Below are positions 1 through 64,000 of a stretch of 64,000 bases of DNA, piece by piece. Both the position numbers and the translations under genes were made by a program. The notes under the pieces were generated by a model. That model made no database searches and was not told where the DNA came from. It saw only the letters and a program-made list of their open reading frames with translations. The DNA comes from Octopus bimaculoides. Lineage: Eukaryota. The DNA is taken from positions 103,815,415 through 103,879,414 of the forward strand of contig NC_068984.1 in the NCBI RefSeq assembly GCF_001194135.2, given 5' to 3'. The stretch's first letter is position 1; every line of letters begins with the position of its first letter.

Positions 1-639
1 AAATTTCTCAACAAATTTCTTTATAATCATGATCTATACCATTTGAAAGATATTTGTATAAAATTTCATTAAAAGATATACATTATGAGGGGGGAAAATC
101 AGATCGTATGAATTTTCCGAAACTCGTCTCCCTTCCCTGTCGGGAAAATTCTTTGCCATAAATTCCTATATAGTTTGAATCTACAGCATCTAAGCGGTAT
201 TTGTTGAAAATTTCGTTAAAAAGTATCCGTTTTTATAGAAGTTATGAGGCAACAAAGTTGATGGGGTACACATCTGTACTTATGGCCAATCAGTGTCACC
301 ACTGCTCGTCAATTCAAAACGCTCCAAAGGGAAGTGCCACCTAAGCTAGGGACCAAATGGTCTGACTGAAACATTGCACCATTCATGGCGGTAGTTTTAA
401 ATTATAAAGACGAGAACAATTATTGTACAAAAAACAGTTTTAAAACTAGGCCTAGTAATGATAGTTTATATCTTGTTCTGAGACATTCATTTGAAATTCG
501 GGTTTCTAATAGAAGTTCAAGGCTACAAATGAAGAGAACTTTTAAATTGTGTAAATTGTGACATTCACAACTTTCTCAAGGGAATTAGTAACCGCAGTGA
601 AGTAGAATGACTGTTCTTGAAAGCTACTATCTGTTGCTA

Positions 640-975
640 TTTCAATGTAGCATATGAGGAAAACGTTTATGGCTTGAGCTTCTATTGTATGATCATACTA
701 GCTGCTAGAAACAGCTACAAAAAATCTCTCTCAAATCACCGCCCACCCCTCAAAGGAAGGCTATATTAAATAATGGGAAATCTTTCAGTATTAGTAGACG
801 ACGTCATTAATCTTCTATGATATGACGTCGTCTACTAATACTGAAAGACTGCCAAATAATATTTGTTCTAGATATAGTATACCTGGATATATTAACCAAC
901 CTGGAAAAGACGAAATGATCATGCCTGGAACACCTTTTAACATAGATTTGCATGGTCCCAGTGGACTTAAGGATA
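640..975 (+). repeat. Dispersed repeat (family F: ctagaaa..agc..aaatctctctcaaatcac...ctggaac.cctt), interrupted by a palindromic insertion
   Basis: The same motifs recur by eye at ~34330-34520, ~34570-34640, ~39600-39740 and, reversed, ~54690-54780. Confidence 0.55.
775..853. mobile_element. 79-bp palindromic MITE-like insertion
   Basis: Perfect 27-bp inverted repeat (781-807 / 822-848) with a 14-nt loop. Flanked by direct repeat aaataat (768-774 / 854-860) and GG/CC termini. Confidence 0.6.
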
Positions 976-2861
976 AACAACCTCCCGTCCATAAAATCTA
1001 TTTTTTCAGAAGCGTGTGTTGTTATTGAGAGTGCCCAGGTATTTGTCGATAATTTTATGGGAATATGTATGTAAACGTAAATTATATACGAGGAAAGGCT
1101 ATAATATTGATGATGTTAACTAATAATTTAATAAAATATCAAACGGAGACCTTCTAACAATGCGAAAAGGACTTTTTCCGTTTCGCATTGCTAAGTCTAC
1201 TTAGTTATTAGTTATATTACTTCTGTATTAAAATGTTTCAAGCAAACTACTGTGTTCTCCAATTATTTAATACAGATTATTAACAACTATATATATTTTA
1301 ATAAATGTTCGTACGACTTTCGACAAGATACTTTTCATTTTCGAAATCGTAGCTTATCATTATTAAATTGTAACTTGAAGTACACAACAAATTCAATAGA
1401 GTAAAATATGCAAGTATTCACACAAATGCGTGAAATAACCACATTGACACCTATGCATTTACATTCTTCGATTTCGTTTTTGTTTCACTTAAATACCCAT
1501 TCTAAATATATACATTTGAGTGAAGAGAAATGTTACGTTTAGATACTACATCGACGGTATGTCAGTGTGAAGGCAGTAGCTAGCTTTAATCTAACATCAA
1601 TTAAATACGTTCTTTCAGCGTGACTCAACTAATTTTTCTTTGTCATTCATTCTTTGAAGATAAAATCTAAATCAACGTGTTGCTTGAGATATATTTACTT
1701 CTTGAGAGTGACGACTGATGTAGAGACAGCGATGAACTTCCCAGTTAGCGAAGTCCATCACACAATCTCCTTTCTCGTCTGAAAAGTGGCAGTCATTAAA
1801 GCCTTAAAATTTATGGTATTTGTTCCGACTCACTATGCACTGAGTTCAAATCAAATTGAACTTTACTTTGTTGTTCATTCTTTTAGAGTTAATAGCATAA
1901 AGGAGTAATCCGATATAGCGGTGAGGTTGTTGGATTGTCGCACGAGAGGATTCTTTATTATTTGAGTCTTTGGGAGAGTTAATCGCCTTGCTCGGTACAA
2001 CATCCTTGCCAAGCACTGTGGGTGCTTTTAGCAGGCTTCTTTCTCTGACAAACATTCGTATCAGCTCTCTGGGAAAAAGTTCATTTCTCCCGAACAAAAC
2101 GTCTTTCTTTCATATATATATATATATATATACATACATACATGCATGCGTGCGCGCATACTCACACATGCATACGCGCGCGCACACATACTCATACATA
2201 CACACACGAGACTTTATTCCAATGGAACACACCTTTAACAGTTATTTGGTTAATTATGGCTCCACAGGCTGGAATCCAGGAAATTGCACCATTTCTATGT
2301 TTTATAAATATATCACTGCAAGTAAAAGTCGTTCTATATGAGGACTAAAACCAACGTGGAGACAAGAAAATTACCTCCATTCTGTCACATTTCTTGTTAA
2401 TAACTGGGGGTGGGGGAGACATGAGTTTAAAACTTCAGATGTGTTTATGCCGTACATGCCTTTCCCGAGGCAATAGTTTCGATAGTGAAAATGAATCAGG
2501 AATTTGTTCTGTTTCTCTAGTTTTCACCATTCAACAGAATTAGCACAAGCACATAGATGAGTCCCAGATGGGCCCTGAACAAGTTTTCCGGCTATGACCA
2601 CGCCGTCTTGCTTTCGGGAATAGCGCATCAAGGACTACGATATTTAACGTACCCTCCCTTTTTCCTTTACAATTGTAGTGTGTGATTTGGTTGCTATTAC
2701 TAGCAAGTCGAGCAACGTTGGCTCGTTCCATATGGAACAATGTATAAGGAATAGGGAAATCGGTTAAATCTATCCTCAAATATATCAAGAATTTATTGTA
2801 CTGAGAAGGAAAGATAAAAGGGGATGTCGACTCCTGTAGAATTGGAAATGGCGTCATTGAC

Positions 2862-2863
<2 letters not shown>

Positions 2864-2917
<54 letters not shown>

Positions 2918-2961
2918 GTCTGTCTGTCTGTCTGTCTGTCTGGTTGTCTATCTATCTATCT
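2864..2961. repeat. (TATC)n/(TGTC)n microsatellite
   Basis: Directly visible. Confidence 0.95.
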
Positions 2962-3355
2962 AAGGTTTAAACCTTAAAACTTTAAAACTTCGTAACTCTG
3001 AAGCCTTCAAAATATTTTGAGATTCTTTGGGACTTCTCTGAGAATTTTTGATATTTTATGCATTGTTCCAGAAACTCTTTTTTTTTTCCGAGGGTTTTTT
3101 GAATTTTGAGTAGTCTATTAAAATCCTTTCACACTTTTTCGTTTTCTCAATTTTTTCAAATTTTACCCTTTTTTTCATTTTCCACTTATTTTTTTTTTTA
3201 CCTTCTCTTGTCTTGTTCATAAATACTTTTAACTTCCTCTGATTTATTCAGATACAATATTTCACCCTCTTTTACCTTCCTAACCTCTCCTACTAACGGC
3301 GTTATCCTGTTGTCTTTCTATACTATATGACACCATCGAGTTTAAACACCATACA

Positions 3356-3681
3356 TCTATATATATAAAAATGAGAATGTGTGTCTGTCTGTCTGTCTCT
3401 CTGTCTGTGTGAATCCCTAAAACTCGAGAACTACGCAACCAATTTCATTCAAATTTTACACATGCCTTACTTAGGGTTCCAGTTGTGTTTTAGTCAAAAA
3501 AAAATATTAACTTCTTGCAGAGTTCGAGCACACGGCAACATAATATCTCCTCTACTATTTAAGTATTACGTGTCAAAAGTGAAACAAAAACACTCATGTC
3601 AAATACTTTCACTTTAAAAATGAAACTATTCCACTAACTGAAACAATCACATTTCGATACTGTAGTGACAGATACTTTCAC

Positions 3682-3730
<49 letters not shown>

Positions 3731-3736
3731 TATATG
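3356..3736 (+). mobile_element. Non-autonomous Helitron-like element, 5' part (runs into N gap)
   Basis: Starts A|TCTATATATATAAAAATGAGAATG followed by (TGTC)n and caaccaatttcattcaaatttt. This 5' end closely resembles that of the mini-Helitron at 4572. Confidence 0.55.
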
Positions 3737-4335
3737 NNNNNNNNNNNNNNNNNNNNNNNNNNNNNNNNNNNNNNNNNNNNNNNNNNNNNNNNNNNNNNNN
3801 NNNNNNNNNNNNNNNNNNNNNNNNNNNNNNNNNNNNNNNNNNNNNNNNNNNNNNNNNNNNNNNNNNNNNNNNNNNNNNNNNNNNNNNNNNNNNNNNNNNN
3901 NNNNNNNNNNNNNNNNNNNNNNNNNNNNNNNNNNNNNNNNNNNNNNNNNNNNNNNNNNNNNNNNNNNNNNNNNNNNNNNNNNNNNNNNNNNNNNNNNNNN
4001 NNNNNNNNNNNNNNNNNNNNNNNNNNNNNNNNNNNNNNNNNNNNNNNNNNNNNNNNNNNNNNNNNNNNNNNNNNNNNNNNNNNNNNNNNNNNNNNNNNNN
4101 NNNNNNNNNNNNNNNNNNNNNNNNNNNNNNNNNNNNNNNNNNNNNNNNNNNNNNNNNNNNNNNNNNNNNNNNNNNNNNNNNNNNNNNNNNNNNNNNNNNN
4201 NNNNNNNNNNNNNNNNNNNNNNNNNNNNNNNNNNNNNNNNNNNNNNNNNNNNNNNNNNNNNNNNNNNNNNNNNNNNNNNNNNNNNNNNNNNNNNNNNNNN
4301 NNNNNNNNNNNNNNNNNNNNNNNNNNNNNNNNNNN
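3737..4335. other. Assembly gap (N run)
   Basis: Ns; ORF calls spanning it are artefacts. Confidence 1.
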
Positions 4336-4571
4336 GCTTCTCACATGGACAACCGTATGTTGGCTGCTCAAGAGTGGGCAGCAACAAAAAACCTATTTGT
4401 ATATGCTCCACAAGGGAAAACAAGGAACATAGTTTACAATGAGGTGTTATAATCACAACAGCAAGAAAGTATGTACATGATCACCTTCTTTTACGAAACT
4501 TCATTGACTTTCATATATTTATATTGATATACATATATATACGTGTGTTTGGGTGCGTGTGTGTATATACA

Positions 4572-4662
4572 TCTCTATATATAAAGATGATGCGTAGTCT
4601 AGACGGCGTTTTTAGATTTCATTATTCTCTTTAACCCGGGCAACGCCGGGTATTTCTGCTAG
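4572..4662 (+). mobile_element. 91-bp mini-Helitron
   Basis: 5' TC, subterminal hairpin acccgg-gcaacg-ccgggt (4634-4651), 3' CTAG (4659-4662), inserted between A4571 and T4663 with no TSD. These are all canonical Helitron hallmarks. Confidence 0.8.
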
Positions 4663-4848
4663 TATATTATATTTGAAGAACCCTAACTTTAAGACTTCGC
4701 TCGAATTAACAGAAACATTTTTATCCATATATAAACAAAACACTCATATAAGAGCAATGTAGTTCGCTTGAAGCATTGTAATATCAAAGAAGGTTTAAAA
4801 AAAGAGAGAAAATAGAAAGCTTCTGACAATGCGGCAAGTTTTATAAAA

Positions 4849-4886
4849 CCTTTATATTTCAGGCGCAAAGGCCCATCTTCAGAAGA
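4849..4886 (-). ncRNA. Minimal type I hammerhead ribozyme motif (left arm of inverted pair)
   Basis: Minus strand reads TCTT-CTGAAGA-T-GGGC-ctttgc-GCCT-GAAA-TAT-A-AAGG: core, stem II, palindromic ATAT stem III, AUA triplet, 4-bp stem I. Confidence 0.55.
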
Positions 4887-4964
4887 AACACAATCTGGAA
4901 AATGTCCAGTTATGCAGGTTCCGTTAACCCATTCAAATTCCATGAGGATTTCCCAGACTGTTTT

Positions 4965-5002
4965 TATTCTGAAGAAGGGCCTTTGCGCCTGAAATATAAA
5001 GA
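4965..5002 (+). ncRNA. Minimal type I hammerhead ribozyme motif (right arm; stem I has one mismatch)
   Basis: TATT-CTGAAGA-A-GGGC-ctttgc-GCCT-GAAA-TAT-A-AAGA. Confidence 0.5.
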
Positions 5003-5984
5003 TTTTACAAAACTTCCCCGCGTCGTCAGAAGCTTTCTAAAACACCTATATGTATAAAGTTTTAAAATGCATGCTACGTTAGTGTATAATTTAACTCGTA
5101 TATATAGATATGCATGTATGTGTTTGACACCTGCTCCTAGTAGTTGAAGCACAAGACAGAGAGAGAGAGAGAGAGAAGTGAGAATGTATGAAAGAAAAAG
5201 TTAAGTGAATGCAAATGTATATTGTGAAACATTTGTCTTAAAATCATAATGCTGTTGGGTATGGGTTCCTGTTACATCTCAAACGAATCTCTAGAAGAGA
5301 AGGATTAAAACCCAGGGTATTTATAAGTACCTCTTAATAATCATATGATAATTAACAATATATCTGTGTTCGTGGTCACACTATAGGGAAAGACTCATGC
5401 AATAAATGGAGAAGTAGTGAGTGGTGGTCAGAGACGTTAAATATAGATGAGGGGAAAATGAAAGAATTATAACGACAGTATTATAATGAGAAGTTTTGCA
5501 ATAGCTGGAGTAGCAGATATTCTAATAAGTATGAAACTAAATTTTTGTCCGAAATTTTACGAGAAATACATCTTCGTATAATTTCATTGTCAGTATTCAA
5601 AAAGAAAAAGAAAACAATCAAAAATAATTGAAAACAAAAATGCTACATGTTAATTTTCCTGCCTCCACTAAAATCTGTGCACGTATAGGAATAGGCTGAA
5701 CTGTAGAGAGGATGTATTATGGTCAGAATATCACACTGTACCTCTTACGACTCACCACTGCGTGACTCACTGTGCATTATTGGTCTCAGGCTACGCAGAA
5801 ACATTGCATAACTGAGATGGATACGTAAGATATATCCGGTTGCTCTACTTGCATGCCATAGAACTAGAACTATACAGTCAAAGCTGACACAGGACTACAT
5901 AACAAAGAGAGACCGTTGTGGAATGGATAAAGACAAAGCGAGAACCTATGTAAGAGACATAAAAAGTTTGTTGCAGAAGAATGT

Positions 5985-6130
5985 TAGCAGTTCAACAAAA
6001 GTGACTGAGAGAATAAGTATCAGACTATAAAAAAAAGGTACTGGAGTCGATTCGTTTGGTTAAAACTCTTCCAGGTGGTGCCCCTGCGTGGCCACAATCC
6101 AGTAACTGAAACAAGTAAAAAATAAAGGAT
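5985..6130 (+). mobile_element. 3' fragment of tRNA-derived SINE (family A)
   Basis: gaataagta...ggagtcgattcg...ggtgcccc.gc.tggcc...actgaaacaagtaaaa matches the tail of the full copy at 17823-18205. Confidence 0.6.
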
Positions 6131-7124
6131 ATATTGGAAGGGACATTTCATCTAGACATGTGACTTGCGAGTACACTTCATTGACAAGGTTGAAAAAGGC
6201 TGAAATGCATCTGACATTCTCATTAATCACTACCGAGACGATCATTCATCTTGCTCTACTATATATGTATTTTTAACACAGTATATCTAGGAATATTACT
6301 TTCTCAATGGTTTGTCTTTCTTAGGCAGAAGATGCTTAGAATGTATTTGTGTGATATAATTCACAATTCATCGAATGCGAAGCAAATATTTTATTCACTT
6401 AACCATAATGGCACATGAACAACATAGACGTTGTTCGTACTTCTACAAAATTTGGAACGTAATTTCTGATAGTGCAATGACATTATGGGATATTTCACAA
6501 CAAAAGAATAAAAACGTCCTACATGTGGACAATCACTGCATTTCATTTTATTCTCGCATATTTAGTCATATCTCTTAAACAAACAACACGTGTTAATTAT
6601 TAATAATTTTCTCAATGGAATACAAACTGGAAAAACAGGGTATATAAAAATGAATTCTCTGGCAAGATGACAATGTTTAGCAATATGTGAATGGTTTTGT
6701 CAAATAAATATGGCAGGACAACTTATGAATAATTAGGCATCTCTTTTTTTTTTATCGTTTTCTCTTTTTGTTGTTTGTTTGTTTAGAAAACTATGCCAGT
6801 TTATGGCTGCGTGGGAAACATATATATATTTATTACAGAGCAACCTGTATTTTTTAACAAAAATAGTTCTCATAAAATCATTTTTATTATTATTATTTTC
6901 CAATTGATATCTCTCTTCAAACCTATCTTTAGTCATGCATAACACAAAATAAGAATGATTGGATGTACTGGTGAGCGCTGTGAACCCACATACCTGTGGT
7001 TGCATGGTGCTATAAGCTTCTCCAATTTATGTGTATATATATATATCGGCCTTCGCCATGATTGACCGCTAGCTACTAAAGCTTTTTCTTTTTTTATTCT
7101 CTCTCTGTTTATTTTCTCGTGTTC

Positions 7125-7160
7125 CTTTCTGTTGAAGAGCGTAGGCTCGAAATGTAAAAG
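7125..7160 (+). ncRNA. Degenerate hammerhead motif (A6->U, CpG-decayed stem III) in a Penelope-type tail
   Basis: CTTT-CTGTTGA-A-GAGC-gtag-GCTC-GAAA-TGT-A-AAAG. Confidence 0.45.
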
Positions 7161-7267
7161 ACTTTCTCACCTTCCTGAGCGTTAAACTAATACACCTGTT
7201 TGTTGTTTACACACCTGTCTTCGTCTTTTGTAAATTCCAACTATATATATATATATATATATATATA

Positions 7268-7425
7268 NNNNNNNNNNNNNNNNNNNNNNNNNNNNNNNNN
7301 NNNNNNNNNNNNNNNNNNNNNNNNNNNNNNNNNNNNNNNNNNNNNNNNNNNNNNNNNNNNNNNNNNNNNNNNNNNNNNNNNNNNNNNNNNNNNNNNNNNN
7401 NNNNNNNNNNNNNNNNNNNNNNNNN
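7268..7425. other. Assembly gap (N run) flanked by (TA)n
   Basis: Ns. Confidence 1.
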
Positions 7426-7493
7426 ATATAGTGACCGCGTGGCATCGTTGGCGATTTTCTTTCTCCGTTTTCCCTTCTTTGGACTTTTCCTAT

Positions 7494-7528
7494 ATTTCTG
7501 ATGAAGAGCTCCGCTCGAAACGTGAAAT
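7494..7528 (+). ncRNA. Hammerhead motif with intact core but non-cleavable GUG triplet
   Basis: ATTT-CTGATGA-A-GAGC-tcc-GCTC-GAAA-CGT-G-AAAT. Confidence 0.55.
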
Positions 7529-7637
7529 CCTCTTTCTTTTCTTTTCTTTCCTGAGCGTCCAATAACACTGTACTTATTCCACATCCTCGCGTTGTTGTTT
7601 TTTCGTGTTTTTTCTTGCTTGCTCATGTTTGGATTGA

Positions 7638-7680
<43 letters not shown>

Positions 7681-8139
7681 ATCCTTATAGATAAACGAAT
7701 ACACAGCAACAGTGTAATAGTATAATCGAAACAAACAGCAGTAACCGCACGGAACGTAACAATCTTTCAAGAACCAACAATCCAACACACTGACTCGAAC
7801 TTTGAACCCAATGTACTCTCGCACAACATCTCTCCTTTTGAGATTTCGACTTCCAAAAGAATAAAGAATTTATATATATATATTATTTTTTTATATATAT
7901 TTCGTTTTGGGATTTGGTTTGCAAGATTCTTTATGTGAATTCATGTGTTGAAGCATATTCTGTTGTATCTGGAGAGAGTCATTCTCTTTTAGTGCCTTAT
8001 AATTTAACCCACTCACCGGTAAAATTTCCACTCATTTACTTATTTATTTTTCTAAAATTTTCGTTGCGTCTTGCAACCTTTTCAATAGTTATTGACTCTG
8101 TCCGTTATCCGAGCTGCGTTCTTTTTGCTTGTTTGTGCG

Positions 8140-8780
8140 CATGTGTGTGGGTCAGTGTGTGTGCGCATACACATGTGTTTGTATGTATGTATGCATATAT
8201 ATATATATGTGTATGCATGCATGTGTGCATGATTAAATGTATGTGTGTGTGTGCGTATATATATATATATATGTATTTATGTGTGTACGTTTGTATGTAT
8301 GTATTCTGCATGTTCATGTGTTAGTATGTTTTGTGTGTTTTTATGCGCGCGTGTGTGTGTGTTTGCATGTGTTTGTGTATGTTTGCATGTGTGTGTGTGT
8401 GTGTGTGTACTTCTGTCTTCTTGTGTGTGCATGTCTGAGTGTGCCGGTGTGTGTGTTGGGTGGGGTGGGGTGTGTGACTGTGTACTGTGTCTGTAATATG
8501 AACAGACAAGCACACATACACAAATGAAGACTCAAACACATGACCATACATACACACACACTTCACACAAGGACACATATGGAGACACACGTCCACACAT
8601 ATGGAGATACACATCCATACATATAGACACAGTACACAGTCACAACCTCCCCCCACACACACACTGACACACTCAAACATGCACTTTATCCGTCTGTATG
8701 TCTATGTTTACTTTCATATCCATATGCCTACATACATGTGCACGCACACACACACACATACATCTATCTACGTAACAGCC
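8140..8780. repeat. Foldback low-complexity region: GT-rich left half, CA-rich right half
   Basis: Perfect 20-bp inverted repeat 8473-8492 / 8625-8644 inside a ~65-70 bp imperfect inverted repeat. Confidence 0.7.
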
Positions 8781-8959
8781 CACTAACTACTCTACCTGTA
8801 TATAAATATAAGCTGTGGGTATGGGGGTATGGTTATCTACTACGTGTATTTCCTATTTAGTACTGGGGATGTTTCATTTATGAGGGCGTACTCCTGTATT
8901 TGTCTGAGTGTTGGGTCCTTCGGGCGTTTGGATAAAATGCGGATGTTAAGTTGACCTAG

Positions 8960-9500
8960 GTTGCCTCCTCTTTTCGAGTCCGTCCAACTGTTCATTTAGG
9001 GTCTCAATTGTCGAGAACCGTACTTTTCTGTTTGCTTTAAATTCAGGTTTTCACTTACTTGGAAATAGGCTTCCGTCTTTCTACATAGACCTAAATGCAC
9101 TGATAACACTTGCGGGAGTATTTTTTTCAATTTTTTCTTTAGTTCTTTCGAAGACTTGTTTTTAACGAGACAAACATTTATGTTATTGCAATAAAGATTT
9201 ATGGGGGGAGGTACCATAAATCGAATAGTTCTAACCAATCTGTGCCAGATTAATTGTATTATCCACAACAAATAATTTTGCTTCACATGTCTCTCCTTGA
9301 AATGTGATGTCGATACGTTTTGCCCATAGAATGTAATTTATCGCCCGTTACACCACGCGCTATTTTCGCTGCTTTACGTAATCTCGGTTTACCAATTTTT
9401 TCCCAAGTAACCGCATTTATAATCAAGATGTCACTACCTGTGTCTGACTGTAATTTGGTATTCACATTATTTACTGTCACTATATATTGTCCAATATGGT
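8960..9500 (-). mobile_element. Ty3/Gypsy pol remnant: aspartic protease and start of RT
   Basis: Translation VTVNNVNTKLQSDTGSDILIINAVTWEKIGKPRL (DTG motif at 9430-9444), then ELKKKLKKILPQVLSVHLGLCRKTEAYFQVSEN...NEQLDGLEKRG; contains frameshifts and stops. Confidence 0.75.
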
Positions 9501-9524
9501 TGTGTTTTTTTTTTTTTAAGATAT

Positions 9525-9672
9525 TAAAGATCAGGTTGCTATATCTAGCATGTTGAGCAACCACATTGAGAGGCAACGAGCTGGCAGAATCGTTAGCATG
9601 CCAGGCAAAATGTTTAGCAGCGTTTCGTCCGTCCTTATGTTCTGAGTTTAAATTCTGCCGAGAACGACTTTC
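9525..9672 (+). mobile_element. tRNA-derived SINE family B (partial)
   Basis: gagctggcagaatcgttagc...ttctgagtttaaattctgccgag; A/B-box-like motifs; many copies in the window. Confidence 0.7.
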
Positions 9673-9904
9673 CGTTGCAATCACTCTTCATTGAAAACAC
9701 ATTAGAACTTTTTGTTTGAGCCTCGTAGTCTTGTTCTACAATGAGAACTCCTATCCCAGCTTCTAACAACGTTAGCACTTTTTGTTTTTAAACGGACAAT
9801 CCTTTTTATAGTATAGGCCTCCACTATCATAACACGGATTGAATTTTTGCAGATATTTATCCCCCTAAGGGATCTGTAGGAGACTTCCGACGTCTTAATT
9901 CCAT

Positions 9905-10158
9905 TGCAGTTGCGGACAGGTATCCAATACTCAACCTACATATTCGAGCACCGCTTGGCACTTTCAAACAATCAGACGCCCGTTTCAACACGTCCATATC
10001 GACCTAGTCGGTCCTTGGCCTGTCAGCAATAGATTGATTCACTTACATCCTCACAAGTATAGACCGCTTTACGCGCTGGCCAAGGCTGTTCCTTTACGTG
10101 ATATTGCAGCAGAGTCTGTCACCCAAGCTCTCATAGCCAGTTGGATTTCTCGTTTCGG
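9905..10158 (+). mobile_element. Ty3/Gypsy integrase remnant
   Basis: With frameshifts: HIRAPLGTFKQSDARF / HVHIDLVGPWPVS / FTYILTSIDRFTRWP / KAVPLRDIAAESVTQALIASWISRFG, matching the rve core. Confidence 0.85.
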
Positions 10159-10699
10159 AACCATGTGGTTGGGAAGCAAACTTTTTATCACACAGTCACA
10201 CCTGTGCCTATACATATGTGTGTGTGCGCGCGCGCGTTTGTGCATGTTTGTGTGTGTGTATGTATATATATATATATATATATATATTATTTGAAAAATA
10301 TAGTATTAAATAGCCATCACGGCTGATCTGACGATATAGAGGGTGTTATGCAACATTAAGGTTCAGACACGTGACCTCATCTCTTCCTCTTTTCTGCACT
10401 GATACGCAAGCTGTGAGGACGCAACTTGACTGGCTCTTTCTTATACCACAAGCCAGTTTGCAGATAGGAGCAGAGCAGAGCACAGAAGACCATGGCCTAT
10501 ACACATCAACCATTTTATTTATTATTCCATTGTGTATATGCGTGTGGCCACAATAAATGTGTTTAAAGTTACAACCTTGCTTGTATATGTTCATCCAGGT
10601 TTACTACCAAACGTGATCACAGCCTTCTGAGAGTCATATTAGGTGGCTCAACAACGACCTATACCATCTATAAACTCAACAGAAAAATATCGAGGGATT

Positions 10700-10790
10700 T
10701 TGTGTGGGTGGGACACACAGCGCTTCTAGAGATCAGTTTCGCTGACATGGGTGAATCTTCTCAAGAGCATCATATCACCAGGACACACAG
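10700..10790 (+). repeat. Dispersed repeat (family D), second copy ~12925-13010
   Basis: cttctagaga/gtcagtttc.ctgacatgggtg.atcttctcaagagcat.atatcacca present twice. Confidence 0.7.
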
Positions 10791-12009
10791 ATGATGATGA
10801 TGATAAGTCAAGCAACTGAGAAGATAAACAGGTAAAAACAAGAGATTTCGTTAAAAAAAAATAGCAAAAGACAAACACAAACGAAAGGCTATAGAAGCAC
10901 GTGTGATTACAATGAGATCAAACTCGAACCACATTATTGAAAAACGAACCTGTTATCCACACATCTTCCATGCTCCTGTAATTCATGGCCATTAAAACCT
11001 AAGTATATTAACTTCCTGGCAGCTGCTCCATTGAATAACATCATCTGTGATGGCTCTAATCGATCTTCAGAAATCCCAACACTTGAACTAAGAAGATTAT
11101 TGAATAAATATGAGGGAATCCCACTGATAACTCTCGATTAGACTTTGATAAGCCATCTGCACATAAATACCATTGATTAACATAAGTATTAAAAACTCTA
11201 ACGATCAAAATATTTTCTTTAATGGGGACAAACATACAAAGATCTCTCAAACATATTTCAAGAAGTAGCATTTACAAGAAGTAGACAAACTTCCATTATG
11301 ATTTAAATGTCATGGTTTACTTTTTCTTTTCTTTTTTCCTCCTTTCTCTGTTATTCACTTTCCATAGGTATGACTAGAGATTGGGGGATGGAAGTAGTGA
11401 ATAGTGAACAAGTGTGGTGAAGTGGTTGACGATACATATAAGATGGAGAAAGTTAAGGAAGCATTGATGATGACTAACAGTACAGAAGAGAGTGAGAAGT
11501 AGTGGAGTAGAAATAATATAGTAGACCAAGAGAAGAATGGGAGAGAGGGAGATGACATGTGGATAGGTAGCATGAAAGTAAAGGGAAAGGTAGACAAAGT
11601 GCTGGGGAGAGTGAGAAATGTATGGTGGCTGGGGGAAATTTGTTTGCACAGAAGGGTGATCAGGGTAAAATGTGAGAGGAGAGGGAGAATATTAAGAATT
11701 AATGATGGATGATAAGGGAAGTGGTTCTAAGAAGTGAGAATGATAACTGGCATCACAGAAAAGATAATGAAATCTGCAGTTCTGCTCTCATCTAATTACA
11801 GAAGCAAAATATTGCAGTTATGATGGTAATGGAAGTGTCAGTGAGAGATGTGATGGGGAACACCTGAGGAAATTTGGCCAGGAGTACAGTTGCATATATA
11901 TGTATGTATGCATGTGTGTATACACACAGATATATACATTTATTCTTTTATATGTCTCAGTTCAAAGGCTGGGGCACTGCCAGTTACATACACACACACA
12001 CATATCAAC

Positions 12010-12930
12010 ATCACCATTTAACGTCTGCCTTCCATGCTGGCATGAGTGGCACGGTTTGACAAGTGCCGCCCAGGCAGAAGCCTGCACCAGACTTCTGTGA
12101 CTGTTTTGATAGGATTTTTACAGCTGGGTGCCTTCCCTAACACCAACCAACCAGCAGCGTAGACTTAGTGCTTTTTACGTGGCACAAGCACATGCAAGGT
12201 GAGTTTTGGCAAGATTTTTACTGCTGGATGCCCTTCCAAACGCCAACCACTTTACAGTGTGGACTGGATGCTTTCTAAGTGGCACTTGCACTGACAGGAT
12301 CACTAAATAACTTACAAGGCAAAAATCTTTTGAGAATGGAGGGGGCATTGGAGGAGGTGATCATACGTCAGAAGATGAAAGGTTATAGTGAGACAGAAAC
12401 AGGTGTCTTGCTGTAGAGGAAGTACAAGGTTACCTGGCTGGGGAGAGAGAGAGAGATCAGGAATGAGGACAGAAACAGGTGTGCTGTTGCAAAGGAGATA
12501 CATGGCTACCCAACCTGAGGGAAGCACAGGAGAAGAGAGAGTGGGAGACAGCAGAATAGGGATGGTGGCAGTGTGCCAGGCATGCTCACAAGGGACAGTG
12601 ATCAGTATATAAATGGGACGGTCGAGTAAAGGCAGAGAGAGATATAGATGATGGCAAGTGCCGGAGCATACCCTTGAGGTTCAAAGGTCATAATATGAGG
12701 TAGGATATTGCCAAAGAAGCATAATCAGAGAGTAGAGAGGGGATGTGAGTAGTGAAAACCTGGGTATATAGAGTGGCGGGGACTACTGGATAGCAATGAT
12801 ACAGAGAAATAGGGCCATGTGGACAGGATTGGGGATAGGCATAGTGCATGAAGGAGGAAATGGGAGGAAGAGAAGAGATGTAGTTTGGTTTGTTGTGGTA
12901 GGGTATGTGAGAAGTTTTCTTATGTGTGGG
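12010..12930 (+). mobile_element. Repeat family C ((CAT)n-tttaacgtc...gctggatgcccttcc...) with long purine-rich extension
   Basis: Similar long copies at 13560-14390 (+) and 37480-38290 (-). Short copies at ~16940, 18520, 21010, 39350, 40060, 41130 and 57150. Confidence 0.65.
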
Positions 12931-13230
12931 TAGAACACAACACTTCTAGAGCTCAGTTTCACTGACATGGGTGGATCTTCTCAAGAGCATTATATCACCA
13001 GACATCTCGGTCCGTTGTCCTTTCCCCATGAGGACCAACATCGTGATATATATATATATGCACATACATACACATACACACACATATATATACATTTATA
13101 TATATATAGAAAGCTAAATTACAACAGGTATATAGTCCATATTTTGTATTATAGTGCATTGTTGTACCATTCAAAACTTTTTATTCTTTACAAACAATAC
13201 ACAATGCTTCAAGCGAACTACAATACTCTC

Positions 13231-13263
<33 letters not shown>

Positions 13264-13324
13264 CATACATACATACACATGTATATACACACACTGTGTT
13301 TCCAGAATTTCAGTTTTGCCATGA

Positions 13325-13430
13325 TGGGCAGGTCTTCTTGAGCACTGCATACTCCCAGTCATCCTGCTCCTTTGTCCTCTCCTTCATGGGGTTCAAAGTC
13401 CTGAGATCAACCTTGAACATATTTTTGGAC
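13325..13430 (-). mobile_element. RTE-clade LINE 3' fragment
   Basis: Minus translation KNMFKVDLRTLNPMKERTKEQDDWEYAVLKKTCP, similar to the 14395-14620 fragment. Confidence 0.55.
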
Positions 13431-13559
13431 TAATTTTGTAGGCAATCCATTTCACATATATTATTCATAAAATAATTTACTGATAAATTATGAAATCAAA
13501 GCCTTAATCCGTTATTGACTGTCAGCATTCATATTCTTCATAAAACATTTGAATCATAA

Positions 13560-14390
13560 TCATCATCATCACTTAATGTTTGTTTTCTACACTGGCATGG
13601 GTTGGACGGTTTGACAGGAGCTGTACCAAGCTACATTGTCTGTTTTGATATGGTTTCTACAGCTGGGTGCCTTTCCTATCATCAAACACTTTACAGTGTA
13701 CTTTTTACATGGCACCAGCACCAGTGCTTTTTATGTGGCACCATCACCAGCAGAATCACCAAGTATCTTGCAAGACAAAAACCCTTTGACTGGGAGAGTG
13801 GGGTAGTATTGAGGAGGGGTAGTTTTGCACCAGTTGAGAGAATAAAGGTATAGAGAGAGGAGAGATAGGTATCTTTATATACATGGAACCTTAGTTGGAA
13901 AAGAAAAATGTGTGAGTTAAAGAGTAAGATAAGGAGAGTGATAGTGAGAGGGATGATGGCAAAGATGTGTCAGGACATTTCCTTGAGGGATACTGAAGGT
14001 GGTGAGAACAGGTAAACTGAGTGAGTGGGTAGAATAGAGGTGACTCTAGCAAATGATGGAGAAAAACCTAGGTGTGGCTTGGGGGGTGGAGGTTGCTGTA
14101 GATATGTGAGGGCATTGAGGGTGATAGTAGAAATGCAAGGTGTTAATGATGGAGAACAGCAATAGTGGGGAGAAGGTGCAGAAAAGAGGTGATCGGTGGA
14201 GACAGTGGGTGGGGGAGGATAATGGGAAATGGAAGTGGTTTGGGTTGGGGAAGAAAGGTAACTGAGAAATGTAGTATGTGCCTATTCTGCTCTCAGGTGA
14301 TAGAAGTGATGGGTGCTAGGGAATAAAATGTGAGGGAGAAGGTTGACAGGACAGAAAGGATGGAGGTAAGCATTACCAAGGTGGTTTTAG
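13560..14390 (+). mobile_element. Repeat family C long copy
   Basis: Shares head and purine-rich tail (gtgagtggg...ctagcaaatgatgg) with 37480-38290. Confidence 0.6.
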
Positions 14391-14394
14391 GATA

Positions 14395-14620
14395 TCAATT
14401 CTGCTGCAGTGGATGAATCTTGTTGAGTACAGCAAGGCACCAGATAACTCGATTCTTTGTCATTTCCTTCATAAGGCTCAACATCTTGAGATTTGCCTTC
14501 AATACTTCATTCCATGCCCTCTTCGGTCTCCCTCCTCCACAAGTTACATCCACTTTAAGTGATCGGCACTTCTTTATGCAACTATCCTCACCCATATGCA
14601 TCACATGAGCAAATTAGCAG
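14395..14620 (-). mobile_element. RTE-clade LINE ORF C-terminus
   Basis: MHMGEDSCIKKCRSLKVDVTCGGGRPKRAWNEVLKANLKMLSLMKEMTKNRVIWCLAV matches the RTE 'GRP+K.W...D+...DR..WR' tail. Confidence 0.75.
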
Positions 14621-15375
14621 AGTCTTTTCTGAATGATAAATATTTAAAATTGTGATCTATATATTTCTGATAACTATTTTTTTAGAATCCAAAGCTTGGT
14701 GGGGCAGTTACTGTACCTTGTTTATAGGGACTGTGGGTTCAAATCCAACCAAATGCATATTTCTTTGATTTGGAAATATGAATGTAATATACAGCATATT
14801 AAGATTTGTTAAAACATTATTAATGTAGCTGTACCATAGCATCATAATACAAATGTCTTTAATATAATTTCAAAGTTAGAATTGTTTAAAGCATTTGCTA
14901 TATACATTGTTCTTTAAAGGGAATCATGGATAAATTGTTTCTCTTTCTGGAGTACATTCACTTCTTAGCAACTCTCAAAGTAAAAGAAGTTGACAAAGTG
15001 TATAACAAAGAATATAATTTTCAAAGATGGATTTTTTTTTAAAGACTGCATCTTCAGTACTATCTCTGTGAAAATTACCTGTCTATAGAATCAAATACTT
15101 TAAAAAAATTTTAGTGAAATTGTATTTCATAGTTTTCTATAAACTTCCAACAGGCTTTTAGTAGTTTTTAAAATAACCATAGAATTTCCAGTATCTTACA
15201 ATTATAGCTCATAAATATGAAGACAAATCCAAATAAGAATTTGTTGTTTAGCTCCAAGACAAAAGATCAATGATCAAAGGTATTCCAGCCATTTTTTTTA
15301 TCAGTCGGCATTATTCAATGTCTTGATTTTTATCTTGGAGATATAGTTTGGCAGAAACATTTTGCTGCAGAATAT

Positions 15376-15595
15376 AAATAACAGGCTTAAATGGGAGTTT
15401 TAACCAAGGTTGAATAAGGTTCAGTAATATTGTAAAAAAGTGATCAGAATAAGCTCCTATCAGTGTGGCACCATATTAAAATATTGGATTGCCTCACCTA
15501 AGAAATTTTGCATATGGCCAATATTGTGGCATTGTAAACATGTCACAAAATAAGAATCCACATACACATACAAATATAATGTTGGTAAGAAACAT
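15376..15595 (+). repeat. ~220-bp local direct repeat, copy 1 (copy 2 at 16662-16876)
   Basis: Near-identical text from aaataacaggcttaaatggg to ttggtaagaaacat. Confidence 0.95.
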
Positions 15596-16502
15596 TAATA
15601 TGAAAGAAAGTTGCTGGAAAGGGAAGGTAATTAGATTTGCAGTATCATCAAAATTATTGGAATTTTATTATCTAAGGAATTTTCTGCTGGTTTCTTTGTC
15701 ATTGAGATATAGCTTAATAACATATTTGATATTATAGTTAGCCTGCTAAGATATAGTATCTATAGAAAGAGGACACTGAAGTGAATTCCTTCTTTGGGTA
15801 AACAGGAAAACTAACATCTTAAGAAGAGGAAACAAACTGTTGCTTGTTCCTTTCCAATAAATACAATTTTGTTTATGTGAAATGGCAGCAAGTGAGAACC
15901 TGAACTTGGTCAAAGTATAATATTATTGTTGTAATTAATTTCAACCAACTTGAAAATGATTTGATCTCATTACTCAAATGAAATCCTTCTGAAATATCTT
16001 GCAGTGACCTTACTGCTGTGTGGTATGTACAATAATTCAATGTTGAAAGAATTGAGAATTGTTAATGAACAGAAATAACAGACTAGATGACTCAAAATGT
16101 TTTTATAATGTTTGGTGTATTGCTTAAATAATCTTCTTTATAGTAACTGAACTTTAAATATACTGCTGCAGTGATTGTATATATGTAAAATGGTGAAGTA
16201 CTGAGAAAATAGAAGTGAAATGATAAGGAGTTTGAATTCTGCCAGTGTTGACTTTACTTGTCACTCTGAGTTTCAATAAAAATAAGCACCAGTAATTATA
16301 AAAATATAAGGATAATTATCACCTTTACTAATTAAAGAGTGTTAATTACATAAGATTTTCTGATCAAAGGCTTTCATTAAGTGATCAGCTCTGTTTATCT
16401 TCATGGAAGATTGGATTTATGGTGTTCATGCCTTTCCCAAAGGTATCAAATATAAGTAATGAAGTTAATTCCAGGCTTAATTTCTGGTTGTAACTGATTC
16501 AC

Positions 16503-16935
16503 TAATATCTTTTCTACTATAGGCACAAGGCCTGAAATTTGGTGGGGAGGGAGATAGTTGATTACATCAATTTCAGTGCACAACTGGTACTCATTTCATT
16601 GACCCCAAAAAGATTAAATGCAAATTTGACTGACAGAATTTGAACTCAGAACATAAGATACAAATAACAGGCTTAAATGGGAGTTTTAACCAAGGTTGAA
16701 TAAGATTCAGTAATATTGTAAAAAAAAGTGATCAGAACAAGCTCCTATCAGTGTAGCACCATATTAAAATATTGGATTGCCTAAGAAATTTTGTTTATGG
16801 CCAATATTGTGGCATTGTAAACATGTCACAAAATAAGAATCCACATACACATAAATGTAGTCTTGGTAAGAAACATAAGGGCTGTTAAGCATTTTGTCCA
16901 GATTACTAATAACTCTACCAAGTTCACAGCCTTAA
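16503..16935 (-). mobile_element. SINE family B copy interrupted by the duplicated segment 16662-16876
   Basis: cttttctactataggcacaagg...gaatttgaactcagaac | insertion | gctgttaagcattttgtcc...agttcacagcctta. Confidence 0.7.
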
Positions 16936-17822
16936 CTGACTCAGTAATATCAACATTTTAACATCCACTGTTCCATGTTTGCATGGGTCAGATGGAATTT
17001 GTTATATTAGATTTTCTATAGCTAGAGGGCCTCACCTGTTTCCAAGTAATATTTCCCAATGGCCAGGCGTTTTCACAAGATTGCAAACAAAAGCAACTGC
17101 ATATATTACAGTGACATTCATTTTCATCTATCATGTGATGTCAAGACAAGGACAGACTACCATACATATACAATGAGCTTCTTTCCAAATCCACTCACAA
17201 GGCTTTATTCAGCCCAGCATTGAACCCAAAACCATGTGGTTGGAAAGCAAACTTTTTAAACACACAGCCATACCAGTGTTGTCTATTTTGTGTACAAAAA
17301 AATTGGCCTCCAGCTTGAGAAATCAATAATTGAGACAACTTATATTTAGCAGCAAAATTACTTAATGCTATATTAAAACCCCTTTTAGTTAGATCAATAT
17401 ATAGGGAATGACTACACAGGTCTAAGCATGTAACTAGTCTATTTTTCAACTAACACTAATAGTTATCTTATTTCCTATATAAATATTTCCTCACTTTCAA
17501 GTGATTTATCTTTTTATTTTACTTTTTTTCCCAACTCCTCAAATTTAATGTTGCTTGTTGAAAAGCCAATCCACATTTTGTCACTGGTAAGGCATGGCAC
17601 TGCAACTGTTCTTCGATATCATCAGCTTGTAAAGAAGGAACACCATCACCGCAAAAACTGACAGCATTGTAAAAGTGATGAGTGTTCTTTTGGTTAGCAG
17701 TGTTAAATTCAGCTCCTGTCACTAGAGACTTGAAAAGGTCAAGTCTCAGTTAGTTGAGCTTCCTTTAAATATACTCCTTAAAGATTTACATGTCAATATT
17801 ACCCAAACAACATAAAATAAAA

Positions 17823-18205
17823 CACAGGAGTGGGTGTGTGGTAAGTAGTTTGCTTACCAACCACATGGCTCCGGTTTCAGTCCCACTGCGTGGCACCTTG
17901 GACATGTCTTCTACTGTAGCCTCGGGCCAACCAAAGCCTTGTGAGTGGATTTGGTAGATGGAAACTGAAGGAAGCCTGTCATATATATATATATGTATGT
18001 ATGTATATATTTGTGTGTCTGTGTTTGTTCTCCCAACATCGCTTGACAACCGATGCTGGTGTTTACGTCCCAGTCACTTAGCCGTTCGGCAAGAGAAACC
18101 AATAGAATAAGTACTAGGCTTACAAAGAATAAGTCCTGGAGTCGATAGGTTCGAGTAAAGACGGTGCTCCAGCATGGTCGCAAATGACTGAAACAAATAA
18201 AAGAA
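17823..18205 (+). mobile_element. Near full-length tRNA-derived SINE (family A)
   Basis: Head with A-box-like gtgggtgtgtggt and B-box-like ggtttcagtccc, internal (TA/TG)n, tail actgaaacaaataaaag. Partial copies at ~10160, 17170, 19420, 39860, 41570 and 54380. Confidence 0.85.
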
Positions 18206-18964
18206 ATTACGTCCAAGTTTTTAGCTTTAATACTTTGGACTTACAATAAAAGAAAGTAAATCCTATTTGTATTTGTAAATTTTATTAAAAACATTGAGAT
18301 TCAATGAAGGAAGAATGGTTTATGTCTTCCAATTACTATTCCTAACACTGTAATTCTCATCAAATAAACTCTGAACACATCTCGAGCGTTATACAACTGA
18401 TTTTTAAAGATTGTCAATGTTGAGTCATCCCCTCTAAGTAAATGAAGTGAAATGAAATCACTTCATCAAGAGTGAAACTGTGTTATAGTCTCAATGTTCA
18501 CTACTTTTTTAGTGAAATCATTATCATCGTTGTTTTAATATCCACTTTTCATCTGATTTGTTTGCATGGGTCAAACAAAATTCGTTGAGGCAGATTTTCT
18601 GTGGCTAGATGCCCTTCTTGTTGCCAAACCTAATGTATTTCTAAGCAAGGTAAAATTTTCCCTTGGCTGGACATTTTTTCATGGAAATGAACTGCTTCTA
18701 TGACAGTAACACTCATGACTATCACAAGGTGCTAAGACAAGAAAATACACATACACATTTTAATGTTTTTATTTTTCTCTGTTGGATTTTTTTTTTCTTC
18801 GTGATCCTGTTAAAAGTTTAATCTCAACAAGTTGGGAATTGTTAGGTTAAAACTAAGCCACTGGCAGCAACATATTTGAATCTAGCACTGCACGCTGAAG
18901 AAAATCATTAACTGTGGCAGAGTGTTTTTACTTCAAACTACAGTAAATTAAAGGAATTTATTAG

Positions 18965-19022
18965 ACCTGGGTAAAATGAACTTTAGATACCTGGGTAAAA
19001 TGAACTTTAGAGACCTTGGTAA
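18965..19022. repeat. 24-bp tandem repeat x2.4
   Basis: acctgggtaaaatgaactttagat/g repeated. Confidence 0.9.
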
Positions 19023-22000
19023 TAGACACAGAACAATGCCACTGATGGGAATTTGAAAAGTGGGCCTTCAAATCAAACTGTTCAACACCCTAGTCAATAG
19101 CAAGTTGTGGCTCTCATTATTTGCTCAAGATTTCTATTTTTAACAAAAATAAAATGAAAGTATCTTTCAAGTTGATATTTTTATGCCAATTGTACTAAGC
19201 TATACATACATTTGTACAATTACTGTTGATGTTGTTTCTATGGTGCTTTAAGTTAGTAACAAGACTAGTGTAATAAAATCACATTAAATTTGAAAAAATA
19301 TCTTACACAAATTTAAACTGGACTCCTACTTTTAAACATTTGTTTCTTCAAGTCTCTAATTACATAAAAATCATTGATGCTTGACATTAAAAAAATGTAA
19401 ATTTAATTCTGCTTTCTATCTTCTCTCTCGTTTCAGTCATTGGATTGCAACCATGCTGGGGCACCTCTTTGAAGGGTTTAGTCAAACAAATTAACATGTC
19501 TCTTTTGCCAAACTGCTAATTTAAAGGGATGTAAACAAAACACTGGTTGTCAAATGATGGTAGTGGGGAGACAAACATAACACAAATATTTATATATACA
19601 CACACAGAAAAGGCTCTTTTCAGTTTCCACCTACAAAATTCCATTCACAAGGTTCTGGTCAGTCCAGTGCTATAGCAGAAAATACCCAAGGTGCCATGCA
19701 GTATGGCTAAGCATTACATCACCTTAAGCATGTTTTATTGTCTTTTTTTTTTTTAATGAAAGCATTGGTGGGTGACCTTTTACAATGAATATTTTGATGA
19801 AGTGATTTCACTCTCCTTATACTGCAAATACATTAGGTAAAGGCATGAACATAAAAAAAATAAATGAAAATACCATTTCCACCTCTTCATCAATATATGA
19901 CACTGAACCTAATCTAGTCAAAGAGAAAAATTAAGACTGTTGTAATATTGAGCATGGTTCTGATAAGAGTTGATTGCCTTTAAACATTTTGAAATTGTAG
20001 AAATAATTACTAGCAACACCGTGCTCATTTTGTTACAGTGGAAGAAATCAGTGATAGAACAGGTTTGACAAATGTTTTTCTCATTCTTACTCTGTGGTAT
20101 GCACATAGGAAGGTTTGGAGGAAAACAGCAAGCTAATCTAACATGTCATTGCATGTTAAGAACTGTCTAGTGTGGAACCATCTATACAGATGGTTGGGTT
20201 AACATGTTTAAAGTTAAAGGGAAACACGTGGAAGAAATATGTACACAAAGCAATAATTCCAGCATGAGGGCTCTTTTTCAAGTTTTCAATCATAGGTGGG
20301 TGGATCATTGGATAAGAAAAGGAGTATGTGGATCATGAAGGACATGGGATGGAAACCTATTGCATTAAGGACATGATAATTTTAAAATTAAGCACAATTT
20401 CAACCTAACTGGGTTCTTTCAACTTTGTGCTAAAGTAATGTGTAGTTTGCTCAGGCTTCAAATATCTACTTTATGACCATAATTAATACATTTGTTTAAT
20501 ATATTATGCAAATACTGTAAAGGGAAATTGAATGGAAATAGTTATTTGTTTTTGACTGAGATAAAGAGGCACTACTACAGCAGCAATCTTTGATAGTTAT
20601 AGTGAATAATCATTTCATCAACTCAGAAAACAGTCTGAGCCAATTAGGACTAATTATCAACTGACTTCAGTCATTATATTTTAACACATTTCAGCCTCAT
20701 CAAACCTTTGAATTCCCTTTCTTTAATTATTTCATAGATTCACTATGCCTCAAAATCCTTCAGTTCTACATCAAATATTGAAAATTTTAGTGTAATACAG
20801 GACTGTTGTGCAGGTACACCCTAAACCATATTGCCATAACTTAACGGTATCTATTACTTTAAATCTCATCTACAATCTTTCATGTGGCACTGATATAAGC
20901 ACTGAATTTTGCTCAAACAAAGAATAACGAAAAACAACCTGTGGTTAAAAATTTACAATAGACACATAGTTACAATACCTGTACACTGTTTCAATAGACA
21001 CTAAACATTATGACATCATCATTGGTTAATGTCCATGTCCTATGCTGGTTTGAGTAAGCTGACTTAACAGGATCTGACATGTCTTAAGAGTGCATCATAC
21101 CCCAATATCTGCTTTGGCATACTTTTCGTGACTGGGTGCACTTCCTAATGCTAACCACTTTACAATGTTTATTGCAAAGTGATTGACATCGAGATTTTCC
21201 TAAAATTTGGTATCTGATGTACCTGATACCAAATTCAGAAAAATTTTAGAAGTATGTTAAGGTATTGACCCTATGGTTTGGGCTTCCTATGGCTTCAGTC
21301 TTGAGGAGAAAGATAGAGAGGCTGCACAGTCTACTCAATTAAGAAAGGTGCCTCACGTGAAAATAGAGTGAAAAGTCTTTAAAAATGGCATCCACTCTAA
21401 AATATGTGCTCCGATAATTCATGCATCTAAACTCAAGCCGTCCTTGTAATGGTGGAATGAAGAAAAAAAAAAGTGTCTTGAAGTGAATGAAAATGTGTAA
21501 GGACCAAGAAAAAATTTTTTAATTTAATGAGAGCTACTATCAACATCTAGACACTAAAAAGCAATTTTCTTTGTTAATGTAAATGCTGTAATCTGAAAGT
21601 CTGAAGTTCAAATTTGGTAATATTTCAAACTGAAAGATAGCATGTAGCTATGAAAAGTTTTTTTTGTTTCCCCCCCCCCCTTCTTTCCAGTGAAAAGCAA
21701 TTAAAGCAAGCAAACTTTGGTTGCACTGAAAATATCAAAATAAGTGGAACAAAGAAAAAAAAAAAAAAAAAAAAAAAAGAACAAACAAGACAAAATTAGG
21801 CAGATATATTTAGTACATGCAAATATTACATATCACAGACCCGAAAATTTTTAAAACATGCACAGTAACATGTAGCGAAACCAAAGCATCATTTGGTCGA
21901 AAGACTAAATCTTTCATTTTTCAAATCCCAGTACTTTATTATGTTTCATTATTATACCTGTGGTAAAACAAATCAGTTTGGTTTAACAAATAAAACTACT

Positions 22001-23199
22001 TTAAATAAATATGATACATCCCCAAGTATAATAGATTCTGATTAAGAAATAAAAATGCATGAGAGATATAAAAATGTTTGGTGCTGCGATGAAATATATT
22101 TTTTTAAATAAATATATTTGGTAAGGCAATATAGTGTGTGGGGGTGGGAAGACAGGCTCTGAATTAAAAAATACATAGCAAATCTATGATGCAAAATAGA
22201 ATGCATATGGGCAAATTAGAAAGCCAGAAATGAATTGGAAATTAAAAAAAAAATAATAATAATAAATAAATAAGCATATAGTTCATGAAAAAGGTATATA
22301 AAAACAAATTCAGATCTCTTAATGTTGATGATATTCTCTGAGAACGCAAAATAAGATTTAAACACATTTTAACTAATCCTAATATAAAACTAAGTAAACA
22401 GCTGTAATGTGTAATTTCTATCTGTTAAAAAAAAATTTTTTAACTGTACATCTATGAAAATAATTGCAAATTATCTAAATTCAACAAACAAAAAGTGAAA
22501 GAAAAGATTTCTTATAGATCTCAACTAGTTTAATATCTATTTTTGGAAAGAAAACAAGGAATTTAACTATTATCACTACAATTTAATATTAACCCTATGA
22601 ATTCTAATCTAAGTACTTATAATATACCTGAAATGTTTGTAATTAGAATTACTTCCTCATCAACAAAATAAATCAGTTAGCCACAGCAATAAAAGACCAA
22701 TCCAATGGATATTAAAAGTGGATGACAATTTTTGAAATTGGTGGGCAGGTGGAGCTCCATATATTTTAGTGCTAACAGAATAATCTAGAAATGTTATGAA
22801 ACACACACACACACACATATATAAAAGCCAAGTAGCCGAAAGAGTCACTTGTTCATATTCTATCAATAATAGGAAAAATTCAACTTGTATTACACATACA
22901 ACCTAAACAGACACTATAAGAGACAATTCAATATTGCAAGCAGTGGGAGCACTATATGATTAACAAGTGTTTTGTCAGTTTTCATTGGTGGACTTCAATC
23001 CAGCCTTATGTTGTGCTTCACTAAGACAACCCGTGGATCCACTAAATAAAACCTAACATCGTGGCACACTTCAATCATCCAAATGATACAACATACTTGG
23101 GCATTTATTCCATACAGTAGGCTTTTCATTTTCTATTTAGTTTGAGAGTTTCAAGTTGGTGACAGACTCTCCCAGAAAATATCAAATTGCTTTATAGGC

Positions 23200-23488
23200 C
23201 ATAGCTAGACACACATATGTAGAAATACACACACACACACACACACACATGCACATATATATATAAACACACAATACATATATATTTATGCATAGGCATA
23301 AATATATATAATACATCATACATACATCATATATATAAATGTACATTACAATGTGTGTACATATATACACATTTTATGTATATATACAAATTATATACTT
23401 TACACATACAGTATATATAACTTATATATAGAGGATATAATAAACATATTTACATATACACAGTATATAATAAACATGTATATATACA

Positions 23489-23543
<55 letters not shown>

Positions 23544-24045
23544 TACAATAATATATATTCTATTTATATATTTATGTATATAAATATGTAAAACACACAT
23601 TACCACGTGCAAAATATATACATAATATATATTATTTATACATTATATATATATATATATATATATATACATACATACTCACAAATATATATATTGTCTA
23701 CACATTTTACCTATATACATAATCATATATATATATACATTGTCTATACATTTTATCTATATACATACATATATTGTCTATACAGTTTATCTATAGACAT
23801 ACATATATATACACATACATATATAGTCTACACATTTTATCTATATACATATAATCATATATATATATACATATAGTTGTCTGTACTATTCTATTATCTT
23901 GACACTCTATGTATTTAATATATATAATTGTTATATACCATATGCCCACACACACAATGGACATATATATATATATATATATATAGCCTTTATATGATTC
24001 ATTTATATAAACACATCCATATTATCTCTCTCTCTCTCTCTCTCG
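23200..24045. repeat. (TA)/(CA) low-complexity block with a 4-copy minisatellite core (TCTAYACATTTTATCTATATACATA) at ~23695-23870
   Basis: Visible repeats. Confidence 0.85.
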
Positions 24046-27000
24046 TACACACCTGTTCAGTATTTGGGCAGCCACTAACAAGATTTGATACAGCCAAAAA
24101 ACAAAACAAAAAAATGTTTGTAGTGTTATATACTACATTCCAGGAACTTATGTAAAAAAAATTCTAATAAAACATTATTTACCAAAGTAACTGGATTATT
24201 ATTATATTGCATAGCAATATCTATTTCTGGTCATTTTAATTTTCTGGGATTAATACAAATATCATCCTCATATTTGATCAATTTTGACTTAACACAGGAA
24301 AGGATCTTTATGGCTAACTTATTTCCATACCAAAAAAAAAAAGGAAAAAAAAACAGCAAATAAAAGCCAAAGATAAAAAAAAAACTAATTTAAAAAAAAA
24401 TTCAATAACCTTTTCATAAATATGAATTTGTTGCAAATTTTTAAATATTATTTGCTCACTTCACACCAAGACAGCCAAACATAGCTGCTGTGTGAAATAG
24501 TGAAATCATTTCAACTGCCAGCCTTAAGTAGCCATAATTTTAATTGCTTACAACATGTAATTTATTGTATAGATTTAAATGGTTTTTGATAGAAGGTATA
24601 GGGAAAAAGCAATCAAAACAGTGATAAAAGCAATCTAATTCAATAATCAAGATGAAAAGGGGGATACAGTATTGCTACATGACAATGGGCACTGAAAATA
24701 TGTAAATTCACATCAATAATTTATTTTTTAAATGCGAAATCTGGGAAAAAGAAAAAAAACAAAAACAAAACTCAATTTTCATAAGAGGCCTGGCTAAGAT
24801 TTTAACATGTAACCAAACCTTATTTGAGAGTTCAGGAAATTAAATAAAGAAATACCGAGTCTCAAAATTTAGAGATAAAAACAAAACTAAACTAAAAACT
24901 TCCTGAACACACAGCTTCAAATCACCTAATAAATTGTTTCATTGAAAAGAAAACTGTAGTAACTGTAACATTAGAGCCAATGTGAAGTTTAGGGACAACC
25001 AGTCATATATACTATAATTATACTTGAACAGAGAAAAGAATATTTGCATATATCAAATTTTAACATCAAAATGACAAATACAATGTACCAAACTGCAATG
25101 ATTAAAAGAAAATTTATAAATAGGAGTTAGGCACTTAAAAGAACCTTAAGAATTACTTTTCAAAAATTCTTTAAGAAACAAGAGTAAAAATTAAGGTCTA
25201 ATGTTTATGTAAAAATTTACACTGATATTTTAGACCAAGGCCTAAAGTGTACAAATCAGTGTATTTGTATGTGTACATGCATATGTGCATATATATGTAT
25301 ACACATACACATATGTATATATGTCTGAATGAGATGAGGGCATGCAGAAATGTTTAATAAGAACCACACCAAGGGTCCCCCCCTCACATTATAAACAGGA
25401 TGGGCCTGAAACCAAAACATTTTGGTTCGGCAATAATCATTTCATTTAAGTTTAAAAGAATTTTAGTGGTCATTAAAGAGACAAAAAAGTGGTTGCAGCT
25501 AGCAGCAATTCATTAGCTAGGAAATCAAATGCAATTCTTTTACATCCACTTTGACATTTCAAATATAAAATGCTGAATACCAATGATAATGGCAGTGTTT
25601 TGATTTTGATGCTCTTAAATTAAATAGTATACATCTTAAGGAACAACCAGCCCAGCAAAGGTTAAATATTTCACTTGAAAAACAGAAGATGGAGAACTGA
25701 ATTTCCTGTCCAGTCTTTTCTGAATAAATGATGCATACAATTGAGTAAAGGATTTTTTTTAATTTTTTTTTTTTTTTTTGTAAGAAAAGAAGAAAATTAT
25801 GATGGCACCAACATAGTTTGATGAAAGCCCTGAAGATATAGATCATCCTCATTTGTCAAGATATTGCACACTTGGTCAGATTCCTTGCAAGATTCAATCA
25901 TTCAATTTTCTTCTTATCCAAGTTTACTAAAGAACTTTAAAAATAAAATCAGGAGAAAGGCAAAGTGATAAAGCCAAGTGACACTTGGTAAATTCCAAGT
26001 AATGCCTAACAGAAGTAATGCATTCAGAAGGAAAAAAAAAAAAAAAGATTGAAAAGTCAGACTCAATCTCACTTCAAGAGAAAAACATAGTAAACTGCTG
26101 AAAAACTATGTGCACTGTATTTCACAATGCTTCTTGTTTTAGTAGAGCATAGAAACCTAAGTTAATATATTTTAACCTTTGTCATTTTAATGATTATAGT
26201 CTTTAGAAAAAATAAATAAATACATGAATTTTATAAGTTTATAAATTTCAAACATTTACTCTTGGTATTAAAGAAAGACTAAGTGAGCAGCAACTCATAG
26301 CATTTGCCATAATCCTTGGAATAAGAAAGCAAGAAAGAGAATAGAAATTCCCCTTATTTCAGGTTCCTTACATACAAGTCAAGTTAGAAAATAAGGCTTA
26401 AAACCATTTTAGAAAATATAGCCAGCTTCTAAATCCTAAATGCTTTCATAAAATTATTCGATACAATACAAAGTAATTTTCAGAGCTTAAAAAAATGCCA
26501 GCAAGTCAAAATAATCTAAATTCCAAAGAAAATTATCTAAGCAGTGTATTAAGAATAAATTTTTGGCTAAAACCTGAAAATTGACATAACACTAAAGGAA
26601 CATTTTCTATAAAGTTAGAACTAAATTCAAATGTTACTTAGCATTAAAATATATAAACACTTGTCTTGTATTGCAAATATAAACCTACTTCTATTCTAGA
26701 GAATTGTAATTAGAAATAACTCACTAATTCAAGAAAATATCTTAATAAAACATTTATGTCCTAAAAAAAAAATAGAAAAACATAACTTCACGAAAATAAC
26801 TGACGTGACAAAAAAAAAAAGTAAAGAAAAACATTCCACAACTAAGAAATGGGAATACCACAAAAGATAGTAATAGGGGTCAATTTCTTTTTTCTTGGGG
26901 TGTTTTTCCCCCAATACTATTTAATGAATATTGCACTAAGCGAAACTTCTTTCAAATCATAATAGCGAAAATAAGAAACTTTGTAAAAATAAACAAAACT

Positions 27001-27124
27001 AGAATTGCAAAGTAAATTATATAGCAGAAGCTGCATTAACTAAGATTGTGAATCTTAATACAATTTTAAAATTACATTTATGGTATACACGTTTTACTAA
27101 CTCTGTGCAAATACATAAAATGCA

Positions 27125-27128
27125 TTAC

Positions 27129-27181
<53 letters not shown>

Positions 27182-27332
27182 AAGCACGTATATACATAAC
27201 ACACACACACATGAGTATCAATACATATGTATAGATATCAGATACACACATAGTTATGTGTATATTTTATATACATACACATTTATATACACATGCATGC
27301 ATATATATATATATATATATATATACATACAT

Positions 27333-27381
<49 letters not shown>

Positions 27382-27622
27382 AACATGTATACACATATTC
27401 ATATACCTACAGATACACGTGCAGACACACATACATATATAAACATACATACATTTATGTATATAAATACACACATATATATATACACATAAACATACAT
27501 TTATTATATATGTATATTATATGTAACAACTATTATCTACATATATTTAATATAAATATATATATACATAATACATGTATATTCAATACATATGTTGTAT
27601 CATATGTATTAAAACTATTATC

Positions 27623-27670
<48 letters not shown>

Positions 27671-27740
27671 GCTCTCAGTAAATTATATATACATATATAC
27701 ATGCATTATATCATTTATATAACACACCTGTGTATGTGTG
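27125..27740. repeat. (TA)/(CA) low-complexity block
   Basis: Visible; source of the spurious YIYI/HTHT ORFs. Confidence 0.9.
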
Positions 27741-29189
27741 TATGATCATCCCCTTTCAGACAAGTGCCTGAAGGTTTCATCAGCATGGATTACAATAAAT
27801 ACTTAAGTTGTATTATTTCTATTTGAAGTTTAGAAAATCTTTACAAGAAACTTTTTCTAGAGAAAAAAAAAAAAAAAAAAAAAACTATTTGAAAGAAAGA
27901 GTCTAAAACCTCATCTCCAAATGAAATTATGCCAAATGCACCTTCATAAAATGCCTGAGGATGCCTCTAGCCTGTCAATGGAAAACAGTTCACCGACTAA
28001 CACTAAAGTATAAACAAGATGTTAATTTCTTAGTAAGAAGAATATAAGGTAAGAAGAAATATAGATTTCTGTTAAAAATTTGTCTACTAACAATATTTAC
28101 ATAATTTTTAGAATGGGAGAAGGGAAGGATATTTGAAAGCAATAAAAAATAAACCCCAATAATTTGGCAAATGCGAAAATATTTTCATTGAGATTCATTT
28201 AGATTGTGAACAACCGAAATTAAACTGTCTAAGATGTAGACAGGCAAGAATAGTGAAGTTTGAAAATTCGATGAGATTAAGATATCAACATATTGGTGAA
28301 TTCTGCTAATGTGGTGTTTCCTTTTACAATGTCAATGCTGGCTCTTTTTCAAACAAGAAGACCATCATGAAATATAGTCAACTTTAAAAATTCTTGACAG
28401 TTGAAAGAAGTCTTTTTTTTTTTTTCCTCTTGAAGAAGATTCTACAAAATCAGTAATTTTGATTGTTGGAATTAACTTTTGCAGGCTATTTCAGGTCTTT
28501 TTTTTTTTTTTTCTTGTGTGTATGTGTATGTGTGTAACAGTGTTCAGGGAGTATTCTTTCGAATACTTTCGCAACAAACTTTATTTCCTCAATTCACTAA
28601 ATGAAAAAATTGTTCATTTGGGATAAAATCTTAAATACAAATTTTGAAATTCGAAACATTTTCATTTCAAAATTGCTAATCAAAGTGTTATTTTGTGCAT
28701 AAAGTTTACTTTTTTAATTTTTTTTTTTGGCTTTAATAGTTCAAAAATTTTATTTTTTAAATTTTTTTTTTGTTTCTTTTGTTTTCATAAAGAAAAATGT
28801 AATAGTTGTTAACAAGCATACGAGATGATTTTTGTCTTTAGAAGGCACATGAAACCAAAAAGGCAGGTAAACATCAGCCATACCTTCACAGATACAATGG
28901 TAAACATTGGAAAGAGGCCAAATCTTAGAGTATTTCAAGAGTATGTATGTCTTATGTACTAGCTCAGACGCAGGGAAGAAATTGGATTAAAAACTATAGC
29001 TTTAAAAGAAAAAAAAAATGAAAACAGATTTAAGAGGAAGATAACAAAAAATGACAAAATTAAATAATGATATAAATTAAATGTCATAAAGTTATCTAAG
29101 TAAGGAGTTTAGAAACTGAATATAGAAAATGTACATAGCCTCCCTGCTGCTTCACTTAACTCCTATAGCTAATACAGAACAACTAAGAG

Positions 29190-31031
29190 CTAAATACCTT
29201 CATGAAAGAATTGTGTTGCAAGAATATCCCCAGTGACAATTGTCTGGCACGATGCATCAATTTGCTTTGTACAGCAATTATTATTGTTACCATTAGTTTG
29301 TTCGTTGCTCAAGTCAACATCAGCACCGTATTTATCAGCAGATTGCCCATTTAACATATCTCCATTCTCAAGTATTGTATTGGTGTTGCTGCTCAGTCCA
29401 TTCATGAAAGGTTCTTTTTCACCATTATGGCATCTGGAATCACGAGGACTGTCGCCAAGAACAGACTGATTCATATAATATCGTTCAGCTACCATAGAAG
29501 GATTCTGTGCATCACCACCAGCCTCATCACTTAGATCAAGATCATCTATGTCTTTCATTCCTTCTAATTCCACAGATTTGAAGTTCCAAACTGGCACTAC
29601 ACCGGCACCACTAGGCGCTGCATCAAAGAAAGCATACCTCAAACCTCCCACAGTGACTGGTGAATTGAGGATGTTGTTGTCGTTTAAGTCAGGAATTACT
29701 TTCTTCAGTTCATCGTCTATGTTGCCGAGAGGAGTGCCAGGATCTCTGGATCTTCCATCCAAAGGCAAATGGAGTCTTTCAGCAAGACGGTCAATCATAT
29801 CTTCAATAGATTCGTTTTCCTTCCATACTCGAGTGGCACGCCACCTAGCTCGACTGCCCTTTGGAGCTGGGATAGCATCAAAGCAAACAGTTTCACCAAC
29901 AGACAAAAGTCTATTCAAATCATCTATATGGCGGCCAAAGATGCAACGGTCAATAAAAACATGTTCATGCCTTCCTAAATCAATGATACCCCAAAGTTTA
30001 GCAACATGATATATCTTCCCTTTTCTATTGGTAATCGTTGGTTTATTTGGACATGCTGGTTTACTGCCAGTGATTACAACATTTAATCGAGTATTTTTAA
30101 TCACTGACACCGTCTCATCTTCAGATATTGCAAAGATGTTTGAGTGCTGCCTCAAGAATTTTTCCAGTTCAGTTTTACTCCATCCAATTGTATTCCTCAA
30201 ACTCTCTGGTGCTTGACTAAAATGGCCACTAAGACTGTTAAGCTTTATGTCACCTTTCTTCTCAATAATATTTTTCAGAAACATAACAGCTTTGTATTCA
30301 TTAGCAGTCATTGTCATAGGCCCAGACTTGGAACTCAATATGCCAGGTGACTTCAATGGCTTGGCATCCATTATATTTAAGCTGCGAGGTCTATTTTTTA
30401 ATTTAGGTGTCAATGGCATAGAAAGCATACCAGGGTCCCCTGCAAACTGTCTACCGTCATCATCAGTCTGGTCTGATTCTGACTTTAAGGGACTACAAGC
30501 CATATTGTCCTTAAGACAAACAATATCCCCTTTCACTTCAAAAATTAAAGGATGTTTATGCAACCAGTCTTCAAATTCATTCTGTGGACCAACACACTCA
30601 CGGATTTCTGCAGAAGCCTGAGATAGATGACCAGCTAGACTTTTGGTAGCCATCCATTTTTCGCCCTTTTTAAGAAATTTGCTACGAAAATATTGAACAG
30701 CTTCTGTTTCAATGGATACTTCAGGAAGACTGAAACTTGAGGAAGATGATGCTGGACTACTATCACGAACATTGTTATTTACTGAACTACTCCAACAAGT
30801 GCCATCTGTTAAACATACAAGATTACCATTTACAGTGAAAAGAGAAGGATATTTAAGCAGGAATTTTTTTAACCCAGCCTCATTGCCACCTGCAGCATGC
30901 CGCATTTCAGATGTAAAATTTCGACTGCCAAAGCGACCAGCCAACTGGCTAATACTGAGTGGTGAAGGGCTATGGTTCATCAACACCTCAAGGAAATATA
31001 ACATAGCTTTGTGACCTGGATCCTCCGCCAT
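29190..31031 (-). CDS. Egalitarian-type winged-helix (LOTUS-like) x3 plus cold-shock/OB-fold RNA-binding protein (Egl/LIN-66-like architecture), 613 aa
   Basis: Uninterrupted 1842-nt ORF, strong start context (AAAATAATGG). Three internal repeats at aa ~7-74, 108-173 and 245-311 (AxxYFL/FL...LAG.F/LS...L.KFL..HP.+F.V.G..V.L). Repeat 1 resembles, from memory, the Drosophila Egl N-terminus (IAGGSQSGLKKFLAQYPAIF vs AAGGNEAGLKKFLLKYPSLF). CSD-like aa ~335-404 (KGKIYHV, KLWGII, EHVFID, LSVGETVCF, RATRV). C-terminal IDASCQT. Confidence 0.9.
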   Translation of the reverse strand: MAEDPGHKAMLYFLEVLMNHSPSPLSISQLAGRFGSRNFTSEMRHAAGGNEAGLKKFLLKYPSLFTVNGNLVCLTDGTCWSSSVNNNVRDSSPASSSSSFSLPEVSIETEAVQYFRSKFLKKGEKWMATKSLAGHLSQASAEIRECVGPQNEFEDWLHKHPLIFEVKGDIVCLKDNMACSPLKSESDQTDDDGRQFAGDPGMLSMPLTPKLKNRPRSLNIMDAKPLKSPGILSSKSGPMTMTANEYKAVMFLKNIIEKKGDIKLNSLSGHFSQAPESLRNTIGWSKTELEKFLRQHSNIFAISEDETVSVIKNTRLNVVITGSKPACPNKPTITNRKGKIYHVAKLWGIIDLGRHEHVFIDRCIFGRHIDDLNRLLSVGETVCFDAIPAPKGSRARWRATRVWKENESIEDMIDRLAERLHLPLDGRSRDPGTPLGNIDDELKKVIPDLNDNNILNSPVTVGGLRYAFFDAAPSGAGVVPVWNFKSVELEGMKDIDDLDLSDEAGGDAQNPSMVAERYYMNQSVLGDSPRDSRCHNGEKEPFMNGLSSNTNTILENGDMLNGQSADKYGADVDLSNEQTNGNNNNCCTKQIDASCQTIVTGDILATQFFHEGI

Positions 31032-31089
31032 TATTTTAGGTTGGTAAGAGCCAAATGAGGAATCAAGATAAGTGTCTTGAAAAGAATCC

Positions 31090-31115
31090 CTAAAAATAGA
31101 AAAATAAAATTATAT
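31090..31115 (-). promoter_or_regulatory. Splice acceptor 58 nt upstream of the ATG (5' UTR intron)
   Basis: Minus strand ATAATTTTATTTTTCTATTTTTAG|GGATTC, with AG at 31091-31090. Confidence 0.7.
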
Positions 31116-31454
31116 TTGAAGTATTAAAAAACAAATTGGAACAAAATATAAAATTAGTATAATTATAACTAATATAACTATTTTTGAAGCTTTTTTTAAA
31201 ATTTAATTTAGTATTTGAAAAATCTTGCCAAAATCTGAGTAAAATGAATGATTAGCAAAATGCTTGAAACAGAATGGAATCAACGTACACAAAGATTATA
31301 TTTGAAAAACATTTTAAAATTTAATTTTCTTAAAAAAGATTTTACAAAGATCAATTTCATATATTTCCAAGGAGAATAAAAACTTGAAGATGGCAAATGG
31401 ATAATAACTATCAAACCTAAACACACAGAATATAATTTGTGACAATAGTACATG

Positions 31455-31580
31455 GCAACAAAATTATTGGGGTGGGACTAATTTATTGAATCAACCTTTG
31501 TACTCAAATGGCACTTAGGTTTTCAACCCCAATGGAATGAAAGGTGAAGTCAATCCCAGCAGAATCCCTAAACCCAGAAC
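31455..31580 (-). mobile_element. SINE family B fragment
   Basis: ggggtgggactaatttattgaatcaacc...ggaatgaaaggtgaagtcaatcccagcagaat. Confidence 0.55.
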
Positions 31581-31727
31581 ATCAACATTTTTTCCTTCAC
31601 CACAAAATCATAGTATCTACTAAGAAAAAGTCAATGACAAGATTCTTTTAAATAATTTTTTATATCTAAAAACTTTTATATTGTGAGTGGAGTGATGGTC
31701 TGTAGCAGAAACAGTTTTTATCTAGAT

Positions 31728-31972
31728 CAGTGCTTCTCAACCATTTTTTACCTATGGACCCTTCTGACTCCCATTTTATTCTATTAGTCACTCAGAGCCA
31801 TGCAATGTTTAAAAAATTGTATCATATTTTTATGATTAAATATTATTAAAACAGAATTGCTAAAATATTTTGTGAACTGTAAAAGTATAAACAATTTCTT
31901 GCGCATATACTTTAACAAAAAAGTTTTATATGGATCCCCAAGGGCTATATGGACCCTAGTTGAGAACCACTG
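31728..31972. mobile_element. hAT (Charlie-like) MITE, 245 bp
   Basis: TIRs CAGTGCTTCTCAAC / GTTGAGAACCACTG; 8-bp TSD atctagat / atctaaac (NTCTAGAN-type target). Confidence 0.85.
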
Positions 31973-34900
31973 ATCTAAACAGTAAAATAAATAGACTATT
32001 TAAAAAATGTTAGTTCAGAGTTCTAAGCTGATCAATACCTATTTTTACCTTTTTTTTTTTTTTCAGAGGAAGGGAAGACAGTGCCACAATCATTTACAGG
32101 GACTATGAGATTAAAAGGAGAAAGGTATCCTCAAACTGTCAAACTGGAAATCTGGCCTGAATTCTTTCAACACAGTGGACTCCACTCAAGTAGGCCTAAC
32201 CAGATTTAAACTATGAACACAAAGAGCTAGAACTACCACAAAGGCACCAGGTTCAAAATTCTTACAGTTCTGCCAATCTACTACTTTGGACTGGTACTTT
32301 TGTACAATGTACTACTAACATGGTCAAATCACTGCTTAAAACCAGAAGAACTTAGAATGAGAACTAATACTGAAAAACAAATGAATATATAAGGACTTAA
32401 ACAAGAGTTCATATTCCTGTTTACTGGCTTCAGTCACTGGATTGTGGCCACGCTGGAGTTTTAGTCAATTAGATCAGATCCCATTTGGGTACTCATTTTA
32501 TTGAATGCCTAAGTTTACCTTGAGTTATGTCCTTTAAACTTTAAATACCACATACAATTTACACTGATGTATACAAATCCCAGCCACTTGGAGATATATA
32601 CAATGTCCATCAGCAGTTTCCATTTGACATTATCTTCTGTACATAGAACCCCATGTTGTACATGAGACCAAACCAAAAATCATGCTGCTGTGAAATGAAC
32701 TTCTTAAAAACGCAGCTTGCCTGCATCCAAACTTCAAACATTTTATATTAGGGAGATTCTGATAAACATTGTAAAAATTAATGCAATAAGGAAAAATGCT
32801 GGAATGGTTTGGCAGGACCCAATATACCTGAGGATTACATTTAATTGAACGTGTGCACCATTTTTGAGGAGGGGGGGAATGTGTGTAAATGTACACACAC
32901 ACACACACACATATTTGATGTGGGGTTTTTTTCTTGCTTTGTTCTCAGCTGTCTGGTGCACCCTGTATATTTTAGTAAAATTTCTTTGATTTCCTGTCTA
33001 CCTATATTAAATAGATGGCATCTAAAAACCTGCTGCAAAGAGATCTCAGTGGGATTTAAATTCAGAAAATAAAGGCAATAAATACTTTAACCCATTTTAT
33101 TTAGAATTATTTATATATAATGAAAACACAAGTGGTCAAGTGAACATGTTATAAGATAATCAATTGACAAGTTAATACTTATCAGCACTATATTGTATTC
33201 CAACCAACATACCTCTCAATAAATGAGAGCCCACCTAACTCTAAACAAGTACTTTAAGATGGTGTAGTTCACAGCTGGAAAGAGTTACAAAAATTAAATA
33301 CTAATTTATTCTTCGTGCAGGAAAAAGTTACCTATCTAACTAGTGAAAGGTTTGGCTCATTTGCTTACTGCTATAAAATGAGAGAAAAGCAACAGTCAAA
33401 CAGATCAAGGAGATTTTCAATAAAATAATAGTTTTACAGAATAAATCCAAGAAAATATTTAAACATACAATAAAATGTTCTTGGTAGTTGCTCATTCATA
33501 AAACATTACTAAAAAGAGTTTTCTTACTGGTCTTCTTGTAGTCACTTTGGTATATCCAAAACTGAATTATCTATATTCATCTATTTTTAAGATGGAAGAA
33601 TGTTTGAAAGTAGTATTGTTTGTACACCTTAGTGTACAAACAATACACTTGATCCATCATGAATTATGCCAGTCCTTCCAGAGAACCCAGTCTCTCCACA
33701 AACCAAAAATAGCTTTGCCATTAATTAGATCACTAGCTTCAAAGCTTAACACCAATTATAAAAGCAGAGGAGGGACAGCAGCTGTTATGTTCAGACAGAG
33801 GCCACCCTGCTTGCCTCCACTGCTACCAGCACTAGAATCTAACAAGTTAACCAAAGCCAATGAGGGAACTTCAACGTGGTCAGTTAACCTTCTAGAAAAG
33901 CAACCACATCTCATTCAAATCACACTCCCTCTTACAAACCATTTGTCAGGGCCATGAAATGTGTGTACGACTTTGTATAAATACTCCAACTTTCAATGCT
34001 CAGAAATGTTTTTGTACCTCACATATTTGTAATTCTATGTATTCAATTCATTGTAGAAAATTGTAAGAAATTTACAAAAGTTTCAGGCAAGTGAATTGAG
34101 AAAAACATTTTTTTAATATTTGCAGTAATGTATTTAAATTTACTAATAAGCAAGAATTTCCATGTAAAGAATTAACACCAATTTTAAGAATTTTTTGTTT
34201 TAAAATATAAGACACAACAATGAATTTTTTTTGCTTTAGATCTATCAGAAAATAAGCTATCATCAGCATTAGGCCAATTTAGCAGTATTTGATTTATGTT
34301 AAATGATCTTGCAGTGCCAGCTAACATCTAAAGAAGCCTCTACACAATCTCTCAACTTTAAAAACAAATAGTAGTCAAATATCCCTCAAATCATCACCTA
34401 ATATCTTTAAAAAAAAAAATACACAATGTAGTCATAGAAACTCTAAGGGTTAAAAAAAGAAAAAGCATAATCACAGCTGGAACGCCTTTAAGTATAGGAC
34501 CTGCATGATCAGGGTCTTGCAGACTAGATAATAATATAACTTAAGTCAATGAGGGAATCTTTAGAGTTAACATACTAGAAATAGCAGCCAAATCTTTGTC
34601 AAATGACACCATAGCATTTTAAAATATGAAACTGGATACTGTAATATAGAATATAGTAGGTTTGAAAGAAAAAGAAAGTCACAGCTGTAATAATACTTTT
34701 GATGTGTATAGTTCGTTTCATGACAGTTAACTTAAAGGTTAAATAATAACACAACCAGATGTATCTATTATACCACCAGTATTAAAGACATCATCTTTTC
34801 AGGTTGATATAAAGAGGAAATGACTTTTAGGAGTTTGGTTGGGTCCATCAGATTTAAATATCTGAGTGCATCCAAAAATTGTCCATTCAGCTGAATGCCA

Positions 34901-37479
34901 TGAAGTTGCTTGTCAACACTCCCAACTTCTGACTCACAGACATGATTCTTCACTACTTTTCTTATGCTAGCATAGTGCTTGTCAAAAAAACAGCAGGTCT
35001 TGTGTATCCCCCCCCCATTCAGACTCTTCTGACTTGCTCATCTCTCCTCTTCCTGCCACTTACATTATGCACTCTTTTCAGGAATTCAGGCTTAGCATTA
35101 ACCACTTTCACTAGCCCATCCTTTGCCAAATGTCAACCCTCTCAAAGACCCTCCAAGCCCATGTTTTTGCTGCCACTGTTCAACAGAAACATTAACTGTG
35201 TCAATCTCACTGGTCTCAAGTGACCTGTGAAAGATATGGCCACAACTGCACCATATGGATATGAGACTTGGGGACTTTACATAGCTGACTTGGCAAAAGT
35301 AAATGCATTCTAGATACAGAATCTAAAAAGAAAGTTTCAAATTCTTTGAATGTTTACAATTTTTGCTTGAGTACAATGTGACAATTTCTGCAAGGCAGTT
35401 TACACAGAAGATATGGTAATCTCCAGAAGTGAAAAAGATGTAATAAGGTTTTGAATGGTAAGTGTTTGATATGATACCAACAAGCAGAAGCAGCAGAGAG
35501 GAAAATAGAAAGTTAAAAGAAACCATAAGTTTCAAGTTATCAGAGAGAAGAAATCTACAATTGAAACAGTTGCAGAAGCTGTGCAGAACTTCAATGAACT
35601 AAGAGAAATTCAAATTACAGAACAATAAGATAAACAAAAGAAAACAGAGGTATCGAGTTACTTGAAAGAAGCAGTGTATGATGCTATAGAGGAGAGATAG
35701 TTTTAGTAATTGGAAGACATAGATATGAAATAGAGTTTGATTCTATGAAAGTAAAACGCTAGCAGATCTCTAATTTACAAAGCACAACATTTCTTTTTCC
35801 TACAAAATAAATAAATAAATAAAATTGATAAAAATCAAAATATTAAAAACACTAAACAATTGTGATTTTAAATACACTTATTTTGAGGAAATATATTTCG
35901 TCGTGTTTAATTATTTTGGAGAGATATTACTTTTTGCTTAATATTTTCTGTCAGTTATAAATTTAAATGCAAAATTAGCTTTCTTACTAATTAGAATGAC
36001 AAATATAAGGTCCTTTATAATTTCATATAAATGCAACAACCTCTGTAAAGAAAATGTCTTGTTATTCAGTTTCACACACTCAACAAAATACTTAAAACAA
36101 CAGAAGGAAAACCATTTTCTAAGAACCAAATCAAGAGATTGATTTATTTGCCAGTAAAAGACAACTGACAGTAGTGAAGAAAGAGTGATCCTAAGATAGA
36201 TCCTAAGTTCAGAGAACCCACTTCTCTTTACAGTCTGTCCAAACAATCAATTATTCACACATTACATTGCTATAAAACTAATGAAGATTCATACCAAACA
36301 ACTCTGATGAGTCACTGTTAAGACAATTTTCACCTTGCTCCAAAACATGTTTATTTCTATGATGAGATTTTCTTTCAGACAAAAACCACAGCATCATGCC
36401 TTTCAATGGTGTATATGCATTAAGTATGATGCACAGATGTCTGAGCAGAATTACATTTAACTGTAATAAGTCATCTGAAAACAAAACTTAGGGAGATATT
36501 CATTACCATTTTAAAATTTTTATTGTTCTTATTCAGAACATTTAATGGCCACCCTAATTTGTCATTTTGTTTTTATAAACTTTACCAATTTTTAGTAATG
36601 GAATAGCATTAATTAGGTATAAAGTAATACAGCAAACTCAAATTGTTTTTAGGGTTAATAATATTACATAGAAATTTTGGAAAAATTTATAATTTCAGAA
36701 TTATCCTGATAGCATAAAGAACTTCACTGCAATAATCTACACTGATTTCATGTCACCTAATTAATTTGACTCATCAAGACATTATCCAAATGTTCCCTAA
36801 TCTCAAAACTGCAACTAACATGTTCTTTAAAAGCTGCACAAGCTTTCAATTCACCATTCCCAAAATAGCATCTCTCTGGAACTTCCTGCCCACCAAGCCT
36901 CTCTACTGAACTGAATATAGTTAATATAAGAGAATGTGAAAACAAAAGGGTTCCTTTCTTTGATACGATAACCAAGGACTAATGACCACCTTTTCATATT
37001 ATTTGCATTCAAATTAACAAATTTGTTTTACAATAACCAAACCATAACACTTGCAGTGGAAGTTTCTTGTCCGATAACTAAATTACAGGATGTGCCAATG
37101 TGGCCTTTACTGACCCACATTCTATTCATTTGATTTTAACTTGGAGTCCTTCACACACTGTCTCCTCATTAACAATGTGCTAGTATTACTTCTAAACCAC
37201 ACATAAACACACATTTTTTAAAGCACATACAAAACACAAAGGATAGGCTTTTTCTTTAAAGATAGAAAATAGCTCAACTATAAATAGCAGCTGACCTTCT
37301 TTACAAGTGTCTTGAGAGACTAGAATGAAGATGAGTTAGTTAAAGATTTCACAAAACCATCTATTATTTTACACTATCATAGTTTACTGTTCAAATTGAC
37401 ATAAAACATTGGTAGTAATTTGAAATAACCATTAAATATGGAAGATATATGGAAAAATTTTCAACTCCATCCTCTCTGC

Positions 37480-38290
37480 TCCATCAACCTTTCTTCCACA
37501 TACATTTCATCCCCTAAACACCCATCACTTGTTACCTGAGAGAAGAATAGGCACATACTACATCCCCACCCTGACTTTCTCAGTTATCTTTCTTTCCCAA
37601 CCTCAAACCACTTCCCTTTGTCTTTCCTTGCTTACTGTCTCCACCAATCATCTAGCATCTGCACCGTCTCTACCCTGTGCTGTTCTCCATTATTAACACC
37701 TCACTTACCTGCTACCACCCTCAAAACCCTCACATATCAACTGCAACACTTGTCCCCAAGACTCTCCTATGTTTCTCTCCCATCATTTGCTAGTCACATA
37801 AATCTTGCCCACTCACCCAGTCCAAACCTCTGTATCACCTCACTTATTCTCACCACCCCGAATATCATTCAAGGTCATGTCCCAACATCTTCACCATCAT
37901 CCCTATAGCTTTCTTTATCTTACTCTCTAGTTCACTGTCCTTTTTCCCCCCAACAGGGATATTCATGTATCTACTCTATAGCAAGACACCAATCTGTCCC
38001 TCTTTAAACCATTAATCTCTCAACTGGCACTCAATACAACTCTCTGCTCCCAGTTGAGGAGGTTTTGTCTTGCAAAGTACTTGGTAACTCTGTCAGTGCT
38101 GGTGCCACATAAAAAAACATCCAGTACACTCTGTAAAGTGGTTTGCATTAGGAAGGGCATCCAGCTGTAGAAACCATGCCAAAACAGACACTGGAGCCTG
38201 GTGTTGTTCTCAGCCGTGCCAGCTCCATGTCAAACCATCCAAACCATGCCAGCATAGAAAACCGATATTAAATGACAATAATGATGATGA
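37480..38290 (-). mobile_element. Repeat family C long copy
   Basis: Reverse complement matches 13560-14390. Confidence 0.65.
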
Positions 38291-41200
38291 GTACACTTGA
38301 GCTGAATTTTTATTACAGCTTCCAAGTCTGCTGGGCTTGAATGATTAAAACAAACTAACAAAATATCCTTACAGCTGCTAGTATGCACTGAAATTTATTC
38401 AGCAACCCCTTAATAAAGTAACTTTAAAACTATAAACATTGCACTGTTTAACTACTTGGATACTAGACAGACAACTAATTAATCTGACCATCTCCAACAG
38501 TCAATGAGTACATTAAAATATAAAAGATGCTTCAAGTAGAGCAACATGGTTAAACTTAAAATTTGTAAACGAACAATGTAGATGAATTGAATTGATATTA
38601 CATATGTTAACCAATATTTGCAGGACAATCTCCTTTACTCTGAATAGAAAATATGAAAGAACATATAAGTGAAAACTAGTAGTGTGCCCAAAAAAGACAT
38701 GAGAATTAAGATTAGATCTCAGATTGTGTGGTCTACATATAAGATGACACTGAATCAAAAGGTATGTTAATATACTGCACTGTAAACTATGCCATATTAA
38801 GAAAAAATAAATAAATAAAACCAACCTTCATAACAATGGTGACTAACTAGAATACTATTACTAATATACTAATCAGGTAGATTTATGACTAATTGCAAGG
38901 ATCTATTCTTCACATTAGGAAAGTATTTCCTTTACAATGACATGAAAGACAATGGTTTTTCATTATTACTGCCTCATCTTAGCTATACAGACTAGATTTC
39001 AATAATTATAAAGACAATGTTGAATATTCAACTATTTTTAATTACTAATAGCCGTAGTGCTGAGATTCTAACACAGATCATATATCTTCAGGCACTTGGT
39101 ACAAATTTTAAAATATTCCAAATCATGTGTTACATATCAGTTATGTACCTCAAGGGTCCACCCCAACACTCAACACTACTATTTTTATCTCTTTCCAGCT
39201 CTACCCCAGTTACTCCCACATTCCGTTCTGAAATGTGAGTAACCATGTAGCTTCTCTGCAGCAAGAAACTTCTTCAGGTTTGGCTTCTTCTCTCATACTT
39301 TAACCCTTCACTTTCTAGCAGAGAGTTCTCTCTCAAGGTTAATGGTCTTGCAAGCTGCAAAGTAGCCTAACTAGTGTTGTGGCATGAAAAAAGTACCCAG
39401 TACCTGCTGCTAAGTGGTTGGCATTAGGAAGGGCATATCCAGCTGTAGAAACCATGTCAAAGAAGACAGTGGAGCACCATGCAGCCCTTGGTGCCCATCA
39501 AATCTTGTCAAACTTTGTAACCCATGTATGGAACATGGACATTAAATTATAATTTTGAAATCAGGCACACACAATAACCAACAAAGGAGCATAAACATGG
39601 CCACTCAAACTGCCAAATATAGCACACTGGTATCAATCAAATCACATACCCTAACATTTTAAATAAGAACACATTGTATAATGTGGTGCTTAATTGGAAA
39701 AAGAAGACAAGCTGGTCGCCTCCAACACATTTTCACCATAGTTAAATCAGAACTATGTGGGGAGAGATGTAGCAACAACAGTTATGCTATTTAAATCAAC
39801 TTTAACTTAAAGGGAACCAAGTCTCTATAAGGGCAGTTGACATTTACAAATATATCTAAGTGCAGGCATGGCTGTACAGTTGAGAAGATTGCTCCCCAAA
39901 CATATGGTCTTCAGTTCCACGTGGAACATAGGACATCTATTATAGCCCCAGGTTGACTAAAGCTTTGTGCATAGATTCTGTAGAGACAAAAAGAAAGCCC
40001 ATCATGCATGCATGTATGTATGTATGTATATCCAAGTCTTGATAGCATGATAGTTATAAATAAGCATTACCATCATAGAACTGATGTTTGTTTCCTGTCT
40101 TCCGTGAAAAACATGTCTAGCCATAGGAAATATATGATCCTCAATTGTTTCTAACAGGTGAGGGTTGGCAACAGGAAGTATGTCTACCTTAGAAAATGTG
40201 CCTTGACAAATTCCAGCCAACTAATGCAAGTATGGAAAAATCGACTTTAAATGAGTATTTGTACAAAATTTTAAATTTTATATTGCAATTAGTAAATATT
40301 ACTACAATAGTTAGACTTCCAAGAGGGGCTAATCACTGATTTGCAGCATCTCTGATGGTGAGAGTGACAAGAGAATTTCTCAGTGCTGAACAAATATCAG
40401 AAAGAACTTCATTTATATAGTTTTTTATATAGTTTTTTTTTTAGTTTTTTTTATTTTATAGTTTTCTCATGTTTACATACTTTACCAGATATACTAATAT
40501 ACACATACACAACAGGCTTCTGCAAACCAAATTCCAGTTATTGCAAAAACATACTTGTTAACCTTAAAGTCATGCCTGCTACATTATCCATCTAAGAGTC
40601 CAAGTAGTAGACAAACATCCTTCCTTACTTCCATTAGGCACAAACAAAAATCTGTTCTTTACTATGCATGATACTAAATTATCAAGACATTGTTTCTATA
40701 AATCTTGTAATAATTACTTATAAAATAAAGAAGATATATAAATTCATCCTCAAAATATATCTTCATTTAACAGAAGAGAGTTACATTTAAATACATTGAA
40801 GTGAATTAGGCTGACAACAAACAACAATAGAGAAAAGTCCTAAAAACTCCTACTTTCACAAAGTAACACCTGATCTTTGTAATCAGGTTTCAACTTACTA
40901 AAAATTGAAACTAGTCCATCAGAAAAATAACATTGAATGAAAAAATAAAATGACAAGTATAGATTTATGATTTAATAGGAAAGTTTCTACAAGTAGGTGA
41001 ATGGAGTATTCAGAGCAAGAAGGATTTTATGGTTTTAGCTGACAACAGACCCAACACAGAACAAATTAAAACAGATTATGCAACTTATGTAAGCATGGAA
41101 AAATTATTGGTTCTCAACATTGAATTTTGATAGTTCATATTGTTTTTCTCTACGTTACACAGATGCACTTCCTGCTGTCAACCCTAATCAGTTTTGCAAG

Positions 41201-42349
41201 TAAGGGATCTCTCATTCTACACGGCTTTGACGGTGCAAAGCCAGTGGATGATTTGTTGACAGGAAAACTAACATCACTGCTCATATACTGCTACTTTCAT
41301 AAAAGCAAGCACACACACATCCTTCAATTTGGATCACCTTTTTTACTCAACAGTTAGCCTCTTTATGCATAACATGTCCACACAACCTCTACACTATATC
41401 TAAATTCCTTTCATATTCAGTTTTCTCTCATATTCGCCAACACTTACAAATCCAGTAGAATATGTTTGCCTCAGTTTTTTCCTGTTTTCATATAGCTCAT
41501 TTCATTCCTTCACCAACAACATTTTGTGTCCAGTTTCCCATGCTTGCATATACTTAATAAGGTAGATTTTCTACCAAATGCACTCACAAGGTTTTGGTTA
41601 TCCTGGGGCTATAGTAGACACTTCATCAAGGTTCCACACAGTGGAGTTGAACCCAAGACCATATGGTTAGTAAGCAAACTTTTAAACCACATAGTATACC
41701 TGCACCTATTATATATACCTCATTTCTTCCCAGCTTTCATATATTTTCCACATTCACTGATATGTTCCACCACCAAGCAAAATTGCATTTCACACATAAG
41801 GCACCATATACTATCAGTTATTAGCAAAGGTAATAGCTTGCTGAACTTTTCCTAACTATTCTTATTCTAACTAGTATGCTTTGGAACACACTACTCAAGT
41901 GTCACTTAGGTCACCTAGTTAACATAAAATATCAACTACTACTAGGGAGCCCTCTGAACATTTAGGAAAAATAATTCTATGAGTCCCTTATTGCTAACTA
42001 CTCATGCACACCTAAATGCTTCTCTATCAGCCTGCCTATGATCCCACTGCATCTCTTGTGTACCCATATTTTACACTGAATACATTATGTTGCATTCCTA
42101 CCAACTACTTTTTTCTATGAATTACATCATTGTTATAGAGATCTCACAGATATTTTAAACTCCTGAAACAGGAGTAGAGTGATTATAATAAAAGTTTCGT
42201 TTTATTGCCCTTTCTAATATTGACAAGAGAGATGGAGAGAGAACTGAGAGATAATGTTAAAATAATACATAAAATAATTCACACACACATATATAGTTCA
42301 AATTTAAGCTTACTAAGAAGCTAAACAATCCATGAAGGAAGTAAAAAGC

Positions 42350-43310
42350 CATAACAAAGCTAGTTGAGACTACAAACAACAAGAATTTGAGTTTTTAGGA
42401 CAAATGCAATATTCCAGTAAGAAAGAACAAACAACTACCTTCATTTGTTGAGCAAGGAAATGCTTTGAATAATGACCCACAATCTGCAGTCTGGTGGTCA
42501 ATGGAATGGCTAAATATGGACAACTGACTTGTAAAAACATTTCAGACATTGTAGAAGGAATCTAAAATTAGAGTCGGGATAAGTAATATGCAATTTAAGA
42601 TACAAATGGGTGTATCAAACAACTTGGTTTCTCATCAAGTCATCAGCTCAGAAGCTGTGTAGGAAATTTGCAACAAAAAAAGCTCAAAGAAAAATAACTG
42701 AAATAGTGACCATGACAAAATATTAAAAACTAATAGCAGGTGCAGCTAAAAGAAACTATGACAAAATATAAGAAACTGGTTAATAACAGGAGCACCTAAA
42801 ACGTAGAACTCAATGTGACAATTAAATGTCATTAACATATAAGGATTAACAATAAACCTAGAAATAAACATATTACACTGATATTGGTCCCTGTGAATTA
42901 ATAGACAAACCCTGTTACTAAACTGATAATTATGAAGATGGAGTTTGTGATAAAATGGTCCCTAAATTTTGAAGTGTCAGAAAGTTTCAAGAATTGCTGT
43001 GCCATTAGTAATGAAAAAGCAGATTATATAGAATTGTGTTAATGTATGACCATTTCACACAAAGGGATGAATTCAACCGGGGAGGAATAAGCATGATGTG
43101 AACTTGAGGGAACAGTTAATAAAGCAGCAGAGTAACTAAAGCATTGGCTAATATAACAGAGACAACTATTGTATTATGTGAATGGATGACACATGTTAGG
43201 TGAAAATGATGTCAGTACATGTGATATAGAAAGGATGAAGACAAAATAATTATAAAGGAGCTAATAGATTAGAACTCTTTGATGAAATGAGATATGGTAA
43301 AAATATATAG
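42350..43310 (+). mobile_element. Highly decayed RTE-like LINE
   Basis: Traces only: FKIQMGVS, a KW/PC..C..KG-like segment, and CIM*MDDTC*VKMMSVHV resembling RTE motifs. Confidence 0.3.
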
Positions 43311-45293
43311 CAACTCATTGAATCAATACAGCTCAGAAAATCTTCAGGTTACTAAAGTAGAAAAGAGTAAAATATCAATAGTAATAGTTTGAGTGTTCTA
43401 GAACCAGTTAACCAAAAGGTAGATAAAAAAAAGTAACAGAATTGAGTAGTTAGAAATAACTCCAAAAATATGGCATCTTTAAAGAATAATAAGCATTCAA
43501 AAATATAGTTTTTCAACTAGTAAAATATAAAAATTACAATAGTCGATCACTTGAAGTGTAATAACTGACTTGAATATGATAATTAAAAAAAAAGTGAAGC
43601 TAGTTAAACTGCTTTAGTAATGGAAGAAAAATTACTATTACAAAGGGGAAAACAGACCAACTGAAATTACAACAGCTCTCAATAGGTTGGTAAATTTTCT
43701 CAGAAGTACAAAATTTCATGTTAAAATTATTCCTAGCACAAAAGGATAATGAAAAGATTATTTGGTATATAAAATTCAAGAATATGAAAAATAAAAATCA
43801 ATTGACAATCATTTTAACTAATTACACAGTATAAGACAAAATACAACAGCAATACAAAGAAAAGAGAATCTTTAAATGTCCATTATTATAAATTAGTATG
43901 TCTAAATGCCATCCAGTAAACCCACCACTCTATTCACTTCTTAAGCCGAGCTATTTTTATCAAATATTTATACAGAGTGTGCTAATACCTTCGTCCACCT
44001 TTTCTGCACTATTTATGTATAAATATACTGTCATTCAAACATATGGTATTTAGTCTATGAAATGATGTACATGTTTAACTTATATTTCCTTCACCCCTAC
44101 ATACAGGGATCCACTTGTGTTGAGTGCTGAATATCAAAGCTATAAAATGAACAGAGTTTAGTTCCACAAAATAAATATCTTAATAGATGATTGCCTAATT
44201 TTTAGCACAAATAAAACCAATATAAAAAAAAAGGTTCAGAAAGCAACATTTTCATTATAATACAAAATTTTTGTTTGCTACAAGAACAAAAAAGAAAAAA
44301 ATTAAGTATTCCATGCAAATAATAGCTTTCACTTGAAACAAAAACTAAAACCTGTTGCTTAAAGACAACTATTAAATGACTAACCTTAAGCTAAATGACC
44401 TCCAGCACAAGTCATTTAGTTGGATATTTTTATGACTTGGTGTGAAACTTGTTTACTGAAATAGCATAAAAATCACCTCATGAGGCTTATATAGACTTAG
44501 TGTGTGGAAAAGTTACAGATTTTATTTGAATTTCAGGAAAACAACCTGAAGACTCCTCTATTTAGAAATATGTTGAAAAAATAAAATTTTAGGAAAAGTA
44601 GTTCACAATTACAAAAGAAACAAGACTATTGAAGGAAAAATTACCAAATGATCATTAAAAGTTAAATGAACAGAGATTGTTCATAGAAATTTATATTTCA
44701 AGGTGTAATAATTCAGCTGAATGGGTTTAACAAATTTGTGGTTTCAAACAAGATTCTAATTCATGAATGGGCTATCATAATATACACATAAATAACTATA
44801 CAATTTATGGAAAGAATTTTTCTTTAATTACGTCTATAAAAACACACATAAATCTAAACTATGATGTTTTTAAGTGTGTACAGAGAAGATATTTGAAAGT
44901 TCTCTTGTTCAACAGCCGTTTACGAAGTAAACCCCCTTCGACGGTCCTCCCTCAAATTCCTGACTTTAGAAATGTATTTTCAAGCAAAAACAAAACAAAT
45001 GAAAGTAGATATTGAGGGAGAAACAGAGCATAAACTGATAAAGGACACAACACTCCCAAATTACTTTCAAATTCTTAAGAGTATCGACGCTAGAAAACCA
45101 GGCTTTTTTAGTTTGCTTTTTTTTTTCTTTTATATATATTTGCTGCTTCTATTATTTAATGTTTGGTAAGGAAACAGAAAGAAAACAGAGGACAACGAAG
45201 AAACGCAAACAGATTAAAGACAAAACTAAAGAATTGAAAACTTGGATTGCATAACACCAGAGAACCTAATCGATAAAGTAAAAGTTCGATTAC

Positions 45294-45416
45294 CTCAGGG
45301 AATAGAAACTAGACTAACTCGGGATTTAGTCTTCAATAAACAGCGTGTAGAAGAAACGTCGGGTAAGAAAATGGTGCTGCAACAGACATTTCAGAGAGAA
45401 AGAAAGAGAGAATGAG
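45294..45416 (-). other. Candidate 5' UTR exon containing an 18-aa uORF (MSVAAPFSYPTFLLHAVY*, 45389-45333)
   Basis: Acceptor TTTTATTGTGAACGCAG| and donor GAG|GTAATC on the minus strand, within the CpG-retaining zone. Confidence 0.3.
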
Positions 45417-46665
45417 CTGCGTTCACAATAAAAGAAACGCGTTGGAAAAATTGAGAAACCAATTCTACCGTTAGAAGAATTTGAGAGCATGATTACATAA
45501 GCAAAAAAAAAAAGATCGGTAAGATTGAGACACGCTCTAGAGCTAATACGACAATCTTCATAAAAGAGAAAGATAGAAAGATGAAGTGAGGTTGGGTTAA
45601 AAATAAAGAGAGGAAGAATAAATGGAGGTGGGCGGAGAGAGAAGGGGGGGCAAACGGAAGAAATCAGAGAGAGAGAGGAAAGACAAAAGACGCAAATAGA
45701 GGTTTAATTAGTATTTAAAAAATACTGAGTCATACTAAAAAGAGGCTTAGTTCGTAGAAGTGCAAAAAAAAAGTGTTTTAGTTAAAAGACTGTCCAGTAT
45801 GGTGTGTAAACCTGAGAAAACGTGGTGAGCATTTTTGGTAAGTGAAACACACTGATAAATAGATAGATCACTCAATAAAGAGGATGGGTGTGTGTGTGTG
45901 TGTATTTATGATGAAATAAACCCTATTGTCACTGGTCCAATGAAGTGCTTTTCACTAGTATCTCCACGTAACACAAGAACGGTGCTTATGGTGTAGAACC
46001 AACCATTTAATATCCATCCATCCATCCATCACTCTGGAGATCTGAGAAGGATAAAAACAAAATCTCGCAGATAATGGATAAACGACACGTAAAAGTAAAA
46101 TATCCAACCACATACATCATCATCATCATCTGTGCATTCCAACGAAAGTCTAGCCTTAAATATATAATTATTAGTCATCAATGAACAAGGTTCAGTAAAT
46201 ACAAAACTAAGAAACCTCGGTTATTTGCCAGTTAAAAACAAGATGAATTTACATAACATTTTACAAAAAAAGAAAAGTTTTCTTTTACAAGATTTACGAA
46301 AGTTAAGTTTAAAAACAGTAAAATGAGGATTAATAATTATGGATTATAACCAAATAGACCGGGTAAATGTCAACTTTTACAAAGAAAGTATTTATAGACA
46401 GTTAGGTGAGGGTGGGATTGTTTTAACATGTGACTATTTACATGAGGTGGAATTATTTGGTAAAATTATTTATTATTTGCAGTACAGATCTGTAAACTGA
46501 ACAAAACACGAGCGAATGCCATCAAATCGTATTAGTTTTCAAGGATATACATGATACTGTCTACTAAAAACAATGTACATAGAGTTTGTTTATAGACATT
46601 TAAGAATTAGGCAGTTCACGGTAAGTTGTCAGATATTTTCTTCTACGAAATTAAAGGGACTAATT

Positions 46666-46713
<48 letters not shown>

Positions 46714-47639
46714 ACAAAACTGATTGTGTCAATCCCATTTCGTGTGTATCGAGGTAGAGAATACAAACAATGTGTGTGTGTGTGTGTACACACAGCCAAC
46801 TGCGACCTAGTAGTCCGATGAACTATCTATCCTACAGAGAGCTGCATTACATTTTACTTTTTGTAATTAGGGGTGTGTGTTGGTGAGAGAATGTTTGTTG
46901 GTGAGACTATGTGCATGTGTATGGATGGAAGAGTGCGTCAAAATAAAGAGGTGTCACTGTGTGTAATATTGTCAGCATGTGGATTGCTGCAAGTGAAGAA
47001 GACTAAGGAATGGTAACATTCTACAAAAGTATTAAGAACCAATAAAATAAGCAGGACGAAAAACGATATAAATAGTATGAATTGCTACGGCTAAAGAAAT
47101 CTTAAACTTTTTCATATACATTTATTATACAATAAATTATGATTTAAAAAAAAATTAAACCGTGAATATAATGAATAAGAAATAAACAAATGGGGCAGCT
47201 GGTTGATTTACAAATGTTGAAGTTGAAGTAATAATAAAGTCAATGTCAAAAAACACACATCCAAGTGTGACAGACATTCGTCTGCATTTCCAATGTTAGT
47301 ATCATAGAAGTTAAAGGTAAAACAAAAACAAAACTTAGGAATAAGAAAGAAGAAATGAGAAATACAAAACTTAACAGCCATACATTGTTTATCGACTGTT
47401 CAATAAATTCACTGTCTCCAATATCAGCACACACTTAAACATACAGATATAAATAGATATATATACACATTAGGATATATATATATATTTTGATCTTCGT
47501 GTAGTCGCACCAAGTTTGTGTGTTTTGTTATGAAGTATGAAATAAAGACAAAACCAAACAGAGCTGATATACGTTCAATTATGAGTGTACGCACGTGTTG
47601 GACCCACCTTTTTATAACAAATGTATACGAATAAAGTAC

Positions 47640-47830
47640 CAACAGCTTTCTTTAACCCAAGCTCTTCTCGATTTAGTCATGATCTGCCATTTTGGAAGTG
47701 CGGCGGCAGATTCTCTGTTACTCCCAGCATGCACTCGGATGAAAGACAAGCCCAACTGAGCATGCGTGGATTCTTTCTAATTCTTCTTAACTCATTTCCT
47801 AAATTACCTGACAGCTATTTGTGCGGTTAT
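47640..47830. promoter_or_regulatory. Putative core promoter / first exon (possibly bidirectional)
   Basis: CpG-retaining GC patch. YY1-like CAAAATGGC (minus; GCCATTTT at 47686-47693), adjacent ETS-like CACTTCC, NRF1-like TGAGCATGCGT (~47758-47768), possible donor G|GTACTT at 47639. A/T strand skew flips here. Confidence 0.5.
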
Positions 47831-49399
47831 CAATATTGACCCAACTTAACCTTTCATCTACCTTTCTTTCTTACATAATTTCCTCTGTCAGCTAGCTTCG
47901 GCATTTTTTTATTTTAAAGAAAGTAGCCTCCATTTTTTTAATAATCTTTTCATTCAGATTCTTTTTTAAAGATATCTTCTTTTTTCTATTTAATCTTCTT
48001 GAAATAACCTTTTGTGTAACCAAATCGCTATCCATATTGTTAACGAGAAATCGATTTTAGAATTCTGTTGATGTTTTACATTGACTGTGAAAAAATAAAG
48101 TAAACCACCATGCTTTAGAAAAACAGTGAGTTTGTTGATCCGCTGTTTTAGATATTCCAAAGTTTTCTTCAAATTGGAAAACTGAATGGAGAAAAAGCAT
48201 AGCTAGAGTTGAAGTACCTAAAAATTTTTTTTTAAATGTAGTGTCATCAGATGGAGGTAGAAAGACTGTACAACTTGTTTCATATAATGAAATTTTCTGA
48301 GCAGTCAATTGTCAAATCACTTTAGCTACGGTTTGAAAAAAATGTTTGAAGTAAATTATAATGCTTCTAAAAAAAAGTAAAGGTTAGTTGTAAGGCAATT
48401 GTATTTTTTCTTTTCATACTTTTTTTGTCCATTATTATCAGAGTTTCAGCTTGCAGTTTCATAGTTTATTTAATTTGAAACTTGCTACCAAGTGACAAAA
48501 ATGCAAATTCAGATAAGAACATAACAAAACATTACTAGATGTGTATGCATATGAATGAGAGGAGAGTTTGCTTCAAATTATGTCAAGTATTCATGCATGA
48601 TTGCTGTTTTCCAGGTTATAACATAGCTTATTGTTAGTGTGCAAATCTTTCCCTAATATTAGTGTTCATCGAAACAAAACCAAAGAAAGAAATCTTTAGT
48701 TTTCAAACTCTATAAAATAACTCAGTGGTTGAACATGTGAAAGTTGAGGTTTTTAATATCTGAACCTTAAAATGAATAAATTAATATCATCGGGAAACTA
48801 GCTACCTGTCTTTGCAGTTATTTAAGTTCCATTTTGTTCTGTATAATCTAAGAAAAGAAAATAATTCTGTTTTACAGGTCTTCTAAGTCTAGGAATTGAA
48901 TTAACTGGGAGCACTAACCACTCCCATCATCATTATCATAATATAATGGGCATTAAAGATGGAAGTAGTTAGTACTACTAAATATTATGTTGCAACTCTT
49001 GGAACTAAAATATGAAGGTTGGTTTGGGCATTTAGAATGGATTCTGGAAAGTGAGTTTGAAATAAGAATGACCTTTGAAGATTAAAGCTGTTTAATAATT
49101 TGATCAGGAGAGAAAGGATTGTACTCAAAATTGATGTGGTTAATATTCATCTTGAACATCTACAGGCAAACATGGGTGAGGAAGAAAAGACCATGTCTGG
49201 GCTGTGTACTTGCAACTGAGTGAACTCTACAACCACCCAAGGTTCAGGTGATGGACTTGGGCTGGATGTAAATATTTGCAATAAATTAAATATCTAGACA
49301 AAATATTAAATTTCCTGTCAGTTTATGTACTTTTTTAATTAGTTTGGTCTGGAAGGAGAAGCTGTGCCCATAGCTTTTGCAAATCCTCTGGGACTGGTG

Positions 49400-49805
49400 A
49401 GATCAATACTGTTAAGTTTCCACTTGAACTGTGCAAGAAAATACAGATCTAGAATTCCAGACAACCAATCTCTTGTGAAGGAAAGATTGGACATAATGTT
49501 TAGTGTGGGGTTGGGTAGGAATACAAGGAAGTGCAGGTGATATGGATGAGTTAAGAATGCTTGAGTGGAAGTGATGTGGGACCTGCCAGCTATGAGGTGC
49601 AAAGTTCATTGTAGTAGTGGCAAAAGAAGAAAGACGGAGAAAAAACAAGAAGTCTGTGAGCTGGAGTGTTTTGTGAGTGATTTCATACCAATTGATAAAC
49701 TAGGTTTCTTTGCTTGTGGTCTAGAAAATCTTTGCATATAGCAGCAGCACTGTTCTTGATATGAAAACAATGCCTCCATTGTAGACCTCACCTGAGTTTT
49801 GTAAG
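49400..49805 (-). mobile_element. CR1/L2-type LINE 3' fragment
   Basis: Frameshifted translation KTQVRSTME...FCHYYNELCTS*LA...PHTKHYVQSFLHKRLVVWNS fits the 'SFF.R....WN.L' tail. Confidence 0.65.
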
Positions 49806-52284
49806 AAGTTTGTAGTTATTGGATCTGAAGTAGTTTTGCTGCATGTAAATCAGGTAAATGAATATATTTTAAAAGAAAACACGTAGGATAAATAAATGGA
49901 ATTATATAGAATTAATTATGTAGAATTAATTAGTCATTGCTCTTTATTTTATTGGTAGCTGCACTTAAGTTAAGTGTTAATGCAAAAAAAATGAAAATAA
50001 TATAATAAAATAAAAACCATATAAATGAAGTTAGTGCCATCATATGATTGATGGGTGAGGAATCAAATTAATACTTATGTGGTGAAGAGAAGAAAACGTT
50101 AGTTCAATGACAAATATTTTAATTACTACTTAATTTGGTGGGGGCCATGTTGGTGAATTGAAAGAGTTGTTAGAATGTTGAATAAAATGCTCTGAGTTCA
50201 AATCCTGCTGAGATCAATTTTGTCAGGGTAATGGATTAGCAGAATTGTTAGATGGTGGGAAAGGATGTTTTGTTGTATTTATTCCAGCTCTGTGTATTCT
50301 GAGTATAAATCCCACCCTGTCAACAAAAAATTGTAATACTTCTGTCAGGAATTGTGACTAACACATAAAATCAACGATTTGAAAAATCAAAGTGAGCATC
50401 ATAGTTTCCTTGGTTCAGTTGGAAGATTGACTGGCACCACCACCAGGATGCATAAGAGTTGGGTGGTCTTCAGCCAGTACATCTATCCAGGACCCATAGA
50501 TCCAAGAAAAGAAAACTTGAATTTCAGATGGGTGAAGGTCCCACTCTCTTCCAAGATAGGGGCCTGGAAAAAAAAACCTTTCTCTTGCAGGCCCTAGCCA
50601 CTACCACCACCAACAACACTATGATGACAGTAATATAACCCTTTTTTTTTTTTGTTTGTTCATCAGGTGTCTCTGAGAAATTTCTCTCAATCATTTAATT
50701 TTTGATGCCTACAGCAATATAGCAATTTTCTTATTAATAACTTAGCAAGTACAAAGGCGATCCTTCACCAACGAGAACCTATAAGCTTGAAACATGTCTG
50801 AAGTTGAGCTGTCACTTGTAATTTGCCACAATCAGATTAAAATAACATTAATCATTGAACTAATTTTTCTCTTCTCATTACCATATAAGAATTATTAATT
50901 AATCATATTGTGTTTTTTTTCTCCCTCAGTGCATCAAGTATGATGTCCCAATTTCAATTGTATTTTTCATATGAATAACCTCTGCATAATCTATCTCCAG
51001 TTATTATGAAAAAAATACAACAAATATGAGGCTTTTCAAGGCCTCAAATATTGAATTAGTTATTATTCAATATTAAGTTATTCAATATAAAACTAAAATA
51101 TAAAACTATGATTCATGGATTTGGAAATAAAATATTTCCCTTGACTGCAATTGGTTGCGCCACCATAATGCAAAACTTTTCACAAATTGACACTAAAATC
51201 TAAACCTGGTTACACAAGTGACTTAGATCATCTTATTTTATTAATAATGACTTCTAACTCAAATACAAGGAGTGAGGGAACTGATTGTCTCGATTCCAGC
51301 ATTTGTTACTTGATATTTATTTTATTGAACCCTAGAGGATGAAAGGTAAAATATACCTTGGTAGGATTTTAACTCAGAATGCATAATAATAATAATAATA
51401 ATCCTTTCTACTATAGACACAAGACTCCTGAAATTTTGGGAAAGTGGATGAGTCAGTTACATCAACCCAAGAGCTTGACTGGTAATTATTTTGTTGACTC
51501 CCCAAAAAATGAAAGGTGAAGTTGACTCTGGTGGAATTTCAACTCAGAAAGTATAGCCTGACGAAATGCTGCTAAGCATTTGATTGACATGCTAATGATT
51601 CTGCCATCTTACTGATTTAATAATAATAATAATAATGGTTTCAAATTTTGACACACGGGCAGCAATTTGGTGGGAGGGGATGAGTCGATTATATTGATCC
51701 CAGTGTTCAACTGGTACTTATTTTATTGACCCTGAAAGGATGAAAGGTAAAGTCGACCTCAGCAGAATTTGCACTCAGAACGTAGCAACAGGCGAAATAC
51801 TGCTAAGCATTTCGTTCGGCACGTCAACGTCTCTGCCAGTTCACCACCTTAATAATAAAATGTCCTGATGCACTACCAGGCACTGGCTCTCATGGCTTCT
51901 GATCTTAATTGATTGGAATTGTTATCATGTACATGTTTTGTCTTGGTATAAAAGATGGGCTACAGCAAATATTCTGCTCAATACCACAGATTTTCTTGTT
52001 AGTTGTTTGACCATAACCAGTTGAGTATGTCCCTTGGTGGTTAACGAAATGTGCATCTCTATTCATGAGCAGAAGTAGTTGGGGAGCATCATAGCCATGT
52101 GTTGAGAGGAATCTTTGGGGTTTGAATAATTCACCTCAGGGAGCATGGATGTTTTGTTCAACATCCTTAAACAATCCTTATTCAGGGACCTTTTGAGCGG
52201 GATCGGCTACTCGACCTGAAGAAAATTCTAACTGGGCCCCACCTGCAAGGTCATGCGCTGTTTATCTTGATATGAGATCACCAT

Positions 52285-52624
52285 TCAGTTCTATATTTCA
52301 GGGATGACAAATTATGTACATTATTTACATTTGACGGATATTTGTCCTCATCTTGTTTGTTGTTAACACAATGTTTCAGCATATGGCATAGTGGTTAAGA
52401 GCACAGGCTACTAACCCCAAGATCCTGAGTTTGATTCCAGGCAGTGACCTAAATAATAATAATAATAATAATAATAACAACAACATCGAAAAATACCTTA
52501 GGAATGAGAACCCAGGTTCGAAATTTCCCCAAGACACCTGATGAAGGCTGGAGGGTATATCAGCCGAAACGTTGTGTTAACAACAAACAAGATGAGGACA
52601 AGTATCTGTCAAATGTAAATAATG
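52285..52624 (+). mobile_element. tRNA-headed SINE with hammerhead-bearing Penelope-type tail and 5' inversion
   Basis: 14-bp TSD tatgagatcaccat / tatgaaatcaccat (52271-52284, 52625-52638). A box TGGCATAGTGG and B box GAGTTTGATTCC. 64-bp inverted repeat 52317-52380 / 52563-52626 with 4 mismatches. Confidence 0.8.
52533..52578 (+). ncRNA. Minimal type I hammerhead ribozyme
   Basis: GACAC-CTGATGA-A-GGCTG-gagggtatat-CAGCC-GAAA-CGT-T-GTGTT: intact core, 5-bp stem II, palindromic ACGT stem III, GUU triplet, 5-bp stem I. Confidence 0.75.
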
Positions 52625-52768
52625 TATGAAATCACCATGTTGTGCACATATGGTTGTGATGCATGTGCCTGGTGTACCCTTATCAAACGGGTAGTCACAA
52701 TGAGTATACTGGGCTTTGTACATTTTACCCCGGTGTCACTTTGATGACATGCACTGCTCTCTCACTCA

Positions 52769-52800
<32 letters not shown>

Positions 52801-54044
52801 TTCTACCTAAGGCACAAGGCCTGAAATTTTAGGGGAGGGGACTAGTCAAATACATGAACCCCAATATTTCACTAGTACTTAATTTATCAACTCCGAAAGG
52901 ATGAAATGTAAAGTCACTATGGTGGAATTTGAACTCAGAATGTAAAGACGGATTAAATGTAGCTAAATGTTTTGCCTGATTTGCTAACAACTCTGCCAGC
53001 TCACCGCCCTACATAATAGTAATAAATACTCTTATGCAATTCACAACAGTGGCTCTCATAGCTTCTGATCTTAACAGATTGGAAGTGTTAACATGTACAT
53101 GTTTTATTTTGGTGTAAAAGATGGGCTACAGCAAATTTTCTGCTCCATACCACAAATATTTTTTTCAGTTGCTTGACCTTAACCAGCTGAACATGTCCCT
53201 TGGTGGCTAACGATGTGTGCATCTCTGATCACAAGTAGAAACAGTGGAGAAGTATCATAGCCATGTGTTGAGAGGAATTCTTGCGGTTTGAATAATTAAT
53301 CTCTGGAAACATGGGAGGTGTGTTCATCACCCTTAAACAACCCTTATTCAGGGATCTTTTGAATGGAATGGGCAACTCAACTTGAAGAAAATTCTGAGCT
53401 CCATCTGCAAGGTCATGTGCTATTTATTTTGATATGAGGTCACCATATAATGCACATGTAATGCATTGTACATGATAGGTATATTGGGCTTTGTATATTT
53501 TATCCCAGTGTCACTTTGATGGTTTGTGCTGCTCTCTCACTCAATAATAATAATAATATTAATAATAATTGATTCAAATTTTGGCATAAGGCTAGCAATT
53601 TTAGGGGAGGAGGTTACTTGAGTACATCAATCCCAGTAAGTAACTGGTACTTTCTTTAATCAACCTTCTAAGGAATGAAAGGCAAAGTTGACCTCAGTGG
53701 GATTTGAGCTCAAGAATACTGCTGAGCATTTTTTCTGACACTCTCACAATTGTACCAGCTCACTATCTTAATAATAATAATAAAATCAATGGGCAAAGAA
53801 ATCAATCAACTGAGTGACCTAATTCTGTAAGTGTTCAGCCATTTGAATTTTGAAAACAACATAACTACTGTATATATGTTAGTGTGCCGTGTAAAAATTA
53901 GTAGGCTCTCAGATTGTAAGCTATGATTTAAAAAGCTAGCACATGAAATGCGGAAATGTTTTTCTCTGTAATGTATTAACACACACACACACACACATAT
54001 ATATATAATATATCTATCTATCTATCTGTGTGTATATATATATA

Positions 54045-54373
54045 NNNNNNNNNNNNNNNNNNNNNNNNNNNNNNNNNNNNNNNNNNNNNNNNNNNNNNNN
54101 NNNNNNNNNNNNNNNNNNNNNNNNNNNNNNNNNNNNNNNNNNNNNNNNNNNNNNNNNNNNNNNNNNNNNNNNNNNNNNNNNNNNNNNNNNNNNNNNNNNN
54201 NNNNNNNNNNNNNNNNNNNNNNNNNNNNNNNNNNNNNNNNNNNNNNNNNNNNNNNNNNNNNNNNNNNNNNNNNNNNNNNNNNNNNNNNNNNNNNNNNNNN
54301 NNNNNNNNNNNNNNNNNNNNNNNNNNNNNNNNNNNNNNNNNNNNNNNNNNNNNNNNNNNNNNNNNNNNNNNNN
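54045..54373. other. Assembly gap (N run)
   Basis: Ns. Confidence 1.
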
Positions 54374-55204
54374 TATATATATGTACACACCCAACAAGAT
54401 TCTACACACCTTCTGTCTACCAAATTCACTCACAAAGCATTAATCGACTTGGGGCTAAGAAGAAGGTGCTTGTCCAAGGTGTTGCACTATGAGACTGAAC
54501 CCAAAACCACATGAGCTCAAATTGGAAATACATATATCATTTGAATTTCTTTTTAAAAAATCACAAAGTTTCCATTTCTCTTCCCTGAATTAGTAAATAC
54601 TTGTGTAACTTTCAAAAGGCCATCTCATCATTTTTGCTGTTGATTTTGCTTTTGTTTGTTTTGTTTTTCTTCACTGATTTGGTGAATCTCAGATTATATA
54701 ATCTAATGTGTCTTTCCTTCTTTAAAATGGTAGAGTTTAATTTAAATAAGATTTGGCTGCTATTTTCTAGCAGGCTGAGCAACCACATGAAGGAATCTTT
54801 GTTGGCTGTTATATTTTCATGAAGGTAAGGGTAGTGACAACTGTAGCCTCCATAGTTAGGGGTTGCTCTTTGGTAAGGCATAGCACCTGTTCAACCATCC
54901 TGCCTGGGATACGATGAAGACATGGGACTGCAGCATGGAGGATTGTAAAGAGGTAGCAGAAGAGGTCAACTGAGCCAATAGTGCTTCTTATATTGATTCT
55001 GAGTGGGGGAATCCTAGAAGATCCACAGTCAGGATCACCAAGCTCTATCAAGAAAGTAACAGCAACACATCCATAGGGGAGGCGTCCATGGCTGTGTAAT
55101 CAGTTAATGAAAGATTCATTGCAACTCAAGCTACAAATTCAAATAGAATTGGGTGGTGACAGAGAGTCACGGGAATCTGTACAACCAGCACAACTGAATA
55201 ATAA

Positions 55205-55380
55205 TAAGGGTAGTAAGGCAGCCAGCTGGCAAAATGCATTTTGTTAGTCTTCACATTCTGAATCAAAATTCTGCTGAGGTTGACTGTCCTTTATCCTTTT
55301 GGGGTCAATAGAATAAGTACCAGTTGAACACTGGGGTTGGAACTTGCTGACCTTGTGCCAAAATTTGAAACCAATAATAA
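55205..55380 (+). mobile_element. SINE family B copy
   Basis: aaggcagccagctggcaaaat...aaattctgctgaggttgact...aataagtaccagttgaacactggggt; flanked by aataataa. Confidence 0.65.
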
Positions 55381-55757
55381 GGGTAGCATCAATGAGACAG
55401 CACAAAAAAGCTTTCAATATATTTAGCTATGTCCCTTTGCACTGTGTGTTCAAATTCTGCCAAGTTTGAAAAGAATAAACAGCACCAATAACAATTGTAT
55501 AGAACACATCCCTCTCTCCTTCTCTTTCCTTTTTCCTTCTGCTCACACACACACACATGCATGCAGACAGATACATAATTTTATGACCTTGTGAAGAAGT
55601 TAGAGATTTCGATTATGAAGCAGGGTCATAAAATAATTCATTTACGAACAATCAGACAATTTATTTAAGATAAAAGTATAAAAAAAAAGAAATAACAAAG
55701 ACCATAAAGTTACTGACCTGGTTAAAGGTCAGGTGTTCATATCAAAGTTACAGACAA

Positions 55758-55788
<31 letters not shown>

Positions 55789-55832
55789 NNNNNNNNNNNN
55801 NNNNNNNNNNNNNNNNNNNNNNNNNNNNNNNN
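55789..55832. other. Assembly gap (N run)
   Basis: Ns. Confidence 1.
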
Positions 55833-55887
55833 NAATAATTTCTTAAAGTATGTGTTAATCCCCATGTACCCAGACTTTGTGGACACC

Positions 55888-55892
<5 letters not shown>
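55833..55892 (-). mobile_element. Possible Tc1/mariner-type terminal fragment
   Basis: Minus strand (TA)n-CACAGGGTGTCCACAAAG, similar to the common TACAGGGTGTCC TIR. Confidence 0.35.
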
Positions 55893-55942
<50 letters not shown>

Positions 55943-57502
55943 CATATATACATACATATGTATATACTTATGTACATACACATGTGTGTGTATATACTAA
56001 TAATATTTATACTGAATTTCTAACAAAGTAATTTTTTCTTTAATTAAAAAATATCAAGCCGCGTTTGTGTGTGTGTGTGTGTGTTCTGTACAGTGTTTCT
56101 AGTTCTACATTATAGACAATCGCTATTGTATATTAATCCTAAACACTTGAGAGTTACAGTTAATTTTAGGTCAGTTTGTTTACTTGCCCTTCTACCTCTT
56201 TTTACAAATAGAAAAGATCTAGACTTGTTTTCAGAAAATTTTCTGTCATTCATTCATTCATTCATTCATTCAGTTGTTCTTTCTCTGTTTCTTTCTTTCT
56301 TTCTTTCTTTCCATTATGAATTTAATATTTGGGAGAAGAAAGGAGTGACAGAAGAAAGATAGAAAGAAAGAACAAAAGCAGGTAAGAAAAAAATGAAGGA
56401 AGAAAGAAAGAAATGAAAGAAAAGAAAAAGATAGTAAAAAAAGCTAAAATAATAAAATCCAGTAGGTGTAATTTTCTGAACAGTTAACTCCATTATTAGA
56501 GAGTACATGTTTATAATATCTACTACATCTTGAATAATTTGAGGTGTCTCATTGAATAATTTCAGGTGATACAGATTGATCTGTATCTAAAGCTGGATAA
56601 AGAATTTGGAATAGCTATCTACAAATCAAGTTCATATTATTATATTTTAATGCAGTGAATATTTTTTTTAACAAATCAAATTAAAAATCAAATTAAAAAT
56701 CAAAATTAGAAATAATTATACAAGGAAGAAAAGACATTAACCATTAAGGTTTAACAGTATTTTACTTATTCTGGGAAGCATGGGAGATAACTTTGGACAT
56801 GTTTCATTTTTATTAGTTATTTTATACCCATTAACGAGGCAGACTTCAGTGTCCTTACCAAGATAGTGATAATAGAATTACTAAATAGATATACAATTTT
56901 GTATATAAGTAAACATAAAAATGAACATACATTAGGGAATAAATTACTGAGAGAAATTATTTGGTGTAATAATGTTATATCCACTCGGTCAGCTTATGCA
57001 ATAGTGGTCTCTTTATTAAGAATATCATTACACTTAGTTTAGTCATAAAGGTTCTTCATTTGAATCTGATCTGAGATTCTTTATACAACCAGGAATAAGA
57101 TACTTTATGTACATTCAGGAGATCAAACCAATCAAAATTTAGTCATTGTTGTTGTCGTCGTCATCATCATCATCACTTAATATTCACTTTTCCATGCTTA
57201 CATGGGTTGGATGAAGTCTATTTGAGGCAGATTTTTAATGGCTAGACGCCCTTCTTGTTGCCAACCTTCACCTGTTTCCAAGCAAGGTATTATTTCCCAA
57301 AGCTAGACATGTTTTTGTTGAGTACTGGAAATAAATAACACTGCTTGTGTGACAGTGACACTCATTTACAACTATGTCAAGAAAAAAGGGACACAAACTC
57401 ATACACACACACTTACACATATACATATATATATATATTAAACAGAATGAGATAACAAACCCAAGACTGTGAGGAGTTTTCAAGACATTTATAATGAAAT
57501 AG

Positions 57503-57548
57503 TCTTGCGGCTGTTTCTGGGATATTATGGATATCCCTTCATCAGAGA
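57503..57548 (-). ncRNA. Decayed hammerhead motif (U16.1 lost)
   Basis: Minus: TCT-CTGATGA-A-GGGATAT-ccata-ATATCCC-A-GAAA-CAGCCGC-A-AGA. Stem II is 7 bp; stem III is reconstructable as the palindrome ACAGCTGT. Confidence 0.5.
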
Positions 57549-57852
57549 TGGTGTGAGAAAATATTTGAGTTCAAATTATTGTGGAAAAGGAGGAAATAGG
57601 GAATATAGAGGAAAATAAGAGAATGAAAGTAGAAATAAGATATTTAAAGATATTGTAGTTTCAGTTCCATCATTCAAGGAAAATGGTGTAGAGAAGTGGT
57701 AAACAAGTTTCCTGTACATGGTATGTAAGTTCCAATAGCAGTTCATGTTTAGTCATTTCAAAGTATGGAGCCATGGAATCAGTGTTGCTCATACGAAAAG
57801 GCTTTGTGGTATGTATGTATGTATGAATATATATATATATTCCATTACCTCT

Positions 57853-58100
57853 CTCTCACATTTCCCTGCCTTCTCTTCTTGCTCACTTTCCCTCCTCTTT
57901 TCACTTCACTGTGTCCCTATCATTTTTCTCACCCCTCCTTAATTCTTCTGTCCCTCTGCCTCTACCGGTGTTTGGCCAAGCCTGCTCTCACATTTCCCTA
58001 CCTTCTCTTCTTGCTCACTCTCCCTCCTCTTTTCACTTCACTGTGTCCCTGTCATTTTTCTCGCCCCTCCTTAATTCTTCTGTCCCTCTGCTTCTACCTC
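57853..58100. repeat. 132-bp tandem duplication in a pyrimidine-rich repeat
   Basis: ctctcacatttccct...ctgtccctctgc.tctacc starts at 57853 and again at 57985. Confidence 0.9.
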
Positions 58101-58369
58101 GCTCTCTTCTCTCCCCCCACGTGACCGGTATTCAGCCAAGCCTGATCTTATTTTTCTTGGTTCGGCCATCATCCATGCAACATCTATATTCCTTCCTGTG
58201 TCTGTGAAATCTTCTATCCCTGCCATAAGGCTTTATTTCCACACACACCAGCTTAATTTAATTCGTCCTTAGTCAAAAGACACCTGTTGTTATGTCCTGT
58301 TATTTGTATTTGTGTAACATTCTCCGTTTTTTTCTGTCCTTGTTTTCGTATACATTCACTGATTTCTTC

Positions 58370-58711
58370 CAAGGAATCTAATGCTCTTAGCTTAGTTTTT
58401 CCTTGGGGCTGGCCAGATTGGAGTAAACTCAAGTATAACCAGCCGAAATTGCAAAGATAATCTGGAACTCGATTGAGGAAAGAGAAAAACTTGAAAGTCA
58501 GTGTAAGATCATAATATTTCATGTAAAATAAAGTTAATATAACAAATAATCCAGAATCCTTGTCCGGTACCAGATCGATCCCAAAATCTAATCAGTTCGT
58601 GCCAGTCCTTGAAAATTTCATCTGAATCCATCGAGTGGTTCTTGAGATATCTTGTCCACGGACAAACAAACATGACTGTAAACAATACCTCCACCTTCAC
58701 TAAGATGGGGG
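58370..58711 (+). repeat. Unclassified non-autonomous element G, copy 1 (copy 2 at 60213-60575)
   Basis: taatccagaatccttgtc.ggtaccagatcgatcccaaaatctaat...tgtccacggacaaac...ccttcactaag.tgg.ggtaataata is shared by both copies. Confidence 0.75.
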
Positions 58712-58721
58712 TAATAATATC

Positions 58722-60197
58722 TTCAGCAAAGATATAGGCATGGAATTTGGCATAGATAAGCATGCAATATTAGTCATGAGAAGGCAACAGGTAGCCAACA
58801 GCAAAGGCATCCAATTACCAGATGGCCAGACATTAAAATCATTGAAAGGGGGAGAGAGTTATAAGTATCTAGGCATATTAAAATCTGACAGAGTACTAAC
58901 TAAAGAAATGAAAACAAAAATTGAGAAGGAGTATATCAGAAGGGTGAGGAAGCTAATGAAGTTAAAGCTAAATGGTCCAAATCTAGTGAAGGCTGTAAAT
59001 ACTTGGACAGTATCATTAGATACTCAGCAGGCTGTAAATACTTGGACAGTATCATTAGATACTCAGCAGCTTTTGTAGATTGGACAAAAACTGAATTAGC
59101 AAAGTTAGACAGAAGAACTAGGAAGGAATTCAATATGCATGGAGGATTCCACTAAGAGCAGAAGTAGCAAGATTATACTTACCTAGAAAGGAAGGCAGAA
59201 GAGAGTTAATATCAGTAGAAGACTGCATGGAGTTAGCTAGAGTAGATATAGACTCCTACATAGGTAATAGTGAAGAAAGCTTATTACAAGCTGCTAGAGT
59301 CACAGCAAGACATAGGGAAACCAAAAACCCAAATGAAGTTAAAAACCAGAAAAAAGAACAGAAATTATCTGACTGGCAGGAAAAGGTGTTGCATGGTAGA
59401 TTCCCAAAGACAGTTGCAGAAAATAGTAGTAGTGAGACGACATGGCTGTGGTTCAAGAAAGGAAAGCTGAAAAGGGAGAAAGAAAGTTTGTTAGCAGCTG
59501 CACAAGATCAAGCATTAAGGACTAATTGGATAGAAGCCAAGATAGACAAAAACCAAGTAGATTCCCAATGTAGGTTATGCAAATCAATAAGAGGAAAGTG
59601 TTACTCATATAGTAAGTGAATGTAGCATGCTGGCACAGAAAGAATACAAGAAAAGACACAAAAACCTAGGGAGAGTAATCCACTGGGAGTTATGTAGAAA
59701 GCTAGGATTTAAACATATTAATAAATGGTATGAACATTTAAACTAGTAAAGTACTAGAAAGTAAGAAATACAAGATGTTGTGGAACTTTAGCATTCAACC
59801 TGACAGAGTAATAGAAGTTAGAAGACCTGATTTAGTAGTAGTAGATAATGAGAATAGAAAATGCCAGATAATTGACTTTACAGTCCCAAATGATTAAAAA
59901 AATCAATATGAGAGGAATAGAAAAAATAGCAAAGTACCAGGACCTAGCCATTGAATTACAGACACTATAGAAAGTGCGGGTAAAATGTATCCCAGTAGTT
60001 ATAGGTACATTGGGAACTGTCCCTAAAGATATGAACAGATGGATAGAAGAAATAGGCATAAAACCTAGTTTAGTACAGCTCCAGAAACCAGTTTTATTAG
60101 GGACAACTAGGATACTTAGGAGGGTTCTTCGCATCTAAGATTATTTGCTGTAGGAGTTTTTCTTTTCCAACAGTCTAATCTGTTGTGTGTATATGAA
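58722..60197 (+). mobile_element. 5'-truncated R4/Dong-clade non-LTR retrotransposon (RT C-terminus, CCHC knuckle, restriction-like endonuclease)
   Basis: FSKDIGMEFGIDKHA...YKYLG...KLNGPNLVKAVNTW; AAQDQALRTN...CRLC; RRPDLVVVD...IIDFTVPND...KYQDLAIEL...PVVIGTLG...LLGTTRILRRVL. Contains frameshifts and a 39-bp internal duplication (~58990-59067). TAA repeats on both sides. Confidence 0.9.
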
Positions 60198-60584
60198 AAT
60201 AATACTAATAATAACAAGAGCACTCAGAGAGCGCAAACCTCTGCCAAGGCAACACCAGCATCCTCTCAACAATTAGCCAGAGATAATTTTTTAAATGAGA
60301 ATATCTGAAATAAACTCAACTGCTCTCACAAATGAGAATACTAAAAACAAACTTACCTGCTCTCAAAAATTAAGTAAAAAAACGGGAAAATAATCCAGAA
60401 TCCTTGTCAGGTACCAGATCGATCCCAAAATCTAATTAGTTCATGCCAGTCATGAGGCCAAACATCCCTGAAAGTTTCATCCAAATCCATCCAGCAGATA
60501 TTGAGATATCATGTCCACGGACAAACAGCCAAACAAACACAACTGAAAATAATATTTCCTTCACTAAGGTGGAGGTAATAATAA

Positions 60585-60725
60585 TCCTTTCTACTAAAGT
60601 CACAAGGCATGAAATTTGTGGGGAGGGGACTAGTCGATTACATTGACCCCAGTGTTTCACTGGTACTTAATTTATCGACACCGAAGCGATGAAAGGCAAA
60701 GTTGACCATGGCAGTATTTGAACTT
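60585..60725 (-). mobile_element. SINE family B copy
   Basis: cctttctactaaagtcacaagg...gtcgattacattgaccccag...gaaaggcaaagttgacc; preceded by taataataat. Confidence 0.75.
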
Positions 60726-61262
60726 GGGGGGGGGGAGTGAAATAGGACCAGTGTGTGTGTTATAATTGGTATAATGACCTTCACAGCATACAACAAAATC
60801 TGTTTCAACTAATAACTTCACACCAAGATTCTTGCAAACTAAATACAAAAATAACATACAAATATACAACATGGAAATCAATAGGAAAATAAGCTTTAGA
60901 TTATGGAATTCCGCATAACAGCAAGATTTTTAAGGATATGGAATTAATTGATTGATTAATTAATAGATCAATTTGTTTCTCAAAGTTCACCCATCACAAT
61001 GTCTGATGACAATATGCCCCTCCTACACCTTAGCACTATTTCACATTGTTTCTTTTTTACTCTTTGCTATGTGTCTGGTGAATTTGTGTTGTGTGTGTGT
61101 GTGTGTGTGGTTTTAATTGGGGTGGAGGAATGTTTCTGAGATTCCTTTTGTATCTGAGGGTGAACATAGGAAAGTTGTGTGGAATTTGTGTTGAACTTTT
61201 GGTCTTGGGACTTTAGATTTTGAAACACACACATACCTGTGTGTATGTGTGTGTGTATTTCT

Positions 61263-61500
61263 GGAGGCACATGGCTTAGTGGTTAAGGTGGCACTATTGA
61301 TTGTAAGACTGGATTGGATGATGCATAGAGTTCTTGTGCAAAATACTTCATTACATGTTGCTCCAGTCCACTCAGCTAGCAAAAAGGAGTAATCCTGTGA
61401 CGGACTGGCACCCCTCCAGAAGTGGGGAGAATACCTATGCCACAGAATCTGAGAAACTGGCCTTACAAACCTATTGCTTTGGAAGGGCCTTTCATCTTTT
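61263..61500 (+). mobile_element. tRNA-derived SINE with a V-domain-like core
   Basis: A box TGGCTTAGTGG; ctccagtccactcagct; cctgtgacggactggcacccctccag resembles the V-SINE conserved motif. Confidence 0.55.
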
Positions 61501-61592
61501 TTCCTGATGTATGTATTTATGTGTGTATGCATATATGAATGTATATGGGTATGTATATATGTATGTTCTTATGTATTATATATGTTTGTAAG

Positions 61593-61628
<36 letters not shown>

Positions 61629-61651
61629 GAGGGAATAACTATTTTTATCTA

Positions 61652-61753
<102 letters not shown>

Positions 61754-61940
61754 GTATGTATGTATGTATATATATATATATATCATGGTTTATAATCATT
61801 CAAAAGAAAGTAAGAAAATGGAGATATAACATTTAATAATAATATCATTTACTGTAATGATTCTAAAATACAACACTTAAAAACCTAATGGTATATCTTT
61901 CTTCTACCCTCTGAAGAGAATTTGTCTAATATAATAATTT

Positions 61941-62341
61941 TATGATTCCCTTATTGGGACTGTCACGTTAAGTTGACAGTATACAACAACTTTATCGTAA
62001 CACTGCTGCTTAAGTCTCTCTGTGAGATTTAGAAATCATTTCTAATTTTTGTAATCAGTGAATGTGTTTCACTAGAAATATATATGTTTACGAGAGCTTG
62101 ACAGGCATCTTCAACCAGCTAGTCATGCTACTTCAGGCTGATGACGAGCAAAAACTCAGAAACATGTCCCTGAATGCAGGCTAAGCTGGGTGGAGGTACT
62201 TGTCTCCCCCTCATAAACATAAGGACACGGGAAATGTGTCAAGGCCGACAGGAAGCGGTCGAGCTTCCTAGGGCTAAATAGCAGTAGTATGATTCCCTTA
62301 TTGGGACTGTCACATTAAGTTGATAGTATACAACTACTTTA
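61941..62341 (+). mobile_element. 347-bp-period unit bounded by 54-bp direct repeats and containing a hammerhead (retrozyme/pLTR-like)
   Basis: Direct repeats 61941-61994 / 62288-62341 (3 mismatches), enclosed by a perfect 46-bp inverted repeat 61782-61827 / 62441-62486. Confidence 0.65.
62132..62174 (+). ncRNA. Minimal type I hammerhead ribozyme
   Basis: TTCAGG-CTGATGA-C-GAG-caaaaa-CTC-A-GAAA-CATGT-C-CCTGAA: perfect 6-bp stem I, palindromic ACATGT stem III, GUC triplet. Confidence 0.75.
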
Positions 62342-62833
62342 ATAATTTTATTAATTACTATTTAATCTATTAGGCCTAATTGAAGCAGTTGTGAGGGACC
62401 ATATTTGATTTTTGCAGATAATAAATTTCTATTAAATGGAATATCTCCATTTTCTTACTTTCTTTTGAATGATTATAAACCATGATTTATACATAAGCCT
62501 ACTGTTTTATGAATAAATTTTGGTACCATTCCTGTACACACACTGCTGCCATCATGGTAGTTGTTGTTGCGATTGTTGTTACTGCTGTTGCTGTTGTCGT
62601 TGATCGTGTTGCTGATACTTTTGCTGCCATCTGTGAAGTTATTGTATGTGTGTTTGTGTGTGGATATGGGCTCGCTTCCTATGTAGTTTGTATTCATGCT
62701 CTTTATACAGTTTTTTTTTATCTATCTCAATTTCTGATATTTATCATAGGCATGTTCATATTTGTCCATTGTGTGTGTATTTGCATATTACACTGTTTGT
62801 ATCTGTGTTTTTTCTTCTTTCTTTTTTTAGTCG

Positions 62834-63500
62834 TCATGTGGTGTGGTGGTGGGTATTATTGTTCCATTCGTGTTTTCTGTTGAGGCTCGGTCTGTCTATT
62901 GCTATGTGTGTAGCCTCTGTGATCTGTCTAAGTGTTGTGTCAGTTCTATGCATCGATAATACCTTAACCTCTATGCTATTAATCGAGCCTCTATATCCTG
63001 CTTGAGCATGTTGGTAAAACACTGATGAGCCTCTCTCTTCTTTGAGCTCTTACCAGTATTCACCTATACACTCCCCTATGCTGCGTGCAGTCTCTCCAAT
63101 GTAAGTAGTTGTCATGTTTCTGCACTGTCCCTCAGTACATGAAAGCTATACACTATATTCCTAACCTTACAGTTACTGTGGGTTTATCCTACATACAATA
63201 CAATTGTCCTCCATACATGGAGACCTATCGAAGGGATAAGTTCTACAGATCAGGAATTTTATAGGAGCATCAGGCCTTTCTACTACTTTAATCCATATAT
63301 TGGCCTTATTTAATGTTTTTCTAAAAAAGTAAGCTAGTTCACTGCCAGGGGTAGCATCAATGAACATGACACTCTGGTATTTTTTGTTGTCATACCATTA
63401 GTTGGCCTTATCTATCTTTTTTCTGGTCCTTTCTGTGCTATTCCAGGATTTAACTTTCTCCTTTCTGTTGGTATGTAGGATTTAAAACAAACAGTCATTA
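62834..63500 (-). mobile_element. Penelope-like element remnant (Neptune-type): RT thumb, Cys-rich linker, GIY-YIG endonuclease
   Basis: WYDNKKYQSVMFIDATPGSELA...VVER...PCMEDNCIVC...NCKVRNIVY...CTEGQC...YIGETARSIGE...LRQITEATHI...PSLNRKHEW; contains stops and frameshifts. Confidence 0.85.
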
Positions 63501-64000
63501 TCCCTATTGTTATCCCTACAAAAAATGCTTTCAGTTTCTTAAAAATGGTACTCTGGGTTTTTAAAGAAGCAGCAATTTTCTGATTGAACTGCTATGAATC
63601 AGCCTACAATTGGTATCTGGAAATTTTTAAACAAACAACCATTTTTCTAATGAAACAGATTTTTATCTCTGTTCCAACAGCACAAGAGGCACAGTAATAG
63701 CAGTATGAAAGCAAGCCATAAATATATTTTTACAAAATATTAATATCATTGTTCATTTCACCTGTCTGCAAGCACATTTGTTTGAAAGCCCTTGCTATGT
63801 TAGATTTCTATAGATTCACTTGTGCTGTGCATACTCATGCTCACAGACATTGACCTCACTTGCAGCTGGCACACACACTATGCAGATTTCTATTTTGCAC
63901 TTTGTAATTTCACTTTGAACCTTTTGCATCTTGAGTATGCATATATGGTATTTTTCTGTTGCTCTCTTGCCTGACTTGTCATTTTTATCATTGAGTTCTG

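What the first reader, a model, noticed from the sequence alone, without database searches (positions are those of the whole stretch)
29190..31031. Egalitarian-like protein with the exonuclease domain replaced by a cold-shock domain
Seen: three ~65-aa internal repeats, an OB/CSD-like segment with RNP1/RNP2-like motifs (LWGII, HVFID), an acidic disordered tail, and no DEDD 3'-5' exonuclease motifs. Known: Drosophila Egl couples mRNAs to BicD-dynein using N-terminal winged-helix repeats plus an EXD-type exonuclease-like domain, and nematode LIN-66 is a cold-shock-domain translational regulator. Inference: this is a second, probably uncharacterised Egl paralogue, a candidate mRNA-transport or translation adaptor with different RNA specificity. 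That is of interest in animals with very long axons and local translation.
Basis: partly seen in the sequence, partly recalled or inferred. Interest (0 to 1): 0.8.

Follow-up and report, generated by a model that had tools for sequence, protein, structure and literature searches.

The report
Octopus Egalitarian-like protein with cold-shock-type domain
This octopus gene belongs to the Egalitarian-like family found in molluscs, worms and flatworms and first described in planarians in 2025: it keeps the fly mRNA-transport adaptor's three N-terminal winged-helix domains and its dynein-light-chain motif, but has a small cold-shock-type RNA-binding barrel where the fly protein has an exonuclease-like domain.

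Summary
Window 29190-31031 (-) is one 613-codon ORF under strong purifying selection. It encodes three Egalitarian winged-helix domains (Pfam WH_Egal, E=2e-68) and a confidently predicted five-stranded OB barrel (aa 333-404). The barrel's profile hits almost only cold-shock domains in the PDB (Unr/CSDE1, YB-1, YBX2, Csp). After it come an acidic disordered tail and a C-terminal CQTIVTGDI motif that matches the fly Egl dynein-light-chain site. There is no exonuclease domain.

This is not an uncharacterised second paralogue. It is the octopus member of the Spiralia-wide Egalitarian-like family: 60-67% identical in other molluscs, 33-39% to planarian Egal-1/2/3. That architecture, including a conserved "central region", was published in 2025 (PMC12579938), with an RNAi phenotype for planarian egal-1. 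That paper did not name the fold. Reading the central region as a CSD-type OB appears to be a modest new annotation.

Among 300 relatives, exonuclease and OB never co-occur. Every exonuclease form I could name is arthropod or nematode; OB forms are spiralian, plus one priapulid. No canonical Egl was found in molluscs.

The likely function is a BicD/LC8-dynein-linked RNA adaptor. This is inferred, not shown.

The parts
29190..31031 (-). Coding sequence of the 613-aa Egalitarian-like protein. The conserved start is MAEDPGHK and the stop is TAG at 29190-29192.
   Evidence: It is identical to the last 613 aa of Octopus sinensis LOC115210757 except for A326T. Against O. sinensis the CDS has 9 synonymous and 1 non-synonymous differences, while the flanks are 90-96% identical.
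31032..31091 (-). In-frame 5' extension of the same exon used by RefSeq isoform X1 (19 codons plus the G of a split ATG), with the splice acceptor AG at 31091-31090.
   Evidence: One search shows the sequence tttttag|GGATTCTTT. One search gives the P0001 N-terminus, MDSFQDTYLDSSFGSYQPKI.
47378..47385 (-). End of the upstream exon: 'AT' of the isoform-X1 start codon (47385-47384) followed by the splice donor GTATGG. The intron is about 16.3 kb.
   Evidence: The O. sinensis gene call starts ATGTATGAC, and that sequence is found once in the window, at 47365-47385 (-).
30804..31019 (-). ED1, the first Egl-type winged helix-turn-helix domain (aa 5-76). It corresponds to the BicD- and RNA-binding ED1 of fly Egl.
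   Evidence: Pfam WH_Egal. Fly Egl in PDB 9rvy aligns over aa 8-181 at E=6e-21. Foldseek against the Egl-BicD cryo-EM chains gives E=1e-11. pLDDT is above 90. The spiralian ED1 HMM scores 64-67 bits on arthropod Egl ED1.
30507..30719 (-). ED2, the second winged-helix domain (aa 105-175). It carries invariant S137-Q138, which align with the fly base-contacting residues S127-Q128.
30096..30320 (-). ED3, the third winged-helix domain (aa 238-312).
29820..30035 (-). Cold-shock-type OB barrel (aa 333-404), the most conserved part of the family. The core GKIYHVAKLWGIIDLGRHEHVFID has nearly every residue from H342 to F359 invariant.
   Evidence: Conservation. AF2. Foldseek S1/CSD hits. The profile against PDB returns almost only CSDs (Unr CSD1 at E=1.2e-3, YBX2, YB-1, CSDE1, Csps). 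It equals the 'central region' of PMC12579938.
29775..29807 (-). Helix following the OB (aa 409-419, SIEDMIDRLAERL). It is conserved in molluscs only.
29262..29771 (-). Acidic, predicted-disordered tail (aa 421-590).
   Evidence: pLDDT is below 50 over most of it. It has 28 D+E against 13 K+R.
29580..29636 (-). Conserved linear motif FFDAAPSGAGVVPVWNF (aa 466-484) inside the disordered tail. Its partner is unknown.
   Evidence: D470 and S474 are invariant and W482 and N483 are nearly invariant. The MID HMM hits at E=2e-24. The motif was not detected in flatworm, priapulid or arthropod relatives.
29223..29249 (-). C-terminal CQTIVTGDI motif (aa 595-603). It is homologous to the fly Egl dynein-light-chain (LC8) binding site.
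   Evidence: It aligns to fly Egl 957-981. Q596, T597 and T600 are invariant. The motif [SCT]QTxSTG[DE]I is shared with scorpion, wasp, centipede, nematode, priapulid and flatworm relatives. PMC12579938 reports 75% identity between the planarian and fly motifs.

Best explanation
The gene encodes the octopus orthologue of the spiralian Egalitarian-like (Egal) family.

The protein has the same ends as Drosophila Egl. [quoted passage not shown] At the very C-terminus is an LC8/dynein-light-chain motif. The fly's ExoHD-XAD RNA-binding module is absent. In its position sits one cold-shock-type OB barrel, closest in sequence to Unr/CSDE1 and Y-box CSDs.

Most likely mechanism (inferred): the protein dimerises on LC8 through the C-terminal motif and docks on the BicD C-terminal coiled coil through ED1. 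It holds cargo RNA with ED1/ED2, which would read the minor groove of structured RNA as in the fly, and with the CSD, which would bind single-stranded RNA on its RNP1/RNP2 face. This would couple particular mRNAs to dynein-driven, microtubule-based transport or to local translational control, with an RNA specificity different from fly Egl.

Shown here: the domain content, family membership, purifying selection, and conservation of the motifs.
Inferred: RNA binding, BicD and LC8 binding, and transport.
For: Family membership:
- 60-67% identity to other molluscan proteins and 40-50% to annelid, nemertean and brachiopod proteins over the full length.
- 35%, 39% and 33% identity to planarian Egal-1, -2 and -3, with E down to 5e-82 and the same core motif GK.YH..KLWGI.DLG.HEHVF.

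Egl relationship:
- WH_Egal matches three times at E=2e-68.
- Fly Egl in the PDB aligns at E=6e-21 and 32-35% identity over ED1-ED2.
- Arthropod and nematode Egl ED1 and ED2 are each best matched by the spiralian ED1 and ED2 HMMs respectively.
- The fly ED2 base-contacting residues S127 and Q128 align with S137 and Q138, which are invariant in the family.
- The C-terminal [SC]QTxSTGD motif is shared with Egl. In the fly it is the Dlc-binding site.

CSD:
- AF2 predicts a five-stranded barrel with pLDDT about 90.
- Foldseek hits are exclusively S1/CSD OB folds, with target-normalised TM of 0.6-0.69 to 66-aa Csps.
- The profile hits 25 PDB sequences at E<=10, of which 22 are CSDs. The best are Unr CSD1 at 1.2e-3 and YBX2/YB-1 at 3-4e-3.
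- W347 aligns with the first RNP1 aromatic residue and F359 with the RNP2 Phe.

Functional gene: 9 synonymous against 1 non-synonymous difference from O. sinensis, with flanks 4-10% diverged.

Microtubule link: planarian egal-1 RNAi and microtubule poisons give the same regeneration-polarity defect (PMC12579938).
Against: - No experiment shows RNA, BicD or LC8 binding for any member of the spiralian family. The planarian authors call the biochemical function unclear.
[quoted passage not shown] Losing it could therefore mean a quite different cargo or function.
- The fly ED1 base-contacting residues H31 and C35 are S28 and G32 here.
- The CSD is divergent. Pfam CSD and S1 models do not hit it. 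The second RNP1 aromatic residue and the RNP2 His are I349 and D361.
- Foldseek E-values are modest, at 1.8e-3 or weaker. The top structural hit is the DBC1 S1-like domain, described in that PDB entry in a protein-protein context.
- hhalign against a single CspB sequence gives only 16% probability.
Confidence: 0.6

Rival explanations
1. It is a plain Egl orthologue whose exonuclease-homology domain has simply diverged beyond recognition, so there was no domain swap.
For: The planarian paper left this open: 16.9% identity in the region, with 'common ancestry cannot be clearly determined'. The position between ED3 and the C-terminal motif is the same as that of ExoHD.
Against: - The conserved folded unit is only about 70 aa and is predicted as an all-beta five-stranded barrel. 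ExoHD-XAD is an alpha/beta module of about 300 aa.
- An Egl ExoHD-XAD HMM hits none of 212 OB-bearing relatives, and OB and ExoHD never co-occur.
- The domain's profile finds CSDs in the PDB and no DEDD nucleases. Foldseek agrees.
Confidence: 0.03
2. It is a microtubule- or dynein-associated scaffold in which the OB acts as a protein-protein interaction module rather than an RNA-binding domain, and the EDs act like LOTUS domains that recruit a helicase or another protein.
For: - The best Foldseek match is the DBC1 S1-like domain, from a PDB entry on the DBC1/SIRT1 interaction.
- Two of the canonical RNP aromatic or His positions are lost.
- An invariant set of residues (H342, D351, H355-E356-H357, D361) is specific to the spiralian OB and absent from the priapulid and other OB copies. 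This is more conservation than generic RNA stacking needs.
- EDs resemble LOTUS domains.
Against: - Sequence-profile similarity is to bona fide RNA-binding CSDs: Unr, YB-1, YBX2 and Csps.
- The ED2 Ser-Gln pair that reads RNA bases in the fly is invariant here.
- OB copies in related proteins keep the canonical G-[FIL]-[IV] and V-[FY]-F motifs.
Confidence: 0.2
3. It is functionally a LIN-66/Unr-type cytoplasmic translational regulator (winged helix plus CSD plus disordered regions, acting in RNP granules), and dynein coupling is secondary or absent.
For: - The CSD is nearest to Unr/CSDE1.
- LIN-66 requires its CSD and has long disordered regions.
- The Pfam family PF26288 'WHD_lin-66' gives faint hits on this protein's EDs. 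This suggests that LIN-66 also combines a related winged helix with a CSD.
Against: - The LC8 motif and ED1/ED2 are strongly conserved with Egl.
- The planarian egal-1 phenotype is mimicked by microtubule depolymerisation.
The PF26288 hits are only 'faint'.
Confidence: 0.12
4. It is a processed retrogene or pseudogene without function, since the coding sequence lies in a single exon.
For: The whole conserved CDS lies in one exon.
Against: - The frame is intact. There are 9 synonymous and 1 non-synonymous changes against a species whose flanking DNA is 4-10% diverged.
- There is a 16-kb 5' intron with canonical GT..AG.
- Full-length orthologues occur across six or more phyla.
Confidence: 0.01

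Closest known systems
Planarian Egalitarian-like proteins Egal-1/2/3 (Schmidtea mediterranea; Development 2025, PMC12579938) and their mollusc, annelid and brachiopod homologues
   Same: Same full architecture: ED1-ED2-ED3, the Spiralia-conserved central region, and the C-terminal Dlc motif. Identity is 33-39% over about 380-400 aa, and the core GK.YH..KLWGI.DLG.HEHVF is nearly identical.
   Different: Octopus appears to have a single copy among the hits, whereas planarians have three paralogues. Molluscan, annelid and brachiopod members carry extra conserved tail motifs (aa 466-484 and 511-520) that were not detected in flatworms. The planarian paper did not assign a fold to the central region. 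Here it is read as a CSD-type OB.
Drosophila Egalitarian (Egl) and C. elegans EGAL-1
   Same: ED1 and ED2 correspond one-to-one at 32-35% identity. ED3 is present. The ED2 Ser-Gln RNA-contact pair is conserved. The C-terminal [SC]QTxSTGD dynein-light-chain motif is conserved.
   Different: There is no 3'-5' exonuclease-homology domain and no tetrahelical XAD, the module that completes the fly RNA pocket. A roughly 70-aa cold-shock-type OB is present instead. The fly ED1 residues H31 and C35 are S28 and G32 here.
Cold-shock domains of Unr/CSDE1 and Y-box proteins (YB-1, YBX2), and bacterial Csps
   Same: Five-stranded OB barrel. G-x9-G spacing as in Unr CSD1. The first RNP1 aromatic residue (W347) and the RNP2 Phe (F359) are retained. 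These are the only sequence-profile hits in the PDB apart from two S1 proteins and one ribosomal protein.
   Different: It falls below the Pfam CSD threshold. The second RNP1 aromatic residue is Ile and the RNP2 His is Asp. An invariant H-E-H is unique to the family. It is embedded after three wHTH domains rather than in CSD arrays.
C. elegans LIN-66
   Same: Both have a functionally required CSD plus long disordered regions. The Pfam family 'WHD_lin-66' faintly cross-hits this protein's winged helices.
   Different: LIN-66 is reported as nematode-specific, with no homologues found by BLAST. No Egl-like ED1/ED2 or LC8 motif is reported for it. Homology was not tested here.
Priapulus caudatus LOC106810559 and unnamed multi-ED/multi-OB proteins (P0285, P0204, P0172)
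   Same: Same three building blocks: WH_Egal domains, OB copies of the same sub-type (VGD.V.FDA...W.A..VW), and the C-terminal SQTxSTGDI motif.
   Different: They have several OB copies, and their EDs and OBs are far more divergent (18-38 bits against more than 100). They lack the HEH signature.

Membership tests
Spiralian Egalitarian-like (Egal) family | Three N-terminal Egl-type folded modules | tested here: met
   WH_Egal matches three times at E=2e-68. AF2 gives three wHTH units with pLDDT above 90. They align to planarian Egal-1/2/3.
Spiralian Egalitarian-like (Egal) family | Spiralia-conserved central region of about 70 aa, more than 50% identical across phyla | tested here: met
   The core GKIYHVAKLWGIIDLGRHEHVFID matches planarian GKVYHITKLWGIVDLGQHEHVFFD. 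H342 to F359 is nearly invariant in 59 sequences.
Spiralian Egalitarian-like (Egal) family | C-terminal dynein-light-chain-type motif | tested here: met
   CQTIVTGDI at aa 595-603. The CT HMM hits at E=3e-16, and Q596, T597 and T600 are invariant.
Egalitarian sensu stricto (fly Egl, nematode EGAL-1) | ED1-ED3 winged-helix domains, with ED1 and ED2 conserved | tested here: met
Egalitarian sensu stricto (fly Egl, nematode EGAL-1) | 3'-5' exonuclease-homology domain (DEDDy fold, PF01612) | tested here: not met
   There is no PF01612 hit at E<=10. The Egl ExoHD-XAD HMM gives no hit. Arthropod Egl controls hit PF01612 at 1e-25 to 1e-30.
Egalitarian sensu stricto (fly Egl, nematode EGAL-1) | Tetrahelical exonuclease-adjacent domain (XAD/EHD) | tested here: not met
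   Only one short helix (aa 409-419) follows the OB, and the rest is predicted disordered.
Egalitarian sensu stricto (fly Egl, nematode EGAL-1) | Binding to the BicD C-terminal coiled coil via ED1, and to Dlc/LC8 via the C-terminal motif | not testable with these tools
   Only sequence conservation of ED1 and of the motif could be shown.
Cold-shock domain (PF00313-type CSD) | Five-stranded antiparallel beta-barrel (OB fold) of about 70 aa | tested here: met
   AF2 strands lie at 333-343, 347-353, 356-361, 381-388 and 397-404 with pLDDT about 90. Foldseek finds CspB, YB-1 and Unr CSDs with target-normalised TM of 0.53-0.69. This is a prediction, not a solved structure.
Cold-shock domain (PF00313-type CSD) | RNP1 ([KR]-G-[FY]-G-F-I) and RNP2 (V-F-V-H) motifs | tested here: inconclusive
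   The motifs are aligned but partly degenerate. K-L-W-G-I-I keeps the first aromatic residue and the Gly. V-F-I-D keeps the Phe and loses the His.
Cold-shock domain (PF00313-type CSD) | Significant match to the curated family model | tested here: not met
   The Pfam scan gives no CSD or S1 hit even at E<=10. In the reverse direction, the family profile against PDB sequences gives CSDs at E=1e-3 to 1e-2.
LIN-66 | Sequence homology to the nematode LIN-66 CSD and structured region | not tested
The only lead is the faint precomputed PF26288 WHD_lin-66 hits.
LOTUS/OST-HTH domain proteins | Match to the OST-HTH (PF12872) model | tested here: not met
   There is no PF12872 hit on the octopus protein. 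The structural resemblance of EDs to LOTUS domains is reported by PMC13186709.
EXD1 | Exonuclease-like domain (PF01612) | tested here: not met
   The JGI labels 'exonuclease 3'-5' domain-containing protein 1' on some family members are not backed by any exonuclease domain hit (P0153).

The most novel reading that the evidence does not exclude
The combination of winged helices, cold-shock domain and LC8 motif is the ancestral protostome (possibly bilaterian) form of the Egalitarian family. Under this reading, the exonuclease-XAD module of fly and nematode Egl is a later substitution. The 'nematode-specific orphan' LIN-66 (a CSD plus a related winged helix) would be a divergent offshoot of the same family. 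Spiralian Egal-like proteins would then be BicD/dynein adaptors that read mRNAs through a composite double-stranded (ED1/ED2) plus single-stranded (CSD) code, giving a handle on mRNA localisation in spiral-cleaving embryos and cephalopod neurons.
Probability: 0.2. Interest if true: 0.6.

Novelty: new member of a known kind. Interest (0 to 1): 0.35.

Why it matters
Egl is the best-understood adaptor that selects mRNAs for dynein transport, and it has no clear vertebrate orthologue. Molluscs, annelids and flatworms keep its BicD-facing and LC8-facing ends but carry a cold-shock-type domain where the fly has its main RNA-binding module. That points to a natural module swap in an RNA-transport adaptor. 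It also gives a concrete, testable idea for the unnamed "central region" of planarian Egal-1, the protein needed for head-tail regeneration polarity. For octopus itself, this is a candidate for mRNA localisation in oocytes and long neurites. The gene family and its layout are already published, so the gain is an annotation and a hypothesis, not a discovery of a new kind.

Tried and rejected
- A Pfam scan of the C-terminal 215 aa alone found nothing at E<=10, so the OB had to be approached by structure and by reverse profile search.
- hhalign of the OB profile against a single CspB sequence gave E=1.6e-3 but only 16% probability. That is weak on its own.
- A search with the priapulid ED/OB protein returned only itself, so the taxa of the unnamed multi-ED/multi-OB proteins (P0204, P0172, P0206, P0209) stay unknown.
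- A search with the scallop exonuclease-only 'egalitarian protein homolog' returned only five bivalve proteins of about 260 aa, none with EDs. This is weak negative evidence for the absence of a canonical Egl in molluscs, because the search is limited by its word index.
- An apparent OB-like N-terminus in a sea-urchin ED-like+exonuclease protein from Table S3 of PMC12579938 was not significant (E=0.04 in a 12-sequence search). I dropped the idea that OB, ED and Exo co-occur in deuterostomes.
- The LIN-66 sequence could not be obtained from the papers' supplements, so that homology is untested.
- Rfam found no RNA family in the window.
- The other long ORFs in the window have no Pfam hits except a faint aspartyl-protease match.
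- The multi-frame ORFs at about 3.6-4.4 kb and 54.0-54.5 kb are artefacts of N-run assembly gaps.
- The retro-pseudogene reading was rejected on the substitution pattern and the 5' intron.
Full report
THE OBSERVATION

Window 29190..31031 on the minus strand is one uninterrupted ATG-to-stop frame of 613 codons, by far the longest ORF in the 64-kb window. At this base composition a codon is a stop with probability 0.075, so 613 stop-free codons have a chance of about 2e-21.

The protein equals the last 613 residues of Octopus sinensis LOC115210757 isoform X1 (633 aa), apart from A326T. The window is not that assembly. Non-coding DNA is 88-96% identical to O. sinensis chromosome CM016862.1, while the CDS is 99.46% identical, with nine synonymous differences and one non-synonymous. 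The gene is therefore under strong purifying selection.

The extra 20 residues in RefSeq come from the same exon, read from a splice acceptor at 31091-31090. The start codon is split across a 16.3-kb intron: 'AT' followed by the donor GTATGG at 47385-47378. Homologues in other phyla start at the equivalent of MAEDPGHK, so the 613-aa form is the conserved protein.

DOMAIN CONTENT

Pfam WH_Egal matches three stretches at E=2e-68. The three repeats are 30-35% identical to each other. AlphaFold2, run with a 59-sequence alignment, gives three winged helix-turn-helix units at aa 5-74, 107-173 and 239-310 with pLDDT above 90. Drosophila Egalitarian chains from the 2026 Egl-BicD-RNA cryo-EM entries are the only strong PDB matches, by sequence (E=6e-21 over aa 8-181) and by fold (E=1e-11, 32% identity).

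After ED3 comes a nearly invariant strand (LNVVITGS). Then at aa 333-404 there is a b1-b2-b3-(short helix)-b4-b5 unit with pLDDT about 90, followed by one helix at aa 409-419. The rest, aa 421-590, is predicted disordered and acidic, with 28 D+E against 13 K+R. It contains two conserved linear motifs (aa 466-484 and 511-520). The last 20 residues form a hairpin of moderate confidence.

No exonuclease domain is present. PF01612 does not hit. An HMM built from arthropod Egl ExoHD-XAD does not hit. The same tools find the domain easily in arthropod Egl.

IS THE OB A COLD-SHOCK DOMAIN?

Foldseek with the full model lists Egl first and then only S1/CSD OB folds. With the domain-only model (pLDDT 82.7, pTM 0.70), the hits are the DBC1 S1-like domain, ribosomal protein bS1, NusA S1, YBX2 and YB-1 CSDs, Unr CSD1-2 and bacterial Csps. 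E-values are 2e-3 to 3e-2, and target-normalised TM is up to 0.69 for the 66-aa Csps.

More discriminating is a sequence profile of the domain, built from 21 sequences including divergent copies from related proteins (A3). Searched against all PDB sequences, it returns 25 hits at E<=10, of which 22 are cold-shock domains. The best are Drosophila Unr CSD1 (1.2e-3), YBX2 (3.2e-3), YB-1 (3.6e-3), and then human CSDE1 and the bacterial Csps. Only two S1 proteins trail at E above 1.

The first RNP1 aromatic residue (W347), the Gly, and the RNP2 Phe (F359) are kept. The second RNP1 aromatic residue is Ile, and the RNP2 His is Asp.

The Pfam CSD model itself does not reach the domain. hhalign against a single CspB sequence gives low probability. 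I therefore call it a divergent, Unr/Y-box-like cold-shock-type OB rather than a canonical CSD.

This is also the most conserved part of the protein. H342, V343, A344, K345, L346, W347, I349, D351, L352, G353, H355, E356, H357, V358, F359 and D361 are invariant across 59 sequences from several phyla.

WHAT FAMILY IS IT?

Full-length homologues of 570-630 aa occur in several spiralian groups:
- gastropods, bivalves and chitons, at about 55-63% identity;
- annelids, nemerteans and the brachiopod Lingula, at 40-50%;
- trematodes, cestodes and the rotifer relative Seison.

The literature search found that this family was described in October 2025 (PMC12579938). Planarian dd_8302, named Egalitarian-like-1 (egal-1), and its paralogues egal-2 and egal-3 have:
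- an N-terminal region of three folded modules shared with Egl;
- a 67-71-aa "central region" more than 50% identical in molluscs, annelids and brachiopods;
- a C-terminal motif 75% identical to the fly Dlc-binding site.

Using the sequences in that paper's Table S3, the octopus protein is 35%, 39% and 33% identical to Egal-1, -2 and -3 (E down to 5e-82) and 67% identical to the oyster homologue. The planarian central region is the same OB core. The paper does not contain the terms cold shock, OB-fold or S1-like, so the fold assignment seems to be new, though I checked only that paper's main text. The family, its layout and one loss-of-function phenotype are not new.

RELATION TO EGL

- 212 have an OB and no ExoHD;
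- 39 have an ExoHD and no OB;
- none have both.

Every ExoHD-bearing protein I could name is an arthropod (scorpion, mite, centipede, wasp, beetle) or a nematode (Trichuris, Panagrolaimus, C. elegans). Every named single-OB protein is spiralian.

Arthropod and nematode ED1 and ED2 are each best matched by the spiralian ED1 and ED2 models, at 44-67 bits. The C-terminal motif [SCT]QTxSTG[DE]I is shared by all of them. So the two forms share both ends and differ in the middle.

Two points of the interpretation do not hold.

First, I found no spiralian protein combining EDs with an ExoHD. None appeared among the top 150 clusters of an exhaustive profile search over 1.84 billion representatives, nor among relatives of a scallop 261-aa exonuclease-only protein. 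That protein matches the Egl ExoHD HMM at 1e-46, and its only relatives are four other bivalve stand-alone exonucleases. The gene therefore looks like the spiralian counterpart of Egl, not a second paralogue. The evidence is negative and limited by sampling.

Second, the direction of change is open. Priapulus caudatus, an ecdysozoan, has a protein with three EDs, four OB copies of the same sub-type and the same C-terminal SQTVSTGDI. Several unnamed proteins have similar ED/OB arrays. ED+OB may therefore predate the ExoHD form.

MECHANISM

In the fly complex (PMC13186709):
- ED1 binds the BicD C-terminal coiled coil;
- ED1 and ED2 from two Egl chains insert helix 2 into adjacent RNA minor grooves;
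- ExoHD-XAD closes the pocket;
- the C-terminal site binds dynein light chain.

The ED2 residues that hydrogen-bond to bases, S127 and Q128, align with S137 and Q138, which are invariant in the spiralian family. The ED1 residues H31 and C35 align with S28 and G32. The LC8-type motif is conserved, including the positions of the fly Ser residues within ESQTLSTGD.

My best reading is an LC8-dimerised, BicD-docking RNA adaptor. ED1/ED2 would hold structured RNA, and the CSD would add a single-strand-binding surface in place of ExoHD-XAD, so the cargo code should differ from the fly's. Only the sequence and fold features are shown here. Binding to RNA, BicD and LC8 is inferred by homology. The planarian authors state that the biochemical function is unknown.

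The main rival is that the OB is a protein-interaction module. The top structural hit is the DBC1 S1-like domain. Two RNP positions are lost. A family-specific invariant H...HEH/D set is absent from the priapulid and other OB copies.

A LIN-66-like translational role is a further possibility. LIN-66 needs its CSD. A Pfam family called WHD_lin-66 gives faint hits on this protein's winged helices. However, I could not obtain the LIN-66 sequence to test homology.

VERDICT

The gene is a new member (the octopus orthologue) of a family already described in 2025, with one member functionally characterised. The incremental findings are:
- the cold-shock-type identity of the "central region";
- the strict mutual exclusivity and phyletic split of the OB and ExoHD forms;
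- the priapulid ED/OB/LC8-motif relative;
- a possible link to LIN-66.

Interest is moderate to low for the gene as such. It would be higher only if the deep-homology and composite RNA-code reading proves true.

Noticed in passing
window 29580-29636 and 29472-29501 (aa 466-484 FFDAAPSGAGVVPVWNF; aa 511-520 MVAERYYMNQ): Two short motifs inside the predicted-disordered acidic tail are conserved across molluscs, annelids and brachiopods (D470 and S474 invariant; W482, N483 and E516 nearly so). They were not detected in flatworm, priapulid or arthropod relatives. They look like docking motifs for an unknown partner.
   Followed up: partly
window 29820-30035 (aa H342, D351, H355-E356-H357, D361): A set of invariant His, Glu and Asp residues in the OB is specific to the spiralian single-OB proteins. 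The OB copies of the priapulid and other multi-OB relatives lack it and keep more canonical G-[FIL]-[IV] / V-[FY]-F motifs. It could be a special RNA-contact, metal or partner site.
   Followed up: partly
whole window compared with L001 (O. sinensis GCA_006345805.1, CM016862.1:85374489-85414369): The window is collinear with O. sinensis but only 88-96% identical in non-coding DNA, against 99.46% in the CDS. It comes from a closely related species or a divergent haplotype, not from that assembly.
   Followed up: partly
window about 3737-4400 and about 54046-54440: These are runs of N (assembly gaps) flanked by microsatellites, (GA)n and (TATC)n/(TA)n. They create spurious stop-free 'ORFs' in several frames on both strands.
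   Followed up: yes
P0319-P0323 (bivalve proteins of 251-264 aa; not in the window): Scallops and pearl oysters have stand-alone exonuclease proteins that NCBI names 'egalitarian protein homolog'. The scallop one matches an Egl ExoHD HMM at 1e-46, better than mouse EXD1 at 1e-24, and none has EDs. The Egl-type exonuclease may exist as a separate gene in some molluscs. No octopus counterpart appeared in a search limited by its word index.
   Followed up: partly
P0285/P0188 (Priapulus caudatus LOC106810559); P0204, P0172, P0206, P0209 (taxa unknown): These are larger relatives with arrays of WH_Egal domains and one to five OB copies, several ending in the same SQTxSTGDI motif. Pfam DUF7930 (PF25558) and S1-like (PF14444) hit some of these OB copies, so Pfam already covers part of this OB family under other names.
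   Followed up: partly
P0169, P0233, P0252 (Branchiostoma belcheri for the first two; P0252 unnamed): Amphioxus proteins have up to nine WH_Egal domains and no detectable OB or exonuclease domain. One gene model continues into an AAA ATPase region. ED arrays therefore exist in a chordate, although the planarian paper found no clear deuterostome homologue.
   Followed up: no
annotation of the octopus protein (PF26288): The Pfam family PF26288 is called WHD_lin-66 and gives faint hits on the EDs of this and several other family members. It hints that nematode LIN-66, published as having no homologues outside nematodes, combines a related winged helix with its CSD.
   Followed up: no
window 29190-29200: The stop codon sits in GAAG|GTATTTAG, which also reads as a plausible 5' splice donor (AAG|GTATTT). 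An alternative isoform could skip the last two residues and the stop. I did not check this against transcripts.
   Followed up: no
window 9283-9684 (-), inside the GC-richer stretch at about 8-14 kb: A 133-aa ORF has a faint Asp_protease_2 match (E=0.006, below the Pfam cut-off). It is possibly a decayed retroelement fragment.
   Followed up: no
window 57853-58098 and 23685-23851: Two short tandem duplications: a 132-nt unit at 1.9 copies and 95% identity, and an 80-nt unit at 2 copies and 84% identity. They have no evident link to the gene.
   Followed up: no
one search hit list: After two Octopus clusters (100% and 94%), identity drops straight to about 63% (gastropods and bivalves). No hit has the intermediate identity expected for squid or cuttlefish orthologues. 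This may be database coverage rather than biology.
   Followed up: no
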